Part shown: positions 1 to 32,225 of the stretch, one piece after another
Layout of the letters: every line of letters starts with the position of its first letter
Position numbering within the stretch: the first letter of the stretch is position 1
Virus record (IMG/VR): IMGVR_UViG_2541047764_000008
From: a virus
Lineage: Duplodnaviria; Heunggongvirae; Uroviricota; Caudoviricetes
DNA: 32,225 nucleotides
Reading direction: 5' to 3' (one strand)
Position numbers and translations under genes: made by a program
The notes under the pieces: model-generated
What the model saw: the letters and a program-made list of their open reading frames with translations, nothing else
Told to the model about the DNA's origin: nothing
The model's database searches: none

Positions 1-17
1 AACACGAGCAAACAGAT

Positions 18-45
18 AAAAAAGGGCCAGCCAATTGGCCAGCCC
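18..45 (-). terminator. Rho-independent terminator candidate downstream of the ATPase/HNH cassette
   Basis: On the minus strand, 24-45 reads GGGCUGGCC-AAUU-GGCUGGCCC (9-bp stem with two G-U wobbles) followed by a U6 run (plus-strand A run 18-23). It lies about 180 bp past the stop of the 230..1108 ORF. Confidence 0.5.
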
Positions 46-229
46 TTCTTAACAGGATGTCGCTTAAGCGAAACCTTAGTTAAGACGCTCCTAATCAAAA
101 CTCATAGAAAGCACACATTTACCATATAAAACAATTAGTTAATTTAATTTTTAATGCAGTGAATTGCAATGTTATGCAAGCTCTGCCGCCATACTGCCGC
201 CACTTTAGATTTACTCAAAAATCCCATAC

Positions 230-1108
230 TTACTCATAGGTAGCAGATGAAATTTCAATCATTGACGATCTTTCAAAAATTTGCTTACCATTATTAAGAA
301 ATGTAGGGGACGAGAGAAGGGCATCGAGAGTCAACCATTGCCATAGATCGATCGTATACCTAGATTTAGGATAATCCTTGGATCGGGCATTCAGTAAGTC
401 ACGTTTAATCTCTATCATTTCATGCAATGATAAATTTTTAAAAGTAGCATTCCTGACCAATTCCTTAACTAAGCTAATTGCCTTCGCACTGAACGTGTCT
501 AGTATGCCGAATTTTTTAACATGAAATAACACTCTTTTATATTCAACTGTATTTTTCTCATAGTTAATTTGAAAATAAATTACATTATCCATTTCAGAAT
601 ATACAGCCGTTAACCAATTGTAATTATAGAACTGATCAAATAACGGATGAATTAATTGATTTTCTTTTGAAAGAGAGAAATATTTAGATTTCATTCTATT
701 GCAGTAATCACAAGCAGGGATAAGATTATTATAGGATATAGAAAGGGATGGAAAATCTTCTTTTGGTAAAAAATGATCTAACGTACTGGCTTCACCAATG
801 TGACATAACAAACATTTTTTATTCGGGCTTCGGCGAAGTAATTCATCATAATATTTTCTAGGCTGTGTTCTTTTTTTTGACAGCCTTTCATTATAAAGCC
901 TTAATAACTCAGACGAATCAAAACCTGCCGTCTTTGATATATCTTTAAATTCATAAAGCAGTCCATAAATTGCATGAATTTTGTAAATCTTGTGACAAGC
1001 CCTCAAGTATTCCCCTTGATCCTTTTCTACTTGAGTAAAGTCTCTATTGCGCCGCCCTACTACGCAACTCCTATATACATCATCAAATTTAACATGCATC
1101 CTCTTCAC
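230..1108 (-). CDS. HNH-nuclease-domain protein, second gene of a two-gene ATPase + HNH cassette (Septu PtuB-like architecture)
   Basis: 292-aa ORF with an HNH-type motif at residues ~99-140 (CLLCH...DHFLP...NNLIPACDYCNRMK). Its GTG start overlaps the upstream ATPase stop as GTGA; an ATG at 1099 is an alternative start. Markedly AT-rich by eye. Confidence 0.6.
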   Translation of the reverse strand: MKRMHVKFDDVYRSCVVGRRNRDFTQVEKDQGEYLRACHKIYKIHAIYGLLYEFKDISKTAGFDSSELLRLYNERLSKKRTQPRKYYDELLRRSPNKKCLLCHIGEASTLDHFLPKEDFPSLSISYNNLIPACDYCNRMKSKYFSLSKENQLIHPLFDQFYNYNWLTAVYSEMDNVIYFQINYEKNTVEYKRVLFHVKKFGILDTFSAKAISLVKELVRNATFKNLSLHEMIEIKRDLLNARSKDYPKSRYTIDLWQWLTLDALLSSPTFLNNGKQIFERSSMIEISSATYE

Positions 1109-2583
1109 CCTTTATTTTTTATAGCAGAGTAAACAACAGCACGCCCTTCCAAGCCGATCTGATTATTATATGCATTAAACACTGCACCAGCACTTGTATA
1201 TTTTTTGGAATCCTCCTCCAATAGAGAATAGAAGCCTGACTTTCGCATATCAAGGTTAAAAACTTCAGATGTAATTTCTCCTACCCCCTCGCCGAATGTT
1301 TCTATTGTTGGCCGCTGAAATTCAGCCTCTATATCGCCTGAGCGAAACATTTTCCAAATACAAGCTTTAGGTGTTTCTTGAAGAACTACTGGAGAGTGAG
1401 TGGCAATCACAGCCATCCCATTGTTTTCTTTCAGTATCTCAGACAACGTTCTAATAAATGCGGAAAGTAAAGGAGGATGCAAATGATTCTCTGGCTCATC
1501 GAAGATACATATTGTTTTATTTTCTATTAACTCAATAACATGAGTAATGTAGTATATTACCGCCGCATGCCCTGAGCTCAACGATTTAAAGATGGTTGTT
1601 GATGCATGTGTAAACTCCTCTTGGCTAACAGTGATGAGATTTGAAAGTCCTAAATCCTTAAAATTCACATCAACTTCTAAAGTCTCTATTATTCTAGTCC
1701 ATGTTCCTTTTTTTATTTCAGATCCATATATGCAATTATATAATGACTTGGAAAAATCATTAGCCAAATCATTGTTTATATCCTTTAGTTCTCCGCTACC
1801 TTGTTTATAGAGACCAATATATTTTTTCTTTGTTTGAGTTGTGCTAAACCTAACATCATTAAAATCAACATTTTCAAAAGGTTTATCAAAAACACTTAAT
1901 GAAAAATACAATAACAAACCAAAATCATAAACTGAGACAGGATCACCATTTATCTTTGTTACAACATAATTACTTTTATCGATATTTTCAACAATTGTTC
2001 TTAGTAAATGGCTTTTCCCTACCCCATTACGCCCAATGATTACATGGACATTTTTTGGCGGTTTAGAATCAGATTCCACGATAAAATCCGGCGAAACACC
2101 ATTCTCATAATTAACACGAAAACCGAAATGTCTCAATGAAACGCCAGACTGCAAAATGTCTCTAAACTGCATAACACTTGATATACTTACATATCTAGTG
2201 AGTGAGTCAACAAATACACTTTCATCCCTTACATCTTCAAAAATATTTTCATCATAAACGATATCTCTCAACCTAGTTAAAAGTTTCACCCGAAATTCTT
2301 GAGGCAAATTCTTTAAGGCCGAATAGTATTCTGGAGATTGTCCAAGTGAAAAATAATCATTAGCCAGACTATCAAACTCTGCATCTAACTTTTTATATGT
2401 ATGAACTGATTTCTCTTGTCTCTTAAATCCTATTTTAACCTCTCCAACCTTTACAACATTACTACCATGAGAATAATGTAGTAAAAATGAAGTTTCAAAT
2501 GAAAAATCATTCCAATTGGTTATTGGAGTTAGATATATTATAAATGTCGAATTTGATTGAGGAGGGCCAATTTTTATAAACAT
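1105..2583 (-). CDS. ABC-type (AAA_15/21-like) ATPase with ~180-aa N-terminal extension, first gene of the ATPase + HNH cassette (OLD/PtuA/GajA-like ATPase fold)
   Basis: 492-aa ORF with Walker A GRNGVGKS (184-191), signature-like LSSGH (335-339), Walker B ICIFDEPE (358-365) and H-loop ATHSP (393-397). GGAG sits 6 nt upstream of the ATG. The start is only 37 bp downstream of the int stop on the same strand. AT-rich by eye. Confidence 0.65.
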   Translation of the reverse strand: MFIKIGPPQSNSTFIIYLTPITNWNDFSFETSFLLHYSHGSNVVKVGEVKIGFKRQEKSVHTYKKLDAEFDSLANDYFSLGQSPEYYSALKNLPQEFRVKLLTRLRDIVYDENIFEDVRDESVFVDSLTRYVSISSVMQFRDILQSGVSLRHFGFRVNYENGVSPDFIVESDSKPPKNVHVIIGRNGVGKSHLLRTIVENIDKSNYVVTKINGDPVSVYDFGLLLYFSLSVFDKPFENVDFNDVRFSTTQTKKKYIGLYKQGSGELKDINNDLANDFSKSLYNCIYGSEIKKGTWTRIIETLEVDVNFKDLGLSNLITVSQEEFTHASTTIFKSLSSGHAAVIYYITHVIELIENKTICIFDEPENHLHPPLLSAFIRTLSEILKENNGMAVIATHSPVVLQETPKACIWKMFRSGDIEAEFQRPTIETFGEGVGEITSEVFNLDMRKSGFYSLLEEDSKKYTSAGAVFNAYNNQIGLEGRAVVYSAIKNKG

Positions 2584-2620
2584 ACTTGCTCCTTATAAGC
2601 CAAACCGTAACAAATTACAC

Positions 2621-3643
2621 TTAGAGTAAATTACTTAGAGGATTTAGTGTAACCGCATCCTCTAAATGCTCGGGAGAAAAGTGGGCATATCTCATCGTTT
2701 CACGAATATTAGCGTGGCCAAGAATGCGTTGCAATACAAGGATGTTCCCACCATTCATCATGAAATGAGACGCGAAGGTATGTCGTAATACGTGGGTCTT
2801 TTGCCCTTCAGCCAACTCAATAGATGTCAAAGCTAGCATCTTTTTAAAGTCTTGGTAGCAGGATTTAAACATCCTTCCTTGACGTGTGGATAGTTCGTCA
2901 TAGAGCCATTTAGGAATCGGAACAGTTCTATTCTTCTTACCTTTGGTTTTGGTGAAGGTCAGCTTGTAGGGTGAGAGTTGAGCGCGTGTAAGCCTCTCGG
3001 CTTCTCCCCATCGTGCACCGGTTGCCAAACATACCTTAACAATCATCGTAAGATTTTCTTTGCCATATTGTTCACAGGCTCGGAACAGCTCCGGGAGCTG
3101 AGACAAAGTTAGCCAGGACATTTCTTTCTCAGCTTCTTTGAATACGCGAATCCCGTCCAGTGGATTGGGTAAACTCCACTCCCCTAATCGTCGCAGTTCA
3201 TTGAACACTGCTTCGAGGTATTGCTGCTCGCGATTGACAGTTATAGGTTTGGCGATCCACTTCGCCGGGTCTTTGTGATAGCCGTTGTCTATTTCGCCAC
3301 GTAATCGACGGTCACGGTAATGAGCCCAATCTTTAGCGGTAAGACGAGATGCAATAGGGTCGCCCAACCCGTTACATACGATTTGAAGCTTTGCCAACCG
3401 CGACTTACTGGCTACTAACGCCTGACCGTGCAAATTGTGCCAAAGCTGAATAATCTCACTTAAGCGTCGGCGGTCTTCTTTCTTGCCGAGCCACGGCTTA
3501 TCTTCACTCTCGCTTTTGGTAAATGCTTCGAATGCCTCGGCCTCACCTTTGGTATTGAATTGACGACGTATACGCCGCCCTTCCCGGCCATTTGGATAAA
3601 GCTCACATAACCATTTACCATTTTTTTGCTTACTTACTGTCAT
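2621..3643 (-). CDS. int: Tyrosine integrase (P2/186 Int family)
   Basis: 340-aa ORF; the C-terminus carries the catalytic-region signature HVLRHTFASHF...LGHANIRETMRYAHF typical of tyrosine recombinases. It sits downstream of the repressor on the same strand, as in P2/186. Confidence 0.9.
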   Translation of the reverse strand: MTVSKQKNGKWLCELYPNGREGRRIRRQFNTKGEAEAFEAFTKSESEDKPWLGKKEDRRRLSEIIQLWHNLHGQALVASKSRLAKLQIVCNGLGDPIASRLTAKDWAHYRDRRLRGEIDNGYHKDPAKWIAKPITVNREQQYLEAVFNELRRLGEWSLPNPLDGIRVFKEAEKEMSWLTLSQLPELFRACEQYGKENLTMIVKVCLATGARWGEAERLTRAQLSPYKLTFTKTKGKKNRTVPIPKWLYDELSTRQGRMFKSCYQDFKKMLALTSIELAEGQKTHVLRHTFASHFMMNGGNILVLQRILGHANIRETMRYAHFSPEHLEDAVTLNPLSNLL

Positions 3644-3666
3644 AGCTACACCGAGGCCAAAAAATA

Positions 3667-4005
3667 TTATTCACACAACGCTATAGCTTCACTGAAAATC
3701 GGGCCAATATCAGCGCTTTCTAATGAATCGTTAGGGTCTTTTTTAAGAACTTCTTTTAAATCTCGCCCTTCCATTTTTCCTGATTTGACGGCGTTTTTAG
3801 CCATACCGCTTAGGGGGTATCGTTCATCCGTATCAATGTCATAAACAAAAACGTAGTGACTATTTACACAAGATACCTTTGCATGCTCAAAGGTCAGCGG
3901 CCATTTATCACCAAAAGATTTAATATCAATCTCTTTGAACTTTTCAGCGGCAAAGGTTGAGGAAGAGAGTGCAATACAGATTATTCCAAATAAAAACTTT
4001 TTCAT
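3667..4005 (-). CDS. Small secreted/periplasmic protein (moron) between repressor and integrase
   Basis: 112-aa ORF with a classical N-terminal signal peptide (MKKFLFGIICIALSSSTFA followed by AEK) and two Cys in the mature part. AT-rich relative to flanking int and cI. No family assigned. Confidence 0.55.
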   Translation of the reverse strand: MKKFLFGIICIALSSSTFAAEKFKEIDIKSFGDKWPLTFEHAKVSCVNSHYVFVYDIDTDERYPLSGMAKNAVKSGKMEGRDLKEVLKKDPNDSLESADIGPIFSEAIALCE

Positions 4006-4014
4006 TACTGCTCC

Positions 4015-4878
4015 TTAAACATGCTTTTCCAAGGTAAAGATAACTGCACCTGATGGTGTGATATCAGAGAGATTACATTCAAACTCAGCAGACTTATTTG
4101 ATAGCCTGACCTTTCCACCTGGCATTCTGATTACGTCAAAAATATCGAGCGCACCATCAATGCCAATAAGCCAACGACCATTTCCTATCTTTGAGTTAGA
4201 ACAATCAACAAGCCAAGATGCGCCAACTCCATCAATAAAGACCAACTCATCAATGTTTGCAGGAACCATTGAAAGGTCTGGAGTCCAACGCCCAATATCT
4301 TTTAACTCACCAGCTTCAAGACGACATTTTCTTACTGTTAAGGCGTTAAGTGATTCACCCTCTTTGCTGTCTCGCATTTGGCCTTTTCCTGTAGATAGCC
4401 ACTCTAACGATACGCCAGTATCGAGTGCGCAGGTCACAACCACATCGCCAGGGAAGAAGTCACGCCTAACCCAAGTGCTAATAGTACCGGAAGAAATACC
4501 TAATAAATCACCAAGCTCTTTTTGCATCGTAAAACCATAAGCATCCAGAATCCTACGCAAAACGGTTTTACCGCCGTTCGTCATAATCTCGTCATAAAGC
4601 TCTTTGCCTTTTAACTTGCAACCGACTCGCCCATGATTTGCATTTGCAAGCTCACCACTTACAAGCCAATTAATATCAGCGCCCGTGTCAAGACAACACC
4701 TAACTATGATGTTGCCAGGTATTGCATCGCGTTGAACCCAGCCGCTAACGCTATGTTTCGCGATTCCTAGCAGGTCAGCCAAATCCTTTTGCATCTTGAC
4801 GCCATAGGCTGACATTAAGCGCTCTAATACGCCATTTGACGCACCTATGCGCCACTGAACATCAAGCTCAGAACTCAT
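4015..4878 (-). CDS. cI: CI-like immunity repressor with tandemly duplicated N-terminal HTH domain
   Basis: 287-aa ORF. Residues ~17-75 and ~107-165 are an obvious internal repeat (LERLMSAYGVKMQKDLADLLGIAKHSVSGWVQRDAIPGNIIVRCCLDTGADINWLVSGE versus LRRILDAYGFTMQKELGDLLGISSGTISTWVRRDFFPGDVVVTCALDTGVSLEWLSTGK), each resembling the 186-type CI HTH module, followed by a C-terminal domain. It is divergent from the early operon. Confidence 0.7.
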   Translation of the reverse strand: MSSELDVQWRIGASNGVLERLMSAYGVKMQKDLADLLGIAKHSVSGWVQRDAIPGNIIVRCCLDTGADINWLVSGELANANHGRVGCKLKGKELYDEIMTNGGKTVLRRILDAYGFTMQKELGDLLGISSGTISTWVRRDFFPGDVVVTCALDTGVSLEWLSTGKGQMRDSKEGESLNALTVRKCRLEAGELKDIGRWTPDLSMVPANIDELVFIDGVGASWLVDCSNSKIGNGRWLIGIDGALDIFDVIRMPGGKVRLSNKSAEFECNLSDITPSGAVIFTLEKHV

Positions 4879-4907
4879 AAAAACCCCTACAGATAATTTT
4901 ATGGGTG

Positions 4908-4936
4908 TTTACAGAAAACTTTTTACGATCTATAGT
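4908..4936 (+). promoter_or_regulatory. Candidate early rightward promoter (pR/Pe-like) in the lysis-lysogeny switch region
   Basis: TTTACA (4908-4913), 17-bp spacer, TATAGT (4931-4936), upstream of an AGGAG RBS and the ATG at 5000. It lies in the intergenic region between divergent cI and the early operon. The partner leftward promoter was not confidently located. Confidence 0.45.
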
Positions 4937-4999
4937 GGCACTTATCGACCAAGATGCACACCACTGCACTACATTTCAAACAACAGGAGATAATGCGAT

Positions 5000-5353
5000 A
5001 TGTCAGATGCAAAATCAATCCCGCTGCATGACGCACAAAACTTACAAAATCAAACTGTATTGCTAGACGCTGGTCAGTTCAATGCGCTTGTAACCATGAT
5101 GCAGCTATCCATGCAAAACATGATTCGTACAGCGATGTTAGACACCATGTCAGTAAAAGACTTCGCCGCCGCCCGTGGCGTTAGCGAGCGTCTGGTCTGG
5201 CAATGGATTGATGAGGGCGTCCTTCTCAAAGCTCCCACCAAAGATGTTACCAGCAAAGAAAAAGCCGCTAAGCGTGGCCGCACCCTTATCAACGTCAAAG
5301 CATGGCGTGACAAACTGACCCAGCAAGCTATCGATTGCCGTTATATCAACTAA
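5000..5353 (+). CDS. Apl/Cox-like early regulator (HTH DNA-binding protein)
   Basis: 117-aa ORF, first gene of the rightward early operon in the position of P2 cox / 186 apl. It has a central HTH-like segment (VKDFAAARGVSERLVWQWIDEG) and an AGGAG RBS. Confidence 0.5.
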   Translation: MSDAKSIPLHDAQNLQNQTVLLDAGQFNALVTMMQLSMQNMIRTAMLDTMSVKDFAAARGVSERLVWQWIDEGVLLKAPTKDVTSKEKAAKRGRTLINVKAWRDKLTQQAIDCRYIN

Positions 5354-5403
5354 CAGTCATCGCTTAACTGAACTTGATTTTGCAAGTTAAAGGGAGTTAC
5401 AGC

Positions 5404-5913
5404 ATGTTAGATTTTCGTGTTTCGTCACATGCGCACTTTGACGAGGCCTGCAGAAAATTCGCAGCTACTCATAACGTGAAAGAACTAGCGAATAAAGCCG
5501 GAATCAAGCCGCATACGCTTTACAACAAACTCAACCCAGAACAGCCGCACCAGTTAACGCCGCGTGAAATCTGGACGCTGACAGACTTGACCGAAGACTC
5601 GACCCTCGTCGATGGTTTTCTGGCGCAGATCCATTGTCTGCCATGCGTACCGGTCAACGAACTGGCAAAAGAGAAACTGCAATCCTACGTCATGCGCGCA
5701 ATGAGTGAACTTGGCGAACTGGCAAGCGGTGCAGTTTCCGACGACCGCCTCACGCCAGCCAGAAAACAAAACATGATTGCTAGCGTAAATGCGGGGATTC
5801 GCATGTTGTCATTATCGGCAATGGCGCTGCATGCGCGTCTGCAAACTAATCCCGCTATGTCGAGCGTGGTCGATACCATGAGCGGTATTGGTGCATCCTT
5901 CGGGTTGATTTGA
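5404..5913 (+). CDS. cII: CII-like transcriptional activator (186 CII / CP76 family)
   Basis: 169 aa from the ATG at 5404 (AAAGGGAG RBS 8 nt upstream); the ORF track's longer form starts at a TTG at 5374. Its position after the apl-like gene and segments such as LTDLTEDSTLVDGFLAQIHCLPCVP match my recollection of 186 CII. Confidence 0.6.
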   Translation: MLDFRVSSHAHFDEACRKFAATHNVKELANKAGIKPHTLYNKLNPEQPHQLTPREIWTLTDLTEDSTLVDGFLAQIHCLPCVPVNELAKEKLQSYVMRAMSELGELASGAVSDDRLTPARKQNMIASVNAGIRMLSLSAMALHARLQTNPAMSSVVDTMSGIGASFGLI

Positions 5914-5920
5914 GGTGCGT

Positions 5921-6148
5921 ATGCTGAAAAATGAACCCTCATTCGCATCTCTGCTCGTTAAGCAAAGTCCAGGCATGCATTACAGTCACGGCTGGATCGC
6001 GGGTAAAGATGGTAAGCGCTGGCACCCGTGCCGCTCTCAGTCCGAATTATTAAAAGGGCTGAAATCTAAGCAGTCGAAGTCGTCAGGCTTTTTAATTATT
6101 CGTATTGTCCACTTTATTGTTAAAGGGATTAAGCATGTCACGCGATGA
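5921..6148 (+). CDS. Hypothetical small early protein
   Basis: 75 aa from the ATG at 5921 with a GAGG RBS; the track ORF starts at a GTG at 5915. It occupies the position of the 186 fil/dhr-region small genes; no family assigned. Confidence 0.4.
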   Translation: MLKNEPSFASLLVKQSPGMHYSHGWIAGKDGKRWHPCRSQSELLKGLKSKQSKSSGFLIIRIVHFIVKGIKHVTR

Positions 6149-6335
6149 ATTAAGAATTGTTTTAGGAGCCATGATTCCGAGTATGGAAGACGGTTTTGAA
6201 ATTAAAACCCGCGACGGTGCAATACTTCGTGTTGACCCTGAGTGGGAATGCTGCAAAGAGTTTAAGGATGGCCTGAAAGCTGAAATTATCAGCCAGTTAA
6301 AAAGTAAACCTGCCGTTGTATTTGGCTATAGCTAA
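6135..6335 (+). CDS. Hypothetical small early protein
   Basis: 66 aa from the ATG at 6135 with an AAAGGGA RBS; the track ORF starts at 6105. Followed by an intergenic gap. Confidence 0.4.
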   Translation: MSRDELRIVLGAMIPSMEDGFEIKTRDGAILRVDPEWECCKEFKDGLKAEIISQLKSKPAVVFGYS

Positions 6336-6404
6336 TTAATCACAATTAATTATCTGGCGTAAACCCGCCGGGCTTTTTATTGCCCGAAATCAAGAGAGTC
6401 AATT

Positions 6405-6632
6405 ATGCGTAATACCGAATCACGTGGTTTTAACACTGATAGCGATGCGCTGGCCGTATTGCTGACCGATGCAAAAAAAGAAGAGCGTAAAGACCGTGCG
6501 CTCGCTGTTTCCATCCGCCTTGAGGCGCTGGCTATCCATATCACCAAAGAGGGTATGAGCGGCACCGAAGCTGCCGAATTGCTGCGCCGTGAAGCAACCC
6601 GCTTTGAGAATGAATCACAGGAGCTGCACTAA
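6405..6632 (+). CDS. Hypothetical small early protein
   Basis: 75-aa ORF whose stop overlaps the next start (ATGA-type overlap at 6632), consistent with translational coupling inside the early operon. Confidence 0.45.
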   Translation: MRNTESRGFNTDSDALAVLLTDAKKEERKDRALAVSIRLEALAIHITKEGMSGTEAAELLRREATRFENESQELH

Positions 6633-6853
6633 TGACTGACGCAATGGATTTAGCACAACAGCGCGAGCAGGAAGACCGCGAGCGGCACATCAACACCGCA
6701 CGCAGTCGCACCGTAGCGCCCTCTCGTTTTCTCTGCGAAGAATGCGACGCACCAATCCCGGAAGCACGCCGCGCTGCAATTCCGGGTGTGGCGTTTTGCG
6801 TGACGTGTCAACAAATCAATGAGCTCAAATCTAAGCATTACAGGGGCGTGTGA
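6632..6853 (+). CDS. TraR/DksA-family C4 zinc-finger protein (P2 orf82-like)
   Basis: 73-aa ORF with CEEC...(17 residues)...CVTC spacing typical of TraR/DksA zinc fingers. It lies immediately upstream of the replication gene, as in P2. Confidence 0.7.
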   Translation: MTDAMDLAQQREQEDRERHINTARSRTVAPSRFLCEECDAPIPEARRAAIPGVAFCVTCQQINELKSKHYRGV

Positions 6854-6898
6854 TGGGCGAAAGCGCGTCTGAGGTTATCAACTGGAGCTGGCCATCGT

Positions 6899-9124
6899 AT
6901 GACAAAATATACTTTTGCTTTTCCGTGGAATGCCCCACGGTCGGCAATAGTCAGTCCATATCTTACCTACGACCAACAGTATCGCCGCGACCGTATGTTC
7001 GCGGCTTTGCTGCATGCGAAAAAGGTGCTTTCTCTCCAGCCCGACTGCGTGCGGTTAGATGTTTATCGCACTGCTGCGGTGCTGGAGCAAAATCAGGGCA
7101 GTCAACGAACCAATGCCTTTTTAATCAGCTTCTGCAAAAAGGCATTGCCGCGTCTTGAACTGGTCGCAAAAAAATACGAATGCGCGGGTATCAACAGCAA
7201 TGTATCAACCGCTGTTTTTGGAGGTCATTTTGATACCCAGCTTATGCAATATCTGGCGTCTCGCATGGTTAATATGGTCGCCCGATATAACCGCCTCCCG
7301 GACATGTCGCGCGCTGATGTTGACCTGTTGGCCGCTGATATTGCTAATTTCATTCGTGGTGAACTTGCCAACATTGATGACAACGGATTCGGCGAGCTTA
7401 AAACGCTGTACACCTGGTATATCCGTGCTGGCTTTATTTCCCTCCAATTCAACGTTATCCCACCACATTGGGATCGGGTTGCAAAAAAATATGTCGGCGC
7501 GGATGAAATCGCACCGGCTATCGCCAAGATGTTTAACGATGGGTGGTGGCGTGGTCGTTTGCGCCGTGTTGCGGCTACTTGGCGCGAACACCTGCAAATT
7601 GCAGTCGGCAACGTCAGCAAGAAAAAAAACACCTACGCGAGTAAAAACTGCGTGACTGACTGGCGTGAACAAAAGCGCCGCACTCGTGAATTTCTCAAAG
7701 GTCTGGATCTCGAAGACGAAGACGGCAACCGTATCAGCCTGATTGAAAAATATGATGGCTCAGTTGCTAACCCTGCCATTCGCCGCTGTGAGCTCATGAC
7801 CCGCATTCGTGGGTTTGAAAACATCTGTAATGAGCTCGGTTATGTTGGTGAGTTTTACACTCTAACCGCGCCGTCAAAATATCACGCCACGACTAAAGCC
7901 GGGTACCGTAACAGCAAATGGAGCGGTGCTAGCCCGGCTGACACGCAAAACTATCTAACCGGTATCTGGGCGCGTATCCGTGCCAAACTGCATCGGGAAG
8001 ATGTCCGTATTTTCGGTATTCGTGTCGCCGAACCCCATCACGACGGCACTCCACACTGGCACATGCTGATGTTCATGCTGCCGGAAGATGTTGAATATGT
8101 TCGATCCATCGTCCGTAAATACGCATGGAAAGAAGACCGCCACGAACTGAAAAGCGATAAAGCCAAAAAAGCACGTTTCCACGCCGAGGCCATTGACCCG
8201 GAGAAAGGCAGCGCAACCGGCTATGTTGCTAAATACATCTCAAAAAATATCGACGGTTATGCTCTCGATGGTGAAACCGATGATGAAAGTGGTGAACTGC
8301 TGAAAGAGACAGCCCCCGCCGTTTCAGCATGGGCAGCGCGCTGGCACATCCGTCAGTTTCAGTTTATCGGTGGTGCGCCGGTGACGGTCTACCGTGAGTT
8401 GCGTCGCCTCGCTGATACCGAAACCGCGCACGGCCTGAGCGTTGAGTTTGCCGCCGTCCATGATGCCGCCGACGCAGGTGACTGGGCTGGTTATGTTAAT
8501 GCGCAGGGTGGGCCGTTTGTCCGTCGCGATGATTTACAGGTGCGTACACTGTATGAACCCCGTACCGAGCTTAATCAGTACGGTGAGGAAACGGTATGTA
8601 TTAAGGGGGTCTACGATTCCTCCATAGGTGCAGGAAGCCCGATTTTAACCAGGCTTACTCAGTGGAAGATTGTTCCGAAGCGTGCTGTTGATTTGGCCGT
8701 TGACCTTCAGGACGGCAAAGCCGTCCCTCGGAGTTCTGTCAATAACTGTACGGGAAGCGAAAGCGATCCACCGATACTGGATTTAACAAAACCACTGAGT
8801 CGGCGTGAAAGACGAGAATTGACCAACCGACTCAGGAAGCAAAAGCCAGCAGCACGGCGAAAATTCATCCACGGAACGGATGAGCAAAACGCAGCTATAG
8901 CTAAAACTATCGACGAAATACATCTGACAACCGGCATTAATATCAGCCGGGGCGAAGCCCTGCACCTGATGGCCGGTGGTAAAAGTTGTTTTGATGGTAA
9001 ATGGCTACGCGGAACGGCCAAAGGAGAAATATTTTCCGCAGCACCATCGCATGAGGCTAAAGCTCGGAAAATCCTTAATCGTGTTGCGGCGATGGCTGAA
9101 GCATCAAAACCAATACATGAGTAA
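6899..9124 (+). CDS. A: Replication initiation protein A (rolling-circle HUH endonuclease)
   Basis: 741-aa ORF with an HUH-type motif (GTPHWHMLMF) and a downstream tyrosine motif (GYVAKYISKN). Size and position match P2/186 gpA. The exact start is uncertain; 6899 is the first ATG of the ORF. Confidence 0.9.
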   Translation: MTKYTFAFPWNAPRSAIVSPYLTYDQQYRRDRMFAALLHAKKVLSLQPDCVRLDVYRTAAVLEQNQGSQRTNAFLISFCKKALPRLELVAKKYECAGINSNVSTAVFGGHFDTQLMQYLASRMVNMVARYNRLPDMSRADVDLLAADIANFIRGELANIDDNGFGELKTLYTWYIRAGFISLQFNVIPPHWDRVAKKYVGADEIAPAIAKMFNDGWWRGRLRRVAATWREHLQIAVGNVSKKKNTYASKNCVTDWREQKRRTREFLKGLDLEDEDGNRISLIEKYDGSVANPAIRRCELMTRIRGFENICNELGYVGEFYTLTAPSKYHATTKAGYRNSKWSGASPADTQNYLTGIWARIRAKLHREDVRIFGIRVAEPHHDGTPHWHMLMFMLPEDVEYVRSIVRKYAWKEDRHELKSDKAKKARFHAEAIDPEKGSATGYVAKYISKNIDGYALDGETDDESGELLKETAPAVSAWAARWHIRQFQFIGGAPVTVYRELRRLADTETAHGLSVEFAAVHDAADAGDWAGYVNAQGGPFVRRDDLQVRTLYEPRTELNQYGEETVCIKGVYDSSIGAGSPILTRLTQWKIVPKRAVDLAVDLQDGKAVPRSSVNNCTGSESDPPILDLTKPLSRRERRELTNRLRKQKPAARRKFIHGTDEQNAAIAKTIDEIHLTTGINISRGEALHLMAGGKSCFDGKWLRGTAKGEIFSAAPSHEAKARKILNRVAAMAEASKPIHE

Positions 9125-9198
9125 TTCATATCCATATCATGCACATACAGCAATCGCTCTATTCGTTTTTTTTCTTCCCATCTTTTGCCAATACGTGC

Positions 9199-9218
9199 TA
9201 CTGTATAAATATACAGTA
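9199..9218 (+). promoter_or_regulatory. LexA operator (SOS box) overlapping a promoter upstream of the Tum/DinI-like module
   Basis: TACTGTATAAATATACAGTA is a near-perfect match to the LexA consensus TACTG(TA)5CAGTA. A -35-like TTGCCA sits at 9185-9190 and the box overlaps the -10 region. A GGGAGG RBS and the ATG at 9238 follow. Confidence 0.75.
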
Positions 9219-9237
9219 ACCCTATGGGAGGGATTTC

Positions 9238-9420
9238 ATGGTTGGCGAACATTTCAGCCGAACGCAGCAAAAGTGGGCTTGTGTGCAATTTATTGCCGAG
9301 GTATCTCTGATTGCAAACTGCAAGCCATCAGACTTAAAGCTCGCGCTCACTCTCATTGCAGACCTAGCAAACAGCGAAAATAACGAAACCGAAGATGATA
9401 ATTTTTATAAGGCTGATTAG
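9238..9420 (+). CDS. Small SOS-regulated ORF, possible N-terminal part of a Tum-like antirepressor
   Basis: 60-aa ORF with a strong RBS (GGGAGG, 5-nt spacer) directly downstream of the LexA box. It is in the same frame as the DinI-like ORF, separated only by TAG (9418-9420) plus one codon. Confidence 0.45.
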   Translation: MVGEHFSRTQQKWACVQFIAEVSLIANCKPSDLKLALTLIADLANSENNETEDDNFYKAD

Positions 9421-9423
9421 ATT

Positions 9424-9657
9424 ATGAGAATCAATATCACGTTGGATAAAGAGCAAAAAATTAGTCAGGCAACGTTGGATGCACTTGAGGCTGAGCTGTA
9501 CCGCAATCTTCAACCTATTTACCCAAAGACTGCTATCCGCATTCGTAAGGGCTCAGCTAATGGCGTTGAGTTAAGCGGTTTGAAACTGGACGAAGATAAA
9601 AAACGAGTAATGGAAATCATGCAGCAGGTATGGGAGGACGATAGCTGGCTGCATTAA
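9424..9657 (+). CDS. DinI-like protein (possible C-terminal/Tum72-like part of a Tum antirepressor)
   Basis: 77-aa ORF (MRINITLDKEQ...WEDDSWLH) resembling E. coli DinI in length and in its acidic Trp-containing C-terminus. It lies downstream of the LexA-controlled promoter. Confidence 0.7.
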   Translation: MRINITLDKEQKISQATLDALEAELYRNLQPIYPKTAIRIRKGSANGVELSGLKLDEDKKRVMEIMQQVWEDDSWLH

Positions 9658-9726
9658 CAAACGCCGTCGGTGCTGAATCTTGCTTTCAGTGCTGGCGGGG
9701 TTGAAACTGGCTCCGAGAGGCGTTAG
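9658..9726 (+). repeat. Imperfect direct repeat, copy 1 (~70 bp)
   Basis: AACGCCGTCGGTGCTGAATCTTGCTTTCAGTGCTGG...GGCGTTAG; shares the first ~40 nt almost exactly with the copy at 10062-10130. Confidence 0.6.
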
Positions 9727-9850
9727 TTCTACCTTTCAAACTTTCTCGATGTTTTATTGGTTACACACCGGTGATTAATGGGACGTTACCTTAGAGGATT
9801 TTATAGTGGCGCTTTGACAGCACTGAATAAAATTCATTGAGGGCGATAAT

Positions 9851-10060
9851 ATGCATCGACTACCGGGCGAAATTCCGCAGCACAAAACTAAAAGCATAAA
9901 ACTGATGGCTATCGTTCATCGCTTGCAGACGATAATGGTCAATGAGAACCTGACGCCAGCGGAATTGGTCGGGTGTGCAGAAATAGTCAGGGATAACTAC
10001 GATAAGCTGAACGATATCAGCAGGCCGACACAATATGCGCCACCACCATGTCGAAGATAG
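9851..10060 (+). CDS. Hypothetical small protein flanked by direct repeats
   Basis: 69-aa ORF with a GAGGG RBS 7 nt upstream of the ATG. No recognisable motif. Confidence 0.35.
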   Translation: MHRLPGEIPQHKTKSIKLMAIVHRLQTIMVNENLTPAELVGCAEIVRDNYDKLNDISRPTQYAPPPCRR

Positions 10061-10061
10061 C

Positions 10062-10130
10062 GAACGCCGTCGGCGCTGAAACTTGCTTTCGGTACTGGAG
10101 GGTTGAACAACGAGTCCCTCTAGGGGTTAG
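10062..10130 (+). repeat. Imperfect direct repeat, copy 2 (~70 bp)
   Basis: AACGCCGTCGGCGCTGAAACTTGCTTTCGGTACTGG...GGGGTTAG; a partner of the copy at 9658-9726. Confidence 0.6.
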
Positions 10131-10272
10131 TCTGTTCCGTAGAGATTGGCCCAAACCGGCACTATTAAAGCCGGTTTTCGTATGTCCAATCTAAAGAATG
10201 GGGGCTGACATCCCACCATCAGATTTGTGTTATTTTAGTGCTACTCATTCGTCATTAGACATTGTAAGGGCA

Positions 10273-10989
10273 ATGTATATGAAACCAAGCACACACTGCG
10301 TTTATTGCGGTGTTCTCATGAATAAGGTTGAAAATCACCCCCACTGCCGCTCAGTTGAACACATGATTCCGCAAGTTTCAGTCTCCATTCATAGAACCAA
10401 CGGCGAAGGTGATTTCTATGTATGCAAAAAGTGCAATGGCGATAAAAGCCGAATTGACGAGGTGTTAGGTGTCATTTGCCGCATGGTAGGAGAGCACTCA
10501 ACAGGCAGCTTTGATGCTGTTAATAAATTCCATAATGCGCTTAAAAGAAAAGACTCGAAATTTCGTGAAGCATTCCAGAGTGTTAGGCATACAAAAAAAG
10601 GTGCGCAGATAACATTACCCCTAAATGGTAGGGAGATTTACCAATACGGCACCTGGTTAGCCAAGGGAGTATTTTTCTTAGAGTATGGGCAATTGTTGAC
10701 TGTAGATAAATTAATTTGGATTAATATCGTTCGCCACGATGAAGTAATGGCTATTAAAGAAATGTATAGAAATGAACGTGGCTCTGAGGCATTTGATGAT
10801 TTATCGAAGAATAGCAACATTCCAAATATTAATGGCGAGTCGTTTCTGATTGTTGGCCAGGATGCCCGAGAAATGTTTATTTGCTTCAATAGAGTAATGA
10901 TGTTTCATATAAAGATACTGGATAGAACGTTTATTAATCAAAAAAAATGCAAAAAAGCCCTACTCAATCTGGAAAAAAGGGTTCGATAA
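10273..10989 (+). CDS. HNH-nuclease-domain protein with uncharacterised ~170-aa C-terminal domain (moron in the A-to-cos accessory hotspot)
   Basis: HNH motif at the N-terminus (CVYCG...HPHCRSVEHMIPQ...FYVCKKCNGDKS). AT-rich by eye and sharply different from flanking phage DNA. Start uncertain: ATG at 10273 or 10279; the track's longest form starts at 10198. Confidence 0.55.
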   Translation: MYMKPSTHCVYCGVLMNKVENHPHCRSVEHMIPQVSVSIHRTNGEGDFYVCKKCNGDKSRIDEVLGVICRMVGEHSTGSFDAVNKFHNALKRKDSKFREAFQSVRHTKKGAQITLPLNGREIYQYGTWLAKGVFFLEYGQLLTVDKLIWINIVRHDEVMAIKEMYRNERGSEAFDDLSKNSNIPNINGESFLIVGQDAREMFICFNRVMMFHIKILDRTFINQKKCKKALLNLEKRVR

Positions 10990-11012
10990 GATAAATAAGA
11001 TGTAATGAATGT

Positions 11013-11034
11013 GTGCATGCCACTGCATTTTTTT
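11013..11034 (+). terminator. Weak terminator candidate downstream of the HNH moron
   Basis: Short hairpin (TGCA/TGCA stem) followed by a T7 run (11028-11034). Confidence 0.3.
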
Positions 11035-11134
11035 GCATGCGTTGATCCAACCGCCAAAACATAAGGAGTACCGGTAGTAGCTTAGCTAAAGCGAGGTCAT
11101 GCAACTGCATTAAAACCGACCCATAAAGCGGGCA

Positions 11135-11153
11135 GGCGTGGCGGGGAAAGCAT
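11135..11153. other. cos: cos-like 19-mer (candidate cohesive-end site of the P2/186 family)
   Basis: GGCGTGGCGGGGAAAGCAT closely matches the 19-nt cohesive end I recall for P2/186 (GGCG[A/T]GGCGGGGAAAGCA[C/T]). It sits in a non-coding GC-rich stretch upstream of the portal end of the late region, as expected. Confidence 0.5.
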
Positions 11154-11357
11154 TGCGCGCCAGCGGTGGTGCGTATTATTAAAAATTATCGTCTGAGAAC
11201 GTCGTGACGGCGCTGTAGTGGCCGGGTGTGATCGTGGGCGCGTGGTGCGTCTGTGGCGTGGTGCTAAAGGATGGGATCAGTTGCACAATTTTACGGTTTC
11301 GCTTTGGCTAATATCCATATTGAGACTTTATGTTCCCCACAACAGTTGGAGGCTTTA

Positions 11358-11582
11358 ATGGATAACTATCATATTACAAAAGATGGCGATAAGTGGAAGT
11401 TGCAAAAAGAGGGCAATGACCGCCCTAGCAAGACCGCGCCCACAAAGGCCGAGCTGATTAAAACAACATCTGAGTTTATGTCGAACAAAACAGGCTCGGT
11501 CAAAATTCACAAGGAAGATGGGAAAATTCAGGAAGAACGCACTTATCAGAGAAAAGATGATCCTAAAAAGTCTAAGGGCTAA
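11358..11582 (+). CDS. Small conserved hypothetical protein (DUF2188-like)
   Basis: 74 aa from the ATG at 11358 with a GGAGG RBS 5 nt upstream. The pattern KDGDKWKL...G...IHKEDGKIQEERTY...DP resembles small DUF2188-type proteins (from memory). Confidence 0.4.
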   Translation: MDNYHITKDGDKWKLQKEGNDRPSKTAPTKAELIKTTSEFMSNKTGSVKIHKEDGKIQEERTYQRKDDPKKSKG

Positions 11583-11590
11583 CATAGCAA

Positions 11591-11611
11591 AAGCCGCCAA
11601 AATGGCGGCTT
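11591..11611. terminator. Palindromic hairpin between convergent genes (likely terminator for the leftward Q-P operon)
   Basis: AAGCCGCCA-aaa-TGGCGGCTT perfect 9-bp stem. On the minus strand it is followed by a U-rich run, immediately after the Q stop. Confidence 0.5.
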
Positions 11612-11620
11612 AAAAGGTGA

Positions 11621-12667
11621 TTATTCCGGGTTGTCGAGTGTGTACTCTTTGAACCTGATGACCTCCATACCGAGCCAGTCGTTTACCTCCCTGAACCTAT
11701 CCTGCAGGGGTGACAGCTCATTACGCACAAATACCTTTGCCACCTTCTCAACGTCACCGAGTGAACCGATATTCTCGGGCTTGCCGCCCATGAGCTGGAA
11801 CGGCACGCGGTGCGCGTCCATCAGGTCGGCGGCGCTGGCTTTCTTAATGTTGAAAAAGTCATCCTTTGTGGCGACCTCGCTCAGTGGCACGATTTTGATG
11901 CCGTCCGGTTTTCCGCCGGGGGCGTAGAAAAACAGGTTCTTAAAGTTGCCGAGCCCCTTCGAGTTACGCATCGCCTCGCGCAGCGATTCGACGTCGGTCG
12001 CACTTTGCGCCGGGTCAGTCACATACATGATGTAGCCTGCGTGCGCGCCGTTCTGATAATACTTGCGGCGGAACAGCGTCGCGGATTCATTCAGCCAAGC
12101 GGAATTAAGCGCGCTGAGATATTCCGGCAGACCGTAAATCTCCTGATTAATGTCGGGCTCCAGCAGGTGAAACACGGTATCAGGCGCGAACTCGTGCGGC
12201 TGGGTGAAGTTTTCCACAAACCAGAAAATCGAATCGTCGACTCCGCGTCGGGTGTATTTGGCTGGCGAGGCCAGCAGTTTGATTAACTGGCCGGTGACGC
12301 TGTGGCGCTGCTCAAGAAAGGCGTTACCGAACACCAGATAATCGAGCGCAAAGCGGCTGAAATCCTGACGGGATAACAACGGGTGCGGAATGTAGGTGCT
12401 CGCGAGCACGTTACGCTTAACATAAATTGGCGAGCTGTGATGCACGGCAGAGCGCAGGCTCTTTGCCAGCCCTGAGAAGCTGACCGGCGGCTCGTACCAT
12501 TTGCCGTTACTGATGCACTCGACGTAATCCAGAATGTCGCGCTTATCGAGTACCGGCACCGGCTCGCCGAAGGTGAACGCTGTCGTTTTTGGCGGTGCGC
12601 TGGCGGTCAGTTGTTGTGGTTTGCTGGCCTTTTGTGCGTTGGCTTTACGGGATTTTTGTTTACCCAT
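11621..12667 (-). CDS. Q: Portal protein (P2 gpQ-like)
   Basis: 348 aa; size, orientation and position next to cos and the terminase match P2 Q. Confidence 0.85.
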   Translation of the reverse strand: MGKQKSRKANAQKASKPQQLTASAPPKTTAFTFGEPVPVLDKRDILDYVECISNGKWYEPPVSFSGLAKSLRSAVHHSSPIYVKRNVLASTYIPHPLLSRQDFSRFALDYLVFGNAFLEQRHSVTGQLIKLLASPAKYTRRGVDDSIFWFVENFTQPHEFAPDTVFHLLEPDINQEIYGLPEYLSALNSAWLNESATLFRRKYYQNGAHAGYIMYVTDPAQSATDVESLREAMRNSKGLGNFKNLFFYAPGGKPDGIKIVPLSEVATKDDFFNIKKASAADLMDAHRVPFQLMGGKPENIGSLGDVEKVAKVFVRNELSPLQDRFREVNDWLGMEVIRFKEYTLDNPE

Positions 12668-12668
12668 T

Positions 12669-14438
12669 TTAGTTGAACTCCAGAATAGATTTAGGCTGCA
12701 TGCCGCTACCGGCAGAAAGCGGTTCGTTTAACAGGGCGTGCATGGTCGCCCATGCGATATCGGCGTGGCTGGCTTCCTCGGTGCGGCTGGCCTCATAGGT
12801 GGCGCTGCGCCCGCTGCTGGTCATGGTTTTGCGGATGGACATAAACGACTGCGTGACGTCGGTTGCTCCGGCGTCGTACTCCAGACAGCCACGGCGAATG
12901 GTGTCTTTCGCCTTGAGTACCATTGCGGTTTTCATTTCAGGTGTGTAACGGATGCCGCGTGCCGCCGGGTAAAATGAGCGCACCAGCTGGAACACGCCGA
13001 GACCGAGGCCGGTTGCGTCAATGCCGATGTATTCGACGTTGTATTTCTCGGTCAGCTTGCGGATGCCCTCTGCCTGTGCTGCAAAATCCATGCCCTTCCA
13101 CTGGTGGCGCTCCAGCATGCGGAACTTGCCACCAGAGACCACCGGCGGCGCGAGCACGACGCACCCGGCACTGTCGCCGGTGTGTGACGGGTCGTAGCCA
13201 ATCCAGACAGGACGAGAGCCGAACGGATGGTCTGCGAACGGGGCAAAGTCCTCCCATTCCTCCATCACATCGACCATGCAGCGCTGCAGCTCCTCGAACG
13301 GGAATACCGACGCTTTATCGTCGACAAACTCGCACATAAACAGGTTCTTAAAGTCCTCATCACTGTTTTCGCGTTTGAGCTGGTCGAGGTCGAACAGGGT
13401 GCAGCCACCCGCAAGGGCGTCCTCAATGGTGACAATCTGCCGCCACTGGCCATCGTCGCAGAGCTGGCCACCGGCGAGCGCGCTGTGACTGATGTCGATT
13501 TCGATGCGGTCGGCAATCCGGCTGCGCCCCTTGTTGAACAGCTCGCCAGACCAGAAGGGGTAAGCGCCGTGCGCCAGCGTGGAAGGTGTCGAAAAATAGG
13601 TCGAGCGCAGGTGCTTTTGCGAGGCCATGCCCGAGGCGACTTTGCGCAGTTTCTGAAAATTCGGGATCCAGAATATTTCATCGACATACAGATCGCCGTT
13701 ATGGCTCTGCGCGGTGTTGGAATTGGTACCGAGAAAAATCAGTTTTGCGCCGTTGTTACCGATGACAATCGGGTCGCCAGTCAGGTCAACGTCGACCAGT
13801 CGCGCAAACTGGATGATGTATTCGCGGAACACGTAAGCCTGCGTTTTACTGGCTGATAAAAATATCTGGTTATGGCCGGTTTTCAGTGCGCGCAGCAGTG
13901 CCTCGCGGGAGAAATAGAATGTCGCGCCAATCTGGCGGGATTTGAGAATGTCACGAATACGGTGCTCCAGTCCTGCGCGGTACCACTGCAGCTGGTACTC
14001 GAAAGACTGATCGAAAAATAATTCCTCTAGTTTATCGATAGCCTCGTCGCTGAAAAAATTCTTTTTCGGCTTTTTGCGCTCCCCTTTGTTGCGGTTGGCG
14101 ACGTTGGGGTTAAGGTCGGCTTCGTTGCCGGTCTGGCTGTAGCGGTTGACTCGCGCCAACCGTTCAATCTGCCGTCCGAGCAGGTCAATCTCTTTGAAAT
14201 CACCCCCTGTCTTGTGCGGCTTGGCGATGAGCTGAATCAGCCTGGCCTCAAGGCTGCTTTCAACGCGGGAAATCGGCGCGATGCCGTCCCAGCCGTCGCG
14301 CTGCTTCCAGCTCTGCACGGTCGGGCGCTTGACCTGCAGCATTTCGGCAATCTGTGGCACGGAAAAACCCTGCCAGTAAAGCAGCGATGCCTGCCGTCGC
14401 GGGTCATGCAACAAGGTTGTATCTGTGGAAATGGTCAT
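12669..14438 (-). CDS. P: Terminase large subunit (P2 gpP-like)
   Basis: 589 aa, matching P2 P in size; it is divergent from the O-N-M-L operon and starts 1 bp after the Q start region on the same strand. Confidence 0.85.
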   Translation of the reverse strand: MTISTDTTLLHDPRRQASLLYWQGFSVPQIAEMLQVKRPTVQSWKQRDGWDGIAPISRVESSLEARLIQLIAKPHKTGGDFKEIDLLGRQIERLARVNRYSQTGNEADLNPNVANRNKGERKKPKKNFFSDEAIDKLEELFFDQSFEYQLQWYRAGLEHRIRDILKSRQIGATFYFSREALLRALKTGHNQIFLSASKTQAYVFREYIIQFARLVDVDLTGDPIVIGNNGAKLIFLGTNSNTAQSHNGDLYVDEIFWIPNFQKLRKVASGMASQKHLRSTYFSTPSTLAHGAYPFWSGELFNKGRSRIADRIEIDISHSALAGGQLCDDGQWRQIVTIEDALAGGCTLFDLDQLKRENSDEDFKNLFMCEFVDDKASVFPFEELQRCMVDVMEEWEDFAPFADHPFGSRPVWIGYDPSHTGDSAGCVVLAPPVVSGGKFRMLERHQWKGMDFAAQAEGIRKLTEKYNVEYIGIDATGLGLGVFQLVRSFYPAARGIRYTPEMKTAMVLKAKDTIRRGCLEYDAGATDVTQSFMSIRKTMTSSGRSATYEASRTEEASHADIAWATMHALLNEPLSAGSGMQPKSILEFN

Positions 14439-14603
14439 TGATGCCTCGCCGTAGTGGATTCAGGGCAAGGCTACTTAATGGCCGTCAGTGATTCGCTAAG
14501 GTGCTGTTGTGTGGGCGGTTGTCCAGTCGTCATTGGTGGTCTGGCGTGTCCTGAGTCTGGAAACTGGCGGTGACCAGTAACCTCAACCTCAGGACTCCTG
14601 ACA

Positions 14604-15458
14604 ATGGCAAAAAAAGTCTCAAAATTCTTTCGCATCGGCGTCGAGGGTGACACCTGCGACGGCCGCATTATCAGCGGCAACGATATTCAGGAAATGGCCG
14701 AATCGTTTGACCCTCGCGTCTACGGTTGCCGCATTAACCTTGAGCATATTCGCGGTCTCTTTCCTGATGGCGACTTCAAACGCTTAGGCGATGTGGTTGA
14801 ACTGAAAGCTGAAATAATTGACGACGATTCTGCGCTTAACGGCAAATGGGCGTTGTTCGCCAGAATCACCCCAACCGACGACCTGATTGCGATGAATAAA
14901 AAATTGCAGAAGGTCTACACCTCAATGGAAATTCAGCCGAATTTTGCCAATACCGGCAAATGCTACCTCGTCGGCCTTGCTGTCACCGATGACCCGGCGA
15001 GCCTCGGCACTGAATACCTCGAATTCTGCCGCAACGCGAAGCACAACCCGCTGCAGCGCTTTAAGGCCAACCCTGAAAACGTCTTTTCCGCTGCCACTCT
15101 GGCCGAGCTGGAGTTTGAAGACGTTCCCGACACGGTGCTCAACAGCCTGGCCGATAAGGTGAAAGCCATTTTCAGCCGTAAGCAGGTCAGCGACGATGCT
15201 CGCCTGAATGATGTGCATGAAGCGGTGACCACCGTCAGCGAACATGTGCAAACCAACCTGACAAAACAGGACGAGCGCCTTTCCGCTATGGAAACCGCGT
15301 TTGCCACTTTCAAACAGGAACTGACCGGCAAGGTTGAAGAAACCAGCCAGGCATTTTCCGACCTGAAAACCACCCTCGATAAAACCGAAAGTTTCAGCCA
15401 GCCGCGACGCACGAAAGCCAGCGGCGGTGGTGGCGATGAGCTGCTGACCGACTGCTGA
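14604..15458 (+). CDS. O: Capsid scaffolding protein (P2 gpO-like)
   Basis: 284 aa, the same length as P2 O; first gene of the rightward head operon. Confidence 0.85.
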   Translation: MAKKVSKFFRIGVEGDTCDGRIISGNDIQEMAESFDPRVYGCRINLEHIRGLFPDGDFKRLGDVVELKAEIIDDDSALNGKWALFARITPTDDLIAMNKKLQKVYTSMEIQPNFANTGKCYLVGLAVTDDPASLGTEYLEFCRNAKHNPLQRFKANPENVFSAATLAELEFEDVPDTVLNSLADKVKAIFSRKQVSDDARLNDVHEAVTTVSEHVQTNLTKQDERLSAMETAFATFKQELTGKVEETSQAFSDLKTTLDKTESFSQPRRTKASGGGGDELLTDC

Positions 15459-15534
15459 TAAACCGCAGACCAGAAACCGGGCGGCATCCCCGCCCGATGC
15501 AGTGACTAACCGATAAATTCAAACAGGAAATACT

Positions 15535-16602
15535 ATGCGCCCGGATACCCGTTTTAAGTTCAATGCCTATCTGACCCGCGTCGCTGAGCTGAACGGCATC
15601 AGCACTGATGACGTCAGTAAAAAATTCACCGTCGAGCCGTCCGTCACGCAAACACTGATGAACAAAGTGCAGGAGTCATCCGCGTTTCTGCAGACGATTA
15701 ATATTCTGCCGGTCGCAGAAATGAAGGGTGAGAAAATCGGCGTCGGTGTGACCGGTACTATCGCCAGCACGACCGACACCTCGGGCGATGATGAGCGTAA
15801 GACCGCAGACTTCACCGCGCTTGAGTCCAACAAGTACGAGTGCGACCAGATTAACTTTGACTTCCATCTGAAATATAAAACCCTCGACCTGTGGGCGCGT
15901 TTTCAGGACTTTCAGCGCCGCATCCGTGACGCCATTGTTAAGCGTCAGGCGCTCGATTTCATCATGGCCGGTTTTAACGGTACCACCCGCGCCGCCACCT
16001 CTGACCGCACCAAAAATCCGATGCTGCAGGATGTAGCCGTCGGCTGGCTGCAGAAATACCGCAACGAAGCCCCGACGCGTGTGATGAGCAATATCACCGA
16101 TGCTGACGGTAAGGTCGTTTCGGCAGTGATTCGCGTCGGTAAAAACGGCGACTATGAGAACCTCGACGCGCTGGTGATGGATGCTACCAACAACCTGATT
16201 GACGAGGTTTATCAGGATGACCCGAAACTCGTTGCCATCGTAGGCCGTAAGCTGCTGGCCGACAAATATTTCCCGCTGGTAAACAAGCCGCAGGAAAACA
16301 GCGAAGCGCTCGCGGCAGATATCATCATCAGCCAGAAGCGAATCGGCAACCTGCCTGCTGTGCGTGTGCCGTACTTCCCGGCGAATGCCGTGTTAGTGAC
16401 CACGCTGGAAAACCTCTCTATCTATTTCATGGATGAGAGCCACCGCCGCAGCATTGATGAAAACCCGAAAAAAGACCGCGTGGAAAACTACGAGTCAATG
16501 AATATCGACTATGTGGTCGAGGCGTATGCCGCCGGGTGTCTGCTGGAAAACATCACCCTGGGCGATTTCACCGCACCTGCAGCACCGGAAAGCGGAGAGT
16601 AA
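15535..16602 (+). CDS. N: Major capsid protein (P2 gpN-like)
   Basis: 355 aa; follows the scaffold gene; size matches P2 N. Confidence 0.9.
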   Translation: MRPDTRFKFNAYLTRVAELNGISTDDVSKKFTVEPSVTQTLMNKVQESSAFLQTINILPVAEMKGEKIGVGVTGTIASTTDTSGDDERKTADFTALESNKYECDQINFDFHLKYKTLDLWARFQDFQRRIRDAIVKRQALDFIMAGFNGTTRAATSDRTKNPMLQDVAVGWLQKYRNEAPTRVMSNITDADGKVVSAVIRVGKNGDYENLDALVMDATNNLIDEVYQDDPKLVAIVGRKLLADKYFPLVNKPQENSEALAADIIISQKRIGNLPAVRVPYFPANAVLVTTLENLSIYFMDESHRRSIDENPKKDRVENYESMNIDYVVEAYAAGCLLENITLGDFTAPAAPESGE

Positions 16603-16606
16603 GCCC

Positions 16607-17356
16607 ATGACGAGCCCCGCACAGCGTCACATGATGCGGGTCTCGGCCTCTCAAGCCGCGCAGCGGGAACAAGCCCCGCTGCGCCATGCAACCGCCTACG
16701 AGCAGATGCTGGTAAAGCTGGCCGATGACCGCCGCACATTGAAAACCATCCGTTCAAACGAACTGAAAGCCGCGAAAAAGCGTGAGCTGCTGCCGTTCTA
16801 TGCGCCGTGGGTCGCCGGTGTGCTGGCTGATGGCCGTGGTGCGCAGGATGACATTCTGATGACAGTCATGCTGTGGCGTCTCGATGCCGGTGATATCGCT
16901 GGCGCGCTGGAAATTGCTCCATACGCGCTGAAGTACGGCCTCACCTCTGACTATCGCCGCACGACACCTTACATGCTGGTTGAGGAGGTGGCGCTTGCCG
17001 CGCTGCGCCTGCGCGATGCCGGTGAGCCTGTCGACCTCGCATTACTGCTGACCACCCTTAGCCTGACCGACGGCGCTGACGTTCCCGATATGGTGCGCGC
17101 TCGACTGCATAAGGTGACAGGCCTGACCCTGCGCGATGCCGGTCAGAGCGCCGAAGCACTGGCACAGTTTCAGCGCGCGATGCAGCTCGACCGCAATGCC
17201 GGTGTGCGCAAAGAGATTGAGCGGCTGGAGCGCGCATTGAAGCCAAAGCCAGAGGCAGCATCCCGTAAAACGACTAAACCGCGCACGCGCAAACCTGCCA
17301 ACAAACCGGCGGCAAAGCGCGGGCGTCCACCAAAGGCGGTAAAAACCGCCGGTTAA
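16607..17356 (+). CDS. M: Terminase small/endonuclease subunit (P2 gpM-like)
   Basis: Start chosen at the ATG at 16607 (MTSPAQRHM...) with a GGAG RBS, giving 249 aa (P2 M is about 247 aa). The track's 16511 start would overlap N. Confidence 0.8.
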   Translation: MTSPAQRHMMRVSASQAAQREQAPLRHATAYEQMLVKLADDRRTLKTIRSNELKAAKKRELLPFYAPWVAGVLADGRGAQDDILMTVMLWRLDAGDIAGALEIAPYALKYGLTSDYRRTTPYMLVEEVALAALRLRDAGEPVDLALLLTTLSLTDGADVPDMVRARLHKVTGLTLRDAGQSAEALAQFQRAMQLDRNAGVRKEIERLERALKPKPEAASRKTTKPRTRKPANKPAAKRGRPPKAVKTAG

Positions 17357-17449
17357 CTGAACGCTCCCCGAGCCGGGCGGCACGCCGGTCAAAGTGGGTT
17401 TTGACCCTGACGGCGACCGGCGTCCACCGCCCAACCTAATGAGGTTGTC

Positions 17450-17959
17450 ATGACGACAGTAATACTGAATCAGCCCGACGAACCGCAGGACGTACCGGGC
17501 GTGGTGATTCCCGCACCGGAGACGGGCGACGCAGTGATTAAAAACACGTTCTTTTTCCCTGATGTGGATCCGAAGCGGGTGCGCGAACTGATGCGCCTTG
17601 AGCAGACGGTTTCCGATGCGCGCCTGCGCAACGCCATCAAGACCGGCATGGCGGAAACCAATGCGGAGCTTTACGACTACCGGCTGCGCCAGATTGCCGC
17701 AGGGTTTAAGACACTGGCCGACGTGCCTGACGCCGAGGAAATCGACGGCGAGAATGTGCGCGTTTTCCACTACCTCAGCGCCGTGACGGCGATGGCGACC
17801 GCCACCCTGTATGAGCGTTATCGCGGGGTTGAGGCCACGGGCAAGGGTGACAAAAAAGCCGACAGCGTCGAAACCACCATTGATGACCTGTGGCGGGATA
17901 TGCGCTGGTCGGTCTCGCGTCTGCAGGACAAGCCGCGCTGCATCGTGGGTCAGCTCTGA
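17450..17959 (+). CDS. L: Head completion/stabilisation protein (P2 gpL-like)
   Basis: 169 aa, matching P2 L; its stop overlaps the X start as ATGA. Confidence 0.85.
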   Translation: MTTVILNQPDEPQDVPGVVIPAPETGDAVIKNTFFFPDVDPKRVRELMRLEQTVSDARLRNAIKTGMAETNAELYDYRLRQIAAGFKTLADVPDAEEIDGENVRVFHYLSAVTAMATATLYERYRGVEATGKGDKKADSVETTIDDLWRDMRWSVSRLQDKPRCIVGQL

Positions 17960-18162
17960 TGAAAGTCTACGCGATGCAGGGCGACACCCTCGACGCGCTT
18001 TGCGCCCGGTATTACGGGCGCACTGAGGGCGTGGTCGAGACGGTGCTACAGGCTAATCCCGGTCTGTCTGAGCTGGGCGTCATTCTGCCGCATGGCACGG
18101 CGATTGACCTGCCCGACGTGGCATCGTCACCCGTAACAGAAACTATCAACCTTTGGGAGTAA
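17959..18162 (+). CDS. X: Tail protein X (P2 gpX-like, LysM-like)
   Basis: 67 aa from the ATG at 17959 (MKVYAMQGDTLDALCARYYG...), the same length as P2 X. Confidence 0.8.
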   Translation: MKVYAMQGDTLDALCARYYGRTEGVVETVLQANPGLSELGVILPHGTAIDLPDVASSPVTETINLWE

Positions 18163-18165
18163 GCC

Positions 18166-18462
18166 ATGACAGAAGGGGAAAAAGGCGTCCTGTCACTGTT
18201 TGTGATTGGCGTGATGATTGTTGTCGGAAAAGTGCTGGCGGGTGGTGAGCCCATTACCCCGCGCCTGTTTATCGGCCGCATGCTGCTCGGCGGTTTTGTT
18301 TCAATGGTCGCCGGTGTTGTTCTGGTGCAGTTTCCAGATATGTCACTGCCTGCCGTTTGTGGGATTGGATCCATGCTCGGCATTGCAGGTTATCAGGTGG
18401 TGGAAATCGCCATTCAGCGCCGCTTTAAGTCACAACAGGGGGATAGCGATGCCGGTCATTAA
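18166..18462 (+). CDS. Y: Holin (P2 gpY-like)
   Basis: 98 aa with hydrophobic transmembrane stretches (VLSLFVIGVMIVVGKVLAGG...GGFVSMVAGVVLVQ); precedes the endolysin. Confidence 0.8.
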   Translation: MTEGEKGVLSLFVIGVMIVVGKVLAGGEPITPRLFIGRMLLGGFVSMVAGVVLVQFPDMSLPAVCGIGSMLGIAGYQVVEIAIQRRFKSQQGDSDAGH

Positions 18463-18946
18463 TACTCACCAGAATATCGCCGCATTTCTGGACATGCTGG
18501 CCTATTCCGAAGGGACGGCGACGCATCCGCTGACGAAAAATCGTGGTTACGACGTCATTGTCACTGGCCTTGATGGCAAGCCGGAAATTTTCACCGACTA
18601 CACCGACCACCCTTTCGCACATGGCAGACCAGCGAAAGTGTTTAATCGACGCGGCGAAAAATCCACGGCATCAGGGCGTTACCAGCAGCTTTATCTCTAC
18701 TGGCCGCACTATCAGAAACAACTCGCATTGCCTGATTTCAGCCCGTTGTCGCAGGACAAACTTGCGATTCAGTTAATCCGCGAACGCGGTGCCATTGAGG
18801 ATATTAAGGCGGGGCGTATTGAGCGGGCAATTTCACGGTGCCGCAATATCTGGGCGTCGTTACCGGGTGCCGGTTACGGCCAACGTGAGCACAGCCTCGA
18901 CAAACTGGTCACCGTATGGCGCACCGCTGGCGGGGTAATGGAATGA
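18449..18946 (+). CDS. K: Endolysin, lambda R-type lytic transglycosylase (P2 gpK position)
   Basis: 165 aa from the ATG at 18449; FLDMLAYSEGT and IWASLPGAGYGQ(R)EH segments match phage lambda R lysozyme. Confidence 0.9.
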   Translation: MPVINTHQNIAAFLDMLAYSEGTATHPLTKNRGYDVIVTGLDGKPEIFTDYTDHPFAHGRPAKVFNRRGEKSTASGRYQQLYLYWPHYQKQLALPDFSPLSQDKLAIQLIRERGAIEDIKAGRIERAISRCRNIWASLPGAGYGQREHSLDKLVTVWRTAGGVME

Positions 18947-19356
18947 AAATCCTGATTACACTTCTGGTGCTGACTGTGCTCGGGATGTTGTGGTTGCGCC
19001 ATGAGAACGGCAATTTATCCCGCTCCTTTGAGACAGCAAACCGCGTCGCGAGCGAACAAAAGACGACGATTGGCATGCTGAAAAATCAGCTCAGTGTTGC
19101 CGGTCAGCTTGCCAGACGTAATGAATCTGCGCAGGTGGCACTGCGTGAACAGCTCGCAAAGGCCAGCGAGGAAGCCAGCCGCCGCGAGCAATCAATAACG
19201 AGGTTACTTAATGAAAATGAGGCCTTTCGCCGCTGGTATAACGCTGCTTTACCTGATGTTGTGCGTCGGTTGCACATCCGCACCGCCTGCGCCAGCGCCG
19301 GTGATTGTGGTCAACGGATGCCCGAGAGTGAGCCTTTGCCCGATGCCGGGAAGTGA
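18943..19356 (+). CDS. lysB: i-spanin (LysB/Rz-like)
   Basis: Start at ATG 18943 overlapping the K stop; N-terminal TM segment (MKILITLLVLTVLGMLWL) followed by a charged coiled-coil-like region. Confidence 0.75.
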   Translation: MKILITLLVLTVLGMLWLRHENGNLSRSFETANRVASEQKTTIGMLKNQLSVAGQLARRNESAQVALREQLAKASEEASRREQSITRLLNENEAFRRWYNAALPDVVRRLHIRTACASAGDCGQRMPESEPLPDAGK

Positions 19357-19501
19357 CCCGAAAACCAATGGTGACCTGAGCGCAGATATCCGCCGCCTTG
19401 AGGGTGCGCTGATCGCCTGCGCGCTACAGGTCAAAACCGTCAAACACTGTCAGGATGAACTCGATGCAGAAGCACAAAAGCCTGCGCAAAGCGCTGATTA
19501 A
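19211..19501 (+). CDS. lysC: o-spanin (LysC/Rz1-like), embedded in and extending beyond lysB in another frame
   Basis: Lipoprotein-like N-terminus (LLYLMLCVGC) followed by a Pro-rich segment (APPAPAP); overlapping out-of-frame arrangement as in P2 lysB/lysC. Confidence 0.6.
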   Translation: MKMRPFAAGITLLYLMLCVGCTSAPPAPAPVIVVNGCPRVSLCPMPGSDPKTNGDLSADIRRLEGALIACALQVKTVKHCQDELDAEAQKPAQSAD

Positions 19502-19931
19502 CGCCGTGCCGCAGCTCCGAAACAACCCCGATATGCTGCGCCTTTTTGCCGACAACGGCCATACCGATTCCAGACTGGCGAGCTCGCTGTCGTTTGAAAA
19601 GGTGTACGTGCTTAACGTGGTGGTGACCGACTTCACCGGTGACCTTGATTTGATATTCGTGCCGGTGCAGGCGTGGCTGCGTGAACATCAGCCGGACATT
19701 ATGACCACCGACGACGGGCGGGAAAAAGGATTCACCTGGATTATTGATATCAATAACGACGATTCGCTCGATATCAGTATCAGCCTGAGGCTCACCGAGC
19801 GCACGCTCGTCAAAGAGGTCGACGGCGCGCTGCATGTCAGCTATGCCCCTGAGCCGCCGCTGCCTGAGCCGGTGACGCGCCCGGTCGAGCTGTACGTTAA
19901 CGGCGAACTGGTGAGTAAGTGGGATGAGTGA
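19455..19931 (+). CDS. R: Tail completion protein (P2 gpR-like)
   Basis: 158 aa; position and size match P2 R. Confidence 0.8.
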   Translation: MNSMQKHKSLRKALINAVPQLRNNPDMLRLFADNGHTDSRLASSLSFEKVYVLNVVVTDFTGDLDLIFVPVQAWLREHQPDIMTTDDGREKGFTWIIDINNDDSLDISISLRLTERTLVKEVDGALHVSYAPEPPLPEPVTRPVELYVNGELVSKWDE

Positions 19932-20373
19932 GTTAACCGCACTGCAGGAACGCCTTGCCGGTCTGATTGCCAGCCTGTCACCGGCGGCGCGTCGGCAAAT
20001 GGCGGCTGAGATTGCGAAAAAGCTGCGTACCAGTCAGCAACAACGTATCAAGCGCCAGCAGGCACCAGACGGCACCCCGTATGCGGCACGAAAGCGCCAG
20101 CCGGTGAGGAGCAAGAAAGGTCGGATTAAACGTGAAATGTTCGCCAAACTGCGCACCAGTCGCTTTATGAAAGCCAAAGGCAGCGACAGTGCGGCGGTGG
20201 TGGAGTTTACCGACAAGGTGCAGCGCATGGCGCGGGTGCATCAGTACGGGCTCAAAGACAGACCAAACCGCAACAGCCGGGATGTGCAGTACGAGGCGCG
20301 CCCGTTACTCGGTTTCACCCGCGACGATGAGCAGATGATTGAAGACGTCATTATCAGGCATCTCGGCAAATAA
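19924..20373 (+). CDS. S: Tail completion protein (P2 gpS-like)
   Basis: 149 aa; overlaps the R end; matches P2 S. Confidence 0.8.
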   Translation: MSELTALQERLAGLIASLSPAARRQMAAEIAKKLRTSQQQRIKRQQAPDGTPYAARKRQPVRSKKGRIKREMFAKLRTSRFMKAKGSDSAAVVEFTDKVQRMARVHQYGLKDRPNRNSRDVQYEARPLLGFTRDDEQMIEDVIIRHLGK

Positions 20374-20441
20374 ATATTGTGTGAACCACCACCGGAGCCG
20401 CGCGAATTGGCGCGACTCCAGACCAGAGGCATCCTTGCACT

Positions 20442-21077
20442 ATGAATACGTTATCCACGATACAGGAGCTCGCGCGCGCGATTCGCAACCTCATCCGCTC
20501 AGGTGTGGTGACTGAGGTTGATACCGTGCAAGGGCTGTGCCGCGTACAAAGCGGCGGGATCCAGACTACATGGCTGAACTGGCTGACCACCCGCGCCGGT
20601 CGTTCGCGGACGTGGTGGGCTCCCTCGGTCGGTGAGCAGGTTCTGCTGCTGGCAATCGGTGGCGAGCTTGATACCGCTTTCGTGCTGCCTGGAATTTTCT
20701 CCGACGATAACCCCGCCCCCTCTGCCTCGGCGGATGCGTGGCATGTGGTTTTCCCTGATGGTGCGGTCATTGAGTACGAGCCCGAGACCAGTGCGCTGAC
20801 GGTCAGCGGCATCAAAACGGCCGACGTGACGGCATCGGGATCCATCACCGCAACCGTGCCGCTGGTACTGGTGAAAGCCTCAACCAGTATCACCCTCGAC
20901 ACCCCCGAGGTGATTTGCACCAACAAGCTGACGACAGCGACGCTTGAGGTGCAAAAGGGCGGAACGATGAAAGGCAACATCGAGCATACAGGCGGGTCGC
21001 TGTCATCTAATGGCAAGGTGCTCCACACCCATAAACACCCCGGCGACAGCGGCGGGACAACGGGTGCGCCGATATGA
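20442..21077 (+). CDS. V: Baseplate spike/assembly protein (P2 gpV-like)
   Basis: 211 aa, the same length as P2 V. Confidence 0.85.
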   Translation: MNTLSTIQELARAIRNLIRSGVVTEVDTVQGLCRVQSGGIQTTWLNWLTTRAGRSRTWWAPSVGEQVLLLAIGGELDTAFVLPGIFSDDNPAPSASADAWHVVFPDGAVIEYEPETSALTVSGIKTADVTASGSITATVPLVLVKASTSITLDTPEVICTNKLTTATLEVQKGGTMKGNIEHTGGSLSSNGKVLHTHKHPGDSGGTTGAPI

Positions 21078-21421
21078 CAGCGCGTTATCAGGGTATGAAC
21101 CGAAATACTGGCCTCGGCATCAGCGATACCGAGCATATCAGCCAGAGCATGCGCGACATTCTGCTGACGCCGGTCGGCTCGCGGGTGATGCGTCGTGAAT
21201 ATGGCTCGCTTCTGTCGGCGCTGATTGATATGCCGCAAAACCCGGCGCTCAGGCTGCAAATTATGGTGGCGTGCTATTCGGCTATCCAGAAGTGGGAGCC
21301 GCGCATCAGGCTTACCGCCATCAGCTTTGAGACCGGCGACGCTGGCGAAATATATGTCGATATTACCGGGATGCGCACCGATACCGGTGCGTCAGTTTCA
21401 ACCACTGTTTCACTGAGTTAA
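21074..21421 (+). CDS. W: Baseplate protein (P2 gpW-like, gp25-like)
   Basis: 115 aa, the same length as P2 W; ATGA overlap with the V stop. Confidence 0.85.
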   Translation: MTARYQGMNRNTGLGISDTEHISQSMRDILLTPVGSRVMRREYGSLLSALIDMPQNPALRLQIMVACYSAIQKWEPRIRLTAISFETGDAGEIYVDITGMRTDTGASVSTTVSLS

Positions 21422-21427
21422 ATAACT

Positions 21428-22336
21428 ATGGCAACCGTTGACCTGAGTCAGTTACCCGTTCCCGATGTGGTTGAGGAACTGGACTATGAAACCATCCTTG
21501 CGGAACGCAAAGCGACGCTGATATCGCTCTATCCAGAAGACCAGCAGGAGGCCATTGCCCGGACGCTCACACTTGAGTCAGAGCCGGTTGTTAAGCTGCT
21601 GCAGGAAAACGCCTACCGTGAAGTTATCTGGCGTCAGCGGGTGAACGAAGCCGCGCAGGCGGTGACGCTGGCCTACTCCGCCGGTAACGACCTCGACGTC
21701 GTAGCCGGGAACAATAATACCGAACGCCTGACCATCACCCCGGCGGATGATACCACCATCCCGCCGACACCAGCCGTTATGGAATCTGATACCGACCTGC
21801 GACTGCGCACGCAACAGGCGTTTGAGGGATTGAGCGTGGCGGGTCCGGTCGGTGCATATGAGTATCACGGCCGCAGCGCCGACGGGCGGGTCGCTGACGT
21901 TTCGGTCGCCAGCCCGTCGCCAGCCTGCGTGACGATTACCGTGCTATCGCGTGAGGGGGACGGCACTGCCAGCCCTGAGCTACTGGCGATTGTTGATAAA
22001 GCGCTGAACGCCGAAGATGTGCGCCCGGTAGCTGACCGGGTGACCGTCCAGTCAGCCGAGATTGTGCCGTACCAGATTGACGCGACGATCTACGTTTACC
22101 CCGGCCCCGAATCTGAACCCATCAGGCAGGCGTCAGAGCAGAAGCTGCAGAGCTACATCAGCGCGCAGCACCGCCTCGGGCGTGATATCCGTCTGTCAGC
22201 CATTTATGCGGCGCTGCATGTTGAGGGGGTGCAGCGTGTCGAGCTGACATCACCGCAGGCCGACATAGTGCTGAGTAAGTCGCAGGCGTCGAACTGTACC
22301 GAGTACCAGATAACTATCGGGGGCTCGGATGAATGA
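21428..22336 (+). CDS. J: Baseplate protein (P2 gpJ-like)
   Basis: 302 aa, the same length as P2 J. Confidence 0.85.
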   Translation: MATVDLSQLPVPDVVEELDYETILAERKATLISLYPEDQQEAIARTLTLESEPVVKLLQENAYREVIWRQRVNEAAQAVTLAYSAGNDLDVVAGNNNTERLTITPADDTTIPPTPAVMESDTDLRLRTQQAFEGLSVAGPVGAYEYHGRSADGRVADVSVASPSPACVTITVLSREGDGTASPELLAIVDKALNAEDVRPVADRVTVQSAEIVPYQIDATIYVYPGPESEPIRQASEQKLQSYISAQHRLGRDIRLSAIYAALHVEGVQRVELTSPQADIVLSKSQASNCTEYQITIGGSDE

Positions 22337-22937
22337 CCGGCTATTACCCGTTGGCTCGTCGCCGCTGGAGGTCGCCGCCGCCGCTGCGTTCTCTGAGATT
22401 CAGCGCGTGCCGGTACCGCTGCGCACCCTGTGGAACTGGCGCACCTGCCCGGTAAAGCTGCTGCCGTATCTGGCGTGGGCGCTGTCGGTCGACAGGTGGG
22501 ATGAGAAATGGCCGGAGGCGACAAAGCGCAACGTCTGCGCGTCCTCGTTTTTCGTCCATCAGCACAAAGGCACCATCAGCGCATTGCGTCGGGTCGTCGA
22601 GCCGCTCGGCTTTCTGATTGAGGTGCGCGAGTGGTGGCAACTCGACGAGGAGCCAGGCACATTCCGCCTCGTTGTTGGCGTCCTCGACAGCGGCATCACT
22701 GACGAAATGTATCAGGAGCTTGAGCGCCTGATTGAAGACGCCAAACCGGCAAGTCGCCACCTGACCGGGCTGGCTATCAGTCTGAGCTCGACCGGCGAAC
22801 TGTATGTCGGCGCGGGATGCTATCACGGCGACGCGCTGACTGTTTACCCCTACACCCCCGAGGAGATTGTCGTCGGCGGTGAATATTACCCGGCCTCGGC
22901 CATCCATTTGATTGATAACCTGAGAGTGAACGCATGA
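22329..22937 (+). CDS. I: Baseplate/tail protein (P2 gpI-like)
   Basis: 202 aa; overlaps the J stop and H start; in the P2 I position. Confidence 0.8.
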   Translation: MNDRLLPVGSSPLEVAAAAAFSEIQRVPVPLRTLWNWRTCPVKLLPYLAWALSVDRWDEKWPEATKRNVCASSFFVHQHKGTISALRRVVEPLGFLIEVREWWQLDEEPGTFRLVVGVLDSGITDEMYQELERLIEDAKPASRHLTGLAISLSSTGELYVGAGCYHGDALTVYPYTPEEIVVGGEYYPASAIHLIDNLRVNA

Positions 22938-23914
22938 CCGCAAAATATTTTGCCATTCTGACCAATCAGGGCGCGGCGCGGCTGGCGAACGCGGCGGCAC
23001 TCGGTACCAAACTCAACCTGACGCAGATGGCCGTCGGTGATGCGAATGGTACGTTGCCGACCCCTGATCCGGCGCAGACGAAGCTCATTAACCAGAAACG
23101 CATCGCGCCGCTGAACCTGCTGACCGTTGACCCGGCCAATACCAGTCAGATTATCGCGGAACAGATTATTCCCGAGAATGAAGGTGGTTTCTGGATCCGC
23201 GAGATTGGTCTCTATGACGATGATGGTATTCTGATTGCCGTGGCGAACTGTCCGGAGACCTACAAGCCACAACTGCAGGAGGGAAGCGGTCGCACGCAGA
23301 CCATTCGCATGATTCTGATTGTGTCGAGCACATCGGCAATCACCCTGAAAATCGACCCGGCAGTCGTGCTGGCAACGCGCCAGTATGTCGACGACAAGAT
23401 TATCGAGGTGAAAGGATATGCTGATGACCTGATGAAAAAACATGTTGAGGCCGCCAATCCACACAAGCAGTACCCGTTAATCGCTAATGCTCTGAAAGAA
23501 ATGGTTGACGCGGGACTGGCCGGCGACGTTCTTAAAAACCTTGGTTTGGGAGAAGCGGCAAAACGGGATGTGGGGACAGGGGAAAATCAGATACCGGACA
23601 TGGCCTCTTTTGCCAGTGGTGATGGATGGATGAAATTACCCAACGGGAAAATCCTGCAATATGGTCGTGGTGCGGTTACGCCGACATTATCGACGCAAAC
23701 AATGAGAATTACATTCAGCATCCCTTTCCCCAAAAAAGCGGACTGCGCCATGCTTACTCATTCTGGTGATGGCGGTGCGCCTTTAGGCGCTGGGCGAGGG
23801 TTCGTGATGACTGCAGAAGGCCCAACGTTAACCGGCTTTAATTCTGCTTACAGAACGTCATCAACCAGCGACACGGTATCGATGAATTACAGTTGGTGGG
23901 CTGTTGGTGAGTAA
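22934..23914 (+). CDS. H: Tail fibre protein (P2 gpH-like) with short, switchable C-terminal receptor-binding region
   Basis: 326 aa. The N-terminal ~200 aa (MTAKYFAILTNQGAARLANAA...) is typical of the conserved P2-family fibre N-terminus. The C-terminal part begins at an invertase crossover-like site (23529-23554). Confidence 0.85.
   Translation: MTAKYFAILTNQGAARLANAAALGTKLNLTQMAVGDANGTLPTPDPAQTKLINQKRIAPLNLLTVDPANTSQIIAEQIIPENEGGFWIREIGLYDDDGILIAVANCPETYKPQLQEGSGRTQTIRMILIVSSTSAITLKIDPAVVLATRQYVDDKIIEVKGYADDLMKKHVEAANPHKQYPLIANALKEMVDAGLAGDVLKNLGLGEAAKRDVGTGENQIPDMASFASGDGWMKLPNGKILQYGRGAVTPTLSTQTMRITFSIPFPKKADCAMLTHSGDGGAPLGAGRGFVMTAEGPTLTGFNSAYRTSSTSDTVSMNYSWWAVGE
23529..23554. promoter_or_regulatory. 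hix/gix-like inversion crossover site (left), inside the tail-fibre gene
   Basis: TTCTTAAAAACC-TT-GGTTTGGGAGAA; the left half matches the Hin hix half-site TTCTTGAAAACC. The right half GGTTTGGGAGAA is identical to the inverted copy at 25439-25464. Confidence 0.65.
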
Positions 23915-23925
23915 TTTTATTCAGG

Positions 23926-24378
23926 GTGATTTATATGAACGAATATGTTTATAGCGCAAGGCATAATGCTTTTTTCCCTGTGGATATGATTGATAAATAT
24001 AAATCAGAGGGATGGGATTTATCAGACGCTAAGGAAGTAAATCAAAATATTATCAGTGAGTTTATGGCTGAACCGCCACAAGGAAAAATCCGTATTGCCG
24101 GAGATGATGGGCTGCCTGCGTGGGCAGATATTCCTCCACCCACGCATGAAGAGCTTATTGAAATTACTGAATCAGAAAGACAGCTACTAATTAACCAGGC
24201 CAACGAATACATGAACAGTAAGCAATGGCCCGGTAAAGCCGCTATTGGTCGTCTGAAAGGTGAGGAACTGGCGCAATATAATTTGTGGCTGGATTATCTG
24301 GATGCACTGGAGCTGGTTGATACCTCCAGTGCGCCAGATATTGAATGGCCTACGCCTCCGGCAGTTCAGGCCAGATGA
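23926..24378 (+). CDS. G: Tail fibre assembly protein (P2 gpG-like)
   Basis: 150 aa, AT-rich, with a Tfa-type C-terminus (...APDIEWPTPP...); directly downstream of H. Confidence 0.8.
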   Translation: MIYMNEYVYSARHNAFFPVDMIDKYKSEGWDLSDAKEVNQNIISEFMAEPPQGKIRIAGDDGLPAWADIPPPTHEELIEITESERQLLINQANEYMNSKQWPGKAAIGRLKGEELAQYNLWLDYLDALELVDTSSAPDIEWPTPPAVQAR

Positions 24379-24952
24379 CATCCGGCGCGGTGCTGGTATC
24401 TGTTGCCGTCACCGCGTCAATGTAATCCAGCACAGCGTTAAGTCTGGTTGTTTCTGCCTGCGTCAGTTTACGTCCGGCCTGCAATTTCAGTTGAATCAGA
24501 CTAATGGAAGCCATTGCAGCATCAATCAGTGACTGGCGCTGTGCTTCTGCCGCGTCTACTGCGGCGCTATGCTGTGCCTCAGTATCGGTCACCCATTTCT
24601 CACCATCCCATTTATCGTATGGCGTTAATGGGGCGATAGTGGTTGTATTTTCAGGGTAATCACCCGGAGCGGTGATTTCTTTTGATTCTCCTGTTTTGGT
24701 GCTATAGACCGTTTCACCGCGATGGTCTGGCACATATTCCCATGAATTTAAATCTACAGAGCGACAGATTGCATAACCAGCTTTATGTGTACCTGGTGCA
24801 TCCAGACAGGAACATGCCGGGATACCGACTCCGACAGCGAGATATTCAGTTGATGTAGAAATATATTCCCGCGTTTCGCCATCATAGTTATGTACGATGA
24901 TTTCCCCATCATTTAAAGCGTAACCGTCTTTTCCCAAAATAGCCTGTTCCAT
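24350..24952 (-). CDS. Alternative tail fibre assembly protein (U'-like) in the invertible segment
   Basis: 200-aa ORF on the opposite strand, convergent with G; the C-terminus (...TAPDVIWPELPEA) parallels the gpG C-terminus. Confidence 0.7.
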   Translation of the reverse strand: MEQAILGKDGYALNDGEIIVHNYDGETREYISTSTEYLAVGVGIPACSCLDAPGTHKAGYAICRSVDLNSWEYVPDHRGETVYSTKTGESKEITAPGDYPENTTTIAPLTPYDKWDGEKWVTDTEAQHSAAVDAAEAQRQSLIDAAMASISLIQLKLQAGRKLTQAETTRLNAVLDYIDAVTATDTSTAPDVIWPELPEA

Positions 24953-25447
24953 TTATGCAGCCCTCACAATGTAGTTAAATGCAATGTTTCGCGGGCTACC
25001 ATCACCGGCGCCGGAACTGACATGATTTGTTCTATCCATTCGTTTACTGTCATTTGTTGTTCCACTCCCATCCTTCCACGAATACAATAACCCGCCATCG
25101 CCAATGCTCAACTGCACCGCAAATACGGATGATGTACCTAATTCACCAACATCTCTAGCCATGAGTGGGTTCCCTGTCCATCCATGCATTTCATGGTTAT
25201 GTTCAAGGATAGATGCTGCCTGACTTGAAAGCAGCAGTCTCGCGGAATCAACACCTCGCCCATCATCCCACCCGCGAATAAACTCACCGCGCAAATCCGG
25301 TAATTTTAACTTTGGGTAAGCCTTTGCCAGTTTTGGGTACTCTTCGGCAGAAAAAGGTGCACCGTTGCATTTCAGCCAGCCTGTTGGTGGTGTGGCTGAA
25401 GGCCACGGAACAGGCACACCAACGGGTAACGCTGAGCCTTCTCCCAA
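24953..25447 (-). CDS. Alternative tail-fibre C-terminal receptor-binding segment (Sv'-like), promoterless in current orientation
   Basis: The open frame begins at the right crossover site with no ATG (the track uses a TTG). Inversion at the core dinucleotide would fuse H in frame: ...KNLGLGE-GSALPVGVPVPWPS... The PxPWP..GW...G..F..YP.L motif is typical of Mu/P1-type fibre variable parts. Confidence 0.65.
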   Translation of the reverse strand: MGEGSALPVGVPVPWPSATPPTGWLKCNGAPFSAEEYPKLAKAYPKLKLPDLRGEFIRGWDDGRGVDSARLLLSSQAASILEHNHEMHGWTGNPLMARDVGELGTSSVFAVQLSIGDGGLLYSWKDGSGTTNDSKRMDRTNHVSSGAGDGSPRNIAFNYIVRAA

Positions 25448-25464
25448 ACCAACCTTTTAGAAAA
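25439..25464. promoter_or_regulatory. hix/gix-like inversion crossover site (right)
   Basis: The plus strand reads TTCTCCCAAACC-AA-CCTTTTAGAAAA; its reverse complement shares GGTTTGGGAGAA and the central TT with the left site. It lies immediately upstream of the invertase remnant. Confidence 0.65.
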
Positions 25465-25518
25465 TGCAGATATTCCGTTCAGCTGGCATGATCCCGACTT
25501 TTTACCGGGTTATTTCTC

Positions 25519-25761
25519 ATGTTTATCGGTTATGTACGCGTATCAACAAATGACCAGAACATCGCATTACAGCGAAATGAACTGGAGTGCGCAGGATGTG
25601 AGCTGATTTTCGAAGATAAAATCAGCGGCAAAACATCAGACTGGCCGGGGCTAAAGAGGTTACTCAGAACCTTGTCAGAGGGCGATACGCTTGTGGTCTG
25701 GAAACTGGATCGCCTCGGGTATCTCAACGCAATACAAAAAATTTCCCGCATCAGTTGCTGA
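25519..25761 (+). pseudogene. Truncated serine DNA invertase (Hin/Gin/Cin/Pin family) remnant
   Basis: The first ~66 codons match the Hin N-terminus closely (GYVRVSTNDQN...GDTLVVWKLDRLG, including the catalytic Ser region). Similarity is then lost and the ORF stops after 80 codons; a full invertase is about 190 aa. Confidence 0.7.
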
Positions 25762-25859
25762 TGTCTCAATGTGTCAGACATCGCCCAACACTGACAAATA
25801 GCCCCTCAACAGACCAGCTAGGACAATAACACTTGCCCACTAACCACGGAGTTAACCGG

Positions 25860-27038
25860 ATGAGTGATTTTCACCACGGCGTGCAGGTGCTTGAGATTAA
25901 CGACGGCACCCGCGTCATTTCCACTGTTGCAACCGCAATCGTCGGCATGGTCTGTACAGCCAGCGATGCGGATGCGGCAACCTTTCCCCTCAACGAGCCG
26001 GTACTGATTACCAATGTGCAAAGCGCCATTGCGAAAGCCGGTAAAAAAGGCACGCTGGCCGCGTCCCTGCAGGCCATCGCCGACCAGTCAAAACCTGTCA
26101 CAGTTGTCGTGCGTGTTGCCGAAGGTACCGGAGAAGACGCCGAAGCGCAGACCATTTCCAATATCATCGGCGGCACGGATGAGAACGGTAAATATACCGG
26201 CATCAAGGCGCTGTTGACTGCCGAAGCAGTCACCGGCGTTAAGCCGCGCATTCTCGGCGTGCCGGGTCTCGATACCAAAGAGGTCGCAGTCGCACTTGCT
26301 TCGGTCTGTATCAGCCTGCGCGCCTTTGGCTATATCAGCGCATGGGGTTGTAAAACCATTTCCGAGGCGATGGCCTATCGCGAGAATTTCAGCCAGCGCG
26401 AGCTGATGGTCATCTGGCCTGATTTCCTTGCATGGGATACCACCACAAACGCCACCGCACCGGCATACGCAACTGCGCGCGCACTCGGCCTGCGTGCCTA
26501 TATCGACCAGACCGTCGGCTGGCACAAAACCCTGTCTAACGTCGGCGTGCAGGGTGTTACCGGCATCAGTGCGTCAGTGTTTTGGGATTTGCAGGCATCC
26601 GGCACCGATGCTGATCTGCTCAACGAGGCCGGGGTCACGACACTGGTGCGTAAGGATGGCTTCCGCTTTTGGGGTAACCGCACCTGCTCTGATGACCCGC
26701 TTTTCCTGTTTGAGAACTACACCCGCACCGCGCAGGTGCTGGCCGACACGATGGCCGAGGCGCACATGTGGGCGGTCGATAAGCCCATCACCGCATCACT
26801 TATCCGTGACATTGTCGACGGCATTAACGCCAAATTCCGCGAGCTGAAATCAAACGGCTACATCGTGGACGGTGAATGCTGGTTCGACGAGGAATCGAAC
26901 GATAAGGAAACCCTCAAGGCCGGGAAACTGTATATCGACTACGACTATACACCGGTTCCACCACTGGAAAGCCTAACCCTGCGCCAGCGTATCACCGATA
27001 AATATCTGGTGAATCTGGCCGAATCGGTCAACAGCTAA
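25860..27038 (+). CDS. FI: Tail sheath protein (P2 gpFI-like)
   Basis: 392 aa from the ATG at 25860 (MSDFHHGVQVLEINDG...); size and position match P2 FI. Confidence 0.9.
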   Translation: MSDFHHGVQVLEINDGTRVISTVATAIVGMVCTASDADAATFPLNEPVLITNVQSAIAKAGKKGTLAASLQAIADQSKPVTVVVRVAEGTGEDAEAQTISNIIGGTDENGKYTGIKALLTAEAVTGVKPRILGVPGLDTKEVAVALASVCISLRAFGYISAWGCKTISEAMAYRENFSQRELMVIWPDFLAWDTTTNATAPAYATARALGLRAYIDQTVGWHKTLSNVGVQGVTGISASVFWDLQASGTDADLLNEAGVTTLVRKDGFRFWGNRTCSDDPLFLFENYTRTAQVLADTMAEAHMWAVDKPITASLIRDIVDGINAKFRELKSNGYIVDGECWFDEESNDKETLKAGKLYIDYDYTPVPPLESLTLRQRITDKYLVNLAESVNS

Positions 27039-27053
27039 GGAGCCTGAAACAAC

Positions 27054-27572
27054 ATGGCACTACCCCGCAAACTTAAATATCTGAACATGTTCAATGACGG
27101 CCTTAGCTACATGGGCGTTGTTGAATCCGTGACGCTGCCGAAGCTGACCCGCAAGCTCGAAAACTATCGCGGCGGCGGCATGAATGGCGCGGCGGCGATT
27201 GACCTTGGTCTCGACGATGATGCGCTCACCGTCGAATGGTCTGTCGGTGGCCTGCCTGATGTGGCGCTGTGGGCGCAGTACGCCGCGCCGGGTGCTGACG
27301 CTGTGCCGTTGCGTTTTGCTGGCTCTTACCAACGTGACGACACTGGCGAAATCGTGGCGGTCGAGGTGGTCATGCGTGGCCGTCATAAAGAAATCGACGG
27401 CGGCGAGAATAAGCAGGGTGAAAACACCTCGACCAAACTGTCGACCGTATGCACCTATTACCGCCTCACGATTGATGGTAGCGACGTCATCGAAATCGAT
27501 ACCGTCAACATGGTTGAGAAGGTGAACGGCGTCGACCGTCTGGAACAGCACCGCCGCGCAATCGGGCTGTAA
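27054..27572 (+). CDS. FII: Tail tube protein (P2 gpFII-like)
   Basis: 172 aa, the same length as P2 FII; directly follows the sheath gene. Confidence 0.9.
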   Translation: MALPRKLKYLNMFNDGLSYMGVVESVTLPKLTRKLENYRGGGMNGAAAIDLGLDDDALTVEWSVGGLPDVALWAQYAAPGADAVPLRFAGSYQRDDTGEIVAVEVVMRGRHKEIDGGENKQGENTSTKLSTVCTYYRLTIDGSDVIEIDTVNMVEKVNGVDRLEQHRRAIGL

Positions 27573-27579
27573 TTCCCTG

Positions 27580-27602
27580 ACCGGTCAGCACTGCTGGCCG
27601 GT
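27580..27602 (+). terminator. Stable hairpin between FII and E (possible attenuator/partial terminator)
   Basis: GACCGGTCAGCA-c-TGCTGGCCGGT near-perfect inverted repeat followed by a U/A-rich stretch; downstream genes must still be expressed, so at most partial. Confidence 0.3.
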
Positions 27603-27635
27603 TATTAATCCCCATTCAGAGCAGAGAAAAACATC

Positions 27636-27971
27636 ATGGCAAAAGCACCACGTAAAACCGCTGAATTTGTTGATATGGCTGGCAATGAAATTGACACCGT
27701 AAACCCGAACGTCGTGACCCTCGACAAGCCGATTAAGCGCGCCGGTCAGACGATTGATAAAGTCACACTGATTGAGCCGAACGCCGGTACCCTGCGCGGT
27801 GTCAGTCTGGCAGCGGTGGCGCAGTCCGAAGTCGATGCGCTGATTAAGGTATTGCCACGCATGACCTACCCCGCGCTTACGGCGCAGGAGCTTACCGCAA
27901 TGAACCTGCCCGATATGCTGTCGCTGGCCGCTAAGGTGATTGGTTTTTTGTCACCGGCTTCGGCGGAGTAG
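27636..27971 (+). CDS. E: Tail assembly chaperone E (P2 gpE-like)
   Basis: 111-aa ORF upstream of the tape-measure gene; contains the slippery heptamer T-TTT-TTG at 27944-27950 near its 3' end. Confidence 0.8.
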   Translation: MAKAPRKTAEFVDMAGNEIDTVNPNVVTLDKPIKRAGQTIDKVTLIEPNAGTLRGVSLAAVAQSEVDALIKVLPRMTYPALTAQELTAMNLPDMLSLAAKVIGFLSPASAE

Positions 27972-28123
27972 ATTTCCCGCCCGACCTGTCGACCGATGAC
28001 CTGATGGCGGATATCGCGGTGATATTCCACTGGCCGCTATCAGAGCTATATTCCCTGAGCCTGACCGAGCTCATCACATGGCGCGAAAAGGCGCTGCAGC
28101 GTAGCGGACACCACAATGAGTAA
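27636..28123 (+). CDS. E': E+E' frameshift fusion product (programmed -1 frameshift at 27944-27950)
   Basis: After a -1 slip on TTTTTTG the reading frame stays open to the TAA at 28121-28123 (...VTGFGGVDFPPDLSTDDLMADIAVIFHWPLSELYSLSLTELITWREKALQRSGHHNE), overlapping the T start. This is the conserved P2 E/E' arrangement. Confidence 0.7.
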
Positions 28124-30560
28124 TAACCTGAGACTTGAGGTTTTGCTGAAAGCGGTCGACCAGGCGACCCGACCGCTTAAATCCATCCAGACCGCGAGTA
28201 AAACCCTGTCGGGCGATATTCGCGACACACAAAAAGGGCTGCGTGACCTGAACGGGCAGGCCGCGAAAATCGACGGCTTTCGCAAAACCAGCGCTCAACT
28301 GGCCGTAACCGGCCAGTCGCTGGAGAAGGCAAAGCGCGAGGCTGAAGCGCTTGCCACGCAATTCAAAAATACTGAGCGCCCGACGCGAGCGCAGGCACAG
28401 GTGCTCGAATCCGCAAAACGTGCCGCCGAGGGGCTGCAAGTTAAATACAACAGCCTCACCGAGTCGGTTAAACGCCAGCAACGCGAGCTGGGTGCCGCAG
28501 GTATCAATACCCGCAATCTGGCAAACGATGAGCGGGGGCTTAAAACACGCATCAGCGAGACGACGGCGCAGCTCAACCGGCAGCGTGAAGCATTGGCGAA
28601 GGTCAGCGCACAGCAGGCGCACCTAAACCGAGTGAAAGAGCGATATAAATCGGGTAAGGAGCTTGCCGGTAACATGGCCGCTGCAGGTGCTGCCGGGGTC
28701 GGTATTGCGACAGCGGGAACGATGGTCGGGGTTAAATTGCTGATGCCCGGTTATGACTTTGCGCAAAAAAACTCCGAGCTGCAGGCCGTGCTTGGGGTCG
28801 ATAAGCAGTCTCCAGAAATGCAGGCTCTACGCAAACAGGCGCGTCAGCTCGGCGATAACTCAGCGGCCTCAGCAGATGATGCCGCCGCCGCGCAGATTAT
28901 CGTAGCCAAATCTGGCGCAGATAAAGACGGCATAGTGGCGCAAACACCGGCCATTCTGAATATGTCGCTGGCAAATAAAAAAACTATGGAGGAAAACGCC
29001 GCTTTGCTTATTGGCACCAAATCGGCATTCGGGCTCGCAGATGACAAGGCATCGCATATAGCAGATGTCATATCGATGGCGATAAATAAAACACAGGCAT
29101 CATTTGAGGGATTAAACGACTCACTTACATATGTTGGTCCAGTTGCCAAAGATGCCGGTGTCAGCCTAGAAGAAACCGCCGCGATGCTGGGTGCGTTACA
29201 CGATGCAAAAATCATAGGTTCGATGGCAGGAACCGGTAGCCGAGCTGTTTTAAGTCGACTGCAAGCTCCAACTGGCAAAGCCTATGATGCCATTAAAGAG
29301 CTTGGCGTTAAGACGATGGATAAAAAAGGCAATACACGGCCAATCTTTACCATCCTGAAAGAAATACAAGCCAGCTTTAAGCGCAACAACCTCGGTACAG
29401 GTCAAAAAGCCGAGTATATGAAAACGATATTCGGCGAGGAAGCCAGTTCCGCTGCAAGTGTGTTAATGGCCGCAGCGGCCAGTGGAAAACTGGATGAACT
29501 GACCAAGATAATTAAGGATTCTGACGGTAAAACCGAGGAATTGGTTAAGGTCATGCAGGATAACTTAGGTGGCGACTTCAAAGAGTTTCAATCCGCTTAT
29601 GAGGCCGTCGGTACCGACCTCTACGACCAGCAAGATAGCTCATTGCGTCAGCTAACTCAGACAGCAACACGGTATGTGCTAAAGCTTGATGACTGGATCA
29701 AAGACAACAAGGAGTTAGCGGAAACTATCGGCATCATCGCCGGTGGTGCGCTGGCGCTGATTGGTATCATCGGCGGCATTGGCCTCGTTGCGTGGCCGGT
29801 TGTCATGGGGATTAATGCCATTATCGCCGCTGCTGGCGTGCTGGGTACGGTCTTTACTGTCGTCGGTAGTGCCATTGCGACAGCGCTCGGTGCGATTACC
29901 TGGCCGATAGTGGCCGTCGGTGCGGCGATTGTGGCGGGGGCGCTACTCATCCGTAAATATTGGGAGCCCATCAGCGCATTTTTCTCGGGAGTGATTGAGG
30001 GCATCATGAGTGCCTTTGCCCCAGTCGGGGAAATGTTCGCTCCACTGGCTCCCATTTTTGATGGTCTCGGCGAGAAACTGCGCGGCGTCTGGCAGTGGTT
30101 TAAAGACCTGATAGCACCGGTTAAGGCCACGCAGGAAACGCTTGATAGCTGCAAAAATGTCGGCGTCATATTTGGTCAGGCACTGGCCTCTGCCTTGATG
30201 GCTCCGCTCAATGTTTTTAACAAGCTGCGCAGCGGTGTCGACTGGCTTCTCGAAAAGCTCGGCATCATCAACAAAGAGTCGGACAGCCTCGACCAGACCG
30301 CCGCCAAAACCAATGCCGCCACACAGGGTAATTCCTACATCCCGGCAACCAGCACATATGGCGGCTATCAGGCTTATCAGCCAGTTACCGCACCGGCGGG
30401 GCGCTCTTACATTGACCAGAGCAAAAGCGAATACAACATCAATCTGCCGGGAGGTGTTGCGCCGGGGCATCAGCTTGACAGACAACTACGCGATACGCTC
30501 GAACAGATTGAGCGCGATAAACGCGCCCGCCAGCGTGCCAACATGACCCACGACTATTGA
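28116..30560 (+). CDS. T: Tail tape measure protein (P2 gpT-like)
   Basis: 814 aa (P2 T is about 815 aa); Ala/Gly-rich with hydrophobic segments, as is typical. Confidence 0.9.
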   Translation: MSNNLRLEVLLKAVDQATRPLKSIQTASKTLSGDIRDTQKGLRDLNGQAAKIDGFRKTSAQLAVTGQSLEKAKREAEALATQFKNTERPTRAQAQVLESAKRAAEGLQVKYNSLTESVKRQQRELGAAGINTRNLANDERGLKTRISETTAQLNRQREALAKVSAQQAHLNRVKERYKSGKELAGNMAAAGAAGVGIATAGTMVGVKLLMPGYDFAQKNSELQAVLGVDKQSPEMQALRKQARQLGDNSAASADDAAAAQIIVAKSGADKDGIVAQTPAILNMSLANKKTMEENAALLIGTKSAFGLADDKASHIADVISMAINKTQASFEGLNDSLTYVGPVAKDAGVSLEETAAMLGALHDAKIIGSMAGTGSRAVLSRLQAPTGKAYDAIKELGVKTMDKKGNTRPIFTILKEIQASFKRNNLGTGQKAEYMKTIFGEEASSAASVLMAAAASGKLDELTKIIKDSDGKTEELVKVMQDNLGGDFKEFQSAYEAVGTDLYDQQDSSLRQLTQTATRYVLKLDDWIKDNKELAETIGIIAGGALALIGIIGGIGLVAWPVVMGINAIIAAAGVLGTVFTVVGSAIATALGAITWPIVAVGAAIVAGALLIRKYWEPISAFFSGVIEGIMSAFAPVGEMFAPLAPIFDGLGEKLRGVWQWFKDLIAPVKATQETLDSCKNVGVIFGQALASALMAPLNVFNKLRSGVDWLLEKLGIINKESDSLDQTAAKTNAATQGNSYIPATSTYGGYQAYQPVTAPAGRSYIDQSKSEYNINLPGGVAPGHQLDRQLRDTLEQIERDKRARQRANMTHDY

Positions 30561-30573
30561 GGGGGATTAAACG

Positions 30574-31059
30574 ATGATGCTTGCTCTCGGAATGTTTGTG
30601 TTTGAACTTCGCACCCTGCCTTACCAGTCGATGCAGCATTCGAAAGATTATCGCTGGGTGTCCAATGACCGGGTGGGTAAACCACCTGCCTATCAGTTTC
30701 TTGGCGAGGGGGAAACCTCTATACAGCTTGCTGGTACGCTATACCCCGCTATCACTGGCGGTTGGATCTCACTTAAGGCTGTAGAGGTGATGGCCAATGA
30801 AGGCAGAGCGTGGCCGTTGATAGAGGGAACCGGAAATATCCTCGGGATGTATATCGTCGATAAAGTATCGACTACACGCACCGAGTTTTTCAGTGATGGT
30901 GCGGCCAGAAAGATTGATTTCACGCTTTCGCTAAAACGGGTTGATGAATCGCTGACAGAGATGTTTGGTGACCTGAATAAACAGGCCAGTGAGCTTCTCG
31001 GCTCTGCCGGTAATTTGACAGATAAACTGCAGGGTATGCCCGGAGGTTTCACTGCATGA
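30574..31059 (+). CDS. U: Tail protein U (P2 gpU-like)
   Basis: 161 aa, in the P2 U position. Confidence 0.85.
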   Translation: MMLALGMFVFELRTLPYQSMQHSKDYRWVSNDRVGKPPAYQFLGEGETSIQLAGTLYPAITGGWISLKAVEVMANEGRAWPLIEGTGNILGMYIVDKVSTTRTEFFSDGAARKIDFTLSLKRVDESLTEMFGDLNKQASELLGSAGNLTDKLQGMPGGFTA

Positions 31060-32225
31060 TAACGGGGATGTCAATTGACGCCGGTGCCAGCCTTGCACCG
31101 GCTTTTATGCTGACGCTGAACAGTCAGGACATTACCAGCAACTTCAGCGACCGGCTGATTTCTCTCACCATGACGGACAATAGGGGCTTTGAAGCTGACC
31201 AGCTCGACATTGAGCTCGATGACACCGATGGGAAAGTCGAGTTACCCCTGCGCGGGGCAGTGCTGACGTTGTGGCTTGGCTGGCAGGGTTCGGCGCTGCT
31301 GAATAAGGGGGATTTTACGGTCGATGAGATTGAGCACCGGGGGGCTCCTGATACCCTGATCATCCGGGCGCGCAGCGCGGACTTTCGCGGCACGCTAAAT
31401 TCCAGGCGTGAAGAGTCATGGCACGACACCACCATCGGCGAACTGGTCAGTACCATCGCAAAGCGCAACAAACTGACGGCCAGCATTGCGGAATCGCTGA
31501 AAAAAATCCCGGTACCGCATATCGACCAGTCGCAGGAATCCGACGCGGTATTTTTGAGTCGACTGGCTGACCGCAACGGGGCAACGGTATCGGTGAAGGC
31601 AGGGAAACTGTTGTTTCTGAAAGCCGGTAGTGCGATGACGGCCAGCGGCAAACCCGTCCCGCAAATGACGCTGACCCGCAGTGATGGTGACCGTCATCAG
31701 TTTGCCATTGCCGACCGTGGGGCTTATACCGGCGTCACTGCTAAATGGTTGCACACCAAAGACCCGAAGCCACAAAAGCAGAAAGTAACGCTGAAACGCA
31801 AGCCAAAAGAGAAGCACCTGCGCGCACTGGAACCCCCAAAAGCAAAGCCGGTCAGCAAAAAGACAAAGGTCAAAAAAGAACAGGAAGCACGTGAGGGTGA
31901 GTACATGGCCGGTGAAGCCGATAACGTGCTGGCGCTGACGACGGTCTATGCCTCAAAGGCACAGGCGATGCGCGCCGCTCAGGCTAAGTGGGATAAACTG
32001 CAGCGAGGCGTTGCGGAGTTTTCAATCACACTGGCGCTAGGGCGAGCGGATTTATTTCCTGAGACGCCTGTACGCGTGTCAGGCTTTAAGCGCGTCATAG
32101 ACGAGCAGGCATGGTTAATCAGCAAGGTGACCCACAACCTCAATAATAACGGTTTCACGACGGGCTTAGAGCTTGAGGTTAAACTCTCCGATGTGGAGTA
32201 CAGCTCAGAAGAAAATGAGGAGTGA
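31056..32225 (+). CDS. D: Tail protein D (P2 gpD-like, late control gene D)
   Basis: 389 aa with an ATGA overlap with the U stop; the last late gene before the expected ogr/att region, which lies beyond the window. Confidence 0.85.
   Translation: MITGMSIDAGASLAPAFMLTLNSQDITSNFSDRLISLTMTDNRGFEADQLDIELDDTDGKVELPLRGAVLTLWLGWQGSALLNKGDFTVDEIEHRGAPDTLIIRARSADFRGTLNSRREESWHDTTIGELVSTIAKRNKLTASIAESLKKIPVPHIDQSQESDAVFLSRLADRNGATVSVKAGKLLFLKAGSAMTASGKPVPQMTLTRSDGDRHQFAIADRGAYTGVTAKWLHTKDPKPQKQKVTLKRKPKEKHLRALEPPKAKPVSKKTKVKKEQEAREGEYMAGEADNVLALTTVYASKAQAMRAAQAKWDKLQRGVAEFSITLALGRADLFPETPVRVSGFKRVIDEQAWLISKVTHNLNNNGFTTGLELEVKLSDVEYSSEENEE

Follow-up and report, generated by a model that had tools for sequence, protein, structure and literature searches.

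An ATPase–HNH nuclease cassette of the lambda Ea59/Ea31 family, a distant relative of Septu, carried as cargo at the int end of a 186/P2-like prophage

Close to one end of the 32,225-nucleotide stretch of viral DNA analysed here (the window), a pair of genes for an ABC-type ATPase and an HNH nuclease lies next to the phage integrase gene, and an initial annotation, made from the sequence alone, had read it as a candidate anti-phage defence system. The pair raises the question of whether it represents a known system, a divergent form of one or something undescribed, and whether it belongs to the prophage or to the host.

The ATPase gene occupies positions 1105-2583 of the minus strand and encodes 492 residues, with the ABC core starting at about residue 150, and the HNH gene follows immediately downstream on the same strand (230-1108; 292 residues from a GTG start). 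The overlap claimed for the two genes was confirmed by the list of open reading frames as a GTGA of four nucleotides at 1105-1108. Gene callers in public records start the HNH gene at the ATG at 1099, which yields 289 residues, but we favour the GTG, because a 4-nt overlap is usual among the relatives examined (lambda, Dickeya and Salmonella) and because the PDC-M01B model described below aligns from residue 3 of the HNH protein. All motifs assigned to the ATPase were located, leaving Walker A (GRNGVGKS, residues 184-191, with K190), the signature (LSSGH, 335-339), Walker B (FDEPE, 361-365) and the H-loop (ATHSP, 394-398, with H396 as its histidine) intact, as were those of the HNH protein, where CLLCH (99-103), DH (111-112), N128 and CDYCN (133-137) make up a CxxC…DH…N…CxxCN zinc-finger core (residues 99-137) flanked by family-specific N- and C-terminal regions. 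In family alignments the motifs of both proteins are invariant or nearly so. Pfam assigned AAA_21 (66 bits; cut-off 27) and AAA_15 (55 bits; cut-off 32) to the ATPase and HNH (25.8 bits; cut-off 21.4) to its partner, and the AF2 model of the ATPase had a pLDDT of 88.7.

The suggestion that the pair might be an undescribed variant was not borne out, given that PDC-M01, a candidate system in PADLOC, accounts for the whole length of each protein and that the two have known homologues in phage lambda. The ATPase aligned with PDC-M01A (PDLC04235; E 2.2e-158) over residues 9-491, corresponding to positions 13-505 of the 510 in the model, and the HNH protein with PDC-M01B (PDLC04252; E 7.7e-142) over residues 3-292, positions 3-294 of 294; PDC-M01B also accounted for all of the best 25 of its 64 PADLOC matches. 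With both models matched from end to end and the genes adjacent, PADLOC would label the locus PDC-M01. The cassette therefore does have a confident full-length match, N-terminal domain of the ATPase included, yet to a family that is catalogued and not experimentally characterised: PDC-M01 is an unpublished candidate, so the label carries neither mechanism nor phenotype, and the literature searched contained no PDC-M01 or Ea59/Ea31 system with a tested defence phenotype.

The lambda homologues, Ea59 and Ea31, give the same PADLOC matches as the cassette proteins. Ea59 is 37% identical to the ATPase over residues 24-491 (95% of its length; E 9e-93), so that the homology spans the N-terminal domain, and Ea31 is 32% identical to the HNH protein over residues 67-224 (E 5e-20). 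Despite this large divergence, lambda ea59-ea31 shares with the cassette the gene order, the 4-nt overlap and, in both temperate phages, a place beside the int/att end. Among phage orthologous groups, PHROG 8066 covered the ATPase over its full length (E 8e-199) and PHROG 10378 matched the HNH protein (E 1e-105). Judged by sequence, the cassette is an additional member of the Ea59/Ea31 family, a sister family resembling Septu, and no new system. In lambda the two genes are dispensable and have no assigned role.

What sets this family apart is the N-terminal domain of its ATPase (residues 1-150; 2134-2583, minus strand), built of a beta-sheet and then a helical bundle; W24, D26, F33, L73, S79 and Y87, among other residues of the domain, are invariant in 75 sequences. 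A profile of this domain run against 1.84 billion representative sequences matched 2,421 clusters at 50% identity, and the family comprises more than 4,000 ATPase homologues. Among the 150 matches listed, the domain was always N-terminal and had no other fusion partner, the full-length proteins being of about 490-560 residues; the shorter matches resemble fragments from contig ends. No structural match to the domain was found in the PDB. We propose that it is a sensor or regulatory module.

The likeness to Septu (PtuA/PtuB) noted in the initial annotation holds for the pairing of an ABC/SMC-like ATPase with a downstream HNH nuclease, and PtuA chains are indeed the best fold matches of the ATPase, but both proteins fall short of NCBI's thresholds for PtuA and PtuB. 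The ATPase scored 46.8 bits against NCBIfam PtuA (NF041760; cut-off 500), and the HNH protein 15.9 bits against NCBIfam PtuB (NF041761; cut-off 150) and 17.2 bits against TIGR02646 (cut-off 52); being this far below the cut-offs, the pair is better described as a Septu-like sister family than as canonical Septu. It is quite improbable, in our estimation, that the cassette is simply Septu with an N-terminal extension, forming the 6:2 assembly of E. coli Septu and sharing its tRNA-Tyr or DNA-nicking activity. Such an identity would fit the PADLOC PtuA model PDLC00282, which aligns with residues 16-490 of the ATPase, N-terminal domain included (E 1e-133), and a survey of Bacillus cereus in which PDC-M01 and Septu calls fall on the same proteins. 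The structural matches, however, are confined to the ABC core: in Foldseek searches with the ATPase model the PtuA chains came first (E 3e-9) with TM values of only 0.28-0.33, and the PtuA matches in the PDB spanned just the Walker B half (E 5e-11). The Walker A lysine is K43 in E. coli Septu, where ATPase and nuclease activities are both required, and K190 here, behind the extra domain of 150 residues, whereas the partner has 292 residues against about 216 in PtuB and is unrelated to it outside the catalytic core. PDB PtuB matches of the HNH protein had E values of 0.02-0.7, and with the HNH family profile the PtuB chains (E 0.018) were weaker than a generic HNH nuclease (4h9d; E 6e-4).

Among the nearest folds and sequences, PtuA of Septu and of type I-A retrons outranked ABC transporters, OLD and AriA. 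A type I-A retron (Septu type II) was also looked for, and neither an open reading frame for a reverse transcriptase in 204-2632 nor an msr/msd RNA in the window (Rfam) was found. PARIS, OLD and Gabija likewise combine an ATPase of the AAA_15/AAA_21 class with a nuclease, but theirs is of the TOPRIM/DUF4435 type, whereas here an HNH nuclease sits on a separate protein, and their AriA and OLD matches are weak, partial and restricted to the Walker B/H-loop half. PARIS (AriA/AriB) was thus set aside because the HNH partner lacks DUF4435/TOPRIM and the part of the ATPase recognised by AriA models is limited to residues 252-401, and OLD and Gabija GajA because no TOPRIM match was obtained with Pfam or PADLOC and OLD (6p74) gave a weak match to the core only. 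AbiL was ruled out on partner type and partial matches.

As to where the cassette resides, the AT-richness claimed for it was confirmed, since GC content is 33.5% in 206-2629 and 52.8% elsewhere in the window; no other 2.4-kb span goes as low, the second lowest having 43.4%. The closest related prophages examined lack the low-GC insert (204-2632, minus strand), and in the best-matching related E. coli prophages the att arm is joined straight to int. A short imperfect repeat, ACTT(T)AGA, stands at both insert ends (202-209 and 2633-2639). Alignment with the cassette-free prophage of E. coli 81EVA showed that the phage att arm (92-203) is conserved, and that within it a leftover of the 3' end of the ancestral int, now orphaned (174-203, minus strand; GGSMAAELA followed by the stop), corresponds to what in 81EVA are the final int codons (…LYVGDNMAAEVA, then stop). 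Comparison of the integrase C-termini showed in turn that the final three codons of the present int (NLL, then stop) come from the insert. Thus the insertion falls within the terminal codons of int; the prophage itself is integrated at the rplS 3' end.

On the other side of the att arm lies host DNA. The 3' end of rplS (76-91, minus strand; stop codon at 76-78) contains or adjoins the att core, and in a three-way alignment of the window, the 81EVA lysogen and K-12 the identity with K-12 stopped at about position 91. Positions 1-75 are yfiB-rplS intergenic DNA, near-identical to the sequence downstream of yfiB in E. coli K-12, and matches to this end of the window occur in every one of the 5,426 complete E. 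coli genomes. The terminator at 18-45 that had been thought to close the cassette is real, the terminator scan giving a stem that runs from 50 to 19 on the minus strand, but it belongs to the host: it is the intrinsic terminator that serves rplS and yfiB in both directions (stem 19-50), lies on the bacterial side of att and comes about 180 nt past the HNH stop codon. The prophage-or-host question left by the earlier reading can be answered from the cassette-free relatives: the cassette falls on the phage side, inside the prophage, and is followed first by an intact att arm and then by the rplS terminator of the host. The carrier is a 186/P2-like prophage and the cassette an acquired AT-rich cargo. 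No tRNA, tmRNA or Rfam family reached threshold in the window, which rules out both a tRNA gene as the att site and a retron RNA; no second copy of the att core (attR) was present in the window, which stops in gene D, short of attR.

According to a survey of P2 hotspots, P2-like phages have a minor hotspot for defence genes between int and att, which holds 3% of P2 defence systems and coincides with the position of the cassette. The searched text of this survey made no mention of Septu or PDC systems. The main P2 hotspot (gpA-portal) holds different cargo in this window.

Upstream of the cassette, all on the minus strand, are the tyrosine integrase gene (2621-3643; Pfam Int_N and Phage_integrase), a DUF2511/YebY gene (3667-4005; Pfam DUF2511) and the gene of a 186-type CI repressor (4015-4878; Pfam Phage_CI_repr and Phage_CI_C), which with intergenic gaps of 9-37 nt presumably form a lysogenic operon. 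The distance of 37 bp from the int stop to the ATPase gene, on the same strand, proved correct; this spacer (2584-2620, minus strand) contains a ribosome-binding site (AAGGAG, 2589-2594), and scans predicted neither a terminator nor a strong promoter in it. Since the cassette follows int on the same strand with neither element between them, read-through from the cI-int operon is plausible, and transcription by cI-DUF2511-int read-through, which would amount to expression in the lysogen, is the most likely arrangement.

Lysogenic expression had been described as what a prophage-encoded defence should show, but as a rule for the family this fails. The ea59-ea31 pair of lambda is a b-region locus separated from int by attP and followed by ea47, which places it at the far end of the lambda prophage, whereas the cassette studied here is flanked by int and the att arm and reads like a member of the lysogenic operon. 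The lambda genes are N-dependent early ('Ea') lytic genes transcribed from pL, and a lambda endonuclease is reported to have been assigned to ea31/ea59. A siting for expression in lytic growth and not in the lysogen speaks against the defence reading and would suit an accessory nuclease made in the lytic cycle for the benefit of the phage itself, acting on nucleic acids of the host or of competitors or on DNA intermediates, be it for excluding co-infecting phages during the burst, for host shut-off or for countering host defence, and not for protecting the lysogen. The lambda endonuclease of Benchimol et al. (1982), as cited in PMC5241400, favours such a role, as do the annotators' label of ea59, 'ATP-dependent endonuclease', the position of the lambda homologues downstream of int on the same strand, and the fact that in the excised circular phage the present cassette would still be downstream of int. 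We nevertheless regard a lytic accessory role as unlikely, given that the cassette lies here on the int side of att in the orientation of the lysogenic operon, that lambda without ea59/ea31 grows normally, and that homologues occur in integrative and conjugative elements (ICEs), beside a type I restriction-modification system and in a prophage remnant incapable of lytic growth.

These homologues come from nine contexts, in all of which the ATPase and HNH genes are adjacent. Besides the E. coli prophage int-att junction and the b region of lambda beside attP, they comprise a decayed prophage of Cronobacter that has retained the cassette, two ICEs, an island of Vibrio cholerae, where it lies between the type I restriction-modification system and an integrase, the edge of a P2-like prophage of Citrobacter, a locus of Agrobacterium adjoining IS66, and an ordinary chromosomal neighbourhood of Pseudomonas. 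Most of these settings are mobile elements or resemble defence loci, and the cassette is itself mobile. Identities of the two proteins fall together (90/84, 57/45, 55/48 and 37/32% for ATPase/HNH), and on this comparison the two genes co-diverge as one unit.

A mobile nuclease gene inserted precisely within the 3' end of int and bounded on each side by an imperfect repeat of 7-8 nt could also be selfish, the HNH enzyme either driving the spread of its own cassette in a homing-like manner or, as part of an addiction module, killing any cell from which the cassette is lost; it would then stabilise the prophage and play no antiviral part. That the HNH protein scores equally against generic, homing-type HNH nucleases and PtuB, that Pfam AAA_21 is labelled 'AbiEii toxin, type IV TA' and that the decayed Cronobacter prophage has kept the cassette would all be compatible with this. 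But no target gene is common to the nine insertion contexts, chance could account for so short a flanking repeat and no antitoxin-like third gene is present, while homing HNH genes are normally free-standing and here an ABC ATPase of 492 residues is strictly conserved and co-diverging with the nuclease, so we give this explanation little credence.

On balance we think that the cassette is probably an Ea59/Ea31-family ATPase-nuclease defence module, a distant sister of PtuA/PtuB, carried as prophage cargo. A defence function is plausible by analogy with Septu, from which each step of the mechanism that we postulate is likewise drawn, the likely working model being an ATPase-gated nuclease. The two genes would be translated as a coupled pair, and the ABC ATPase would oligomerise and keep its HNH partner restrained. 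A signal of an invading phage or of foreign DNA, probably read through the N-terminal domain, the nucleotide state of the ATPase or both, would release or activate the HNH nuclease, and the cutting of nucleic acid would then block replication of the invader, resulting in exclusion of a competitor or in abortive infection. Two further observations weigh against the defence reading, namely the Pseudomonas homologue in an ordinary chromosome and the HNH protein being no closer to PtuB than to generic HNH nucleases.

Should the cassette prove to be a defence system, the locus would be another case of a temperate phage arming its host, and it would offer an E. coli-native entry point to a large family that includes two textbook lambda genes. 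In practical terms, a system already catalogued as PDC-M01, sister to Septu, has been placed inside a prophage at a minor int-att cargo site. More tentatively, and with somewhat less than even confidence, we suggest that Ea59/Ea31 modules constitute an immunity or exclusion system of their own, in which an ATPase gates an HNH nuclease and the N-terminal domain is a novel sensor of invaders, and that they are carried at int/att ends to keep out rivals. This broader proposal covers lambda ea59-ea31 as well, its carriers being temperate phages and ICEs and its kinship to Septu lying at the ABC core only.

ORF analysis bore out the two minus-strand genes that the initial annotation had proposed for the cassette at 230-2583, namely an ABC-type ATPase gene at 1105-2583(-), encoding 492 aa, and an HNH protein gene at 230-1108(-), encoding 292 aa from a GTG start, which share the 4-base overlap GTGA. 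Public gene calls start the HNH gene at an ATG nine bases downstream (289 aa), but we favour the GTG, since the 4-nt overlap recurs in the lambda, Dickeya and Salmonella relatives and the alignment to the family HMM begins at residue 3. Every motif listed previously was found, at residues 184-191 (Walker A GRNGVGKS, with K190), 335-339 (LSSGH), 361-365 (FDEPE) and 394-398 (ATHSP) of the ATPase and at residues 99-103 (CLLCH), 111-112 (DH), 128 (N) and 133-137 (CDYCN) of the HNH protein, and these columns are invariant or nearly so in the family alignments. Pfam assigns the ATPase to AAA_21/AAA_15 and its partner to HNH with scores exceeding the curated cut-offs. The AT-richness also held, the cassette segment (33.5% GC, against 52.8% in the remaining window) being by a wide margin the lowest-GC 2.4 kb of the window.

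Both proteins are covered end to end by the PADLOC models of the candidate defence system PDC-M01 (E 2e-158 for the ATPase and 8e-142 for the HNH protein). A translated search of phage genomes matched the ATPase to lambda Ea59 (37% identity over 95% of length) and the HNH protein to lambda Ea31 (32% identity across the core); in lambda, ea59 and ea31 share this gene order, overlap by 4 nt and match the same PADLOC models. In PHROGs the ATPase falls in family 8066 (unknown function) and the HNH protein in family 10378 (HNH endonuclease). This is a large family, with over 4,000 scored homologues of the ATPase, and the profile of the N-terminal domain, the region preceding the P-loop, matches 2,421 clusters at 50% identity. 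Lambda Ea59 and Ea31 are early lytic 'Ea' proteins, and the lambda endonuclease described in 1982 has reportedly been assigned to ea31/ea59. The lambda homologues sit across attP from int and are described in the literature as dispensable. The main rival to a defence role, drawn from lambda, is that this family may serve the phage in lytic growth rather than shield the lysogen. As to its identity, the cassette adds a member to PDC-M01, a family that is catalogued but uncharacterised and corresponds to lambda Ea59/Ea31, and it occupies a minor hotspot already described.

The resemblance to Septu (PtuA ATPase plus PtuB HNH nuclease) noted initially stands as far as the ATPase/HNH pairing and one PADLOC PtuA match go (model PDLC00282, aligning with ATPase residues 16-490, N-terminal domain included), but the NCBIfam scores fall below their cut-offs for PtuA (46.8 bits against 500), PtuB (15.9 against 150) and TIGR02646 (17.2 against 52), which argues against canonical Septu. 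An AlphaFold model of the ATPase, built on an alignment of 75 sequences, was confident (pLDDT 88.7, pTM 0.89), and its top PDB folds were PtuA chains (E 3e-9 to 1e-7) taken from Septu and type I-A retron complexes. They outrank ABC transporter cassettes and OLD, but their TM scores are only 0.28-0.33. At the sequence level, the match to PDB PtuA chains is confined to the Walker B to H-loop half. The HNH family profile reached E 0.018 against PtuB chains, no stronger than against generic HNH enzymes. E. coli Septu has its Walker A lysine at K43 and the PtuB catalytic residues at H75 and N91, whereas the cassette has K190 and, in a 292-aa partner, H112/N128. In a Bacillus survey PDC-M01 and Septu calls coincide on the same proteins, which agrees with a sister family at the margin of what Septu models reach; strict Septu membership is the less likely reading. 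The N-terminal domain does resist assignment, as first claimed, but it is a hallmark of the entire Ea59 family and not peculiar to this locus.

Judged by its neighbouring genes, the prophage is 186/P2-like, with the order int, DUF2511 gene, 186-type CI repressor, apl/cro, cII, replication gene A and then the portal-to-tail genes. Positions 1-91 of the window are bacterial sequence, near-identical to the yfiB-rplS intergenic region and final rplS codons of E. coli K-12 (rplS stop codon at 76-78), and this end is matched by all complete E. coli genomes of the collection (n=5,426). The terminator placed at the end of the cassette by the initial annotation is therefore a real stem, at 19-50, but its owner is the host (rplS/yfiB terminator). 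The phage att arm (about 92-205) is conserved in the related prophage of the E. coli lysogen 81EVA at the same integration site, and in this and other best-matching E. coli prophages int directly adjoins the arm, with no cassette between. The 81EVA int ends in …TLNPLSLYVGDNMAAEVA*, its final codons falling within the att arm, whereas the window int ends in …TLNPLSNLL*, the last three codons (NLL*) coming from the insert, and the ancestral int C-terminus survives in the arm as an orphaned remnant, GGSMAAELA*, at 174-203(-). By this comparison, the final int codons received an insertion of about 2.43 kb (roughly 204-2632) that spared both the att arm and the catalytic portion of int, and the cassette thus lies inside the prophage, a question left open before. 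According to a recent survey, P2-like phages carry 3% of their defence systems in the int-att interval, which ranks as a minor hotspot. The insert is bounded by an imperfect repeat, ACTT(T)AGA, at 202-209 and 2633-2639, which may be a footprint of microhomology or a coincidence.

The identical cassette was found at the same site in further E. coli assemblies and was absent, at megablast sensitivity, from 5,426 of 5,426 complete RefSeq E. coli genomes. In one carrier, CP189652.1, a group II intron (RVT_1 + GIIM ORF; locus L004, 3632-5140) lies inside int at a point corresponding to window ~2863-2869, and int is not called there. In Cronobacter turicensis (L008, 7568-10560) a decayed prophage at rplS retains only the int 3' fragment, the cassette and the att arm, with 86% nucleotide identity to window 3024-18, and adjoins an IS element; here the cassette outlived its phage. 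The Vibrio cholerae pair (L014, 187-12676), again at the integrase end of its element, has on one side a tyrosine integrase adjoining smpB and on the other a type I R-M system together with a YgjP-like gene, a defence-island context. Other homologues lie within conjugative elements (Dickeya and Salmonella), at the cargo edge of a P2-like prophage (Citrobacter), next to IS66 (Agrobacterium) and in plain chromosomal surroundings (Pseudomonas). The ATPase and HNH proteins diverge together (identity pairs of 90/84, 57/45, 55/48 and 37/32%), and contexts and co-divergence together are what a self-contained accessory module that moves horizontally would be expected to show. By association the cassette resembles known defence cargo; a selfish-nuclease or addiction role is less likely.

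In Septu and retron PtuAB the ATPase oligomer holds the HNH subunit, the nuclease is kept in check when ATP is bound, protection requires both activities, and the substrates include tRNA-Tyr, ssDNA and plasmid DNA. By analogy, the cassette would encode an ATPase-gated HNH nuclease released by an infection cue, with the family-specific N-terminal domain as the likeliest sensor or regulatory surface. A tentative proposal is that the Ea59/Ea31-type family is an immunity system in its own right, equipped with a new sensor domain; lambda ea59/ea31 would then finally gain a function. Regarding expression, the int-ATPase gap is 37 nt, as claimed earlier, contains an AAGGAG ribosome-binding site and is the only upstream sequence that the cassette brought. 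Since a scan predicted neither promoter nor terminator in this interval and cI, DUF2511, int, ATPase and HNH follow one another at intervals of 9-37 nt, the likeliest predicted source of expression is transcription that starts at the lysogenic promoter in the face-to-face, 186-type switch and reads through into the cassette. In 186, cI and int are co-transcribed. The DUF2511/YebY-family protein between cI and int in the presumed lysogenic operon (112 aa, 3667-4005(-)) has a signal-peptide-like N-terminus, is conserved in related prophages (81EVA) and may be a lysogenic-conversion product.

The main P2 cargo hotspot, from replication gene A to the portal gene, carries a 263-aa ORF (10198-10989(+), ~36% GC) with a CxxC…H…CxxCN HNH-like motif, weak PADLOC PtuB matches (E 7e-5) and no Pfam family; its PHROG family, 31193, is of unknown function, and the ORF may represent a candidate defence system consisting of a lone nuclease. 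Within this hotspot, directly before the portal gene, a 103-aa DUF2188 protein (11271-11582(+)) matches PADLOC candidate PDC-S16 (E 1.4e-14). In the tail region, the tail-fibre (22934-23914) and assembly (23926-24378(+)) genes are followed by a second assembly gene (24350-24952(-)) and a second tail-collar fragment (24953-25447(-)) in the opposite orientation, which suggests that 23926-25447 is an invertible or alternative host-range segment.

Follow-up and report, generated by a model that had tools for sequence, protein, structure and literature searches.

At the left of a 32,225-nt viral sequence (the window, by which we mean the whole stretch of DNA analyzed), a run of minus-strand genes led by a phage repressor raises the questions of where the prophage ends and how the genes beyond its integrase are expressed. 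The first-pass annotation had regarded these genes as a single lysogenic operon with cargo downstream of and between its core genes, and had posed the end of the prophage as an open question. Comparison with host and phage genomes identified the region as the left terminus of a P2/186-type prophage that is inserted in the final codons of rplS, a host gene. The prophage is most probably an element of about 32.6 kb that belongs to the P2 family (186/PSP3 type) and was inserted into the last four codons of rplS by its tyrosine integrase. To the best explanation as a whole, that is prophage type, cassette slot and read-through transcription taken jointly, we assign a probability of about 65%. The features that define the boundary are as follows.

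1-77, host DNA of the yfiB-rplS intergenic spacer, which matches E. coli genomes and an empty site (L023)
19-50, minus strand, intrinsic terminator of host rplS (trmD operon), with a 14-bp stem (dG -22.3 kcal/mol) followed by TTTTTT
78-90, attL core AGTTAAGACGCTC, consisting of the last four rplS codons and the first base of the stop codon
91-202, phage P arm of att, with two direct arm-type repeats TGCCGCCA at 184-191 and 195-202
203-2636, minus strand, cargo insert of 2434 bp and 33.4% GC, delimited by homology breakpoints with related loci (L002 and L001)

Each of the 5426 complete E. coli genomes searched had a match to bases 1-90, annotated there as the 3' end of rplS, with 96-99% identity. 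The first-pass annotation had proposed that an empty integration site be compared and that a duplicated core be sought beyond the D/ogr end. AGTTAAGACGCTC was the only segment common to attL of the window, attB of the empty site and attR of related lysogens (L011 and L014), and the right ends of such lysogens were found to read D, ogr, terminator, arm repeats, hairpin, core and rplS. Within the window the core is present in a single copy; no second copy was detected with up to two mismatches, including in the 37-bp gap downstream of int, which had been correctly described as free of an att site. The accompanying expectation of an att site directly after int, as in P2/186, does not fit 186, where orf69 separates the two. 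A tRNA scan of the window found none, and thus att is not a tRNA site; an Rfam scan of the whole window gave no family at the gathering threshold.

Positions 1 to 202/205 of the window were about 89-90% identical to E. coli prophages that are related to this one but have other cargo or none, and in phage Midge, for which a complete genome is deposited, the P arm is contiguous with ogr, a terminator and the core. The arm repeats share a CGCCA centre with the 186 Int arm consensus YAYCGCCAYTY. Integrase relatives of 72-94% identity use the same rplS core, and in 20 species-representative genomes with this core the int stop codon is 58-101 bp away from it. Searches of viral contigs and JGI metagenomes with exact attP-junction patterns gave 0 matches and a degenerate pattern returned attL junctions only, a result that is uninformative either way; the architecture of attP was taken from phage Midge instead. 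Since the core and the P arm both lie on the host side of the ATPase and HNH genes, this pair is inside the prophage, and the excised circle would carry the cassette together with an attP junction that reads ...TTATCAGTTAAGACGCTCCTAATC....

The genes and candidate regulatory sites of the region are listed below.

230-1108, minus strand, ptuB-like HNH nuclease gene (292 aa if started at the GTG, 289 aa if started at the ATG of position 1099)
1105-2583, minus strand, ptuA-like ABC/AAA_15-21 ATPase gene, 492 aa (Pfam AAA_21 7e-18, AAA_15 1.2e-14)
2584-2620, minus strand, 37-nt spacer between int and ptuA; its Shine-Dalgarno sequence, AAGGAG, lies 7 nt before the ATG
2621-3643, minus strand, int, tyrosine integrase of 340 aa (Pfam Int_N and Phage_integrase)
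2706-2734, minus strand, weak promoter-like site TTGCAA-17-TAATAT in the 3' end of int (8/12 match)
3667-4005, minus strand, DUF2511/YebY-like secreted protein gene, 112 aa (Pfam DUF2511 3.6e-14; PHROG 2950)
4015-4878, minus strand, cI, CI-type immunity repressor (Pfam Phage_CI_repr in two stretches and Phage_CI_C)
4908-4936, plus strand, candidate early lytic promoter pR, TTTACA-17-TATAGT (10/12 match), which faces pL
4990-5018, minus strand, candidate lysogenic promoter pL, TTGATT-17-CATTAT (8/12 match)
5000-5353, plus strand, apl/cox-like rightward early gene (PHROG 3554, and in addition a weak Cox-like match)
5374-5913, plus strand, cII, rightward early gene (Pfam Phage_CP76 1.1e-46)

The ORF coordinates confirmed the packed layout that had been described, with cI, the YebY-like gene, int, the ATPase gene and the HNH gene in this order on the minus strand, separated by gaps of 9, 23 and 37 bp and then a 4-bp overlap (GTGA), which becomes a gap of +5 if the HNH gene starts at the ATG chosen by gene callers. 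On the basis of the Pfam matches to CI and CP76 and the candidate promoters, the region has a pR/pL switch of 186 type, in which CI is read leftward and Apl/Cox and CII rightward. Internal repeat alignment revealed that the N-terminal HTH domain of CI is tandemly duplicated. The integrase is 340 aa compared to 349 aa in its relatives; the C-termini diverge past ...NPLS, and the catalytic RY..H region is intact.

The gene between cI and int was also present in phages Midge, SW9, SI22 and 613R3 and in E. coli prophages. It is a conserved member of the lysogeny module in this lineage and not variable cargo. Residues Cys46 and Cys111 of the encoded protein correspond to the YebY disulfide (PMC8689200).

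By contrast, the two genes downstream of int are cargo, as had been proposed: they form a 2.4-kb insert of low GC content that close relatives lack. The insert takes the place of 12 bp that are present in a cargo-less relative, and it provides int with a new 3-codon tail and stop codon. Its breakpoints (202/203 and 2636/2637) also bound unrelated cargo in prophage Ecol_545, and only 12 bp are found between them in MRSN346647. The cassette is 33% GC vs 44.5% for int-cI. A single core and no second integrase among the ORFs of positions 1-2620 distinguish it from a separate element, and the promoter and terminator of its own by which a classical moron is recognized were not detected around the cargo in motif scans.

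Both cassette proteins were strongly matched by models of defence systems. For the ATPase, the best PADLOC match was PDC-M01A (2e-158), followed by a full-length match to PtuA model PDLC00282 (1e-133), and Walker A (GRNGVGKS at 184), LSSG (335) and DEPE (362) motifs were identified. Its match to solved PtuA structures was only distant, and it scored 46.8 bits against the NCBIfam PtuA (retron Ec78) model, for which the cut-off is 500. The HNH protein matched Pfam HNH (1.2e-5, above cut-off), PADLOC PDC-M01B (7.7e-142) and PHROG 10378 HNH endonuclease (1e-105), and carries CLLC99, DH111 and CDYCN133 motifs; its 25 best PADLOC matches were all to PDC-M01B, and a sequence search gave no match to solved structures. 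The two genes are adjacent and co-oriented, with the ATPase gene preceding the HNH gene and overlapping it by 4 bp, as expected of Septu. Taken together, the sequence matches indicate that the pair is Septu-like and related to Ea59/Ea31 of phage lambda, and it may act as an anti-phage system.

The cassette spreads with the phage. Among 10 E. coli assemblies, the 5.27-kb module differed by 0-5 SNPs, compared to 124-165 SNPs in the adjacent 6.9-kb host flank. Assembly GCA_000457895.1 was identical to the window over positions 1-5353. No match to the cassette was detected by blastn in the 5426 complete E. coli genomes, and it is thus not host core DNA; the exact cassette protein was present in many draft assemblies. 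Between the same conserved flanks, relatives were found to have no cargo (L002), an unrelated gene (L001), other defence candidates (FRG/PDC-S15 and RelA_SpoT/PDC-S33) or other proteins. Of 123 Int-relative loci with enough sequence, 26 were found to have an ORF of 150 aa or more that reads in the direction of int and whose start is -38 to +133 nt from the stop codon of int (about 15 of these within 20 nt), compared to 6 with a convergent one. A related prophage (Ecol_545/L113 type) has its cargo on the opposite strand, and the slot can thus be occupied without need for read-through. In Cronobacter turicensis, a remnant at the same rplS site (L188) was found to retain intact ptuA and ptuB (90% amino acid identity) after decay of the prophage; upstream of them, all that is left of int is a decayed 3' stretch of about 400-430 bp, accompanied by an IS3 element, and neither cI nor pL is present. 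Therefore, something other than pL can flank the retained cassette.

The promoters and terminators of the region were examined by motif scans, which may miss weak promoters and to which Rho-dependent termination is not predictable. The candidate pL has the geometry of the annotated 186 pL, with its -10 element 5 bp before the apl start and its -35 element 13 bp inside apl. From pL to ptuA, no promoter match of at least 9/12 was detected apart from one inside cI. The cassette contributes only 53 nt upstream of ptuA, which contain a strong ribosome-binding site; no usable promoter or terminator of its own was detected in these scans, the int-ptuA spacer contained neither the att core nor a workable promoter, and there was no hairpin between the ptuB stop codon and the att core. 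The only strong minus-strand terminator-like site in positions 1-5500 was the hairpin at 50..19; two weak ones (-8.0 and -3.3) lie within coding sequence. The first-pass annotation had placed a strong terminator-like hairpin of the operon at 18-45; its strength was borne out, but it is the host rplS/yfiB terminator and not the phage's, as it falls within the 90 bases common to all complete E. coli genomes and is identical in the empty site. Neither promoter-like nor terminator-like motifs in 1-5500 were more frequent than in shuffled controls (19 vs 14.1 +/- 4.2 and 6 vs 3.8 +/- 2.2, respectively), so that the argument for an operon is based on gene packing and comparative data.

Since no promoter or terminator was detected in the insert, its transcription by read-through from pL, as a 3' extension of the lysogenic transcript, is the best explanation, if an unproven one. 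The idea that accessory genes ride on this transcript is likewise the most economical reading of the sequence. By this model, cI, the YebY-like gene, int, ptuA and ptuB would form one leftward lysogenic operon, with the 2.4-kb cassette inserted exactly between the end of the integrase catalytic domain and the Int arm-type sites of attP. The cI-int mRNA would begin at pL while lysogeny is maintained and, by analogy to 186, at a CII-activated pE while it is being established. In the prophage, the transcript would cross attL and end at the host rplS terminator, and in the circular phage it would end at the phage hairpin across the core. After integration this phage hairpin would terminate rplS, such that the two terminators are swapped. 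Upon induction, pR and Apl would silence pL and the cassette would probably be shut off. A further step would be to view the int-att slot of P2/186-like phages not simply as a landing place for cargo but as a dedicated site of operon extension, in which defence genes are spliced in frame-adjacent to the stop codon of int and expressed solely as the 3' tail of a CI-controlled mRNA, and the host rplS terminator is co-opted by the swap; this generalization is tentative, and we place it somewhat below even odds.

The evidence was also weighed for other arrangements. An abrupt drop in GC content at 2636 and the P2-based expectation of att directly after int could suggest that the ATPase/HNH block is outside the prophage, as a host island or tandem element with the junction between int and the cassette. 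Such a junction, which the first-pass annotation had named as the outcome that would speak against its view, is excluded by attL at 78-90 and by the arm repeats and P arm on the host side of the cassette, positioned as they are beside int in cargo-less relatives and in Midge. The lack of a second core, the lack of an integrase in the cassette, its absence from complete E. coli genomes at blastn sensitivity and its near identity, together with cI-int, across divergent host backgrounds all point the same way, and we regard this arrangement as extremely improbable. The further possibility that the cassette and the YebY-like gene, whether transcribed or not, are inert and serve neither defence nor conversion is also improbable. 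The literature searched gave no experimental function for lambda ea59/ea31 (for this subfamily it yielded only vector and engineering papers, and no report of anti-phage activity) or for phage DUF2511 genes, and the HNH protein matched no solved structure and the ATPase only distantly, which would be compatible with inertness. By contrast, neither ORF is disrupted and the Walker A/B and HNH motifs are complete, the pair outlasted the prophage in Cronobacter, PADLOC defence models were matched strongly here, other defence candidates occupy the same slot in relatives, and the YebY-like gene is conserved between cI and int across the phage lineage.

The read-through model itself has weak points. 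The pL candidate matches at only 8/12 positions, and 120 nt before ptuA the 3' end of int contains a weak sigma-70-like site (also 8/12). The Cronobacter remnant, which has the cassette but neither cI nor pL, leaves room for an independent promoter. The pair could thus be inside the prophage and expressed mainly from a constitutive promoter of its own (2734-2706), independent of CI and Apl and perhaps besides read-through. This site is kept in the Cronobacter remnant beside intact ptuAB, and homologues of 55-57% identity in conjugative elements have upstream spacers of 250-350 bp, indicating that the family can use its own promoter. However, the site lies in the codons for LQRILGHANI, the conserved box II of the integrase, and this constraint on the protein explains its conservation. 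Sites that match as well as this one turn up roughly once per 130 nt of this AT-rich strand, the IS3 element of the remnant could supply outward transcription, and the 26 co-oriented cargos near the int stop codon favour coupling to int. On balance, main expression from this site is judged unlikely, and read-through from pL is preferred.

If the int-att slot is such a dedicated site, defence would operate both in the established lysogen and while lysogeny is being set up, and would be silenced on induction, which would spare the replicating phage DNA from the nuclease. If the read-through model is true, defence genes of this slot would be wired to the lysis-lysogeny switch, with consequences for how they are cloned and tested, as no promoter would be included in a 'native promoter' construct limited to the cassette. 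The locus provides a fully resolved case, with exact coordinates for the att core, arm, cassette breakpoints and candidate promoters. Both cargo positions have already been described for the P2/186 phage family, and in this respect the example is fairly ordinary. What is new is that most int-att cargo reads in the direction of int and abuts this gene, and that terminators would be swapped at rplS upon integration.

Compared to known systems, the region is most similar to phage 186, with which it shares face-to-face pR and pL promoters, the same pL geometry, a CI-type repressor, Apl-like and CII (CP76) proteins, an int gene that follows cI in the same orientation, an additional ORF that separates int from attP, and CGCCA-centred arm repeats. 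The 186 record describes a lysogenic operon cI-int-orf69 with a predicted terminator beyond the attP core; a terminator so placed, as is also predicted here, is separated from the operon by integration. The differences are that the att site of 186 is in tRNA-Ile and not the rplS 3' end, and that the present element has a YebY-like gene between cI and int, a duplicated HTH domain in CI, an Apl-like protein of PSP3 type, and a 2.4-kb two-gene cassette at the position of the 83-aa orf69. In P2, the Pc operon encodes C and Int (PMC3936717). The int-att position of P2-like prophages is described in a 2026 study as a minor hotspot that holds about 3% of P2 defence systems (NAR 2026, PMC13586616), with cargo inside the element between int and att, as here. 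A term search of that article found no mention of orientation, terminator, rplS, PtuA or Septu, and the present locus adds exact slot boundaries, abutment to the int stop codon and terminator exchange. In phage K139, the annotated order is cI-orf2-glo-int with PL driving the operon, such that a gene for a periplasmic protein, in K139 an exclusion gene, is directly upstream of int in both lysogenic operons. Septu can occur in the cI-int interval of K139-like phages, which has been described as a hotspot (Rousset et al. 2022, PMC9122126); by contrast, the cI-int gene of our element is conserved and has no sequence similarity to Glo, and the Septu-like genes follow int rather than precede it.

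With respect to the cassette, its ATPase plus HNH nuclease operon and the strong full-length PtuA match are shared with Septu, and the best PADLOC matches differ in being to the candidate system PDC-M01 and not to PtuB models. Septu is reportedly a two-gene system of PtuA and PtuB (Doron et al. 2018). The homologous pair ea59-ea31 of phage lambda, for which no defence role was found reported, has the same gene order and the same 4-bp overlap, with 37% identity between the PtuA-like protein and Ea59 (over 95% of its length) and 32% between the PtuB-like protein and Ea31. The lambda pair is likewise located beside attP and reads in the same direction as int, but in lambda attP separates it from int, such that after integration the pair is found at the far prophage end. 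The long-unexplained ea59 and ea31 genes of lambda are thereby tied to a defence-type cassette.

Five consecutive genes were found on the minus strand at the left end of the window, each with an identity assigned by Pfam.

4015-4878, minus strand: cI (two Phage_CI_repr domains and Phage_CI_C)
3667-4005, minus strand: gene for a signal-peptide protein of 112 aa (DUF2511)
2621-3643, minus strand: int (Int_N and Phage_integrase)
1105-2583, minus strand: ptuA, ATPase of 492 aa (AAA_21/AAA_15)
230-1108, minus strand: ptuB, HNH protein of 292 aa (HNH domain)

The ORF table bears out the spacing reported in the first-pass annotation (9, 23 and 37 bp, then an overlap of 4 bp). In gene calls made on identical contigs the HNH gene begins with the ATG at 1099, and the last junction becomes +5 rather than an overlap. 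That annotation had proposed one long lysogeny-expressed transcript with accessory genes riding on the repressor promoter, and had been unable to place the prophage end. Its observation was correct and its interpretation largely sound, and the boundary question is decisively settled by comparative data.

When the left end was compared by megablast to 5426 complete E. coli genomes, a match was found in every genome but only for bases 1-90, annotated as the rplS 3' end. Alignment of attL (the window), attB (L023, a site without a prophage) and attR (the right ends of two related lysogens, L011 and L014) revealed a common 13-bp core, AGTTAAGACGCTC, at window 78-90, which spans the final four codons of rplS and the first base of its stop. 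Host DNA lies to the left of this core and consists of the yfiB-rplS spacer with the terminator of rplS; to the right is phage DNA. The hairpin reported at 18-45 is indeed present and is the sole strong minus-strand terminator-like structure in 1-5500 (50..19; a 14-bp stem followed by TTTTTT; -22.3 kcal/mol), the two others in this range being weak (-8.0 and -3.3 kcal/mol) and inside coding sequence. From the position of the core and the host DNA on its left, however, it is the terminator of host rplS and not a phage signal. No second core was detected within the window with two mismatches allowed; thus, the ATPase and HNH genes belong to the prophage and are located between int and the P arm.

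91-202: phage P arm, delimited by comparison with related prophages, arm repeats and phage Midge

Host spacer, core and arm taken together (1-202/205) are approximately 89-90% identical to related E. coli prophages. The arm holds two TGCCGCCA direct repeats (184-191 and 195-202) similar to the Int arm sites, centred on CGCCA, in the annotation of phage 186, and in the deposited complete genome of phage Midge the arm is contiguous with ogr, terminator, arm repeats, hairpin and core. At attR, rplS gains from the phage a new stop codon (TGA) and a hairpin terminator, GAAACAAGGGGTTAGCGAATTGCTAACCCCTTTTT (-23.1 kcal/mol). Gene D ends at 32225, and in relatives about 440 bp separate the D stop from the attR core, so the element is estimated at about 32.6 kb. 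Lysogen L011 is a deletion derivative that retains both att ends. The phage side of attR (L014 12015-12105; L011) mimics host sequence downstream of rplS past the 13-bp core, with a AAAAAGGG...CCC hairpin and a GGATGT.GC motif similar to those of window 19-90 and at matching distances. Judged from sequence, attP looks as if it carries a diverged copy of an rplS 3' end.

The cassette occupies a sharply bounded slot. A cargo-less relative, MRSN346647 (L002), is homologous to window 1-202 and 2637-5000 with 12 bp between, and Ecol_545 (L001) has identical breakpoints with an unrelated 269-aa gene on the opposite strand between them. The GC content of the insert (203-2636) is 33%, compared to 44.5% in int-cI and 51% in the whole window. 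Where relatives lack cargo, the int frame continues into the arm repeats (...NPLSLYVGDNMAAEVA); in the window int ends ...NPLSNLL, and its final three codons and stop codon come from the insert. Thus, the slot lies precisely where the integrase catalytic domain meets the arm-type sites. In relatives without this cargo (L002 6173-6203; L001 7380-7412), the last ten or so codons of int overlap the arm-type repeats, with ...MAAEVA* encoded by TGGCGGCA repeats; cargo insertion (window 2621-2636) swaps this tail for unrelated short ones, and phage spread apparently continues. Among species-representative genomes, the distance from the int stop to the core is 58-101 bp in 20 Int relatives with the same core (72-94% identity), and two Int relatives bear cargo of about 1 kb.

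An index of public assemblies lists the exact ATPase in 165 blocks, with the context yfiB, ptuB ptuA int yebY cI ... wherever this was read. Across ten of these loci, the 5.27-kb module from the apl-like gene to ptuB differs by 0-5 SNPs compared to 124-165 SNPs in the adjoining 6.9 kb of host DNA, the pattern expected of recent lysogenisation of diverged strains.

The ATPase matched PADLOC models PDC-M01A (2e-158) and a PtuA (1e-133), the HNH protein matched PDC-M01B (8e-142), and the Walker A, signature and Walker B motifs of the former and the CxxC...DH...CxxCN HNH motif of the latter are intact. The ATPase is related only distantly to the solved retron-type PtuA, and no sequence match to the HNH protein was found in the PDB. 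The pair is homologous to ea59-ea31 of the b region of phage lambda (NC_001416, 3120-5584; 37% and 32% identity), which shares the gene order and the 4-bp overlap, adjoins attP and is oriented as int; no defence role for ea59/ea31 was found in the literature searched. By its sequence the pair is classed as Septu-like, of the Ea59/Ea31 type, and only partly as a Septu system in the strict sense. Homologues at 55-57% identity were found in conjugative elements. A ptuA-ptuB pair with 90% aa identity is present in Cronobacter turicensis (L188, JAANQL010000006.1, 2780-8600), where the same rplS site holds the remnant of a decayed prophage arranged as attR arm and phage terminator, an unrelated gene for a 316-aa membrane protein, IS3, an int pseudogene of about 400 bp, intact ptuA-ptuB and attL. 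Here the defence cassette seems to have outlasted the phage.

The DUF2511/YebY-like gene, which had been counted as cargo, is not variable cargo: phages Midge, SW9, SI22 and 613R3 and many E. coli prophages all have it between int and cI. The phage neighbourhood of such genes was previously remarked on in a YebY structure paper (PMC8689200). Its positional analogue is Glo of Vibrio phage K139, a periplasmic exclusion protein encoded directly upstream of int in the PL operon, to which the YebY-like protein has no sequence similarity. An envelope function expressed in the lysogen, such as exclusion or conversion, is suggested with low confidence. In a clade of Int relatives at 57-63% identity (IMG/VR contigs L168-L186), a convergent yebY-like gene (about 111-115 aa) lies 300-700 nt past int; it is taken to be the host yebY, which coincides curiously with the yebY-like gene carried by the phage in the window.

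The switch is of the 186 type, with the following candidate promoters.

4908-4936, plus strand: candidate pR, TTTACA-17-TATAGT
5018-4990, minus strand: candidate pL, TTGATT-17-CATTAT

The geometry of the pL candidate relative to the apl-like gene is exactly that of the annotated 186 pL (-10 located 5 bp before apl, -35 located 13 bp inside). The CI repressor (287 aa) has tandem, clearly alignable Phage_CI_repr HTH domains (residues ~13-76 and ~99-165) before its C-terminal domain, compared to about 192 aa encoded by 186 cI (22433-23011); a longer C-terminal domain has been described for PSP3-type CI in an earlier paper.

We consider read-through the probable main driver of cassette expression (probability about 0.65). 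The cassette would be transcribed from pL and from pE, the CII-activated establishment promoter by analogy with 186, and the leftward transcript would end at the co-opted host rplS terminator; integration exchanges two similar minus-strand terminators, the phage's passing to rplS and the host's to the phage operon. This reading is favoured by the lack of independent signals, by precedent and by a census of the slot. The scan detected no strong terminator between pL and the host terminator, and no hairpin was found between the ptuB stop and the att core. The cassette contributes only 53 nt upstream of ptuA, with AAGGAG 7 nt before the ATG, and the sole -10-like hexamer in these 53 nt would place the transcription start downstream of the ribosome-binding site. 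As precedents, the 186 record annotates a lysogenic operon cI-int-orf69 with a predicted terminator beyond the attP core, K139 PL is annotated as driving cI-orf2-glo-int, and P2 Pc controls C and Int (PMC3936717). The census covered 160 loci encoding Int relatives, 123 with at least 450 bp after int. In 26 of the 123, an ORF of 150 aa or more in the orientation of int begins -38 to +133 nt from the int stop (about 15 of them within 20 nt); these cargos include FRG-domain (PADLOC PDC-S15) and RelA/SpoT-like (PDC-S33) proteins. A convergent ORF ending within 150 nt of the stop was found in 6/123, some possibly host genes; 91/123 had neither. This orientation bias, in loci that are not independent, fits cargo grafted onto the int transcript. 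The opposite-strand cargo of the Ecol_545 type indicates that read-through is not obligatory for the slot.

An internal promoter driving the cassette independently is considered less likely than read-through. A promoter-like site (TTGCAA-17-TAATAT, 2734-2706, an 8/12 match) does lie in the 3' end of int and is preserved in the Cronobacter remnant, where ptuAB is intact without cI or pL. However, the site coincides with the codons of the conserved LQRILGHANI stretch, which makes its conservation uninformative, and matches of this quality are common on the AT-rich minus strand. In the remnant itself, expression may be driven by this site or by the adjacent IS3.

Elsewhere in the prophage, the tail-fibre region (23535-25761) looks like an invertible segment: 21-nt inverted repeats (23535-23555 and 25438-25458; 90% complementary) enclose, on the minus strand, assembly genes at 24350-24952 and, at 24953-25447, a second version of the fibre C-terminus with a Collar domain. 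Next to it, the ORF for a DNA invertase (25519-25761) has no more than 80 aa and aligns with only the first ~67 residues of invertases; the switch may thus be locked in one state. The gpA-gpQ interval (9400-11600), classically the tin/old hotspot of P2, contains a DinI-like gene (9424-9657), a low-GC ORF of 263 aa (10198-10989; PHROG 31193) with weak PtuB-like HNH matches (E~1e-4) and a DUF2188 gene (11271-11582); its content differs in sister prophages with the same Septu module, e.g., L006.

Both cargo positions noted in the first-pass annotation are already published. Mobilisation of int-att cargo with the phage is argued in PMC13586616 (2026), in which a term search found no mention of orientation, terminator, rplS, PtuA or Septu, and Rousset et al. 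2022 (PMC9122126) describe a cI-int hotspot, Septu included, in K139-like phages. We found no earlier description of the exact limits of the slot, of cargo that abuts the int stop tightly and in the same orientation, of the exchange of terminators at rplS or of the relationship to lambda ea59/ea31. In its logic the operon follows those of 186 and K139.

Follow-up and report, generated by a model that had tools for sequence, protein, structure and literature searches.

A YebY/DUF2511-family gene between the repressor and integrase genes of a PSP3-type prophage, with a possible role in the periplasmic exclusion of P2-like phages

The small gene located between the immunity repressor gene cI and the integrase gene int in the analyzed DNA (32,225 nucleotides in total, hereafter the window) almost certainly codes for a member of the YebY/DUF2511 family that has the YebY fold, is exported by the Sec pathway and is soluble in the periplasm. 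Very likely, the gene lies in the middle of a lysogenic operon (cI-DUF2511-int) in a PSP3-type Eganvirus prophage and would be expressed together with the repressor. As to its function, periplasmic protection of the lysogen by exclusion of incoming P2-like phages was favored over damping of copper uptake, with a probability of roughly 0.35.

The window is a P2-like prophage of the PSP3 type (Eganvirus, Peduoviridae). It contains a cI gene with two HTH domains, a gene at the Apl/Cox position, a 186-type cII gene, gpA and the P2 structural genes. The product of the gene at the Apl/Cox position (117 aa; 5000-5353, plus strand) matched only phrog_3554, labeled 'unknown function', and gave weak Cox-like hits; the PSP3 protein at this position is a singleton (PMC3448106), which agrees with the result for the window.

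The features of the gene under study are as follows.

3667-4005, minus strand: gene of the DUF2511/YebY family (homologue of PSP3 gp28, phrog_2950), ATG start, 112 codons and a stop codon
3949-4005, minus strand: predicted signal peptide, residues 1-19 (MKKFLFGIICIALSSSTFA), of non-lipoprotein type by sequence rules, with cleavage before A20-E21-K22
3670-3948, minus strand: predicted mature periplasmic domain with the YebY fold, residues 20-112, about 10.5 kDa, pI about 5.0
3868-3870, minus strand: codon of Cys46, which matches the first disulfide cysteine of YebY in the alignment
3673-3675, minus strand: codon of Cys111, which matches the C-terminal disulfide cysteine of YebY in the alignment

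The initial annotation had described a 112-aa ORF with a Sec signal peptide between cI and int on the lysogenic strand. The position was confirmed, with an ATG start on the minus strand, and by sequence rules all features of a signal peptide were present. The n-region was M-K-K, the h-region comprised 13 residues (F4-S16; Kyte-Doolittle values of 1.7-2.0 in 11-residue windows), and the c-region T-F-A was followed by A-E-K, so that small residues at -3 and -1 satisfied the -3/-1 rule. This n/h/c layout, together with the 'AAEK' junction, was kept across 35 alleles. Judging from the sequence rules, the layout shared by these alleles and the periplasmic homologue YebY, the product is predicted to be exported by the Sec pathway. 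A lipoprotein reading was rejected: there was no lipobox, and C10 was preceded by G-I-I and was variable among homologues. The ORF also described earlier as having two cysteines has three in its precursor (C10, C46 and C111); the description holds for the mature protein, since C10 lies within the cleaved signal peptide. C46 and C111 were invariant in the close family and, in an alignment of 61 family sequences, showed a conservation of 90% or more. A plus-strand ORF overlapping the gene (3626..3844, 72 aa) was taken as spurious because the family signal was carried by the minus-strand frame.

With the Pfam DUF2511/YebY profile (PF10709), for which the cut-off is 21 bits, the protein scored 53.4 bits (E=3.6e-14), and the match covered positions 6-87 of the 87 in the profile. 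Its full length matched phrog_2950 (E=3e-47), which PHROG labels 'unknown function'. In a phmmer comparison with E. coli YebY (PDB 7N0J), 80 residues were aligned, including both cysteines (E=1e-6). An AlphaFold (AF2) model built on the 61-sequence alignment had a pLDDT of 87.8, which exceeded 93 for most of the mature domain versus about 56 for residues 1-20, and it contained four strands and three main helices. By Foldseek, this model matched the 7N0J structure of YebY with a TM score of 0.91-0.94 and an rmsd of 1.0-1.3 Å over 91-93 residues. The second-best fold match was MlbQ (2MVO/6QFP; TM 0.50-0.73), and beyond these two proteins nothing was found in the PDB at E <0.8. An earlier AF2 model based on 16 close sequences (pLDDT 71.5; TM 0.5-0.6 and rmsd of about 7 Å to YebY) was discarded. 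The protein had no match in NCBIfam or among the PADLOC defence models, and no viral protein in BFVD resembled its model.

Thus, an above-threshold Pfam match, the cysteine pair, an export signal and the fold of YebY and MlbQ were all found in the sequence or the model. YebY is periplasmic, and its two conserved cysteines form a disulfide (PMC8689200); by analogy, a C46-C111 disulfide probably holds the fold of the window protein. The homology and structure searches that the initial annotation had proposed led in this way to a family that it had overlooked. The identity itself is not new because public records already label the gene as DUF2511, and one phage record names its product a putative periplasmic protein. 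The window protein therefore adds a member to a known family, in which it represents a distinct allele class.

The following features define the surroundings of the gene.

4015-4878, minus strand: cI immunity repressor gene, 287 aa, two Phage_CI_repr HTH domains and a CI_C domain; first gene of the lysogenic operon
2621-3643, minus strand: int, P2-type tyrosine integrase gene, 340 aa; third gene of the operon
4006-4017, minus strand: junction where the cI stop codon TAA (4015-4017) overlaps the Shine-Dalgarno sequence AAGGAG (4011-4016), with a 5-nt spacer to the ATG
4879-5018, unstranded: switch region, with a pR-like plus-strand promoter (4908-4936, 10/12) that faces the candidate pL
5018 to 4990, minus strand: weak and tentative candidate pL, TTGATT-17-CATTAT, 8/12

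The distances reported initially were exact by coordinates: 9 nt separate the cI stop codon from the DUF2511 start codon, and 23 nt separate the DUF2511 stop codon from int. A TAAGGAG or TAAGGGA layout at the cI/DUF2511 junction, with the ATG 5-6 nt after GGAG/GGGA, was found in 56/56 loci, and a junction of this sequence appears to be of the translational-coupling type. In one of these loci (L035, 3559-4000), an insertion of about 440 bp lies between cI and the DUF2511 gene, and the TAAGGGA-type ribosome binding site is retained. No consensus promoter or terminator flanked the ORF, the hits in the region being at or below shuffle expectation. Promoters placed face to face in the switch region are the architecture of P2-like phages (PMC7498355). 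Because the gene lacks transcription signals of its own and the cI stop codon overlaps its ribosome binding site, its product should accompany the synthesis of the repressor. Transcription from the leftward lysogenic promoter would include the gene together with cI and int. Translation of the gene would be coupled to the termination of cI translation, so that the amount of its product would be tied to that of cI translation, and the protein would be made whenever the repressor is made, that is, at the establishment of lysogeny and throughout it.

To follow the gene in relatives, 51 IMG/VR loci and 4 annotated or assembled loci were compared with the window (56 loci, that is, 55 relatives). The order cI, DUF2511, int was the same in 55/55 related loci, and the search for loss or disruption of the ORF in close relatives, suggested as a possible refutation, found it intact in all of these PSP3-type loci. 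Pairwise dN/dS values (Nei-Gojobori) were 0.10-0.25 for the DUF2511 gene, 0.04-0.25 for cI and 0.02-0.09 for int. By these sequence comparisons, the DUF2511 gene is real and under purifying selection. Positive selection was unsupported, given these pairwise values and the saturation of dS between allele classes.

It is hardly credible, considering the strong conserved Shine-Dalgarno sequence, the ORF being intact in all loci, the low dN/dS, the Pfam membership and the confident predicted fold, that this is a functionless ORF, whether spurious or a hitchhiker in decay. Such an explanation could appeal to two alleles. In the allele pair L055/L056, tryptophan replaces the C-terminal disulfide cysteine (C111W, ...ALWE), and this allele may be an inactivated or differently folded variant. 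In the window-type allele, N66 and W87, whose conservation in the family is 90% or higher, are lost (N66S and W87L); given these substitutions, it may differ in behavior from the rest of the family.

The DUF2511 gene was the most divergent gene of the operon. Its product in the relatives was 46-64% identical to the window protein, where the integrases were 89-96% identical and the repressors 68-85%. In comparison with phage SW9, nucleotide identity was 95-98% over most of int, 54-66% over the ORF and 77-82% in cI; it fell within about 60 bp, and the breakpoints flanked the DUF2511 gene. Such a steep change at the gene borders therefore points to a cassette-like exchange of alleles. Since dS was saturated between the classes, the alleles appear to be old and shuffled by recombination rather than fast-evolving in place. 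The window itself is a mosaic: the 5' third of cI (about 300 nt) resembles PSP3 (89-96% identity), and the remainder of cI, like the ORF and int, matches a Klebsiella prophage at 92-98% identity. Prophages of Klebsiella, Enterobacter and E. coli shared the allele class of the window, with 84-94% identity. Several individual classes are on record from two or more host genera; E. coli carries more than one class, as does Salmonella.

Among 50,697 phage records, the DUF2511 gene was found in only 10, all of the PSP3 type and always between cI and int; they include PSP3 (gp28), SEN1, SW9, SI22, Midge, RCIP0057 and 613R3. A further 126 phage records with a related cI gave no DUF2511 match. RE-2010 has cI and int side by side, with no DUF2511 gene between them, and in 4LV2017 an unrelated 349-aa gene follows cI. 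The proteins encoded by the operon-position cargo genes of 4LV2017 (349 aa) and RE-2010 (401 aa) had no Pfam or PADLOC match.

These data bear on the initial description of the gene as an inserted moron that is more AT-rich than its neighbors. The composition was as described: the GC content of the ORF was 0.375 (GC3 0.33) versus 0.444 for cI, 0.463 for int and 0.512 for the window, and the low-GC dip extended over the 3' part of cI. Together with the absence of the gene from the 126 records with a related cI and from RE-2010, this fits the description. What does not fit is that the gene has no promoter or terminator of its own, is fixed in 55/55 PSP3-type loci and is paired with a repressor gene again in distant relatives. 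Therefore, it is to be regarded as an old member of the operon and not as a recent insertion.

The distant pairing emerged from an exhaustive profile search, which gave 559 clusters (50% identity) at E <=1e-3, only one of them, of the Eganvirus type, below 1e-30. A search of genome contigs with the close-family alignment gave one locus, in Enterobacter vonholyi. Genomic context was sampled for about a dozen subfamilies among the 559 clusters; identities to the window protein and contexts are listed below.

Pantoea subfamily P0173: 51%; gene order cI, DUF2511, int
P0018 type (L067): 31%; DUF2511 gene 9 nt after a cI gene that is 59% identical to that of the window, followed by a bPH/SHOCT gene
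Pseudomonas subfamilies P0177 and P0047: 25-29%; directly after a small HTH repressor gene on the lysogenic strand, adjoining gpD-gpU-tape measure
P0184: 25-29%; arrangement as in the Pseudomonas subfamilies
L066 (67% relative of P0177): 24%; near the P2 tail genes gpD, gpU and tape measure
P0021 type, L073: 29-33%; adjoining gpD, gpU and tape measure
P0021 type, L072: 29-33%; an XRE-like HTH ORF, identified by eye, lies about 1 kb upstream
Rahnella members: 35-40%; beside ogr, at the other prophage end
P0207: lower identity; island with integrase and transposase genes
P0117, P0202 and P0206: lower identity; chromosomal or IS-rich settings
P0033 (YebY type): 27%; no IMG/VR relative

Subfamily P0019 likewise had no relatives in IMG/VR. 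In the Rahnella loci L058-L060 and L062, the DUF2511 gene lies at the ogr end and is convergent with the tail genes. One of them, L058, is a truncated remnant beside the host gene mug that runs from the tail-assembly chaperone gene through gpD and includes ogr; its DUF2511 gene is intact, and cI and int are absent.

All subfamilies outside the host yobA-yebZ-yebY operon (non-AZY subfamilies) whose context could be read as phage were located in P2-like prophages, most of them right after a repressor gene. The P2-borne subfamilies were 23-41% identical to each other, and the Pseudomonas prophage copies were 34-41% identical to E. coli YebY. Because the identity between the subfamilies was not above their identity to YebY, the phage and AZY forms look like one continuum. 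In the literature search, no paper tied DUF2511 or YebY to phages, the word 'phage' was absent from both YebY papers, and a survey of P2-like regulatory regions did not mention the PSP3 gene. The systematic pairing of a repressor gene with a DUF2511 gene in P2-like prophages was not found in the literature searched. Nor was it found stated there that much of the non-AZY family is prophage-borne, as may be the case.

Instead of the lysogen, the protein might serve the phage itself, for example through an envelope function when lysogeny is established or when the prophage integrates and excises. Its fixed place between two lysogeny genes in 55/55 loci would suit such a role, as would the cII gene beside the switch (5374-5913), which by analogy with phage 186 implies transcription of the operon in the establishment phase. 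However, a periplasmic protein is out of reach of the cytoplasmic repressor, integrase and DNA, close relatives with cI-type switches manage without the gene, and the truncated Rahnella remnant keeps an intact copy without cI and int. A role in the phage cycle was therefore considered improbable.

The main rival to exclusion starts from YebY, which is encoded by the third gene of the E. coli yobA-yebZ-yebY (AZY) copper-import operon and acts on import (PMC11923076). The prophage protein could bind a CopC/CopD-type importer (YobA/YebZ) and, like YebY, damp copper uptake, a form of lysogenic conversion. The near-identical fold, the shared export signal and cysteine pair and the purifying selection are in agreement with this, as is the fact that the Pseudomonas prophage copies are as near to YebY as the phage subfamilies are to each other. 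Moreover, YebY co-expressed with YebZ lowers copper accumulation (PMC11923076). However, the window protein is only 26% identical to YebY, no copC or copD neighbors were present at any prophage locus read, and the copper binding of YebY itself is weak and its deletion phenotypes are mild (PMC8689200). In addition, a gene that benefits the host would be expected in many phage types, whereas this one was seen in P2-like phages only, and very diverse alleles circulate among hosts whose presumed target is expected to be similar. On balance, copper damping appears unlikely, although less so than a role in the phage cycle. If it took place, lysogens would import less copper, which would be relevant to killing by macrophages and protozoa and to mar induction.

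The operon holds other cargo too, which in the window lies downstream of int.

230-2583, minus strand: Septu-like defence pair, on the same strand as int, separated from int by 37 bp and located within the prophage end
1105-2583, minus strand: PDC-M01A/PtuA-like ATPase gene of the pair (E=2e-158)
230-1108, minus strand: PDC-M01B HNH protein gene of the pair (E=8e-142)

Window positions 1-205 match the region downstream of the host gene yfiB (613R3 record), and part of them matches every E. coli genome; the pair is therefore placed between int and the prophage end. Its GC content is 0.33. The 3' end of int (2621-2900, minus strand) is unlike that of all 55 relatives, with 32-59% identity over the last 130 nt or so; insertion of the defence cassette at this place is the apparent reason. 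The window integrase has 340 aa versus 347-349 in the relatives and keeps the catalytic RYAHF motif. In other loci, a gene for a bPH_3 and SHOCT domain protein (166-168 aa) follows the DUF2511 gene (4355-4861 in L031-L034; 3619-4119 in L067). Therefore, the cI-int operon accepts further cargo.

The exclusion of other phages was ranked first among the functions for four reasons. Among phages, the gene turned up in none but P2-like ones, whose hosts span two bacterial orders; it remains beside the immunity gene; its unusually diverse alleles are swapped as cassettes; and the operon holds other cargo, including the Septu-like pair in the window. This pair is the one neighbor that supplies guilt by association, since the other operon-position cargo was unmatched. 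As a small binding protein acting stoichiometrically in the periplasm, the DUF2511 protein would guard the envelope of the lysogen, most likely by interfering with a periplasmic infection step of other P2-like phages (passage of the tail tube or tape measure, or DNA entry). Related R-type tailocins might be blocked too. The protein would thus be a superinfection-exclusion partner of the immunity repressor and not a regulator of host metal.

Several findings count against exclusion. The sole characterized Gram-negative homologue acts on copper import (PMC11923076), and no described defence or exclusion protein in PADLOC, PHROG or BFVD is similar to the window protein. Since dN/dS is well below 1, the gene carries no direct arms-race signal, and its old divergence could reflect neutral lineage sorting and recombination. 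The sample of genomic contexts was small, and some DUF2511 members were found in non-P2 settings. The window-type allele, with its substitutions N66S and W87L, may also depart from the behavior of the other members.

A broader, and doubtful, extension of the exclusion reading is that DUF2511 is an ancient partner of the repressor across P2-like phages, from Enterobacterales to Pseudomonas, with the AZY protein YebY as its domesticated offshoot or its source. Immunity would then have two layers: repression in the cytoplasm and, in the periplasm, a barrier against incoming P2-like phages or R-type tailocins.

Because the gene sits in the repressor operon, its product is probably made in every such lysogen, and prophages of this group are widespread in Klebsiella, E. 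coli, Salmonella and Enterobacter. For YebY, the only Gram-negative relative studied, a role in copper import and in mar-linked antibiotic resistance is weakly defined. If exclusion is the function, P2-like phages possess a periplasmic exclusion factor of a new kind; if it is copper damping, they tune the copper handling of the host. Either outcome would give the DUF2511 family a function.

Among known systems, E. coli YebY shares with the window protein the Pfam family, size, Sec signal peptide, aligned cysteines and soluble periplasmic state (PMC8689200). The two differ in sequence (about 26% identity), the window protein having S66 and G67 where YebY has asparagine and aspartate; W87 is lacking in both. 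They also differ in location: AZY orthologues are co-encoded with CopC (YobA) and CopD (YebZ), whereas the window gene lies in a prophage immunity operon, away from copC/copD homologues, with cI and int as its neighbors. PSP3 gp28 and its homologues in SEN1, SW9, SI22, Midge, RCIP0057 and vB_EcoM-613R3 share its place, length and signal-peptide layout. Their amino acid identity to the window protein is 47-63%, although the flanking genes are much closer.

MlbQ, the Microbispora lantibiotic self-resistance lipoprotein, shares the fold and Pfam family; it is the only other characterized DUF2511 protein and was proposed to bind the lantibiotic NAI-107 (PMC8689200). By this precedent, the window protein might sequester an envelope-targeting peptide or toxin (a bacteriocin, microcin or lantibiotic-like compound) in the periplasm and make the lysogen resistant, and diverse alleles would suit diverse ligands. 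However, MlbQ is lipid-anchored, Gram-positive and linked to a lantibiotic cluster, and none of this holds for the window protein, which has no lipoprotein anchor. No lantibiotic-cluster genes were found within the window, and no bacteriocin or lantibiotic genes lay near the DUF2511 gene at any locus. Immunity of this kind would also leave the exclusive link to P2-like phages unaccounted for, and it seems a poor candidate for the function.

Exclusion proteins of the envelope that are encoded by prophages and expressed in lysogens include HK97 gp15, P22 SieA, T5 Llp and phi80 Cor. These are membrane proteins or lipoproteins, whereas the window protein is predicted to be soluble in the periplasm, and no similarity to them was found. 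What it would have in common with them, as a functional analogy only, is that a small envelope-located protein is encoded in or beside the immunity region.

Follow-up and report, generated by a model that had tools for sequence, protein, structure and literature searches.

Few alternatives to the lambda switch have been studied as closely as the CI repressor of coliphage 186 (PDB 2FJR, 2FKD), which forms a 14-mer, DNA-wrapping wheel with operators at pR, pL, FL, FR and pB. One oddity of this system is that a protein with one helix-turn-helix (HTH) domain has two unlike operator classes, ATTCAC-N5-GTGAAT being present at FL, FR and pB and other sequences at pR. In engineered single-chain 434 repressors, two modules of one polypeptide occupy one asymmetric site. 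Two DNA-reading modules in one polypeptide are also found in the TipsytheTRex-type mycobacteriophage repressor, a monomer with both modules on one asymmetric site (PMC9283540). The C repressors of P2, W-phi and P2 Hy dis belong to heteroimmune relatives that share a near-identical backbone, and in PMC1904268 the operators of P2-like phages are described as unlike one another in sequence, in spacing and in where they lie with respect to the early promoter. For Salmonella phage PSP3 (genus Eganvirus), a comparative paper credits the repressor (AAN08403) with 'a longer C-terminal domain' when it is set beside 186 CI (PMC3448106), wording which indicates that the duplication described below was not recognised there. 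No description of a duplication in PSP3 CI was found in the openly accessible literature searched.

The sequence analysed here (the window, 32,225 nt) carries the cI gene at coordinates 4015–4878 on the minus strand. The 287 aa product is an orthologue of PSP3 CI, with 83.6% aa sequence identity over the full length, and serves as immunity repressor in a prophage that is 186/PSP3-like (Eganvirus-type). An earlier sequence-only reading had proposed that the single C-terminal domain of this protein is preceded by two HTH modules, homologous to each other and of the 186 CI type, and both the ORF coordinates and the residue ranges it gave were correct. When residues 1–89 were compared with residues 90–184 using BLASTP, residues 17–76 aligned with residues ~105–164 without gaps (31 of 60 identities, 52%; E value 3e-25), confirming the internal duplication. 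Pfam identified two stretches matching PF07022 (Phage_CI_repr), each significant (E value 2e-52; best match at residues 106–169), rather than one, and a single match to PF16452 (Phage_CI_C) at residues 182–275 (E value 4.2e-18); these are the families of the corresponding domains in 186 CI. A custom-built HMM placed the HTH domains at residues 12–76 and 102–165.

The AlphaFold model of cI also contains two separate five-helix HTH bundles and one beta-rich C-terminal domain. The first bundle, N1 (residues 15–76; coordinates 4651–4836, minus strand), has the recognition helix IAKHSVSGWVQRD and is the proposed immunity-specific head. The linker that follows (residues 77–102; coordinates 4573–4650, minus strand) is partly disordered and then forms a helix at residues 92–101 ahead of N2; its sequence is variable apart from ELANAN and KLKGK. 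The second bundle, N2 (residues 103–166; coordinates 4381–4572, minus strand), has the helix ISSGTISTWVRRD and is the positional counterpart of the N-terminal domain of 186 CI. The relative orientation of N1 and N2 could not be used, because the model has a pTM of 0.50 and the linkers at residues 79–87 and 171–178 are below a pLDDT of 50. The C-terminal domain (residues 182–287; coordinates 4018–4335, minus strand) was superimposed by Foldseek on the oligomerisation domain of 186 CI (2fkd_A) with a TM score of 0.88 and an rmsd of 1.8 Å over 109 columns, and the fold predicted in this monomer model is compatible with a wheel assembly of the 186 type. The 186 CI structure 2fjr matches residues 105–280 (E value 1.2e-20), and 186 CI and all single-HTH CIs align to residues 100–285, i.e. 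to N2 plus the C-terminal domain, where identity to 186 CI is ~28%.

The same layout was found in the isolated phages PSP3, SEN1, SW9, SI22, Midge, RCIP0057 and vB_EcoM-613R3, in 119 of the 120 best database homologues and on 83 IMG/VR viral contigs, and CIs of the PSP3 type occur in hundreds of Enterobacterales prophages. Alignment to 119 members confirmed that cI has the N1-linker-N2-C-terminal domain order typical of the PSP3-type subfamily (~278–289 aa), with the N2 helix I-S-S-G-T-I-S-T-W. The view that a duplicated HTH is unusual for this family was therefore overstated, as PSP3 itself and ~30 of the best 150 cluster representatives (50% identity clusters) carry two or more HTH domains. 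The tandem architecture has at least three separate origins. Elveevirus CIs of Klebsiella phages (e.g. Kp4860-7) and a third clade (P0178, P0190 and P0195) have the same N1-N2-C-terminal layout but arose independently; N1 and N2 of the Elveevirus proteins each group with different single-HTH CIs (70% and 83% identity), whereas those of the third clade are sisters. As the architecture recurs in isolated phages, database homologues and viral contigs, a frameshift, misassembly or recent local duplication that joined two repressor genes, in favour of which no evidence was found, is effectively excluded as its source. The identical protein is present on 106 contigs named E. coli, the layout is shared by the seven isolated phages and by hundreds of clusters, and the split between N1 and N2 is old (48–52% identity), the N1 domains forming a clade of their own.

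The genes around cI are arranged as in 186. cI and int are read leftward, and apl and cII rightward, from face-to-face pR and pL promoters, pL being assigned by positional analogy with 186. The product of the gene at 5000–5353 (plus strand) is an Apl/Cox analogue of 117 aa that matches phrog_3554 and, weakly, Cox-like proteins; it is the equivalent of PSP3 gp30, which has been labelled a 'singleton' (PMC3448106). cII (PF06892; coordinates 5404–5913, plus strand) starts at the ATG at 5404, where the N-terminus MLDFRVS aligns with MFDFQVS of 186. Further along, a perfect LexA box, CTGTATAAATATACAG (coordinates 9201–9216, plus strand), conserved in PSP3, Midge and SW9, precedes tumA (9238–9420, plus strand) and tumB (9424–9657, plus strand), both shared with PSP3. 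The 60 aa tumA product is a candidate SOS-controlled antirepressor with 98% identity to PSP3 TumA, which is reported to be the PSP3 antirepressor (PMC3121763). The tumB product is DinI-like and is the counterpart of the C-terminal half of Tum from 186 (phrog_189 positions 71–148; 47% identity to Tum residues 71–145). The layout expected for SOS induction is thus present at the sequence level, its function being taken from PMC3121763, and as in 186 a LexA-controlled Tum-type antirepressor would stand in place of RecA cleavage. No Pfam match to Peptidase_S24 was found in cI, and LexA chains were only distant fold matches to its C-terminal domain (Foldseek TM scores 0.4–0.6). The presence of tumA argues for an antirepressor route rather than self-cleavage of the S24 type seen in LexA and lambda CI.

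The two heads of the repressor differ greatly in their variability. Over the 119 homologues, N2 had a mean identity of 0.94, compared with 0.70 in N1 and 0.71 in the C-terminal domain. The N2 helix ISSGTISTWVRRD was almost fixed, and values of pS of 0.6–0.83 with pN of only 0.03–0.05 indicate that synonymous sites in N2 are saturated while the protein is near-invariant; codon comparisons thus show extreme protein-level purifying selection on N2. The N1 recognition helix falls into discrete types, at least 24 of which were found among the IMG/VR loci, and pN for N1 was 0.26–0.29 between types.

N1 is exchanged together with adjacent DNA. When the window was compared with SW9, identity was 97–100% on both flanks but only 34–63% in the segment 4575–4908. 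The opposite pattern was seen with PSP3, which has the same N1 helix and intergenic region but carries another allele of N2, the C-terminal domain and the DUF2511 gene, with saturation at synonymous sites (pS ~0.78). In the cI-apl intergenic region, the segment 4879–4930 differs little among loci of one N1 type but cannot be aligned from one type to another, and contains candidate N1 operators. These alignments show that N1 and the left half of the neighbouring pR region are swapped as one cassette. The suggestion that the extra HTH module is tied to immunity type is supported by this, the discrete N1 types travelling with that half of the pR region.

The candidate pR (4908–4936, plus strand) consists of -35 TTTACA and -10 TATAGT separated by a 17-nt spacer (10/12 in a promoter scan), and neither hexamer varies from one immunity type to another. 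The predicted pL (4990–5018, minus strand), with -10 CATTAT (reverse complement of 4990–4995) and -35 TTGATT (reverse complement of 5013–5018), is placed relative to the apl ATG as is pL in 186, though it matches the consensus at only 8 of 12 positions and falls below the threshold of the scan. The pR-pL spacer (4937–4989) is the positional counterpart of the Apl-site array of 186 and is identical in types a (PSP3 and this prophage), c (Midge) and d (SW9), conservation that may simply reflect a young shared backbone. The invariant right half, 4937–4999, was rejected as an N2 target because it matches the positions of the 186 Apl array and pL, and because the backbone to the right is 99–100% identical to that of PSP3 and SW9.

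The sequence-only reading had proposed a search of 4880–5000 and its flanks for operator repeats. No significant repeat was found at pR, and conserved palindromes were found further out, at the positions of FL and FR. Within the left half, the 13-mers TACAGATAATTTT (4888–4900) and TACAGAAAACTTT (4910–4922) lie 22 bp apart, a repeat that was not statistically significant. A search over the 24 N1 types for tandem repeats at about two helical turns returned the same scores and spacings as shuffled sequences, and tandem direct repeats are kept only as candidate N1 operators. A repeat search for operators of the Elveevirus tandem CIs also gave nothing convincing.

The failure to define N1 operators statistically bears on whether N1 reads DNA at all. 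N2 could do all of the DNA binding, using a second mode at pR, with N1 as a regulatory module, which might for example be an anti-repressor decoy, provide a surface for switching partners or add a further dimerisation surface. The single HTH of 186 CI reportedly serves two unlike site classes, and physical linkage can explain the co-variation of N1 with pR. However, the pR-proximal DNA is wholly different between types although N2 does not vary, which would require a single N2 surface to recognise many sequences that are unrelated to one another. N1 also retains the HTH family signature residues R20, Y25, W47, R50, T65, G66 and W71, which are invariant, and varies chiefly at recognition-helix positions 1–3 and 7, as expected for a change of specificity. 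A purely regulatory N1 is therefore considered unlikely, though it keeps some credibility.

The palindromes form a class of 18 bp with the consensus AACTTGCA-N2-TGCAAGTT. A position weight matrix (PWM) was trained on 20 Rahnella and Ewingella loci whose CI carries an N2-type head alone, and in which the palindrome fills the -35/-10 spacer of a divergent promoter. In the 32-kb window, the highest score (23.0 bits) was obtained for AACTTGATTTTGCAAGTT (coordinates 5371–5388), a perfect 6-6-6 palindrome, and the second highest (18.1 bits) for GATTTGCATTTGCAAGCT (coordinates 4635–4652), which lies inside cI, in the linker segment, and encodes ELANAN; the 95th percentile of shuffle maxima was 15.6. 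These two sites, together with a site at the late-activator gene pag wherever the fetched locus covers the pag promoter, were the top matches in 15 of 15 PSP3-like loci of several N1 types. In relatives the latter palindrome overlaps the -35 element of the promoter that serves the late activator (pag/ogr). In the 186 and Elveevirus loci, included as negative controls, no PWM match exceeded 9.1, and palindromes of the AACTTGCA type are absent from the Elveevirus loci.

The positions agree with annotated CI sites of 186, where FL is inside cI, FR precedes cII and pB is at the late-activator promoter. FR is 14 nt upstream of the cII ATG in 186, and AACTTGATTTTGCAAGTT is 15 nt upstream here. The two sites are therefore referred to as the candidate FL and FR operators, and the palindrome is proposed to be the N2 class. 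Compared with 186, this locus thus combines an invariant HTH domain and a second, hypervariable one with a palindrome of different sequence. A segment at 5039–5056 (9.6 bits) is a weak candidate site. The sequence TGCAAAWKCAA at pL (5008–5018) was dropped as an operator, its full PWM score being negative (-3.6), and a cluster of AAGATGCA motifs by the switch was set aside, as it was not enriched over the whole window and arises in part from homologous MQK codons in the two HTH domains.

Because FL lies within coding sequence, its codons could be compared. Among 90 distinct genes, Leu77 was encoded by CTT in 53 of 53 cases (26% elsewhere), and GCA was used for Ala78 in 54 of 56 and for Ala80 in 44 of 46 (31% elsewhere). 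Where the amino acids at FL have changed the palindrome is still kept, LTNVS being encoded by CTTACAAATGTAAGT. Codon choice within cI is thus shown to maintain the FL palindrome across the genes compared.

The palindrome also follows the N2 helix. In counts that ignore phylogeny, A6/T13 was present in FL with the N2 helix IPSGTMSAW in 10 of 11 cases and with ..STW helices in 0 of 30, and FR followed the same trend (7/11 versus 0/7). One N1 helix combined with two N2 classes is accompanied by two FL classes (L053 versus L054). From these alignments, the palindrome is shown to be conserved across N1 types and to change with the N2 recognition helix. In some lineages with the standard N2 helix FL is weak and FR undetectable, and of 53 distinct combinations only 18 have an FR that scores at least 8 bits. 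That FR and the pag site are conserved in PSP3, Midge and SW9 is due in part to the young backbone these phages share. FL sits between N1 and N2, and N1 adjoins pR; co-inheritance alone could yield part of the co-variation.

The Rahnella and Ewingella loci are prophage remnants that are without apl and cII, yet they keep CI and the palindrome, including a symmetric compensatory change, AACTCGCAAATGCGAGTT. Their palindrome is homologous to FL by descent, being in the same frame and at the same distance from N2, so the training set is not fully independent, and the Rahnella single-HTH CI was downgraded as a wholly independent test. The single-HTH, N2-like CIs P0135 and P0139 had no close phage relatives in the phage collection.

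These remnants are relevant to a reading in which N2 is conserved as a docking site, either for the TumA antirepressor or as a dimer interface, and another conserved protein, for instance CII, the Apl analogue or a factor of the host, binds the palindromes. TumA is 98–100% identical across N1 types, the gene is confined to the 10 phage records with a PSP3-type CI, and FR overlaps the region of the CII-dependent promoter pE in 186. However, CI and a compensated palindrome persist in the remnants where apl and cII are missing, the half-site bases co-vary with the N2 helix, and the sites lie where CI sites have been defined by experiment in 186, making this reading very unlikely. The invariance of TumA was uninformative as a sign of an N2 target, because tumA is near-identical at synonymous sites too. 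A TumA target on N2 would be compatible with a repressor that has two DNA-reading heads, and does not replace that model.

The duplicated domain had also been interpreted as a single-chain pseudo-dimer, in which N1 and N2 of one chain would take both halves of an operator, the monomer would correspond to a 186 CI dimer and operators would be asymmetric composites. A tether of ~26 residues, partly disordered, could span one helical turn, and the pR-proximal sequences are not clean palindromes. However, the conserved sites are symmetric palindromes in which both halves are of the N2 class and which track N2, a head that is invariant while N1 is hypervariable, and CIs with N2 only exist with the same palindrome. 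No full site or half-site of the N2 type was found in the pR region, where the best half-site scored 5.0 of a possible 13.9, and no unit with a constant half and a variable half was found across N1 types. Operators composed of one half-site per head at a fixed spacing, as had been anticipated, were thus not seen, and the pseudo-dimer is unsupported and quite unlikely. The evidence fits two operator classes that would be read by two different heads, rather than tethered heads on one operator. The proposed arrangement would therefore be unlike that of the TipsytheTRex-type repressor, having two site classes and a 186-type oligomerisation domain, and unlike the P2-like C repressors, which are unrelated small single-head proteins without a second conserved head or distal palindromes.

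On balance, we lean towards cI being a dual-specificity repressor of an E. coli PSP3-like prophage, and not a pseudo-dimer. In such a repressor, N2 and the C-terminal domain would constitute a complete 186-like core, and pairs of N2 heads would read the palindromes, leading to looping, cooperativity and repression of the late activator. N1 would be an added head that sets immunity by reading type-specific DNA across the -35 and the spacer of pR. As immunity in this model is set by N1 and pR alone, heteroimmune relatives would share the N2 sites and LexA-controlled TumA and differ only in the N1/pR cassette. That tandem-HTH CIs are modular in general, with a conserved N2 and C-terminal chassis acting on a palindrome common to all relatives at FL, FR and late-activator sites and a swappable N1 and pR-operator plug-in setting immunity, is a plausible extension that we hold a little short of an even prospect. 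In that case FL would once have been a promoter operator in an ancestor with a single head, caught in coding sequence when N1 was fused and now encoding ELANAN.

A widespread two-headed relative of 186 CI provides a direct handle on the puzzle of two site classes in 186, as the heads can be separately mutated or swapped. If the model is correct, it would offer a naturally occurring solution, with two heads, to the long-standing question of how one head in 186 serves two site classes. It suggests that new immunity types arise on a near-constant backbone via exchange of a ~350-bp cassette of N1 and pR. The putative FL operator, in dictating amino acids of the linker from within coding sequence, would be a clean example of an overlapping code. 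If the model holds, cross-talk would be expected among co-resident heteroimmune prophages of Enterobacterales, which would share distal and late-promoter sites as well as TumA, and synthetic biology would gain a set of at least 24 naturally occurring DNA-binding modules that share one scaffold and may be orthogonal.

The cI open reading frame (4015–4878, minus strand) encodes a protein of 287 amino acids (aa) that belongs to the 186 CI family and the PSP3 subfamily. On self-alignment, residues 17–76 matched ~105–164 without gaps (31/60 identities, E 3e-25), and Pfam identified two independent PF07022 (Phage_CI_repr) stretches (E 2e-52) and one PF16452 (Phage_CI_C) domain at 182–275. An AlphaFold2 model (pLDDT 78, pTM 0.50) comprises a pair of five-helix bundles plus a beta domain, with low-confidence linkers at 79–87 and 171–178. 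The duplication of the helix-turn-helix (HTH) domain recognised in the sequence-only reading is therefore real, and the coordinates given there for the reading frame and its repeated residues were correct. The 186 CI structure (PDB 2fjr) covers residues 105–280, namely the second HTH (N2) and the C-terminal domain but not the first (N1). Superposition of the beta domain on its 186 counterpart, the C-terminal domain 2fkd, gave a TM score of 0.88 and an rmsd of 1.8 A.

The nearest phage is Salmonella phage PSP3 (genus Eganvirus), the CI of which is 83.6% identical over its full length, and the exact window protein was found on 106 contigs named E. coli. The sources of the best 120 of 832 homologues, nearly all of 267–289 aa, were Klebsiella, Escherichia, Salmonella, Enterobacter, Citrobacter, Pantoea, Brenneria and Mixta. 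Among representatives clustered at 50% identity, which were searched exhaustively, 471 proteins matched, and at least two HTH domains were present in about 30 of the best 150 of these; single-HTH CIs of ~190 aa all align to residues 100–285 of the window protein. Two matches in the representative library, P0213 (525 aa) and P0253 (1170 aa), include 5–7 CI-HTH-like stretches per chain and could be arrays of this domain. Relative to 186 CI, the PSP3 protein is credited with 'a longer C-terminal domain' in the sole comparative paper found (PMC3448106), indicating that the duplication was missed there, and no description of it was found in the searchable literature. The tandem-HTH architecture is visible in databases, yet apparently undescribed in that literature.

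In a neighbour-joining tree of HTH domains, drawn without support values, the PSP3-group N1 domains form a separate clade and the N2 domains group with the single-HTH CIs. The second head of the tandem CIs of Klebsiella Elveevirus, and that of a third clade, appear to have been gained independently. Tandem CIs of such separate origin include that of Klebsiella phage Kp4860-7 (locus L003; 2420–3361) and the proteins P0136, P0178, P0190 and P0195. The Elveevirus N1 shares 70% identity, and its N2 83%, with heads from two different single-HTH CIs, as though the protein were a fusion of two specificities.

The genes around cI form a 186-type switch. The int gene (2621–3643) and a DUF2511/YebY gene precede cI, and a 117-aa Apl/Cox analogue (5000–5353, plus strand) is divergent from it, followed by cII (PF06892), fil, DUF2732 and the gene A replicase. 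The analogue falls into no Pfam family, its only PHROG match is weak and Cox-like, and its PSP3 version was termed a 'singleton' (PMC3448106). TGCAC repeats at 10-bp distance lie in the 53-bp spacer (4937–4989) between the facing promoters pR and pL, and could be a binding array for the analogue. The true start of cII is ATG 5404 on the plus strand (MLDFRVS, compared with MFDFQVS in 186), whereas the mechanical reading frame (5374–5913) begins at TTG 5374, and the 30 nt between these starts contain the FR-equivalent palindrome described below.

In the annotated 186 record, CI sites are located at pR, FL (inside cI), FR and the late-activator promoter pB. The sequence ATTCAC-N5-GTGAAT is common to FL, FR and pB, and the pR sites are unlike these. 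In the window, 15 nt separate the palindrome AACTTGATTTTGCAAGTT (5371–5388) from the cII ATG downstream of it, compared with 14 nt for 186 FR, and a second palindrome, GATTTGCATTTGCAAGCT (4635–4652), lies inside cI ~270 bp left of pR, as the positional equivalent of FL. A position weight matrix was trained on 20 Rahnella/Ewingella loci encoding a CI with a single N2-type head (LSSGTISTWVRRN), in which the palindrome AACTTGCAAATGCAAGTT occupies the spacer of a TTGACA-N17-TAGATT promoter divergent from cI. The top two matches in the 32-kb window were at 5371 (23.0 bits) and 4635 (18.1 bits), against a 95th percentile of shuffle maxima of 15.6. FR and FL were the top matches in 15/15 PSP3-like loci of several N1 types, as was the -35 of the late-activator promoter pag/ogr in those loci that include it, and no match above 9.1 was found in 186 and Elveevirus loci. 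The third-best window match (4018–4035, 11.6 bits, AACATGCTTTTCCAAGGT), at the 3' end of cI, has no counterpart at the same place in PSP3 and is thus probably due to chance.

FL encodes ELANAN, and the remainder of the linker is variable and predicted to be disordered. Across 90 distinct cI genes, codon choice was nearly uniform at Leu77 (CTT in 53/53, 26% elsewhere in the gene), Ala78 (GCA in 54/56, 31% elsewhere), Ala80 (GCA in 44/46, 31% elsewhere) and Asn79 (AAT in 68/69, 68% elsewhere), a bias that points to selection at the DNA level. The palindrome also survives peptide change through symmetric base changes, as for LTNVS (CTTACAAATGTAAGT). Among 53 distinct IMG/VR combinations (24 N1 helices, 15 N2 helices), the A6/T13 variant of FL accompanied the N2 helix IPSGTMSAW in 10/11 cases and ..STW helices in 0/30 (Fisher 1e-8, phylogeny ignored), with the same trend for FR (7/11 and 0/7). 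One N1 helix, IAKSNVASW, is paired with two N2 classes and, correspondingly, two FL classes. Exceptions are some lineages with a weak FL and an undetectable FR.

In Rahnella and Ewingella, the element is a conserved prophage remnant that sits next to aroF-tyrA and lacks int, apl and cII. It consists of the single-HTH cI, a 91-aa reading frame, a TraR/DksA-like gene and gene A (loci L012–L031, 20 species). Its palindrome and FL have an equal frame and distance to N2 (KLAFAS...KLRG and ELANAN...KLKG), indicating that they are homologous and not fully independent, and one of the 20 species has a symmetric compensatory variant, AACTCGCAAATGCGAGTT. The remnant still shows that a CI whose sole head is of the N2 type maintains this palindrome by selection across 20 species. 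Two histories would fit: an ancestral single-headed form whose former promoter operator was taken into the coding sequence as FL, or loss of N1 from the remnant. The retained CI and putative palindromic operator suggest a domesticated repressor module.

The two heads have evolved in opposite ways. Across 119 homologues, N2, N1 and the C-terminal domain averaged 0.94, 0.70 and 0.71 identity, respectively, to the window CI. The N2 recognition helix ISSGTISTWVRRD is nearly fixed, and the pattern I-[SP]-[ST]-[GA]-T-[IVM]-S-[TA]-W persists even at 42–49% overall CI identity, whereas the N1 recognition helix falls into discrete types: IAKHSVSGW (window, PSP3), VPSNSVSTW (Midge), IHANNVSSW (SW9), IYANNISSW and others. 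As synonymous sites in N2 are saturated (pS 0.6–0.83) with pN of 0.03–0.05, its conservation reflects protein-level selection, not recent DNA homogenisation; for N1, pN was 0.014 among sequences of one type and 0.26–0.29 across types. Sliding-window identity reveals an exchangeable cassette at 4575–4908, which is only 34–63% identical between the window and SW9 when int and the region right of 4999 are 97–100% identical. The reverse holds for PSP3, with 89–94% in the cassette and 44–84% in N2, the C-terminal domain and DUF2511.

Both pR hexamers, the -35 (TTTACA) and the -10, are conserved, and the ~55 bp of DNA that surround and precede them are nearly identical within an N1 type but unalignable between types. 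A GATC (Dam site) lies just before or overlapping the -10 (window 4926–4936; CGATCTATAGT and variants, at the same place in relatives), conserved in most immunity types but not in the Midge-type and Enterobacter MGH24 loci; it may have a link to methylation. The window pR region holds TACAGATAATTTT and TACAGAAAACTTT at 22-bp distance. As this pair had no statistical significance, and a systematic search for repeats as N1 operators over 24 N1 types performed no better than shuffled controls, no N1 operators are definable from these data. No N2-class site or half-site was found in pR. This, together with an invariant N2 beside a variable N1, argues against the single-chain pseudo-dimer proposed in the sequence-only reading. 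A role for N1 at pR is instead suggested by the type-specific conservation of pR DNA (confounded by linkage), by the intact HTH signature of N1 with its variation centred on the recognition helix, and by elimination, as pR has no N2-class site and exists in too many unrelated versions for an invariant N2 to recognise.

A perfect LexA box (9201–9216, plus strand) 3' of gene A begins an SOS operon (9201–9657) in which a 60-aa and a DinI-like reading frame correspond to PSP3 tumA and tumB, the 186 tum gene in two pieces; the upstream half of tum in PSP3 is reported to be the antirepressor (PMC3121763). In the phage collection, tumA is confined to the 10 records with a PSP3-type tandem-HTH CI. It is 98–100% identical across N1 types, but this says little, as synonymous sites are also nearly identical. 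Between this operon and the late genes, a 263-aa reading frame (10198–10989, plus strand; phrog_31193, weak PtuB/HNH-like matches) and a DUF2188 reading frame (11271–11582, plus strand) may mark a cargo or 'moron' slot. Directly left of the integrase, two minus-strand genes (230–2583) form a Septu-like pair that matches the candidate defence system PDC-M01, one encoding a PtuA-like AAA ATPase of 492 aa (E 2e-158) and the other a 292-aa HNH nuclease (E 8e-142). The pair is probably outside the prophage, past attL.

In the model drawn from these comparisons, N2 and the C-terminal domain would form a 186-like core, in which paired N2 heads would read the common palindromes at FL, FR and pag, and N1 would be an added, immunity-specific head for pR. 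We lean modestly towards this model as a whole, with greater confidence in the link between N2 and the palindromes and less in that between N1 and pR. Dividing the work between two heads in this way is a new proposal, open to direct test.

Follow-up and report, generated by a model that had tools for sequence, protein, structure and literature searches.

The region at positions 9175–9702 of the DNA analysed here (the window; 32,225 nucleotides, IMG/VR record IMGVR_UViG_2541047764_000008) is, with a probability of about 90%, the SOS operon of a PSP3-like prophage containing two genuine genes, tumA and tumB. The TAG triplet at 9418–9420, which lies between their coding sequences, is the normal stop codon of tumA. 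The module is the known tumA/tumB pair, whose arrangement annotation and literature already describe. The GenBank record of PSP3 (AY135486) labels tumA as "similar to 5' end 186 tum; UV induction of prophage" and tumB as "similar to dinI and 3' end of 186 tum", and tum is given as divided by a stop codon in Fels-2 and PSP3 in the part of Lemire et al. 2011 (PMC3121763) that deals with this gene. A preliminary description of the module had left three options for the TAG, namely a nonsense mutation in a single gene, stop-codon read-through and a natural two-protein arrangement; the last of these is the one found in the annotated tumA and tumB of PSP3 and described in PMC3121763.

The window is a PSP3-like prophage

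By its sequence, the window is assigned to the PSP3-like prophages of the genus Eganvirus in the P2/186 family. Phages vB_EcoM-613R3, SI22, SW9, SEN1, PSP3, Midge and RCIP0057 are collinear with it and about 89–95% identical, and its immunity region comprises an integrase, a 186-type CI, an ORF possibly encoding a Cox-like excisionase/repressor (weak PHROG match) and a CII-type activator. The earlier suggestion that a LexA-controlled Tum-type module resides here in a 186/PSP3-like prophage was borne out. E. coli strain Ecol_545 has a chromosomal module 100% identical to that of the window, annotated by RefSeq as two separate genes, a "hypothetical protein" (60 aa) and a "DinI family protein", and tumA of the window type was found in 81 of 5,426 complete E. 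coli genomes.

Two further features were observed on the integrase side of the prophage. Between int and cI, the window has an intact DUF2511 gene (3667–4005, 112 aa), for which the annotation of the Ecol_545 prophage, a match in other respects, gives a frameshift (L035, 493–821). Beside the integrase, a two-gene Septu-like defence candidate occupies 230–2583 on the minus strand; its first gene (1105–2583) encodes a PtuA-like AAA ATPase (PADLOC PDC-M01A, 2e-158; PtuA, 1e-133), and the second (230–1108) an HNH nuclease (PDC-M01B, 8e-142).

Layout and control elements of the module

Reading the sequence from 5′ to 3′, the LexA box is followed by a 60-aa ORF, a single ATT codon and a 77-aa ORF in the same frame as the first. 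The features of the module, together with the cI and A genes, are as follows.

4015–4878, minus strand: cI, 186/PSP3-type immunity repressor, 287 aa, presumed target of TumA (Pfam PF07022 in two stretches, and PF16452)
6899–9124: replication gene A, directly 5′ of the tumA/tumB module
9175–9204, plus strand: putative SOS promoter, homologue of 186 p95, placed by aligning the window with p95 as annotated in phage 186
9199–9218, no strand assigned: LexA box TACTGTATAAATATACAGTA, overlapping the −10 element
9226–9232, plus strand: strong Shine–Dalgarno sequence GGGAGGG of tumA, 5 nt 5′ of the ATG, read from the sequence
9238–9420, plus strand: tumA, 60-aa small antirepressor (PHROG 1993), ATG start, TAG stop at 9418–9420
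9421–9423: junction codon ATT, between the tumA stop and the tumB ATG
9424–9657, plus strand: tumB, 77-aa DinI-family protein (Pfam DinI PF06183; PHROG 189)
9660–9702, plus strand: hairpin after the tumB stop, from RNA folding, at the place of the 186 partial terminator t95a

The near-consensus LexA box that had been noticed at the head of the module was confirmed, with agreement to the consensus TACTG(TA)5CAGTA at 19 of 20 positions. It was the sole site with three or fewer mismatches in the 32 kb window, and no such site arose in 100 shuffles. The stretch 9170–9220 is near-identical to the part of phage 186 annotated as the p95 promoter with its LexA site: the putative −35 (TTCCCA, 9175–9180) and −10 (TACTGT, 9199–9204) elements are separated by an 18-nt spacer, compared with TTCACA, TACTGT and 18 nt in p95. 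Since a generic sigma-70 consensus scan of 9050–9900 detected no promoter, the promoter assignment derives from homology to 186 p95 alone; the proposed overlap of the LexA box with a promoter is therefore upheld by the alignment, in which the box covers the −10 element, and finds no echo in the generic scan.

The in-frame succession of a 60-aa ORF and a DinI-like 77-aa ORF, with TAG and one codon between them, was likewise as first described. The tumB ATG lies 3 nt past the tumA stop, and the only ribosome-binding candidate upstream of it is a poorly spaced AAGG, with no well-spaced Shine–Dalgarno sequence. No canonical terminator was detected in a scan of 9050–9900; the hairpin at 9660–9702 has a 14-bp core stem (−27 kcal/mol, z = −3.2) and is without a U tract.

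Outside the module proper, a motif, CATATCATGnACATACAG, occurs about 50–65 nt 5′ of the LexA box, just past the stop of gene A (window 9133–9150; L001; L002 3483–3499). It is invariant in the window, PSP3 and 186, and the sequence immediately 3′ of it diverges. Downstream, three cargo ORFs on the same strand as tumB (9851–11582, plus strand) occupy the place of 186 orf97. They encode a 69-aa homologue of PSP3 gp37, a 263-aa PHROG 31193 protein (weak PtuB/HNH-like match, 7e-5) and a DUF2188 protein that matches the PADLOC defence candidate PDC-S16 (1e-14). Like orf97 in 186, these ORFs might belong to the transcript that starts at the LexA-controlled promoter.

TumA and TumB as proteins

TumA is 98.3% identical to its PSP3 counterpart (59 of 60 residues, full length, with the stop at the same position). 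It matched PHROG 1993 at 1e-31, a family annotated as "unknown function", and gave no match to a Pfam family and no meaningful match among PDB sequences. According to an AlphaFold model of moderate confidence (mean pLDDT 66), TumA would consist of two helices (3–25 and 30–48), with a turn between them at the conserved NCKP, and a disordered acidic tail.

TumB is 98.7% identical to PSP3 TumB and a clear member of the DinI family: it matched Pfam DinI (PF06183) at E 7e-24, with 84.3 bits against a cut-off of 24.2 and coverage of profile positions 2–63 of 63, and E. coli DinI (1GHH) at E 2.6e-9. E. coli DinI binds RecA filaments and modulates their co-protease activity.

The tumA stop is conserved in position, and tumB is not

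A search of 5.8 billion proteins returned 208 TumA homologues. Lengths were taken from the best 120 of these 208, almost all of which are 60–61 aa long and end at about residue 60; the listed homologues come from Escherichia, Salmonella, Klebsiella, Citrobacter, Enterobacter, Cronobacter, Yokenella, Kluyvera, Pluralibacter, Atlantibacter, Kosakonia, Buttiauxella and other genera. Ten longer calls (66–93 aa) were inspected. Nine of them had been started too far 5′, so that their translation runs through the LexA box; all ten share the C-terminal end region, and a DinI domain is absent from each; no fused homologue was found among the matches listed.

For a comparison at the DNA level, we used 25 tumA loci from the genomes of 25 different species. 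Every locus carries a CTG-N10-CAG box about 40 nt 5′ of tumA, and the tumA stop lies at the same place throughout, as TAG in 15 loci, TAA in seven and TGA in three. The check on conservation of the TAG that had been proposed at the outset thus gave a divided answer, in that the position of the stop is kept and its identity as TAG is not. The tumA core (codons 1–46) is under strong purifying selection, with dN/dS of 0.01–0.14 where calculable, and the more distant loci show pS values of up to 0.5–0.96 against pN values of 0.01–0.17.

A DinI-like gene was found 3′ of tumA in only eight of the 25 loci; the remaining 17 contain no DinI-like sequence within 1.5 kb. Among the eight, the DinI-like gene is frameshifted in one (L015) and out of frame with tumA in two others, which have gaps of 2 nt (L023) and 17 nt (L027), the latter with a Shine–Dalgarno sequence of its own for tumB (GTGAGG). 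The PSP3-like subclade (the window, PSP3 and L003–L006) always has TAG, one codon and ATG in frame, a constancy attributable to the very low divergence within this group (95–100% identity). L004 and part of the 81 E. coli genomes combine a 98%-identical TumA with another TumB allele downstream, which is 66% identical to the C-terminal half of 186 Tum; the occurrence of the same TumA with two TumB alleles indicates that tumA and tumB recombine independently.

Small antirepressors of either the TumA type or the 186 N-terminus type (60–79 aa) also occur stand-alone after gene A, with no DinI gene. In the stand-alone loci checked for it (L007–L014, L016–L022, L024–L026 and L028–L033), the LexA box lies at about −38 to −45. 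Stand-alone N-terminal domains of the 186 type (63–79 aa) were found in L028–L033, where the LexA box is at −38 as in 186, and in ENT90 (L037), and Yersinia phage vB_YenM_31.17 (L036) has a stand-alone distant relative of TumA. In L028–L030, the next gene encodes a DNA cytosine methylase. The existence of stand-alone antirepressors indicates that the architecture can do without the DinI module. Judged from these sequences, three architectures exist: the antirepressor alone, the antirepressor with a separate DinI gene, and the fusion.

Two tumA loci that are 84–90% identical to enterobacterial ones lie in assemblies labelled Chryseobacterium sp. 18061 (L011) and Bacillota MAG (L008). These assignments most likely reflect contamination or mis-binning of enterobacterial contigs.

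Relation to phage 186 Tum

The preliminary description had likened the two ORFs together to 186 Tum. For the C-terminal part, this resemblance is direct: TumB is 47% identical to 186 Tum residues 71–145 (75 residues, E 5e-28), and its homology to the C-terminal half of 186 Tum is firm at the sequence level. For the N-terminal part, BLASTP did not align TumA with the corresponding half of 186 Tum, and the likeness emerged at the profile level only. Profile–profile alignment (hhalign) of 21 TumA sequences with 17 sequences of the 186-type N-terminus paired TumA 16–47 (VQFIAEVSLIANCKPSDLKLALTLIADLANSE) with Tum 14–45 (VEMIARLTAEGTCQERDREIALNLIAEIARGN) at 85% probability and E 6e-6, over just 32 columns. 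The motif common to the two profiles is V-x-x-I-A ... C ... D-x-x-x-A-L-x-L-I-A-[DE]-[IL]-A. The profile match lends moderate support to homology between TumA and the N-terminal half of 186 Tum.

The 186 record annotates truncated DinI-like Tum products as separately translated, one of which, Tum95.5, starts at an internal GTG behind a strong AAGGAGG; thus, the fused phage too makes the DinI-like module on its own. We conclude that 186 Tum is a fused variant of the same two modules. Since 186 retains a working internal Shine–Dalgarno sequence and start for the DinI part, we infer that 186 tum arose by fusion of two genes. A protein search with the 186 Tum N-terminus returned no full-length 146-aa protein among the matches listed, although the phage collection contains such proteins, and the length distribution was therefore not used to estimate the frequency of fusion.

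TumA occurs with one type of CI

The window CI has two tandem Phage_CI_repr HTH domains (residues ~14–80 and ~103–169) followed by a CI C-terminal domain, and this duplicated-HTH form is common to PSP3, SEN1, SW9, Midge and related phages. Within the phage collection, 10 records have TumA, and exactly these 10 have a CI that reaches 70% identity or more to the window CI; beyond them, no CI exceeds 38%. Likewise, the records with a 186-type Tum N-terminus largely coincide with those having a 186-type CI (at least 58% identity), and the overlap includes phages such as vB_Sal_PHB48 and vB_YpM_MHG51, the backbones of which are otherwise close to the window. The type of antirepressor thus tracks the type of CI across a distance of about 4.4 kb, the pattern that partners in specific binding would be expected to show. 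This co-occurrence in sequence is consistent with an action of TumA on CI.

Alternative readings of the TAG and of the 60-aa ORF

The TAG could be taken as a nonsense mutation that breaks a single 186-type tum gene, with SOS induction defective or altered and the internal ATG serving to make the DinI-like part alone. Such a reading draws on 186 Tum, which is one 146-aa ORF with the same domain order, and on the placement of the window ORFs in frame and one codon apart. Against it, the stop position is kept in the TumA homologues listed (best 120 of 208), none of which is fused to DinI; the stop is retained as TAG, TAA or TGA across 25 species; and tumA, itself under strong purifying selection, is present in viable isolated phages such as PSP3, SEN1, SW9 and Midge, with the DinI gene absent from 17 of the 25 loci. 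The conserved place of the stop, the variation among stop codons, the missing or out-of-frame DinI and the selection on tumA together exclude a recent nonsense mutation, so that the idea of one protein interrupted by a stop is scarcely credible and was abandoned. The same loci bear on the idea that ribosomes might read through the TAG, in a programmed way or depending on the host, as in amber suppression, and so yield a 139-aa fusion resembling 186 Tum beside the separate proteins. TAG is the most easily suppressed stop codon in E. coli, and the junction in the PSP3-like subclade is consistently in frame; the latter is explained by the 95–100% identity of its members, and other lineages have TAA or TGA, tumB is out of frame in L023 and L027, most tumA genes have no DinI gene to read into, and no fused protein was found among the homologues listed. 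The variety of stop codons, the variation in frame and the absence of tumB provide no support for conserved read-through, and this second option of the preliminary description now appears very improbable.

A further possibility is that the 60-aa ORF is a mere leader or upstream ORF that controls translation of the prophage dinI and has no antirepressor function. The lack of a Pfam or solved-structure match for TumA and the "unknown function" label of PHROG 1993 would suit a leader, as would the apparent dependence of tumB on tumA translation (3-nt gap, no good Shine–Dalgarno sequence). However, the conservation extends beyond the reading frame to the amino-acid sequence itself (dN/dS 0.01–0.14), and tumA and its LexA box persist in the 17 of 25 loci that lack a DinI gene. 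The strict co-occurrence of TumA with one CI type and its profile-level match to the antirepressor half of 186 Tum also speak against a leader. In addition, the relevant part of PMC3121763 assigns antirepressor activity to the upstream PSP3 gene, citing a personal communication of E. Christie via Bunny et al. 2002. We consider the leader explanation highly unlikely. Across the comparative loci, an in-frame TAG-NNN-ATG junction is not general in the TumA family. There is a slim chance that this junction is non-neutral within the PSP3 subclade, where slight amber read-through or full reinitiation might fix the proportions of TumA, TumB and a trace fusion, the fusion tethering a RecA-binding DinI domain to CI.

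Proposed mechanism

With tumA and tumB taken as two genuine genes, we propose the following model. In the undamaged cell, LexA bound at 9199–9218, overlapping the −10 element of the p95-type promoter, would hold the operon off. DNA damage would activate RecA and thereby lead to self-cleavage of LexA and transcription of the operon. TumA, predicted to be a 60-aa helical hairpin with an acidic tail, would then bind the non-cleavable 186-type CI and reversibly stop it from binding its operators; once CI is off the operators, the early lytic promoter would fire and the prophage would be induced. This course from LexA through TumA to CI is the most likely one, on the basis of homology and the literature: 186 Tum has been described as resembling an antirepressor fused to DinI, and as binding CI and reversibly blocking operator binding (PMC3121763), and tum has been given as the reason for the UV inducibility of 186, PSP3, Fels-2 and SopEPhi (PMC2771037).

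TumB would be an optional accessory in this scheme. It probably acts on RecA and the SOS response, RecA filaments being its most likely target, and may tune the strength or duration of SOS; this role is modelled on the truncated DinI-like Tum products of 186, which are so annotated. Since the tumB ATG follows so closely on the tumA stop and is without a well-spaced Shine–Dalgarno sequence, TumB is probably made by termination–reinitiation coupled to tumA translation.

The correct labels would be tumA (SOS antirepressor) and tumB (DinI homologue), in place of the "hypothetical protein" that tumA now bears in E. coli RefSeq, and the prophage is predicted to be SOS-inducible via an antirepressor instead of repressor cleavage. 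Beyond correct annotation, the significance is small; the comparative result is an incremental example of how prophage induction switches evolve in modules.

Comparison with known systems

PSP3 is the closest described counterpart. As in the window, its tumA and tumB follow replication gene A, and it has an identical LexA box and an identical junction (GAT TAG ATT ATG). TumA and TumB each differ by one residue; there are some differences in the flanking cargo genes and in the CI allele, and PSP3 CI is of the same double-HTH type as the window CI, to which it is 83.6% identical.

In phage 186, Tum is encoded by a single ORF in the LexA-repressed p95 operon and acts as an antirepressor of 186 CI; the operon has the same genomic position and a near-identical promoter and LexA-box region. 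Unlike in the window, the two modules are fused into a single ORF without an intervening stop, the linker between them being some 12 codons longer, and 186 CI (192 aa, one HTH) is 31% identical to the window CI.

[quoted passage not shown] By the same description, the Gifsy operons differ in having dinI first, in belonging to lambdoid phages and in acting on another repressor family (gfoR/gtgR; members DicA and RacR). As for the host protein, TumB aligns with E. coli DinI (1GHH) over its full length, including the acidic C-terminal W-E-x-D-x-W helix region. Unlike E. coli DinI, TumB is phage-borne and appears to be translationally linked to an antirepressor gene.

Follow-up and report, generated by a model that had tools for sequence, protein, structure and literature searches.

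Introduction

Why is a small open reading frame (ORF) of a P2-like prophage bracketed by two imperfect direct repeats? The question is raised by IMG/VR virus record IMGVR_UViG_2541047764_000008, a 32,225-nucleotide stretch of DNA that was analysed as a whole and is referred to here as the window. The initial annotation of the window offered two readings of the repeats, duplicated regulatory or RNA elements and scars of a small insertion carrying the ORF, and named Rfam searches, searches for copies elsewhere and a comparison of related prophages as ways of choosing between them.

A large share of enterobacterial genomes carry P2-like prophages. The repeats lie in the right-end variable "TO region" of P2-like phages, which recent papers treat as an anti-phage hotspot. 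In two such papers (Rousset 2022; Nucleic Acids Res 2026), the gpA-to-cos region is a recognised reservoir of anti-phage systems, how cassettes reach so predictable a place is left open, and one of the two describes the integration mechanism as "presumably different" and unknown; keyword searches of the two turned up no conserved non-coding element at the hotspot. Sequence strings of the element described below were not found in the literature searched, although an earlier mention in work on the P2 "TO region" is possible. Nilsson et al. are said to have sequenced this region in 18 P2-like coliphages, reportedly in Mol Biol Evol 21:1 in 2004.

Results and Discussion

The repeats lie within the SOS operon of a PSP3/186-like prophage

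The window is a PSP3/186-like prophage of the P2 family (Peduoviridae), and both repeats are inside its LexA-controlled tum/dinI operon. Upstream, on the + strand, the replication endonuclease gene gpA (6899-9124) contains a probable ori (8727-8753) that is 99.6% conserved. Downstream of gpA follow a p95-like promoter (9199-9218, + strand) with a LexA box (CTGT-N8-ACAG, 9201-9216), which was compared with the annotated p95/LexA site of 186, a tumA-like gene (9238-9420, + strand) homologous to the 5' part of 186 tum, and a DinI-family gene (9424-9657, + strand), the homologue of PSP3 tumB, whose TAA at 9655-9657 directly precedes the first repeat. The 69-aa ORF between the repeats (9851-10060, + strand; TAG at 10058-10060; phrog_11386) is a conserved phage gene; its homologues include PSP3 gp37 and an ORF of a P2-type phage that is likewise followed by the repeated unit. 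Beyond the second repeat are a t95b-like intrinsic terminator (10156-10178, + strand; CCGGC-loop-GCCGG-TTTT), 26 nt past the repeat, a variable hotspot cargo gene between terminator and cos (10198-10989, + strand; 263 aa, HNH-like CxxC...H...CxxC), the cos region and the portal gene (11621-12667, - strand; P2 Q homologue), which is the right-hand anchor of the variable region.

The p95-like promoter with its LexA box is the likely start of the SOS operon and would transcribe both repeats. At the second repeat, the succession of repeat, spacer and terminator matches the layout of phage 186; the t95b-like terminator was missed by a consensus terminator scan because its T run is short.

The repeats are two copies of a folded element

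A repeat search of the window returned a 45-nt direct repeat at 9655-9699 and 10058-10102, with 84% identity and 403 nt apart. Within the 32 kb window, a 24-nt degenerate core matched at the two repeat sites only, and it matched in 0 of 100 dinucleotide-preserving shuffles. The direct repeats around a small ORF, as first noticed, are thus real. They had also been described as alike over their first ~40 nt and divergent thereafter; the similarity in fact runs further, and after a divergent middle the copies become alike again at their 3' ends (GGCGTTAG and GGGGTTAG), so the units extend over 9660-9726 and 10063-10130, both on the + strand. We refer to the repeated unit as element E. Both copies start 2 nt past a stop codon, copy 1 (AACGCC...GGCGTTAG) past that of dinI/tumB and copy 2 past that of the 69-aa ORF.

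In copy 1, a hairpin (9660-9702, + strand) with an AAC/GUU base, one unpaired position per side and a 14-bp stem containing several G.U pairs carries its loop at 9678-9684 and is followed by a 3' tail (9703-9726, + strand; GAAACTGGCTCCGAGAGGCGTTAG), a variant of the consensus GAACAACGAG-N-GCGAGGCGTTAG. A short CUGAA/UUCAG hairpin had been proposed here; the A-to-G change in copy 2 that turns its U-A pair into U.G was confirmed, but the real hairpin is much longer. The predicted fold of copy 1 (3 + 14 pairs, -35.9 kcal/mol) stood out from shuffles on the + strand (z = -4.4), with a z-score of about 0 on the - strand. Copy 2 retains the fold, but with a z-score of 0.09 it does no better than shuffles. 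It is degenerate, with two broken stem pairs, loss of the stem-base G and replacement of the GAGG of the tail (CTAGGGGTTAG). A covariance model built from other phages scored copy 1 at 74.3 bits (E-value about 1e-19) and copy 2 at 64.7 bits (1e-16), as compared with ~95 bits for consensus-like copies of E. Copy 2 is the more decayed of the window's pair.

A single fold of E is maintained by compensatory changes

The anatomy and covariation of E were taken from an alignment of 41 diverse copies. E is a discrete conserved element of ~69 nt, in which a stop triplet and 2 nt are followed by a hairpin and a fixed 3' tail, and its borders are sharp, (A)AAC forming the left end and GTTAG the right end. 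The hairpin spans 43 nt and has 17-19 bp; a base of three pairs (AAC with GUU) is joined, with or without a 1x1 mismatch, to a 15-bp stem; the loop is usually CUYGY (4-5 nt), and C..G loops resemble CUUG-type stable loops. The tail, GAACAACGAG-N3-6-GCGAGGCGUUAG by consensus and 25-28 nt in total, includes a Shine-Dalgarno-like GAGG.

Changes on both sides were seen in 13 of the 15 core stem pairs among the 41 copies. The 18-pair helix was 93% paired in the same copies, compared with 33-50% for slid controls, and none of 500 shuffles equalled any of the helix measures. The stem sequence is therefore free to vary while its pairing is maintained: the 43 hairpin sequence clusters from a tail-anchored search all share one fold, and the 43-nt span was found in 104 of 133 distinct copies. 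RNAalifold independently recovered the helix and predicted no pairing of the tail. The stem alignment, in which the L011 copy stood in for window copy 2 when G.U and A.C pairs were tallied, held 90 G.U cells versus 13 A.C cells. This imbalance indicates that E folds on the + strand only, which in turn makes a double-stranded protein-binding palindrome unlikely. The + strand is the sense strand of gpA and of the tum/dinI operon. By its pattern of pairing, the active form of E is single-stranded, whether as RNA or as the top strand of the DNA. Compensatory changes that keep a structure, the general mark of a structured cis-acting RNA, are present in E; a top DNA strand would look identical. The suggestion that the repeats are duplicated regulatory or RNA elements fits a widespread element whose + strand-only hairpin is kept in this way.

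The same data bear on whether the repeats could be neutral leftovers, either of a recent local duplication or as a functionless shared remnant. Both window copies are degenerate relative to the family consensus and E is dispensable in many relatives, as leftovers would be, but compensatory changes preserve the stem over all 43 hairpin clusters, the length is constant and E is spread over phages of at least six genera. Moreover, in 22 distinct sequences comprising E and the terminator, E was almost invariant beside an adjoining spacer that was variable, so E is more constrained than the neighbouring non-coding DNA. Contradicted by both covariation and conservation, neutrality appears highly improbable.

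Several other pairings and signals were considered and rejected. An outer helix (AACG/CGUU) closing the whole of E showed no covariation and had one position unpaired in 16 of the 41 copies. A loop-tail pseudoknot (CUYGC with GCGAG) was 89% paired, but nearly all of the bases involved are invariant, and the pairing fails for CUGG, UUUA and other loops. The partner of a second, "T-arm-like" hairpin (GGGG/CCCC) would be the N3-6 stretch, which varies without compensation. A promoter in the tail, with TTGAAC as its -35, was discounted for want of a usable -10 and because the spacer differs in length between copies; read-through coding across E is opposed by the variable spacer length together with the stem covariation.

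E is widespread in P2/186-type phages and keeps its orientation relative to gpA

The search for copies elsewhere was productive, and E was found in many related phages and E. coli genomes. It is present in 85 phage records, among them 186, P2, Wphi, PSP3 and phages of Klebsiella, Yersinia and Erwinia, and Pantoea phages carry it too. More than 240 IMG/VR stretches contain it, as do 526 of 5426 complete E. coli genomes, at 599 places (1-3 per genome); these counts are phylogenetically non-independent and come mostly from closely related Escherichia, Klebsiella, Salmonella and Yersinia phages. E is abundant and sharply defined. It carries no annotation in any record examined, and the E. coli matches listed show only neighbouring genes that overlap the query. 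In phage 186, for example, it lies unannotated between orf97 and the terminator t95b of the SOS operon.

Among 79 loci fetched through gpA, one genome per species, 22 carried E (in Escherichia, Citrobacter, Enterobacter, Kluyvera, Scandinavium, Pantoea and Erwinia) and 57 lacked it, some of the latter with a gpA about 90% identical. E is therefore dispensable. In these 79 loci neither iterated nhmmer nor the covariance model added to the copies that nhmmer had already detected. Both plasmid copies examined sit in P2-like prophages within the plasmids, and the distribution as a whole shows E to be specific to P2/186-type phages of Enterobacterales.

The position of E is as constant as its fold. 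gpA was located upstream on the same strand, 469-3248 nt away, in 153 of 155 pattern-found copies, and in all 83 copies with enough downstream sequence the portal gene followed E in the reverse orientation. The two exceptions to the gpA orientation share one contig, L270, which carries two inverted P2-like right ends. No locus has more than two copies. Of the non-coding DNA between gpA and cos, E alone is strongly conserved.

The strand-specific hairpin and the fixed orientation relative to gpA, with E only 0.5-3.2 kb downstream, led us to consider E as a single-stranded DNA signal for lagging-strand initiation or for helicase or primase loading on a displaced + strand. P2 protein A has been cited as an initiator of rolling-circle replication. 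On this reading, gpA would nick the ori in its own gene, for which the stretch at 8727-8753 just upstream of E is the probable site, and rolling-circle replication would displace one strand. Plasmid sso elements are modular, dispensable and orientation-bound, and combine a conserved fold with short conserved unpaired motifs; E may be compared with them on each of these points. E is likewise similar to the primosome sites of phiX174 and G4 in its orientation-dependent, strand-specific hairpin with short conserved unpaired motifs, and, like both kinds of site, it is a modular and dispensable element near an HUH-type replication gene. Unlike them, it is phased with stop and start codons, and we know of no sequence similarity between E and sso or primosome sites. 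That phasing, with the enrichment of ATG past E reported below, would be meaningless for a DNA signal; E is also missing from the 57 of 79 loci that have a similar gpA, and E and the conserved ori stretch have no evident similarity by eye, on which ground E was also rejected as a second ori. We consider a role as a DNA signal unlikely.

Flanking genes change exactly at the ends of E

The genes preceding E vary by phage and include dinI/tumB, tumA, 186-type tum, orf97, orf37/orf91 and, rarely, a reversed cargo gene. The flanks of 154 copies fell into 25 left-flank and 52 right-flank clusters in 71 combinations, with similarity ending exactly at the ends of E. Some right-flank clusters are diverged forms of phrog_2100, and independent junctions are therefore fewer than clusters. 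The commonest context, with the operon terminator ~25 nt past E, accounted for 31 of the 154 copies. Because the right side is hypervariable cargo, E marks the left edge of the hotspot; it provides a nucleotide-precise landmark for that edge and helps to delimit cargo in genomes and metagenomes.

The two halves of E differ in how they relate to the flanks. Copies that share only the right flank were 0.88 alike in the 3' half of E and 0.76 alike in the 5' half, and copies that share only the left flank were alike throughout E (0.91). The 5' half thus tracks the left flank and the 3' half tracks both, a pattern suggesting that some crossovers occurred inside E and others at its 3' end.

Such junctions raise the possibility that E is itself a recombination site, cut at its GTTAG end on a folded strand or by a site-specific enzyme (attC-like, or an HUH enzyme such as gpA). 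Cassettes captured or exchanged at E would then create the left border of the hotspot. Dozens of unrelated sequences start directly past TTAG, E occurs in units of a gene plus E (dinI-E, orf37-E and orf97-E), two of them in tandem in the window, and the recent hotspot papers leave the integration mechanism open. The integron attachment site attC offers a further parallel: E, too, is a 60-70 nt imperfect palindrome that adjoins a gene at its 3' end, folds on one strand, keeps its fold while its sequence varies, lies at cassette borders and ends in a GTTAG-like sequence.

The likeness to attC does not extend to the ends of the element, however. E lacks complementary R''/R' cores and has an asymmetric 3' tail in place of a closed stem, no integron integrase is known to accompany it, and the cargo cassettes have no distal copy. 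Compared with the attC pattern (RYYYAAC ... GTTRRRY), the terminal pairing of E (AACG/CGUU) shows no two-sided changes, and complementarity does not extend beyond AAC and GTT; attC arrays, in particular, were rejected given at most two copies of E per locus and downstream cargo genes without a distal copy. Some junctions are nested 6-20 nt past E (CTGGTTACC..., CTATGG...), and the covariation of the 3' half with both flanks is as expected of ordinary homologous crossovers in E. If E is the whole intergenic region, selection for intact genes also yields sharp borders. A recombination site of this kind therefore seems quite unlikely.

We regard as very unlikely the bolder proposal that the P2 "tin/old" locus owes its hotspot character to E, acting in cis much as an attachment site does in an integron. 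In that case the + strand hairpin and tail would become single-stranded when cos is cleaved or when the adjacent ori fires rolling-circle replication; gpA or a host enzyme, as nuclease or recombinase, would recognise them and cut or pair precisely at the GTTAG end, and defence cassettes would be captured and swapped there. Located where ideas on defence-cassette exchange could be put to the test, E offers a short testable sequence for recombination at the hotspot.

E may act in the operon transcript

E is phased with the neighbouring genes. In 105 of 125 copies, pairing begins 1-3 nt after a stop triplet. On the other side, 19 of 68 right-flank clusters have an ATG 1-3 nt past E, where the rough chance expectation is ~3, and this placement sets the GAGG of the tail ~9 nt ahead of the start of phrog_2100 (85 aa) or of a UmuD-like gene; the loci concerned are mostly of the Pantoea, Erwinia and Enterobacter type. 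The gene downstream of E was co-directional in 31 of 51 contexts. Several relatives that lack E carry a t95a-type terminator hairpin after tum.

Strand, position and phasing are the features from which a role for E can be judged, and they point to RNA as the most likely. Our preferred reading, held tentatively and at somewhat less than an even chance, is that E is a cis-acting RNA hairpin plus leader in the intercistronic or 3' region of an operon, and that its use in crossovers is a consequence. It would act in cis within the transcript of the early operon in P2-type phages or of the SOS operon in 186/PSP3-type phages. The very stable hairpin 2 nt past the stop codon would end and protect (or process) the message of the upstream cistron, in the place taken by the partial terminator t95a, which follows tum in relatives lacking E, and the tail would be the leader or ribosome-binding region of the next gene, where a conserved host or phage factor would probably recognise it. 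E is a candidate regulator or insulator of the SOS or early operon.

The phasing on both sides, taken with the co-directional downstream genes, suggests that E makes up the whole intercistronic region of the operon, possibly with dinI-E-phrog_2100 as the ancestral arrangement. As a full intercistronic region, E would owe its sharp borders to selection keeping both E and the genes beside it intact, and every viable recombinant would have to retain E whole. Kept whole and nearly identical across diverged phages, it would in turn become a crossover or junction point for neighbouring modules.

Several observations fit the cis-acting RNA less well, among them the dispensability of E shown by the 57 loci without it. 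The tail is conserved in 186-, P2- and window-type contexts that have no start codon after it, so the role as a leader leaves part of the function of the tail unaccounted for; its conservation also goes far beyond what an ordinary ribosome-binding region would require. A few copies, furthermore, lie between two reverse-oriented genes, where sense transcription is not obvious.

A conserved, unpaired and sequence-constrained tail might instead be the seed of a trans-acting small RNA, of which E would be the body and t95b an Hfq-type 3' end, released from the 3' end of the operon. In its most frequent context (31 of 154 copies) E is indeed followed by an intrinsic terminator at ~25 nt, and it lacks its own promoter, a usual trait of 3'-UTR-derived small RNAs. 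In most contexts, however, a gene and not a terminator comes after E, no convincing target complementary to the tail was found within the 32 kb phage window, and E has no relative in Rfam. A small RNA is, in our judgement, rather unlikely.

E resembles known elements without matching them

Set against described elements, E is best seen as a structured motif that is new but belongs to a familiar general class, and it is well supported as a candidate RNA/DNA motif family. The Rfam search matched no family to either copy: Rfam 15 gave no match in the whole window at gathering thresholds, and at E-values up to 10 the two window copies and the consensus-like copy of RCIP0057 returned noise, with a best score of 17.5 bits against a 58-bit threshold. 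ARAGORN found no tRNA or tmRNA genes in the window. An intrinsic terminator was also rejected; the hairpin is followed by GGUUGAACAACGAG, with no U run, and the terminator scan listed nothing at either copy. A hairpin without a U-tract makes no ordinary terminator.

Among the stabilisers and retroregulators of intercistronic regions and 3'-UTRs are REP hairpins after stop codons, the RNase III sites of T7 and sib of lambda. Like these, E is a stable sense-strand hairpin after a stop codon in a polycistronic unit and has no U-tract, but it differs in its sequence-conserved tail of 25-28 nt and its strictly conserved stem length. For an RNase III site, a helix of ~20 bp and cleavage are called for; the stem of E has 17-19 bp with an optional 1x1 mismatch. 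Unlike REP-type hairpins, E occurs once or twice per phage and is not dispersed over the chromosome. A dispersed repeat of the REP, BIME or ERIC type was rejected, given 1-3 places per E. coli genome and, in viral contigs, copies flanked by gpA and portal.

The modular-evolution model of mosaic lambdoid phages holds that conserved "boundary" or "linker" sequences lie at module junctions. E is similarly a short conserved non-coding sequence with differing modules on either side and crossovers within it. It departs from such sequences in having a selected secondary structure and strand specificity of its own, beyond mere shared homology.

Three short motifs invited comparison. The RfaH-recruiting ops/JUMPstart element has an invariant GGCGGTAG core on the non-template strand, and the 3' end of E, GGCGTTAG, is one base off it; GGCGGTAG was found in 2 of 154 copies and GGCGTTAG in 130 of 154, and no Rfam family, the JUMPstart model presumably being in the library, reached an E-value of 10 on a consensus-like copy. 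Chi is GCTGGTGG, and the 3' stem arm of E, GCTGGCGG, which points towards cos, is likewise one base off. Exact Chi was present in 0 of 154 copies and nowhere in the window; the one-off form was present in 113 of 154 and is lost in diverged hairpins. A boxA-like sequence (UUGAACAA, compared with the boxA consensus UUUAACAA) lacks the GCUCUU core. All three identities were rejected.

The E-orf-E arrangement of the window

Related prophages show how the arrangement in the window may have arisen. RCIP0057 has dinI-E with the terminator directly following and Midge has dinI-E followed by other cargo; both have a single copy and no ORF. In a P2-type phage the orf37 homologue is followed by E, downstream of gpA, and in many E. 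coli prophages homology to the window runs out exactly past copy 1, with matches ending at 9728; E. coli Ecol_545, by contrast, carries this prophage at 99.9% identity. The single-copy relatives and this end of homology indicate that the ORF plus one repeat behaves as an insertable or deletable module. The idea that a small insertion carrying the ORF had left scars was therefore right about the outcome but not about the nature of the repeats, which are neither scars nor target duplications. They are functional-looking units that elsewhere also follow other genes (dinI, tumA, tum, orf97 and orf91/orf37).

As the only conserved island between gpA and cos, E would be the crossover point for cargo exchange, and this would explain the E-orf-E duplication. 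A dinI-E module would have been joined to an orf37-E module to give the E-orf37-E of the window, and with two copies in place, both would have started to decay. In two-copy loci of checked order (e.g., PSP3 and L012), the copy after dinI scores below the copy after orf37, and the lower score of the dinI-side copy fits relaxed constraint when two copies are present.

Probable SOS control and replication origin of the prophage

A LexA box, CTGTATAAATATACAG, lies at 9199-9218, shortly 5' of the tumA-like ORF and within a promoter very similar to p95 of the phage 186 SOS operon. SOS induction of the prophage is therefore probable, acting through tumA and tumB (DinI) as a split pair like that of PSP3. 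Inside gpA, the replication endonuclease gene, CTCGGAGTTCTGTCAATAACTGTACGG at 8727-8753 shows 99.6% identity over 65 gpA genes with a mean nucleotide identity of 71%. This stretch very likely holds the origin of rolling-circle replication or the nick region.

Sequence and surroundings of the conserved element

In E. coli-type copies of E, the ~69-nt hairpin and conserved 3' tail found between gpA and the portal gene, the 3' stem arm reads GCTGGCGG (113 of 154 copies of E over all loci), which differs from Chi by a single base and points towards cos. A search of the 32 kb window for true Chi sites returned none.

The unusual tail of copy 1, the E copy that follows dinI/tumB, shares a 13-nt stretch (9698-9710) with the dinI coding sequence (9577-9589). 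A sequence similar to the tail, GACCGCGAGGCGTTAGA, was also seen inside the tum coding region of two other phages (L140, ~8685-8725; L142, ~8705-8745). These likenesses to dinI/tum could be due to chance, could reflect gene conversion, or could mean that the tail descended from dinI/tum coding sequence.

Downstream of E, phages of the Pantoea, Erwinia and Enterobacter type (L161, L169, L173, L134 and L159) carry phrog_2100, a conserved family of 85-89 aa proteins with no Pfam match, whose start lies 1-16 nt 3' of the element. The gene is pseudogenised in L168 and L190, and phrog_2100 may be the ancestral partner downstream of E.

Two settings of E were unusual. Viral contig L270 has two copies, at 3860-3926 (-) and 6239-6307 (+), in two diverged P2-like right ends (portal to phrog_2100, E and dinI) that are inverted on either side of a 406-aa ORF; this double right end may have arisen by rearrangement, or the assembly may be chimeric. 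The same E match also turned up in IncC plasmids, which are conjugative, from Klebsiella, E. coli, Enterobacter and Citrobacter. In the one such plasmid examined (NZ_CP025141.1, ~205 kb; locus L206), E at 5001-5069 of the locus lies within a P2-like prophage, with a reverse-transcriptase gene in the hotspot, the variable region between E and cos, directly 3' of it.

Cargo and base composition of the window

The cargo of the window includes a 263-aa ORF (10198-10989) with CxxC...H...CxxC motifs, which matches phrog_31193, a family of unknown function; with Septu PtuB models it shows only weak similarity, in their HNH part (E = 7e-5). The ORF may encode a so far uncharacterised nuclease that provides defence or exclusion as a single gene of the hotspot. 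Adjoining cos, a 103-aa ORF (11271-11582) has a match to PDC-S16, one of the candidate systems in PADLOC (E = 1.4e-14). At the other end, positions 1-5000 are strongly AT-rich (GC 0.34-0.44 versus 0.5-0.6 in the rest) with negative GC skew, and this left 5 kb may be further cargo, a regulatory region or host flank.

Follow-up and report, generated by a model that had tools for sequence, protein, structure and literature searches.

The interval between gpA and gpQ of P2-type phages is an experimentally demonstrated hotspot of anti-phage systems (Rousset et al. 2022, PMC9122126), in which tin and a DUF4238 system are precedents for exclusion by a single gene (PMC9122126). Here we analysed a window (the whole stretch of DNA under study: 32,225 nucleotides, IMG/VR record IMGVR_UViG_2541047764_000008) whose gpA-to-cos segment holds a gene for a two-domain protein, with an N-terminal zinc-finger HNH nuclease domain followed by a C-terminal domain (CTD) of ~175 aa. 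The same arrangement (hypothetical, DinI, hypothetical, hypothetical and DUF2188) stands in Table S5 of PMC9122126, where the HNH gene is probably WP_032143468; its label there is only ‘hypothetical’, and the systems cloned in that study do not include it. An 85% variant, WP_236496082.1, is listed by DefensePredictor (2026, PMC13092281, Table S10) as a ‘putative novel defense gene’ with a mean log-odds of 8.33 (strict cutoff, 4), a score that derives partly from the same contextual cues as are used here (neighbours and GC). The overall validation rate of DefensePredictor is 45%, and the units tested exclude the HNH-CTD family, ‘HNH1’ there being a different protein (PMC13092281). Since DefensePredictor already lists the family, the idea of a defence role for it is not new.

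Among known families, the best-scoring for the HNH protein is PtuB of Septu and of the type I-A retrons (Ec78/Eco7). The likeness lies in: i) the HNH_5-type zinc-finger HNH; ii) the overall size of ~215-250 aa; and iii) the place among mobile defence cargo. On the other hand, the HNH starts at residue 5 here but at about residue 43 in PtuB, and the CTD, alpha/beta in the AlphaFold2 prediction, differs from the 64-aa three-helix C-terminal domain with which Retron-Eco7 PtuB binds PtuA (PMC12673091). Moreover, the PtuB chains of the PDB were not detected from the HNH family by sequence or by Foldseek, no PtuA ATPase adjoins the HNH gene in >20 loci, and no ATPase ORF lies between gpA (end 9124) and the portal gene (11621). 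The gene therefore falls outside Septu on two features, an adjacent PtuA and a PtuA-docking C-terminal domain, while sharing a third, the HNH subunit.

P2 old/tin and other gpA-gpQ cargo occupy the same slot beside cos as AT-rich exchangeable cargo, and the gene here likewise lies between gpA and gpQ, beside cos, in a variable AT-rich segment. However, no sequence or fold relationship between such cargo and the HNH protein was detected; Old combines an ATPase with a Toprim nuclease. HK97 gp74 and N.phiGamma resemble the protein in their [CxxC]2 zinc HNH and in the location of their genes just upstream of cos and the packaging genes. Such cos/terminase-adjacent HNH nickases are HNH-only proteins of 121-130 aa that are conserved within their group, the HK97-like siphophages (PMC3592412), whereas the HNH-CTD protein has 236 aa with a large extra domain, is rare in its own phage group and is also found outside phages. 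Adjacency to cos, portal and terminase is thus shared, but neither group-wide conservation nor confinement of a small HNH-only protein to phages is. The nearest known defence protein is the Menshen NsnC HNH endonuclease (HHblits probability 87.6; PMC13092281 Table S10), but by the classification of that table the protein is not a Menshen homologue, and because coverage is only 0.17 the match reflects the HNH motif alone. Finally, type IV (McrA-like) HNH enzymes are also stand-alone HNH nucleases without a methyltransferase, and type IV-like action is one logical route by which a lone HNH enzyme could spare host DNA; the modified-base reader domain of such enzymes, however, is not recognisable in the HNH-CTD protein.

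Prophage, cos site and borders of the cassette

The window contains a 186/PSP3-type prophage with tum/DinI. The original prediction had assumed a P2 setting with the gene between A and cos: the placement holds, while the phage, with its tum/DinI, is 186/PSP3-like and not P2 itself. The cos cut was placed at 11134/11135, because this is where in the window the deposited PSP3 sequence stops and those of 186 and EtG begin. The HNH gene is the last before cos, with its stop codon 145 nt from the cut, but it does not stand alone in the interval as had been supposed, since a 60-aa ORF, DinI and a 69-aa ORF also lie upstream. The features of the region are:

2621-3643, minus strand: integrase
4015-4878, minus strand: CI repressor
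6899-9124, plus strand: replication endonuclease gpA
9424-9657: DinI/tum, after the 60-aa ORF
9657-9726, plus strand: ~70-nt structured repeat, copy 1, directly 3' of the DinI/tum stop codon
9851-10060, plus strand: 69-aa ORF, a separate small cargo module (no PADLOC match)
10060-10130, plus strand: ~70-nt structured repeat, copy 2, 3' of the 69-aa ORF; left border of the variable cargo
10131-11095, plus strand: HNH cassette, absent or replaced in related prophages (homology break-points against PSP3 and loci L011, L012 and L013)
10279-10989, plus strand: most probable reading frame for the HNH-CTD protein (236 aa and stop; ORF list, phrog_31193, homologue alignments, dN/dS)
10291-10464, plus strand: zinc-finger HNH (beta-beta-alpha-metal) nuclease domain, about residues 5-62 (alignment, Pfam, PADLOC PtuB)
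10465-10986, plus strand: helical linker and alpha/beta C-terminal domain, about residues 63-236 (no known relative)
11096-11221: conserved cos-proximal block, which bounds the hotspot on the right (90-100% conservation in every enterobacterial locus)
11621-12667, minus strand: portal Q
12669-14438, minus strand: terminase P

The limits of the cassette were set at 10131-11095 because the left-hand break in homology falls at the ~70-nt repeat and the right-hand one at 11096. Besides the gene, the cassette (GC 39.8%) comprises an upstream hairpin predicted by folding (10153-10177) and a 106-nt 3' tail. The ~70-nt repeat itself folds as a long hairpin (z about -3.5) and has no Rfam match; because the homology between prophages breaks immediately after it, we take it as the left border of exchangeable cassettes, and it may serve as a recombination linker or a terminator. 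Rfam found no known RNA in the region, and a scan of the plus strand for promoters and terminators returned nothing convincing.

Two neighbours were considered as partners of the HNH gene and rejected. The 69-aa ORF is not a partner, because it is found without the HNH gene in L011 and is absent from L002. Between cos and the portal gene lies a DUF2188 gene (11358-11582, plus strand), which aligns along its whole length with the PADLOC candidate PDC-S16 (E 9.5e-15); its link to the HNH gene was rejected because either occurs without the other (DUF2188 in L011 without the HNH gene, and the HNH-bearing L002 without DUF2188). Elsewhere in the prophage, between integrase and CI (3667-4005, minus strand), a 112-aa protein with a signal peptide is encoded; in related prophages the gene found here is annotated with a DUF2511 domain, and in Ecol_545 it is frameshifted.

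A second cargo slot lies between the chromosomal flank (1-205, downstream of yfiB) and the prophage integrase, where two overlapping and very AT-rich genes (29-40% GC) occupy 230-2583 on the minus strand. They encode a 492-aa ATPase (Walker A GRNGVGKS; best PDB matches PtuA of Septu and of retron Ec78, E 1.3e-6) and a 292-aa HNH protein (CLLC..DHFLP..CDYCNRMKS), and from its sequence the pair looks like a Septu-like PtuA/PtuB. Bases 206-2650 had no megablast match in 5,426 complete E. coli genomes. In Ecol_545 the slot is taken by a different 270-aa gene; because this genome has the HNH gene together with other cargo there, a link between the HNH gene and the pair was rejected.

The gene and its two-domain product

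The longest ORF, at 10198-10989 on the plus strand (263 aa), is present as the original prediction gave it. Translation likely starts at M28 (10279), yielding 236 aa, because: i) phrog_31193 (236 positions, no function assigned) matches residues 28-263 end to end (E 9e-172); ii) M28 is where nearly all homologues begin in the alignments; and iii) the DNA homology of the Klebsiella copy to the window runs from 10277 on. Another possible start is M26 (ATG at 10273), which would give 238 aa. RefSeq/PGAP instead starts at M41 (10318), a 223-aa product from which the first zinc-finger CxxC is lost; the entries concerned are WP_223849042 and WP_236496082, and the DefensePredictor table entry carries over the shortened 223-aa form. 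This shortening may be partly behind the bare ‘hypothetical’ label of the protein.

Judged from its sequence, the ORF is a real gene under strong purifying selection, because dN/dS is 0.09 against the E. coli variant of 85% identity and the catalytic residues are invariant down to 23% identity. The claimed AT-richness was confirmed: at 39.0% GC the 711-nt gene ranks at or near the bottom among segments of its size in the prophage, which as a whole has 53.5%.

An alignment of 28 members, with identity down to 23%, defined the HNH signature of the family as CxxC...EH...CxxCN..K...D. Invariant in all 28 are C7, Y9, C10, N19, E27, H28, R39, C52, N53, K56, D60 and G130, with C49 nearly so, and the HNH domain is catalytically intact as far as conserved residues can tell. 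The motifs CVYCG, EH and CKKCNGDK that had been read from the sequence were all found in the ORF product, but HPHC shows no conservation in the family, the zinc ligands being C7, C10, C49 and C52 (236-aa numbering). Pfam HNH_5 and HNH were detected in 15 and 11 of the 28 members respectively, while the window protein itself matched no Pfam or NCBIfam profile. The PADLOC PtuB profile matched 19/28 members (E down to 1e-8); its match to the window protein is weak (E 7e-5) and covers the HNH region only (residues 5-65), as does its match to the first family member. No other PADLOC defence-system profile matched the window protein and no system was called.

The CTD is marked by a Y123..K129-G130 (AKGxYF) motif and a basic terminal helix. 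An AlphaFold2 model built with the family alignment was confident and compact (pLDDT 82.7, pTM 0.84): in this prediction the HNH unit is followed by three helices and then by an alpha/beta domain, on whose central helix Y123..K129-G130 is located. Foldseek gave no significant match to the model in the PDB (best E 0.097) or in BFVD (best E 3.7e-3, an uncharacterised myovirus protein, TM 0.33), and sequence searches of the PDB with two family profiles and a distant member returned chance matches only, PtuB not among them. The C-terminal region had been described as devoid of recognisable motifs, and indeed it has no profile or structural relative in Pfam, NCBIfam, the PDB or BFVD and no recognisable reader or sensor fold, the modified-base reader domain included. 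A profile search of the family likewise found no NUMOD, IENR1 or AP2-type DNA-binding module.

The family is small. A word-indexed search of 5.8 billion proteins yielded 28 clusters, Enterobacteriaceae throughout; when 1.84 billion representatives were searched exhaustively with a profile, no more than 84 proteins reached E <= 0.001. Full-length relatives have 213-251 aa and all share the two-domain layout, HNH and CTD always occurring together. Stand-alone reuse of the CTD was considered and rejected, since the ‘CTD-only’ matches of the exhaustive search were N-terminally truncated fragments or chimeras. No characterisation of the HNH-CTD family turned up in literature searches, whether by accession number, by PHROG id or under single-gene HNH defence.

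Distribution and genomic settings

The HNH gene is present in 7/5,426 complete E. coli genomes, and in the same number of the 197 E. coli genomes that carry related prophages (identified by related flanks). The remainder of the 197 hold other cargo at the site (a SIR2 protein, acyltransferases or sets of hypotheticals), and a PD-T4-6-like kinase and PDC-S25 are also among the cargo of related prophages there; the locus is thus variable, as had been anticipated. Ecol_545 carries a 99.9%-identical copy. Phages 186, PSP3, SEN1 and SW9 are without the gene, and among 50,697 deposited phage genomes a homologue was found in one, Klebsiella phage Kp4852-2.

The enterobacterial clade (45-100% identity) comprises copies from E. 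coli, Klebsiella, Kosakonia and IMG/VR contigs; without exception the gene lies between gpA/DinI and cos of a P2/186-like prophage. The distance from the HNH stop codon to the cos block is ~100-160 nt in 12 of 13 enterobacterial phage loci, and this holds down to a protein identity of 45%. Some of these loci have additional cargo beside the gene: a PD-T4-6-like Ser/Thr kinase and two further genes in a sister phage, and PDC-S25 (a SIR2/STALD protein) in Kosakonia. In Klebsiella-type prophages (L005, at 7175-7906, and also L018, L019 and L023) the gene directly upstream always encodes a 243-aa protein with no Pfam or PADLOC match; it is not an obligatory partner, because it is missing from the E. 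coli and Kosakonia loci, and it may be lineage-specific co-cargo. L003 (8001-12005; contig of Logan SRR32277962) is a decayed P2-like remnant with an HNH gene of 45% identity, in which the cos-proximal block lies 158 nt downstream of the gene and the portal is reduced to a 131-aa fragment, so that the HNH gene has outlasted its phage. In L003 two inserted genes separate the cos block from the portal fragment, and one of them weakly resembles an Argonaute-associated REase.

The distant (marine) clade, with 23-35% identity to the window protein, is found in settings unlike the P2-like hotspot: i) as cargo of a Tn7-like (TnsABCDE) transposon, the contig also encoding an Eco57I-like methylase and BrxR at a distance of a few kb; ii) adjoining HigBA and a NACHT protein; iii) in a Photobacterium chromosomal island; iv) in a Binatia MAG, 1.8 kb from a class II pAgo with a Cas4-like nuclease; and v) on three Shewanella plasmids, one copy being 0.9 kb from an AAA ATPase and Dsr1. 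Between marine copies that are 67-89% identical in DNA, homology is gone 20-60 nt outside the ORF, and an all-against-all BLAST of the neighbours found nothing common between the contexts except phage backbone. The mobile unit is therefore the gene alone, because the flanks are unrelated past 20-60 nt and no neighbour protein is shared; the proposed horizontal acquisition fits such a single-gene unit, which has no conserved partner.

Possible roles: exclusion, homing and packaging

The best explanation, to which we assign a probability of about 55%, is a self-contained nuclease for phage exclusion, carried as exchangeable cargo of the cos-proximal hotspot of 186/P2-type prophages, where it would guard the lysogen against other phages. 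It is favoured because the residues are intact, selection is purifying, the gene is solitary cargo of defence-bearing elements and the slot is a phage-excluding one; the evidence from neighbourhood is guilt by association without a formal control. The context (a variable locus, a mobile single gene and no match to a characterised non-defence family) supports the exclusion or abortive-infection nuclease that the original prediction had put forward, and no evident homing target was found.

Under this explanation, the HNH domain would cut nucleic acid, either invading phage DNA or, as with PtuB, host tRNA; an RNA target is conceivable because Septu is reported to act on tRNA-Tyr (PMC13096335). 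The CTD would supply target specificity or trigger sensing, a role that PtuA, a methyltransferase or an antitoxin has elsewhere, and would keep the enzyme harmless to the host. Host safety would have to come from the protein itself, because no methylase, antitoxin or ATPase accompanies it, and two routes can be envisaged: i) substrate specificity, e.g., for modified or otherwise phage-specific DNA; and ii) activation of the nuclease by a phage trigger. Type IV-like attack on phage DNA and trigger-activated abortive infection appear about equally likely. Against a defence role speak the lack of a PADLOC system call, the CTD with no reader or sensor fold that could be recognised, and the conserved ~100-160 nt spacing to cos, which a pure ‘random cargo’ model does not predict and which would fit a cos-related or homing role.

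Homing, the alternative named at the outset, would make the protein a selfish free-standing HNH homing-type endonuclease that cuts gene-less P2/186-like genomes near the hotspot, whereupon repair copies the gene in by recombination via the ~70-nt repeat (left) and the cos block (right), exclusion of rivals being a by-product. Such an enzyme would account for the sporadic distribution (7/197 related prophages), for the conserved sequences that flank the cassette and for an adjacency to the cos block kept through divergence to 45% aa identity; moreover, free-standing homing enzymes consist of an N-terminal nuclease with a C-terminal DNA-binding domain, and the CTD here is potentially DNA-binding. 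However, where flanks are conserved, in the enterobacterial prophages, gene-less relatives show other cargo and not an empty site; and where copies are 67-89% identical in DNA, in the marine clade, they sit in unrelated flanks (the Tn7-like transposon, chromosomal islands and plasmids) and not in the homologous insertion sites expected of homing. The homology in that clade stops with the ORF, so that the copies share no target site. The lack of NUMOD, IENR1 or AP2-type modules and the single homologue among the deposited phage genomes also count against homing. We consider it unlikely, the kept cos spacing being the part of the alternative that holds up, with no evident target and the unrelated marine flanks against it. 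In keeping with homing, gene conversion has also been proposed for the cos-adjacent HNH nickases (Xu & Gupta, PMC3592412).

The spacing would likewise be explained if the gene were a cos-linked weapon among P2-type helpers, their siblings and P4-type satellites with a common cos region. Incoming cos-bearing rivals would be cut near the hotspot, and would thereby be excluded and have the gene transferred into them; the CTD would be the DNA-recognition module, and action on such rivals would be why the gene has stayed ~100-160 nt from cos. In a variant to which we give the same weight, the CTD would be a new trigger sensor that lets a PtuB-type HNH work without an ATPase. We think this reading, in either form, rather improbable.

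More doubtful again is a packaging-associated HNH nickase as in HK97-like phages, which would aid cos cleavage by the terminase or relieve torsional stress. The order HNH, cos, portal, terminase is that of HK97 gp74 and N.phiGamma, the [CxxC]2 zinc HNH is common to the cos-adjacent nickases (PMC3592412), and the spacing to cos is tight and conserved. On the other hand, the gene is missing from ~190/197 related E. coli prophages and from 186 and PSP3, a nuclease domain (Terminase_6C) is already part of the P2-type large terminase, and family members without a terminase in the vicinity are found on plasmids, in islands and on the Tn7-like transposon. Homing and packaging are both weakened yet alive, because the genes of enterobacterial phages stay ~100-160 nt from the cos block.

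Least probable of all is an orphan Septu-type effector served by a remote PtuA-like ATPase, e.g., from the pair at 230-2583: PtuB is the nearest defence profile and a PtuA-like ATPase does lie 8 kb away, but that ATPase is already paired with an overlapping HNH gene of its own, the attL-int slot of Ecol_545 holds other cargo while the HNH gene there is near-identical, none of the family members has a conserved ATPase in its neighbourhood, and the three-helix PtuA-binding domain of Retron-Eco7 PtuB is missing here.

The HNH gene is thus most likely a putative anti-phage gene and not a new kind of system, and the general picture is unchanged, since the P2 cos-proximal hotspot is a place where nuclease genes not seen before are to be expected. 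It offers a concrete and easily cloned case for a published machine-learning prediction. If the exclusion role is confirmed, a compact one-gene nuclease family of ~0.7 kb would join the anti-phage genes, together with a new protein domain, one able to control or direct an HNH nuclease that has no ATPase, methylase or antitoxin as partner. Such a domain would help to explain how hosts survive beside stand-alone nucleases, and small HNH modules are of use as parts for engineering.

Follow-up and report, generated by a model that had tools for sequence, protein, structure and literature searches.

A tail-fibre cassette beside a deleted invertase occurs in both orientations in P2-like prophages of Escherichia coli

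Introduction

Does a tail-fibre switch stay fixed once the invertase gene beside it is dead? This question is raised by a stretch of viral DNA of 32,225 nucleotides (IMG/VR virus record IMGVR_UViG_2541047764_000008; hereafter the window), in which two inverted recombination-type sites enclose two opposed tail-fibre ends, next to what is left of a serine invertase gene. A preliminary description of the locus, made from its sequence, regarded the switch as probably locked and named an invertase supplied in trans as the fallback. Here we describe the cassette and its invertase remnant, follow the same deleted allele through public E. coli genomes, and argue that the switch is probably a Din-family cassette that has become an orphan: non-autonomous, flipped by a related invertase in trans, and not frozen.

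Results

The window is a P2-like prophage

The window is an E. coli prophage of the P2-like type (Peduoviridae) and appears complete. Its genes have the P2-type content and order, from int, CI and gpA onwards to Q P / O N M L X, lysis, R S V W J I H G and FI FII E T U D, and the head, lysis, baseplate and tail genes make up a full P2-type set of normal length. Pfam matches in the window identify int, CI, gpA, H, G and FI; for the upstream genes these labels were taken from contig L015, where the genes are identical. DNA identity to Peduoviridae records is 92–97%. The FI protein is widespread, with 1,265 blocks carrying it.

Two inverted sites enclose two tip and chaperone sets

The tail-fibre gene H (22934–23914, plus strand) encodes 326 aa, with an N-terminal PF12571 domain and a tip of the Gp53-like_C type. 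Inside it, encoding ..VLKNLGLGE.., lies the left of two 26-bp crossover sites of the pix/hix type (23529–23554, plus strand; centre TT at 23541–23542), which reads TTCTTAAAAACC TT GGTTTGGGAGAA. The right site (25439–25464, plus strand; centre AA at 25451–25452, which is TT on the other strand) reads TTTTCTAAAAGG TT GGTTTGGGAGAA as its reverse complement. Both sites are imperfectly dyad-symmetric and their 2-bp cores match; set in inverted orientation, they are alike at 21 of 26 positions and have the central TT in common. The pair is the top long-range inverted repeat in a repeat search (21 nt, 90% complementary, 1,882 nt apart), and a degenerate site pattern that also retrieves the e14 and Mu sites, which the two sites match, hits these two sites and nothing else in the 32 kb (expected count over 100 shuffles, 0.00). 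Across related loci with the deletion allele described below, the left-site 26-mer is identical in 23 of 23. Its inner 16 nt agree with the repeat of the e14 P segment, TTGGTTTGGGAGAAGG (PMC12529663), at 15 positions, and the e14 site cores, CTCTCGAAAACCTTGGTTTGGGAGAA and TTCTCCCAAACCAACGTTTATGAAAA, are identical to those in the window.

The constant N-terminal part of H, about 203 codons (22934–23542, plus strand; PF12571 Phage_tail_fib, residues 1–150), lies outside the 1,908 bp bracketed by the sites; it is the same after in-silico inversion and is identical in the flipped contig L015. Within the segment, the plus strand carries the H C-terminus that is now expressed (23543–23914; Gp53-like_C tip, PF21882, H residues 234–325), followed by G, the 147-aa assembly chaperone of this tip (23935–24378, plus strand; PF02413 Caudo_TAP, E 1.9e-31). 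The minus strand carries a second set. Its chaperone, G′, is a TfaE-like protein of 200 aa (24350–24952; PF02413 Caudo_TAP, E 5e-33), whose gene shares 29 nt with G where their 3′ ends meet and is identical in DNA to the annotated tfaE of strain UTME-7. The silent alternative H C-terminus (24953–25450, minus strand) is a Collar-domain tip (PF07484 Collar, E 4.7e-15); its 164-aa ORF (24953–25447) has no ATG and is read through in frame from the right-hand site.

Inverting the segment in silico at the central dinucleotide yields an uninterrupted H that grows from 326 to 368 aa and ends in the hitherto silent Collar tip. Each of the two opposed tip and chaperone sets can thus be placed in frame behind the constant fibre N-terminus. 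The silent ORFs are intact, and their DNA is 100% identical to the UTME-7 cassette, which adjoins an intact recombinase. Over 1,923 bp the cassette matches that of a non-P2 prophage with 100% identity, which ends at the sites. A promoter and terminator scan of 22800–25950 gave no excess over shuffles, and this speaks neither for nor against an internal promoter. The anatomy agrees with the preliminary description on several counts: two hix/gix-like inverted sites around some 1.9 kb, the current fibre C-terminus and G on the plus strand opposite an alternative C-terminus and assembly protein on the minus strand, and fusion of H in frame to the alternative domain upon inversion. Its proposed purpose for the arrangement, alternative receptor-binding tips, also appears right, and inversion would be expected to change host range.

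The adjacent invertase is a pseudogene

Beside the right site, an 80-aa ORF (25519–25761) matches Gin residues 1–68 of 193 (E 1.8e-28). Where a functional member of the Din family would have about 185–195 aa, with a catalytic domain, helix E and a C-terminal HTH, this gene is a pseudogene, inactivated by an old internal deletion. Codons 1–67 of the invertase, through ..WKLDRLG, form a 5′ remnant (25519–25719, plus strand; PF00239, residues 3–67) that is identical to PinE residues 1–67 at 56 of 67 positions (83.6%), to the invertase of phage pro483 at 59 of 67 and to Gin at 50 of 67. The last codons, I-S-T-Q-Y-K-K-F-P-A, are retained at 25718–25750, where tblastn aligns PinE 171–181; they belong to a 3′ remnant of the last ~12 codons that lies in another frame and contains the stop of the 80-aa ORF (25718–25761, plus strand). 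An alignment to pro483 agrees, setting remnant nt 199–236 against invertase nt 510–547. The deletion is internal and out of frame, removes about 311 nt, and has its junction, GGATCGCCTCGGGTATCTCAACGC, at about 25717–25719. The preliminary description, in which the invertase is cut to its first ~66 codons, was correct that the gene is dead and that its first codons are kept, but the lesion is not a simple 3′ cut: the missing part is internal and the last ~12 codons are kept.

A reading of the DNA after the 5′ remnant as similar to the P2 G terminator, which would imply a recombinant junction, is ruled out by the tblastn and pro483 alignments, in which this DNA is the out-of-frame 3′ end of the invertase. 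Beyond it, a region resembling the P2 pF activator-binding site (25764–25792, plus strand; aligned with pro483 and with the feature as annotated in P2) lies upstream of the tail sheath gene FI (start codon 25860) and is untouched by the deletion.

At the position of Gin Arg42 the remnant has Trp. W42 is present in every allele copy examined except that of vB_EcoM-613R3, a relative with the same deleted-invertase allele that was deposited as a phage. In this phage (L002), a 4-nt insertion shifts the frame of the remnant just upstream of codon 42. One further lineage carries a 1-nt deletion, adding to the independent damage among allele copies.

The 5′ remnant may retain a recombinational enhancer

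Fis sites have been located in the 5′ part of the gin coding region (PMC3378877), and for Hin the enhancer and a hix site are some 100 bp apart (PMC3798978). By homology and geometry, the 5′ ~200 bp retained in the window should hold a Fis-dependent enhancer, which we place approximately at 25540–25620 (no strand assigned), within the 5′ remnant. In the window, as in Mu and e14, 67.5 bp separate the site centre from the start codon of the invertase gene. The first 198 nt of the remnant are 69–80% identical to gin, pinE and pro483, and within the remnant GTATCAACAAATGACCAGAA is identical to gin and pinE, with one difference in pro483 and EC931. A G-N13-C scan for two Fis sites returned conserved candidates 49 bp apart, compared with an expected 48, which we do not claim as the exact Fis sites.

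The deleted allele is found in both orientations

Among 5,426 complete E. coli genomes, 35 have the deletion allele, which is also present in many draft assemblies. An exact copy of the 80-aa remnant ORF occurs in 108 blocks of a large collection. The cassettes beside this ORF are of both orientation types and have at least 12 different contents. In EC12 and EC15, flanks of 1,646 and 3,910 bp and a segment of 1,867 bp are 100% identical, except that the segment is exactly inverted, and the ends of the inversion are the two central dinucleotides. CH425 and CH423 differ by the same exact inversion (flanks of 1,650 and 3,914 bp, segment of 1,863 bp), and their remnant is additionally frameshifted at codon 44. 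A third pair, L016 and L025, has the same cassette inverted at 99.4% identity. For the window itself, the 368-aa H predicted for the inverted state is found exactly in public data (ELH8344872.1); its contig, L015, matches the in-silico inverted window at 8,230 of 8,230 positions and ends inside the segment, before the invertase remnant.

The same allele has therefore inverted in nature after the invertase was deleted, since both orientations occur at otherwise identical loci with one and the same deletion; natural inversion is seen for this prophage sequence as well. This is a comparison of assemblies and gives no inversion rate. It contradicts the suggestion that the switch is probably locked, and makes the fallback of the preliminary description, an invertase in trans, the better reading.

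The inversions could in principle have arisen by RecA-dependent homologous recombination at the short inverted repeats, with no serine invertase involved. The products of the two routes are indistinguishable by sequence, because the arms have 14–16 identical bases around the centre. Homology of 16–21 bp, however, is below the length for efficient recombination in E. coli, yet both orientations occur in the EC12/EC15 and CH425/CH423 clonal groups. The repeats are moreover bona fide Pin-type sites, with a core identical to those flipped by PinE and PinQ. In the L016/L025 pair, a single-base variant in the inner half-site travels with its arm, which puts the crossover point at, or directly beside, the centre. 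We regard the RecA route as very improbable and favour site-specific inversion by an invertase.

Sequence like the missing part of the invertase is common in E. coli

No intact invertase was found in the 32-kb window, nor any invertase in the 50 kb beside the CH423 prophage, which hold core genes only, from yfiB to mltF. Across complete E. coli genomes, sequence like the 3′ two-thirds of pinE, the part missing here, is present in 4,630 of 5,426 (85%), at a median of 2 places each. In the strain pairs, counts of places per record say nothing about a second invertase, as the start of FI in further P2-like prophages is hit as well. One study (PMC12529663) reports that the e14 P segment, whose repeats have the core seen here, is inverted by each of PinE, PinQ and PinR, that Fin of Fels-2 works on the Hin segment and that Mu G is a substrate of PinE; fibre segments of P2-like prophages flip in culture (PMC4272514). 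Literature searches gave no relevant report of a tail-fibre segment whose invertase is orphan or truncated. Supply of the invertase in trans is plausible.

The dead gene, the lack of a second invertase in the 32-kb window and the ~15% of complete E. coli genomes that have no sequence like the pinE 3′ part would all suit a frozen relic, in which this host has no compatible invertase, the segment is fixed, and the minus-strand tip and chaperone are silent and decaying. Such decay is at odds with the intact silent ORFs and their 100% DNA identity to the UTME-7 cassette beside its intact recombinase; fixation is at odds with the exact flipped copy of the prophage region and with three same-allele pairs that differ by inversion only. 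A frozen relic is accordingly unlikely in our judgement. With its own invertase dead and identical copies elsewhere flipped, the switch is most likely run by the invertase of another prophage and not locked.

Discussion

With its own invertase lost, its sites and a putative enhancer kept and its inversion probably dependent on an outside enzyme, the switch is better described as orphan, or non-autonomous, than as frozen. In the mechanism that we propose, late transcription would run V-W-J-I-H-G, and the 26-bp crossover site that splits H would join the constant 5′ part to whichever tip-coding end faces it, with the matching chaperone next. A serine invertase would cut both sites at the central TT and rotate the segment by 180 degrees, so that the Gp53-like tip and G are exchanged for the Collar-domain tip and the TfaE-like chaperone; the expected outcome is an altered receptor specificity of progeny virions. 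The old internal deletion would have cost the cassette its invertase and left the cis elements in place, namely both sites and the 5′ ~200 bp with the putative Fis enhancer. Inversion would now rely on an invertase made elsewhere in the cell, for which PinE of e14, PinQ/PinR of Qin/Rac and the invertases of other elements of P2, Mu or P1 type are candidates.

The mechanism is not new. The locus is a natural and fairly widespread case of a host-range cassette that has no recombinase of its own and still flips, and it carries a lesson for annotation: a cassette next to a dead invertase need not be fixed in its orientation, and predictions of tail fibre or host range for such prophages should take both forms into account. 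It also offers a clean natural substrate for mapping cross-action between resident Pin-family enzymes and sites, and for asking whether the enhancer alone accounts for retention of the 5′ remnant. A bolder version, which we hold only tentatively and think rather unlikely, is that the deleted-invertase cassette is a selected orphan module, its first ~200 bp kept for the enhancer, and that a host-expressed Pin-family enzyme both flips it and swaps it whole between unrelated prophages at the sites. If, in that case, phage attack induced PinQ or other host invertases, the fibre type of released P2-like virions would be decided by the cell instead of by the prophage.

The cassette might instead be kept mainly for the host, with a host-controlled Pin flipping it and a fibre-derived protein blocking adsorption of other phages, so that the host range of the prophage itself is not its main role. 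PinQ/StfE2 of the e14 P segment has been reported to act in defence by blocking phage adsorption (PMC12529663); the window cassette is the closest relative of that segment, and dependence on trans-acting, host-resident invertases would fit. Unlike e14, however, this prophage looks complete and has a full P2-type gene set, H sits in the late operon with no promoter-like excess nearby, and vB_EcoM-613R3, which is closely related and has the same allele, was deposited as a phage. A primarily defensive role thus seems highly doubtful, and a host-range switch of the prophage remains our preferred reading.

The locus belongs to a known kind, the Din-family (Hin/Gin/Cin/Pin) tail-fibre switch, here in a P2-like prophage and in an orphan, trans-dependent form. 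The preliminary description called it Mu G-segment-like, and this holds for the architecture: like Mu G/Gin, and also the P1 C segment/Cin and Salmonella Hin, it has 26-bp sites, an invertase gene outside the segment and the same site-to-start spacing. It does not hold for the contents. The window tips and chaperones are not homologues of Mu S, U, S′ and U′, to which they are marginally similar in short and weak alignments (best local alignments 15/48, 18/46, 18/68 and 35/116 identical), and the gix core is TC/GA whereas the window core is TT/AA; the e14 P segment with Pin is closer. Intact counterparts are found in P2-like elements, in phage pro483 and the prophages of E. coli EC931 and EPEC E2348/69 (Goldberg et al. 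2014), with the same position between I/H and FI, the same arrangement and the pF region straight after the invertase gene; their invertases have 188–197 aa, whereas here the gene has lost ~311 nt and its remainder is not in frame.

Of the systems described so far, the nearest to the window cassette is the P segment of e14, a cryptic prophage of E. coli K-12 (stfP-tfaP / tfaE-stfE, pinE). Both have the layout of constant fibre part, site, tip and chaperone, inverted chaperone and tip, site, and invertase outside; G′ is identical to TfaE at 182 of 200 residues, the Collar tip to StfE at 92 of 154 and G to TfaP at 60 of 106. The window cassette differs in residing in an apparently complete P2-like prophage, e14 being a lambdoid remnant, in having as its current tip another Gp53-like domain (31 of 112 residues identical to StfP), and in the internal deletion of its invertase.

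Anatomy of the fibre cassette and its invertase remnant

The tail-fibre gene H (326 aa; 22934-23914, plus strand) joins a Peduoviridae N-terminal fibre domain to a Gp53-like C-terminal tip and is followed by G, which encodes a Caudo_TAP chaperone (23935-24378, plus strand). On the minus strand, an alternative Caudo_TAP protein (200 aa; 24350-24952) converges on G with a 29-nt overlap, and directly upstream of its gene lies an alternative Collar-domain ORF without an ATG (164 aa; 24953-25447). The two 26-bp crossover sites, at 23529-23554 (TTCTTAAAAACC TT GGTTTGGGAGAA) and 25439-25464 (reverse complement TTTTCTAAAAGG TT GGTTTGGGAGAA), are alike at 21 of 26 positions and have the central TT in common. 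A degenerate site pattern occurs only at these two places in the window, with zero matches expected from shuffles, and a repeat finder ranks the pair as the region's top long-range inverted repeat. In silico inversion between the central dinucleotides fuses the first ~203 codons of H in frame with the Collar-domain ORF, giving a 368-aa protein. Site alignment and in silico inversion bear out the preliminary description of the cassette, with its sites, split H, two tip and chaperone sets and in-frame fusion.

Beside the right site, an 80-aa ORF (25519-25761) aligns with residues 1-68 of the 193 of Gin (E 1.8e-28). Over 67 residues, 56 are identical to PinE, the invertase of the e14 prophage, and 59 to that of the P2-like phage pro483. 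The invertase had been described as truncated, and its 5′ end alone is indeed in frame, but a simple 3′ truncation is rejected, since the 3′ end persists in another frame (tblastn match of PinE residues 171-181 to 25718-25750). Together with the alignment of remnant nt 199-236 to nt 510-547 of the pro483 invertase gene, this match shows that the gene carries a ~311-nt internal, out-of-frame deletion. All that follows ..LDRLG is lost: the remainder of the catalytic domain, helix E and almost the entire DNA-binding domain. The remnant has Trp where Gin has Arg42, and we take the equivalent Arg45 of gamma-delta resolvase to be an active-site residue. The correspondence of the two arginines follows from published numbering offsets (PMC4513852). 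A tblastn search detected no further invertase-like sequence anywhere in the window.

Inversion of the segment

EC12 and EC15, reported in one study, show 100% identity across the left flank (1,646 bp), the right flank (3,910 bp) and the segment itself (1,867 bp). They differ solely in the segment's orientation, one being the exact reverse complement of the other from central dinucleotide to central dinucleotide. Between CH425 and CH423, whose genomes are 5 bp apart in length, a 1,863-bp segment is inverted within identical flanks of 1,650 and 3,914 bp; their remnant is additionally frameshifted at codon 44, yet the segment has inverted. A third pair of related loci (L016 and L025) carries one cassette in opposite orientations at 99.4% identity. 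Here a single-base variant of the inner half-site (GGGGGAA) travels with its own arm, which locates the exchange at the centre of the site or right beside it. RecA-dependent exchange between the 16-21-bp repeats is an unlikely route to such inversions, which appear often among clonal genomes and at repeats that are bona fide Pin sites.

This prophage itself provides the most direct evidence of inversion. Both protein forms exist in public collections, the 326-aa H as EQR62802.1 (E. coli HVH 130) and the 368-aa product of inversion, exactly, as ELH8344872.1. The short-read contig encoding the latter (GCA_031939705.1, ABMXMK010000037.1) matches the in silico inverted window at 8,230 of 8,230 positions and ends within the segment, at the equivalent of window ~23830, before the remnant. 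It stops 290 nt into the Gp53-like tip, a break that suggests either that this tip is repeated elsewhere in the genome or that the sequenced culture was mixed in orientation.

The 23 loci that carry the deletion junction include both orientation types and at least a dozen cassette contents. The segment has thus inverted repeatedly despite its dead invertase gene. The earlier view that the switch is probably locked is therefore not supported by the three inverted pairs, the exact flipped copy and these 23 loci.

A probable trans-acting invertase

The sites and cargo are of the e14 P-segment type. The repeats of that E. coli K-12 cryptic-prophage cassette are given as TTGGTTTGGGAGAAGG and CCTTCTCCCAAACCAA, and PinE, PinQ and PinR are all reported to invert it (PMC12529663). 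The inner parts of the window sites match CCTTCTCCCAAACCAA exactly and TTGGTTTGGGAGAAGG at 15 of 16 positions. That paper (PMC12529663) also cites the action of Fin of Fels-2 on the Hin segment and of PinE on Mu G, and P2-like prophage fibre segments were shown elsewhere to flip in growing cultures (PMC4272514). Of 5,426 complete E. coli genomes, 4,630 have DNA like the 3′-terminal two-thirds of pinE, which the remnant lacks, at a median of two places each. The host genome beyond the window could be among the 15% that are without it, which would favour a relic truly frozen in this particular host, a reading we consider improbable.

Din invertases require a Fis-bound enhancer in cis. For Hin, a distance of ~100 bp separates it from a hix site (PMC3798978), and in gin the Fis sites fall inside the coding sequence (PMC3378877). 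Measured from its centre, the window site lies just as far from the invertase start codon (67.5 bp) as the sites of Mu and e14 do, and the gene keeps its first 198 nt at 69-80% identity to gin, pinE and pro483; the enhancer-bearing stretch is therefore most probably still present. The cassette is most likely an orphan switch, in which the crossover sites and putative enhancer act in cis and an invertase is supplied in trans. We infer both which enzyme acts and the activity of the enhancer; inversion would be expected to change host range.

Cassette exchange and decay of the invertase gene

Window 23535-25457 is 100.0% identical (1,923 nt, 0 mismatches) to a cassette of E. coli UTME-7 (NZ_CP169029.1) that belongs to an unrelated prophage, one whose baseplate is of e14/Mu type (gp46/gp47/YmfQ-type). 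That copy adjoins an intact 187-aa recombinase, only 38/67 identical to the window remnant, and outside both crossover sites similarity is down to background level after a few bases. This identity points to a recent whole-cassette exchange at or near the sites; evidently, entire cassettes pass from one prophage type to another with boundaries at the crossover sites. Across related loci (L016-L035 and others), the deletion junction, often with the identical 80-aa ORF, lies beside at least a dozen cassette contents, with arm starts that include GEAAKR.., GEGSALP.., GEGAPAI.., GELALAG.., GELSLAG.., GEARYV.., GEARFS.. and GEGAKLN..; cassette replacement has therefore occurred on many occasions since the loss of the invertase.

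Among 5,426 complete E. coli genomes, 35 share the identical junction, as does the deposited phage vB_EcoM-613R3; the exact 80-aa ORF occurs in 108 blocks of a large assembly collection. Because copies bear further independent lesions (1 nt is deleted in the ECE313/CH42x lineage, and 4 nt are inserted in 613R3), the gene is decaying as a pseudogene, and the deletion is old relative to the copies compared. The 613R3 locus (ON470592.1, 1596-3163), with the same deleted invertase plus this insertion, has a shorter segment (1,540 nt) in which both arms start Gp53-type (GEAAKRD.. and GEAAKRN..) and the minus-strand chaperone is only 131 aa. RefSeq splits H of ECE313 and EC931 into a truncated 'phage tail protein' pseudogene and a separate 'gp53-like domain-containing protein'; either automatic annotation seems poor on such genes, or these copies are disrupted.

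Prophage setting

The window is a P2-like prophage with an integrase, a 186-type CI repressor and replication gene A, then head, lysis, baseplate and tail genes; alignment shows that FI still has an intact P2 pF activator site upstream. A host-defence role like that of PinQ/StfE2 is conceivable, but the prophage looks complete, H lies in a late operon and nothing in this analysis supports it.

Just outside the integrase gene, two minus-strand ORFs (230-2583) overlap by 4 nt and form a Septu-like defence pair carried as cargo at the prophage end: an HNH-domain ORF (292 aa; 230-1108; PADLOC PDC-M01B, E 8e-142) and an AAA_15/AAA_21 ATPase ORF (492 aa; 1105-2583; PDC-M01A, E 2e-158; PtuA, E 1e-133). 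A variable cargo region between gene A and the portal gene (9124-11620) holds a DinI-like ORF (9424-9657), a 263-aa ORF with no Pfam match and only weak PADLOC PtuB-like matches (10198-10989), and a DUF2188 ORF matching the candidate defence family PDC-S16 (11271-11582). The CI-repressor ORF (287 aa; 4015-4878, minus strand), separated from the integrase gene by a DUF2511 ORF (3667-4005), has two separate PF07022 (CI helix-turn-helix) matches and a CI C-terminal domain, and is either a repressor with tandem HTH domains or an ORF that was called too long.

Comparison with known switches

In its mode of action the element resembles the Mu G, P1 C and e14 P segments. The Mu G-segment likeness first proposed holds for mechanism and architecture, whereas cargo and sites are of the e14 P type: Mu S/U are only marginally similar to the window tips and chaperones, while e14 has sites CTCTCGAAAACCTTGGTTTGGGAGAA and TTCTCCCAAACCAACGTTTATGAAAA, and its TfaE and StfE are identical to their window counterparts at 182/200 and 92/154 positions. 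Intact-invertase versions occupy the same position in pro483, EC931 and EPEC prophages. No description of the deletion allele came up in a limited literature search. Din invertases have long been known to complement one another, so the finding would little surprise a specialist. With its sites, split fibre gene with two tip and chaperone sets, in-frame fusion and real inversion, and lacking a functional adjacent invertase, the window cassette is a degenerate, trans-dependent form of a known kind of switch.
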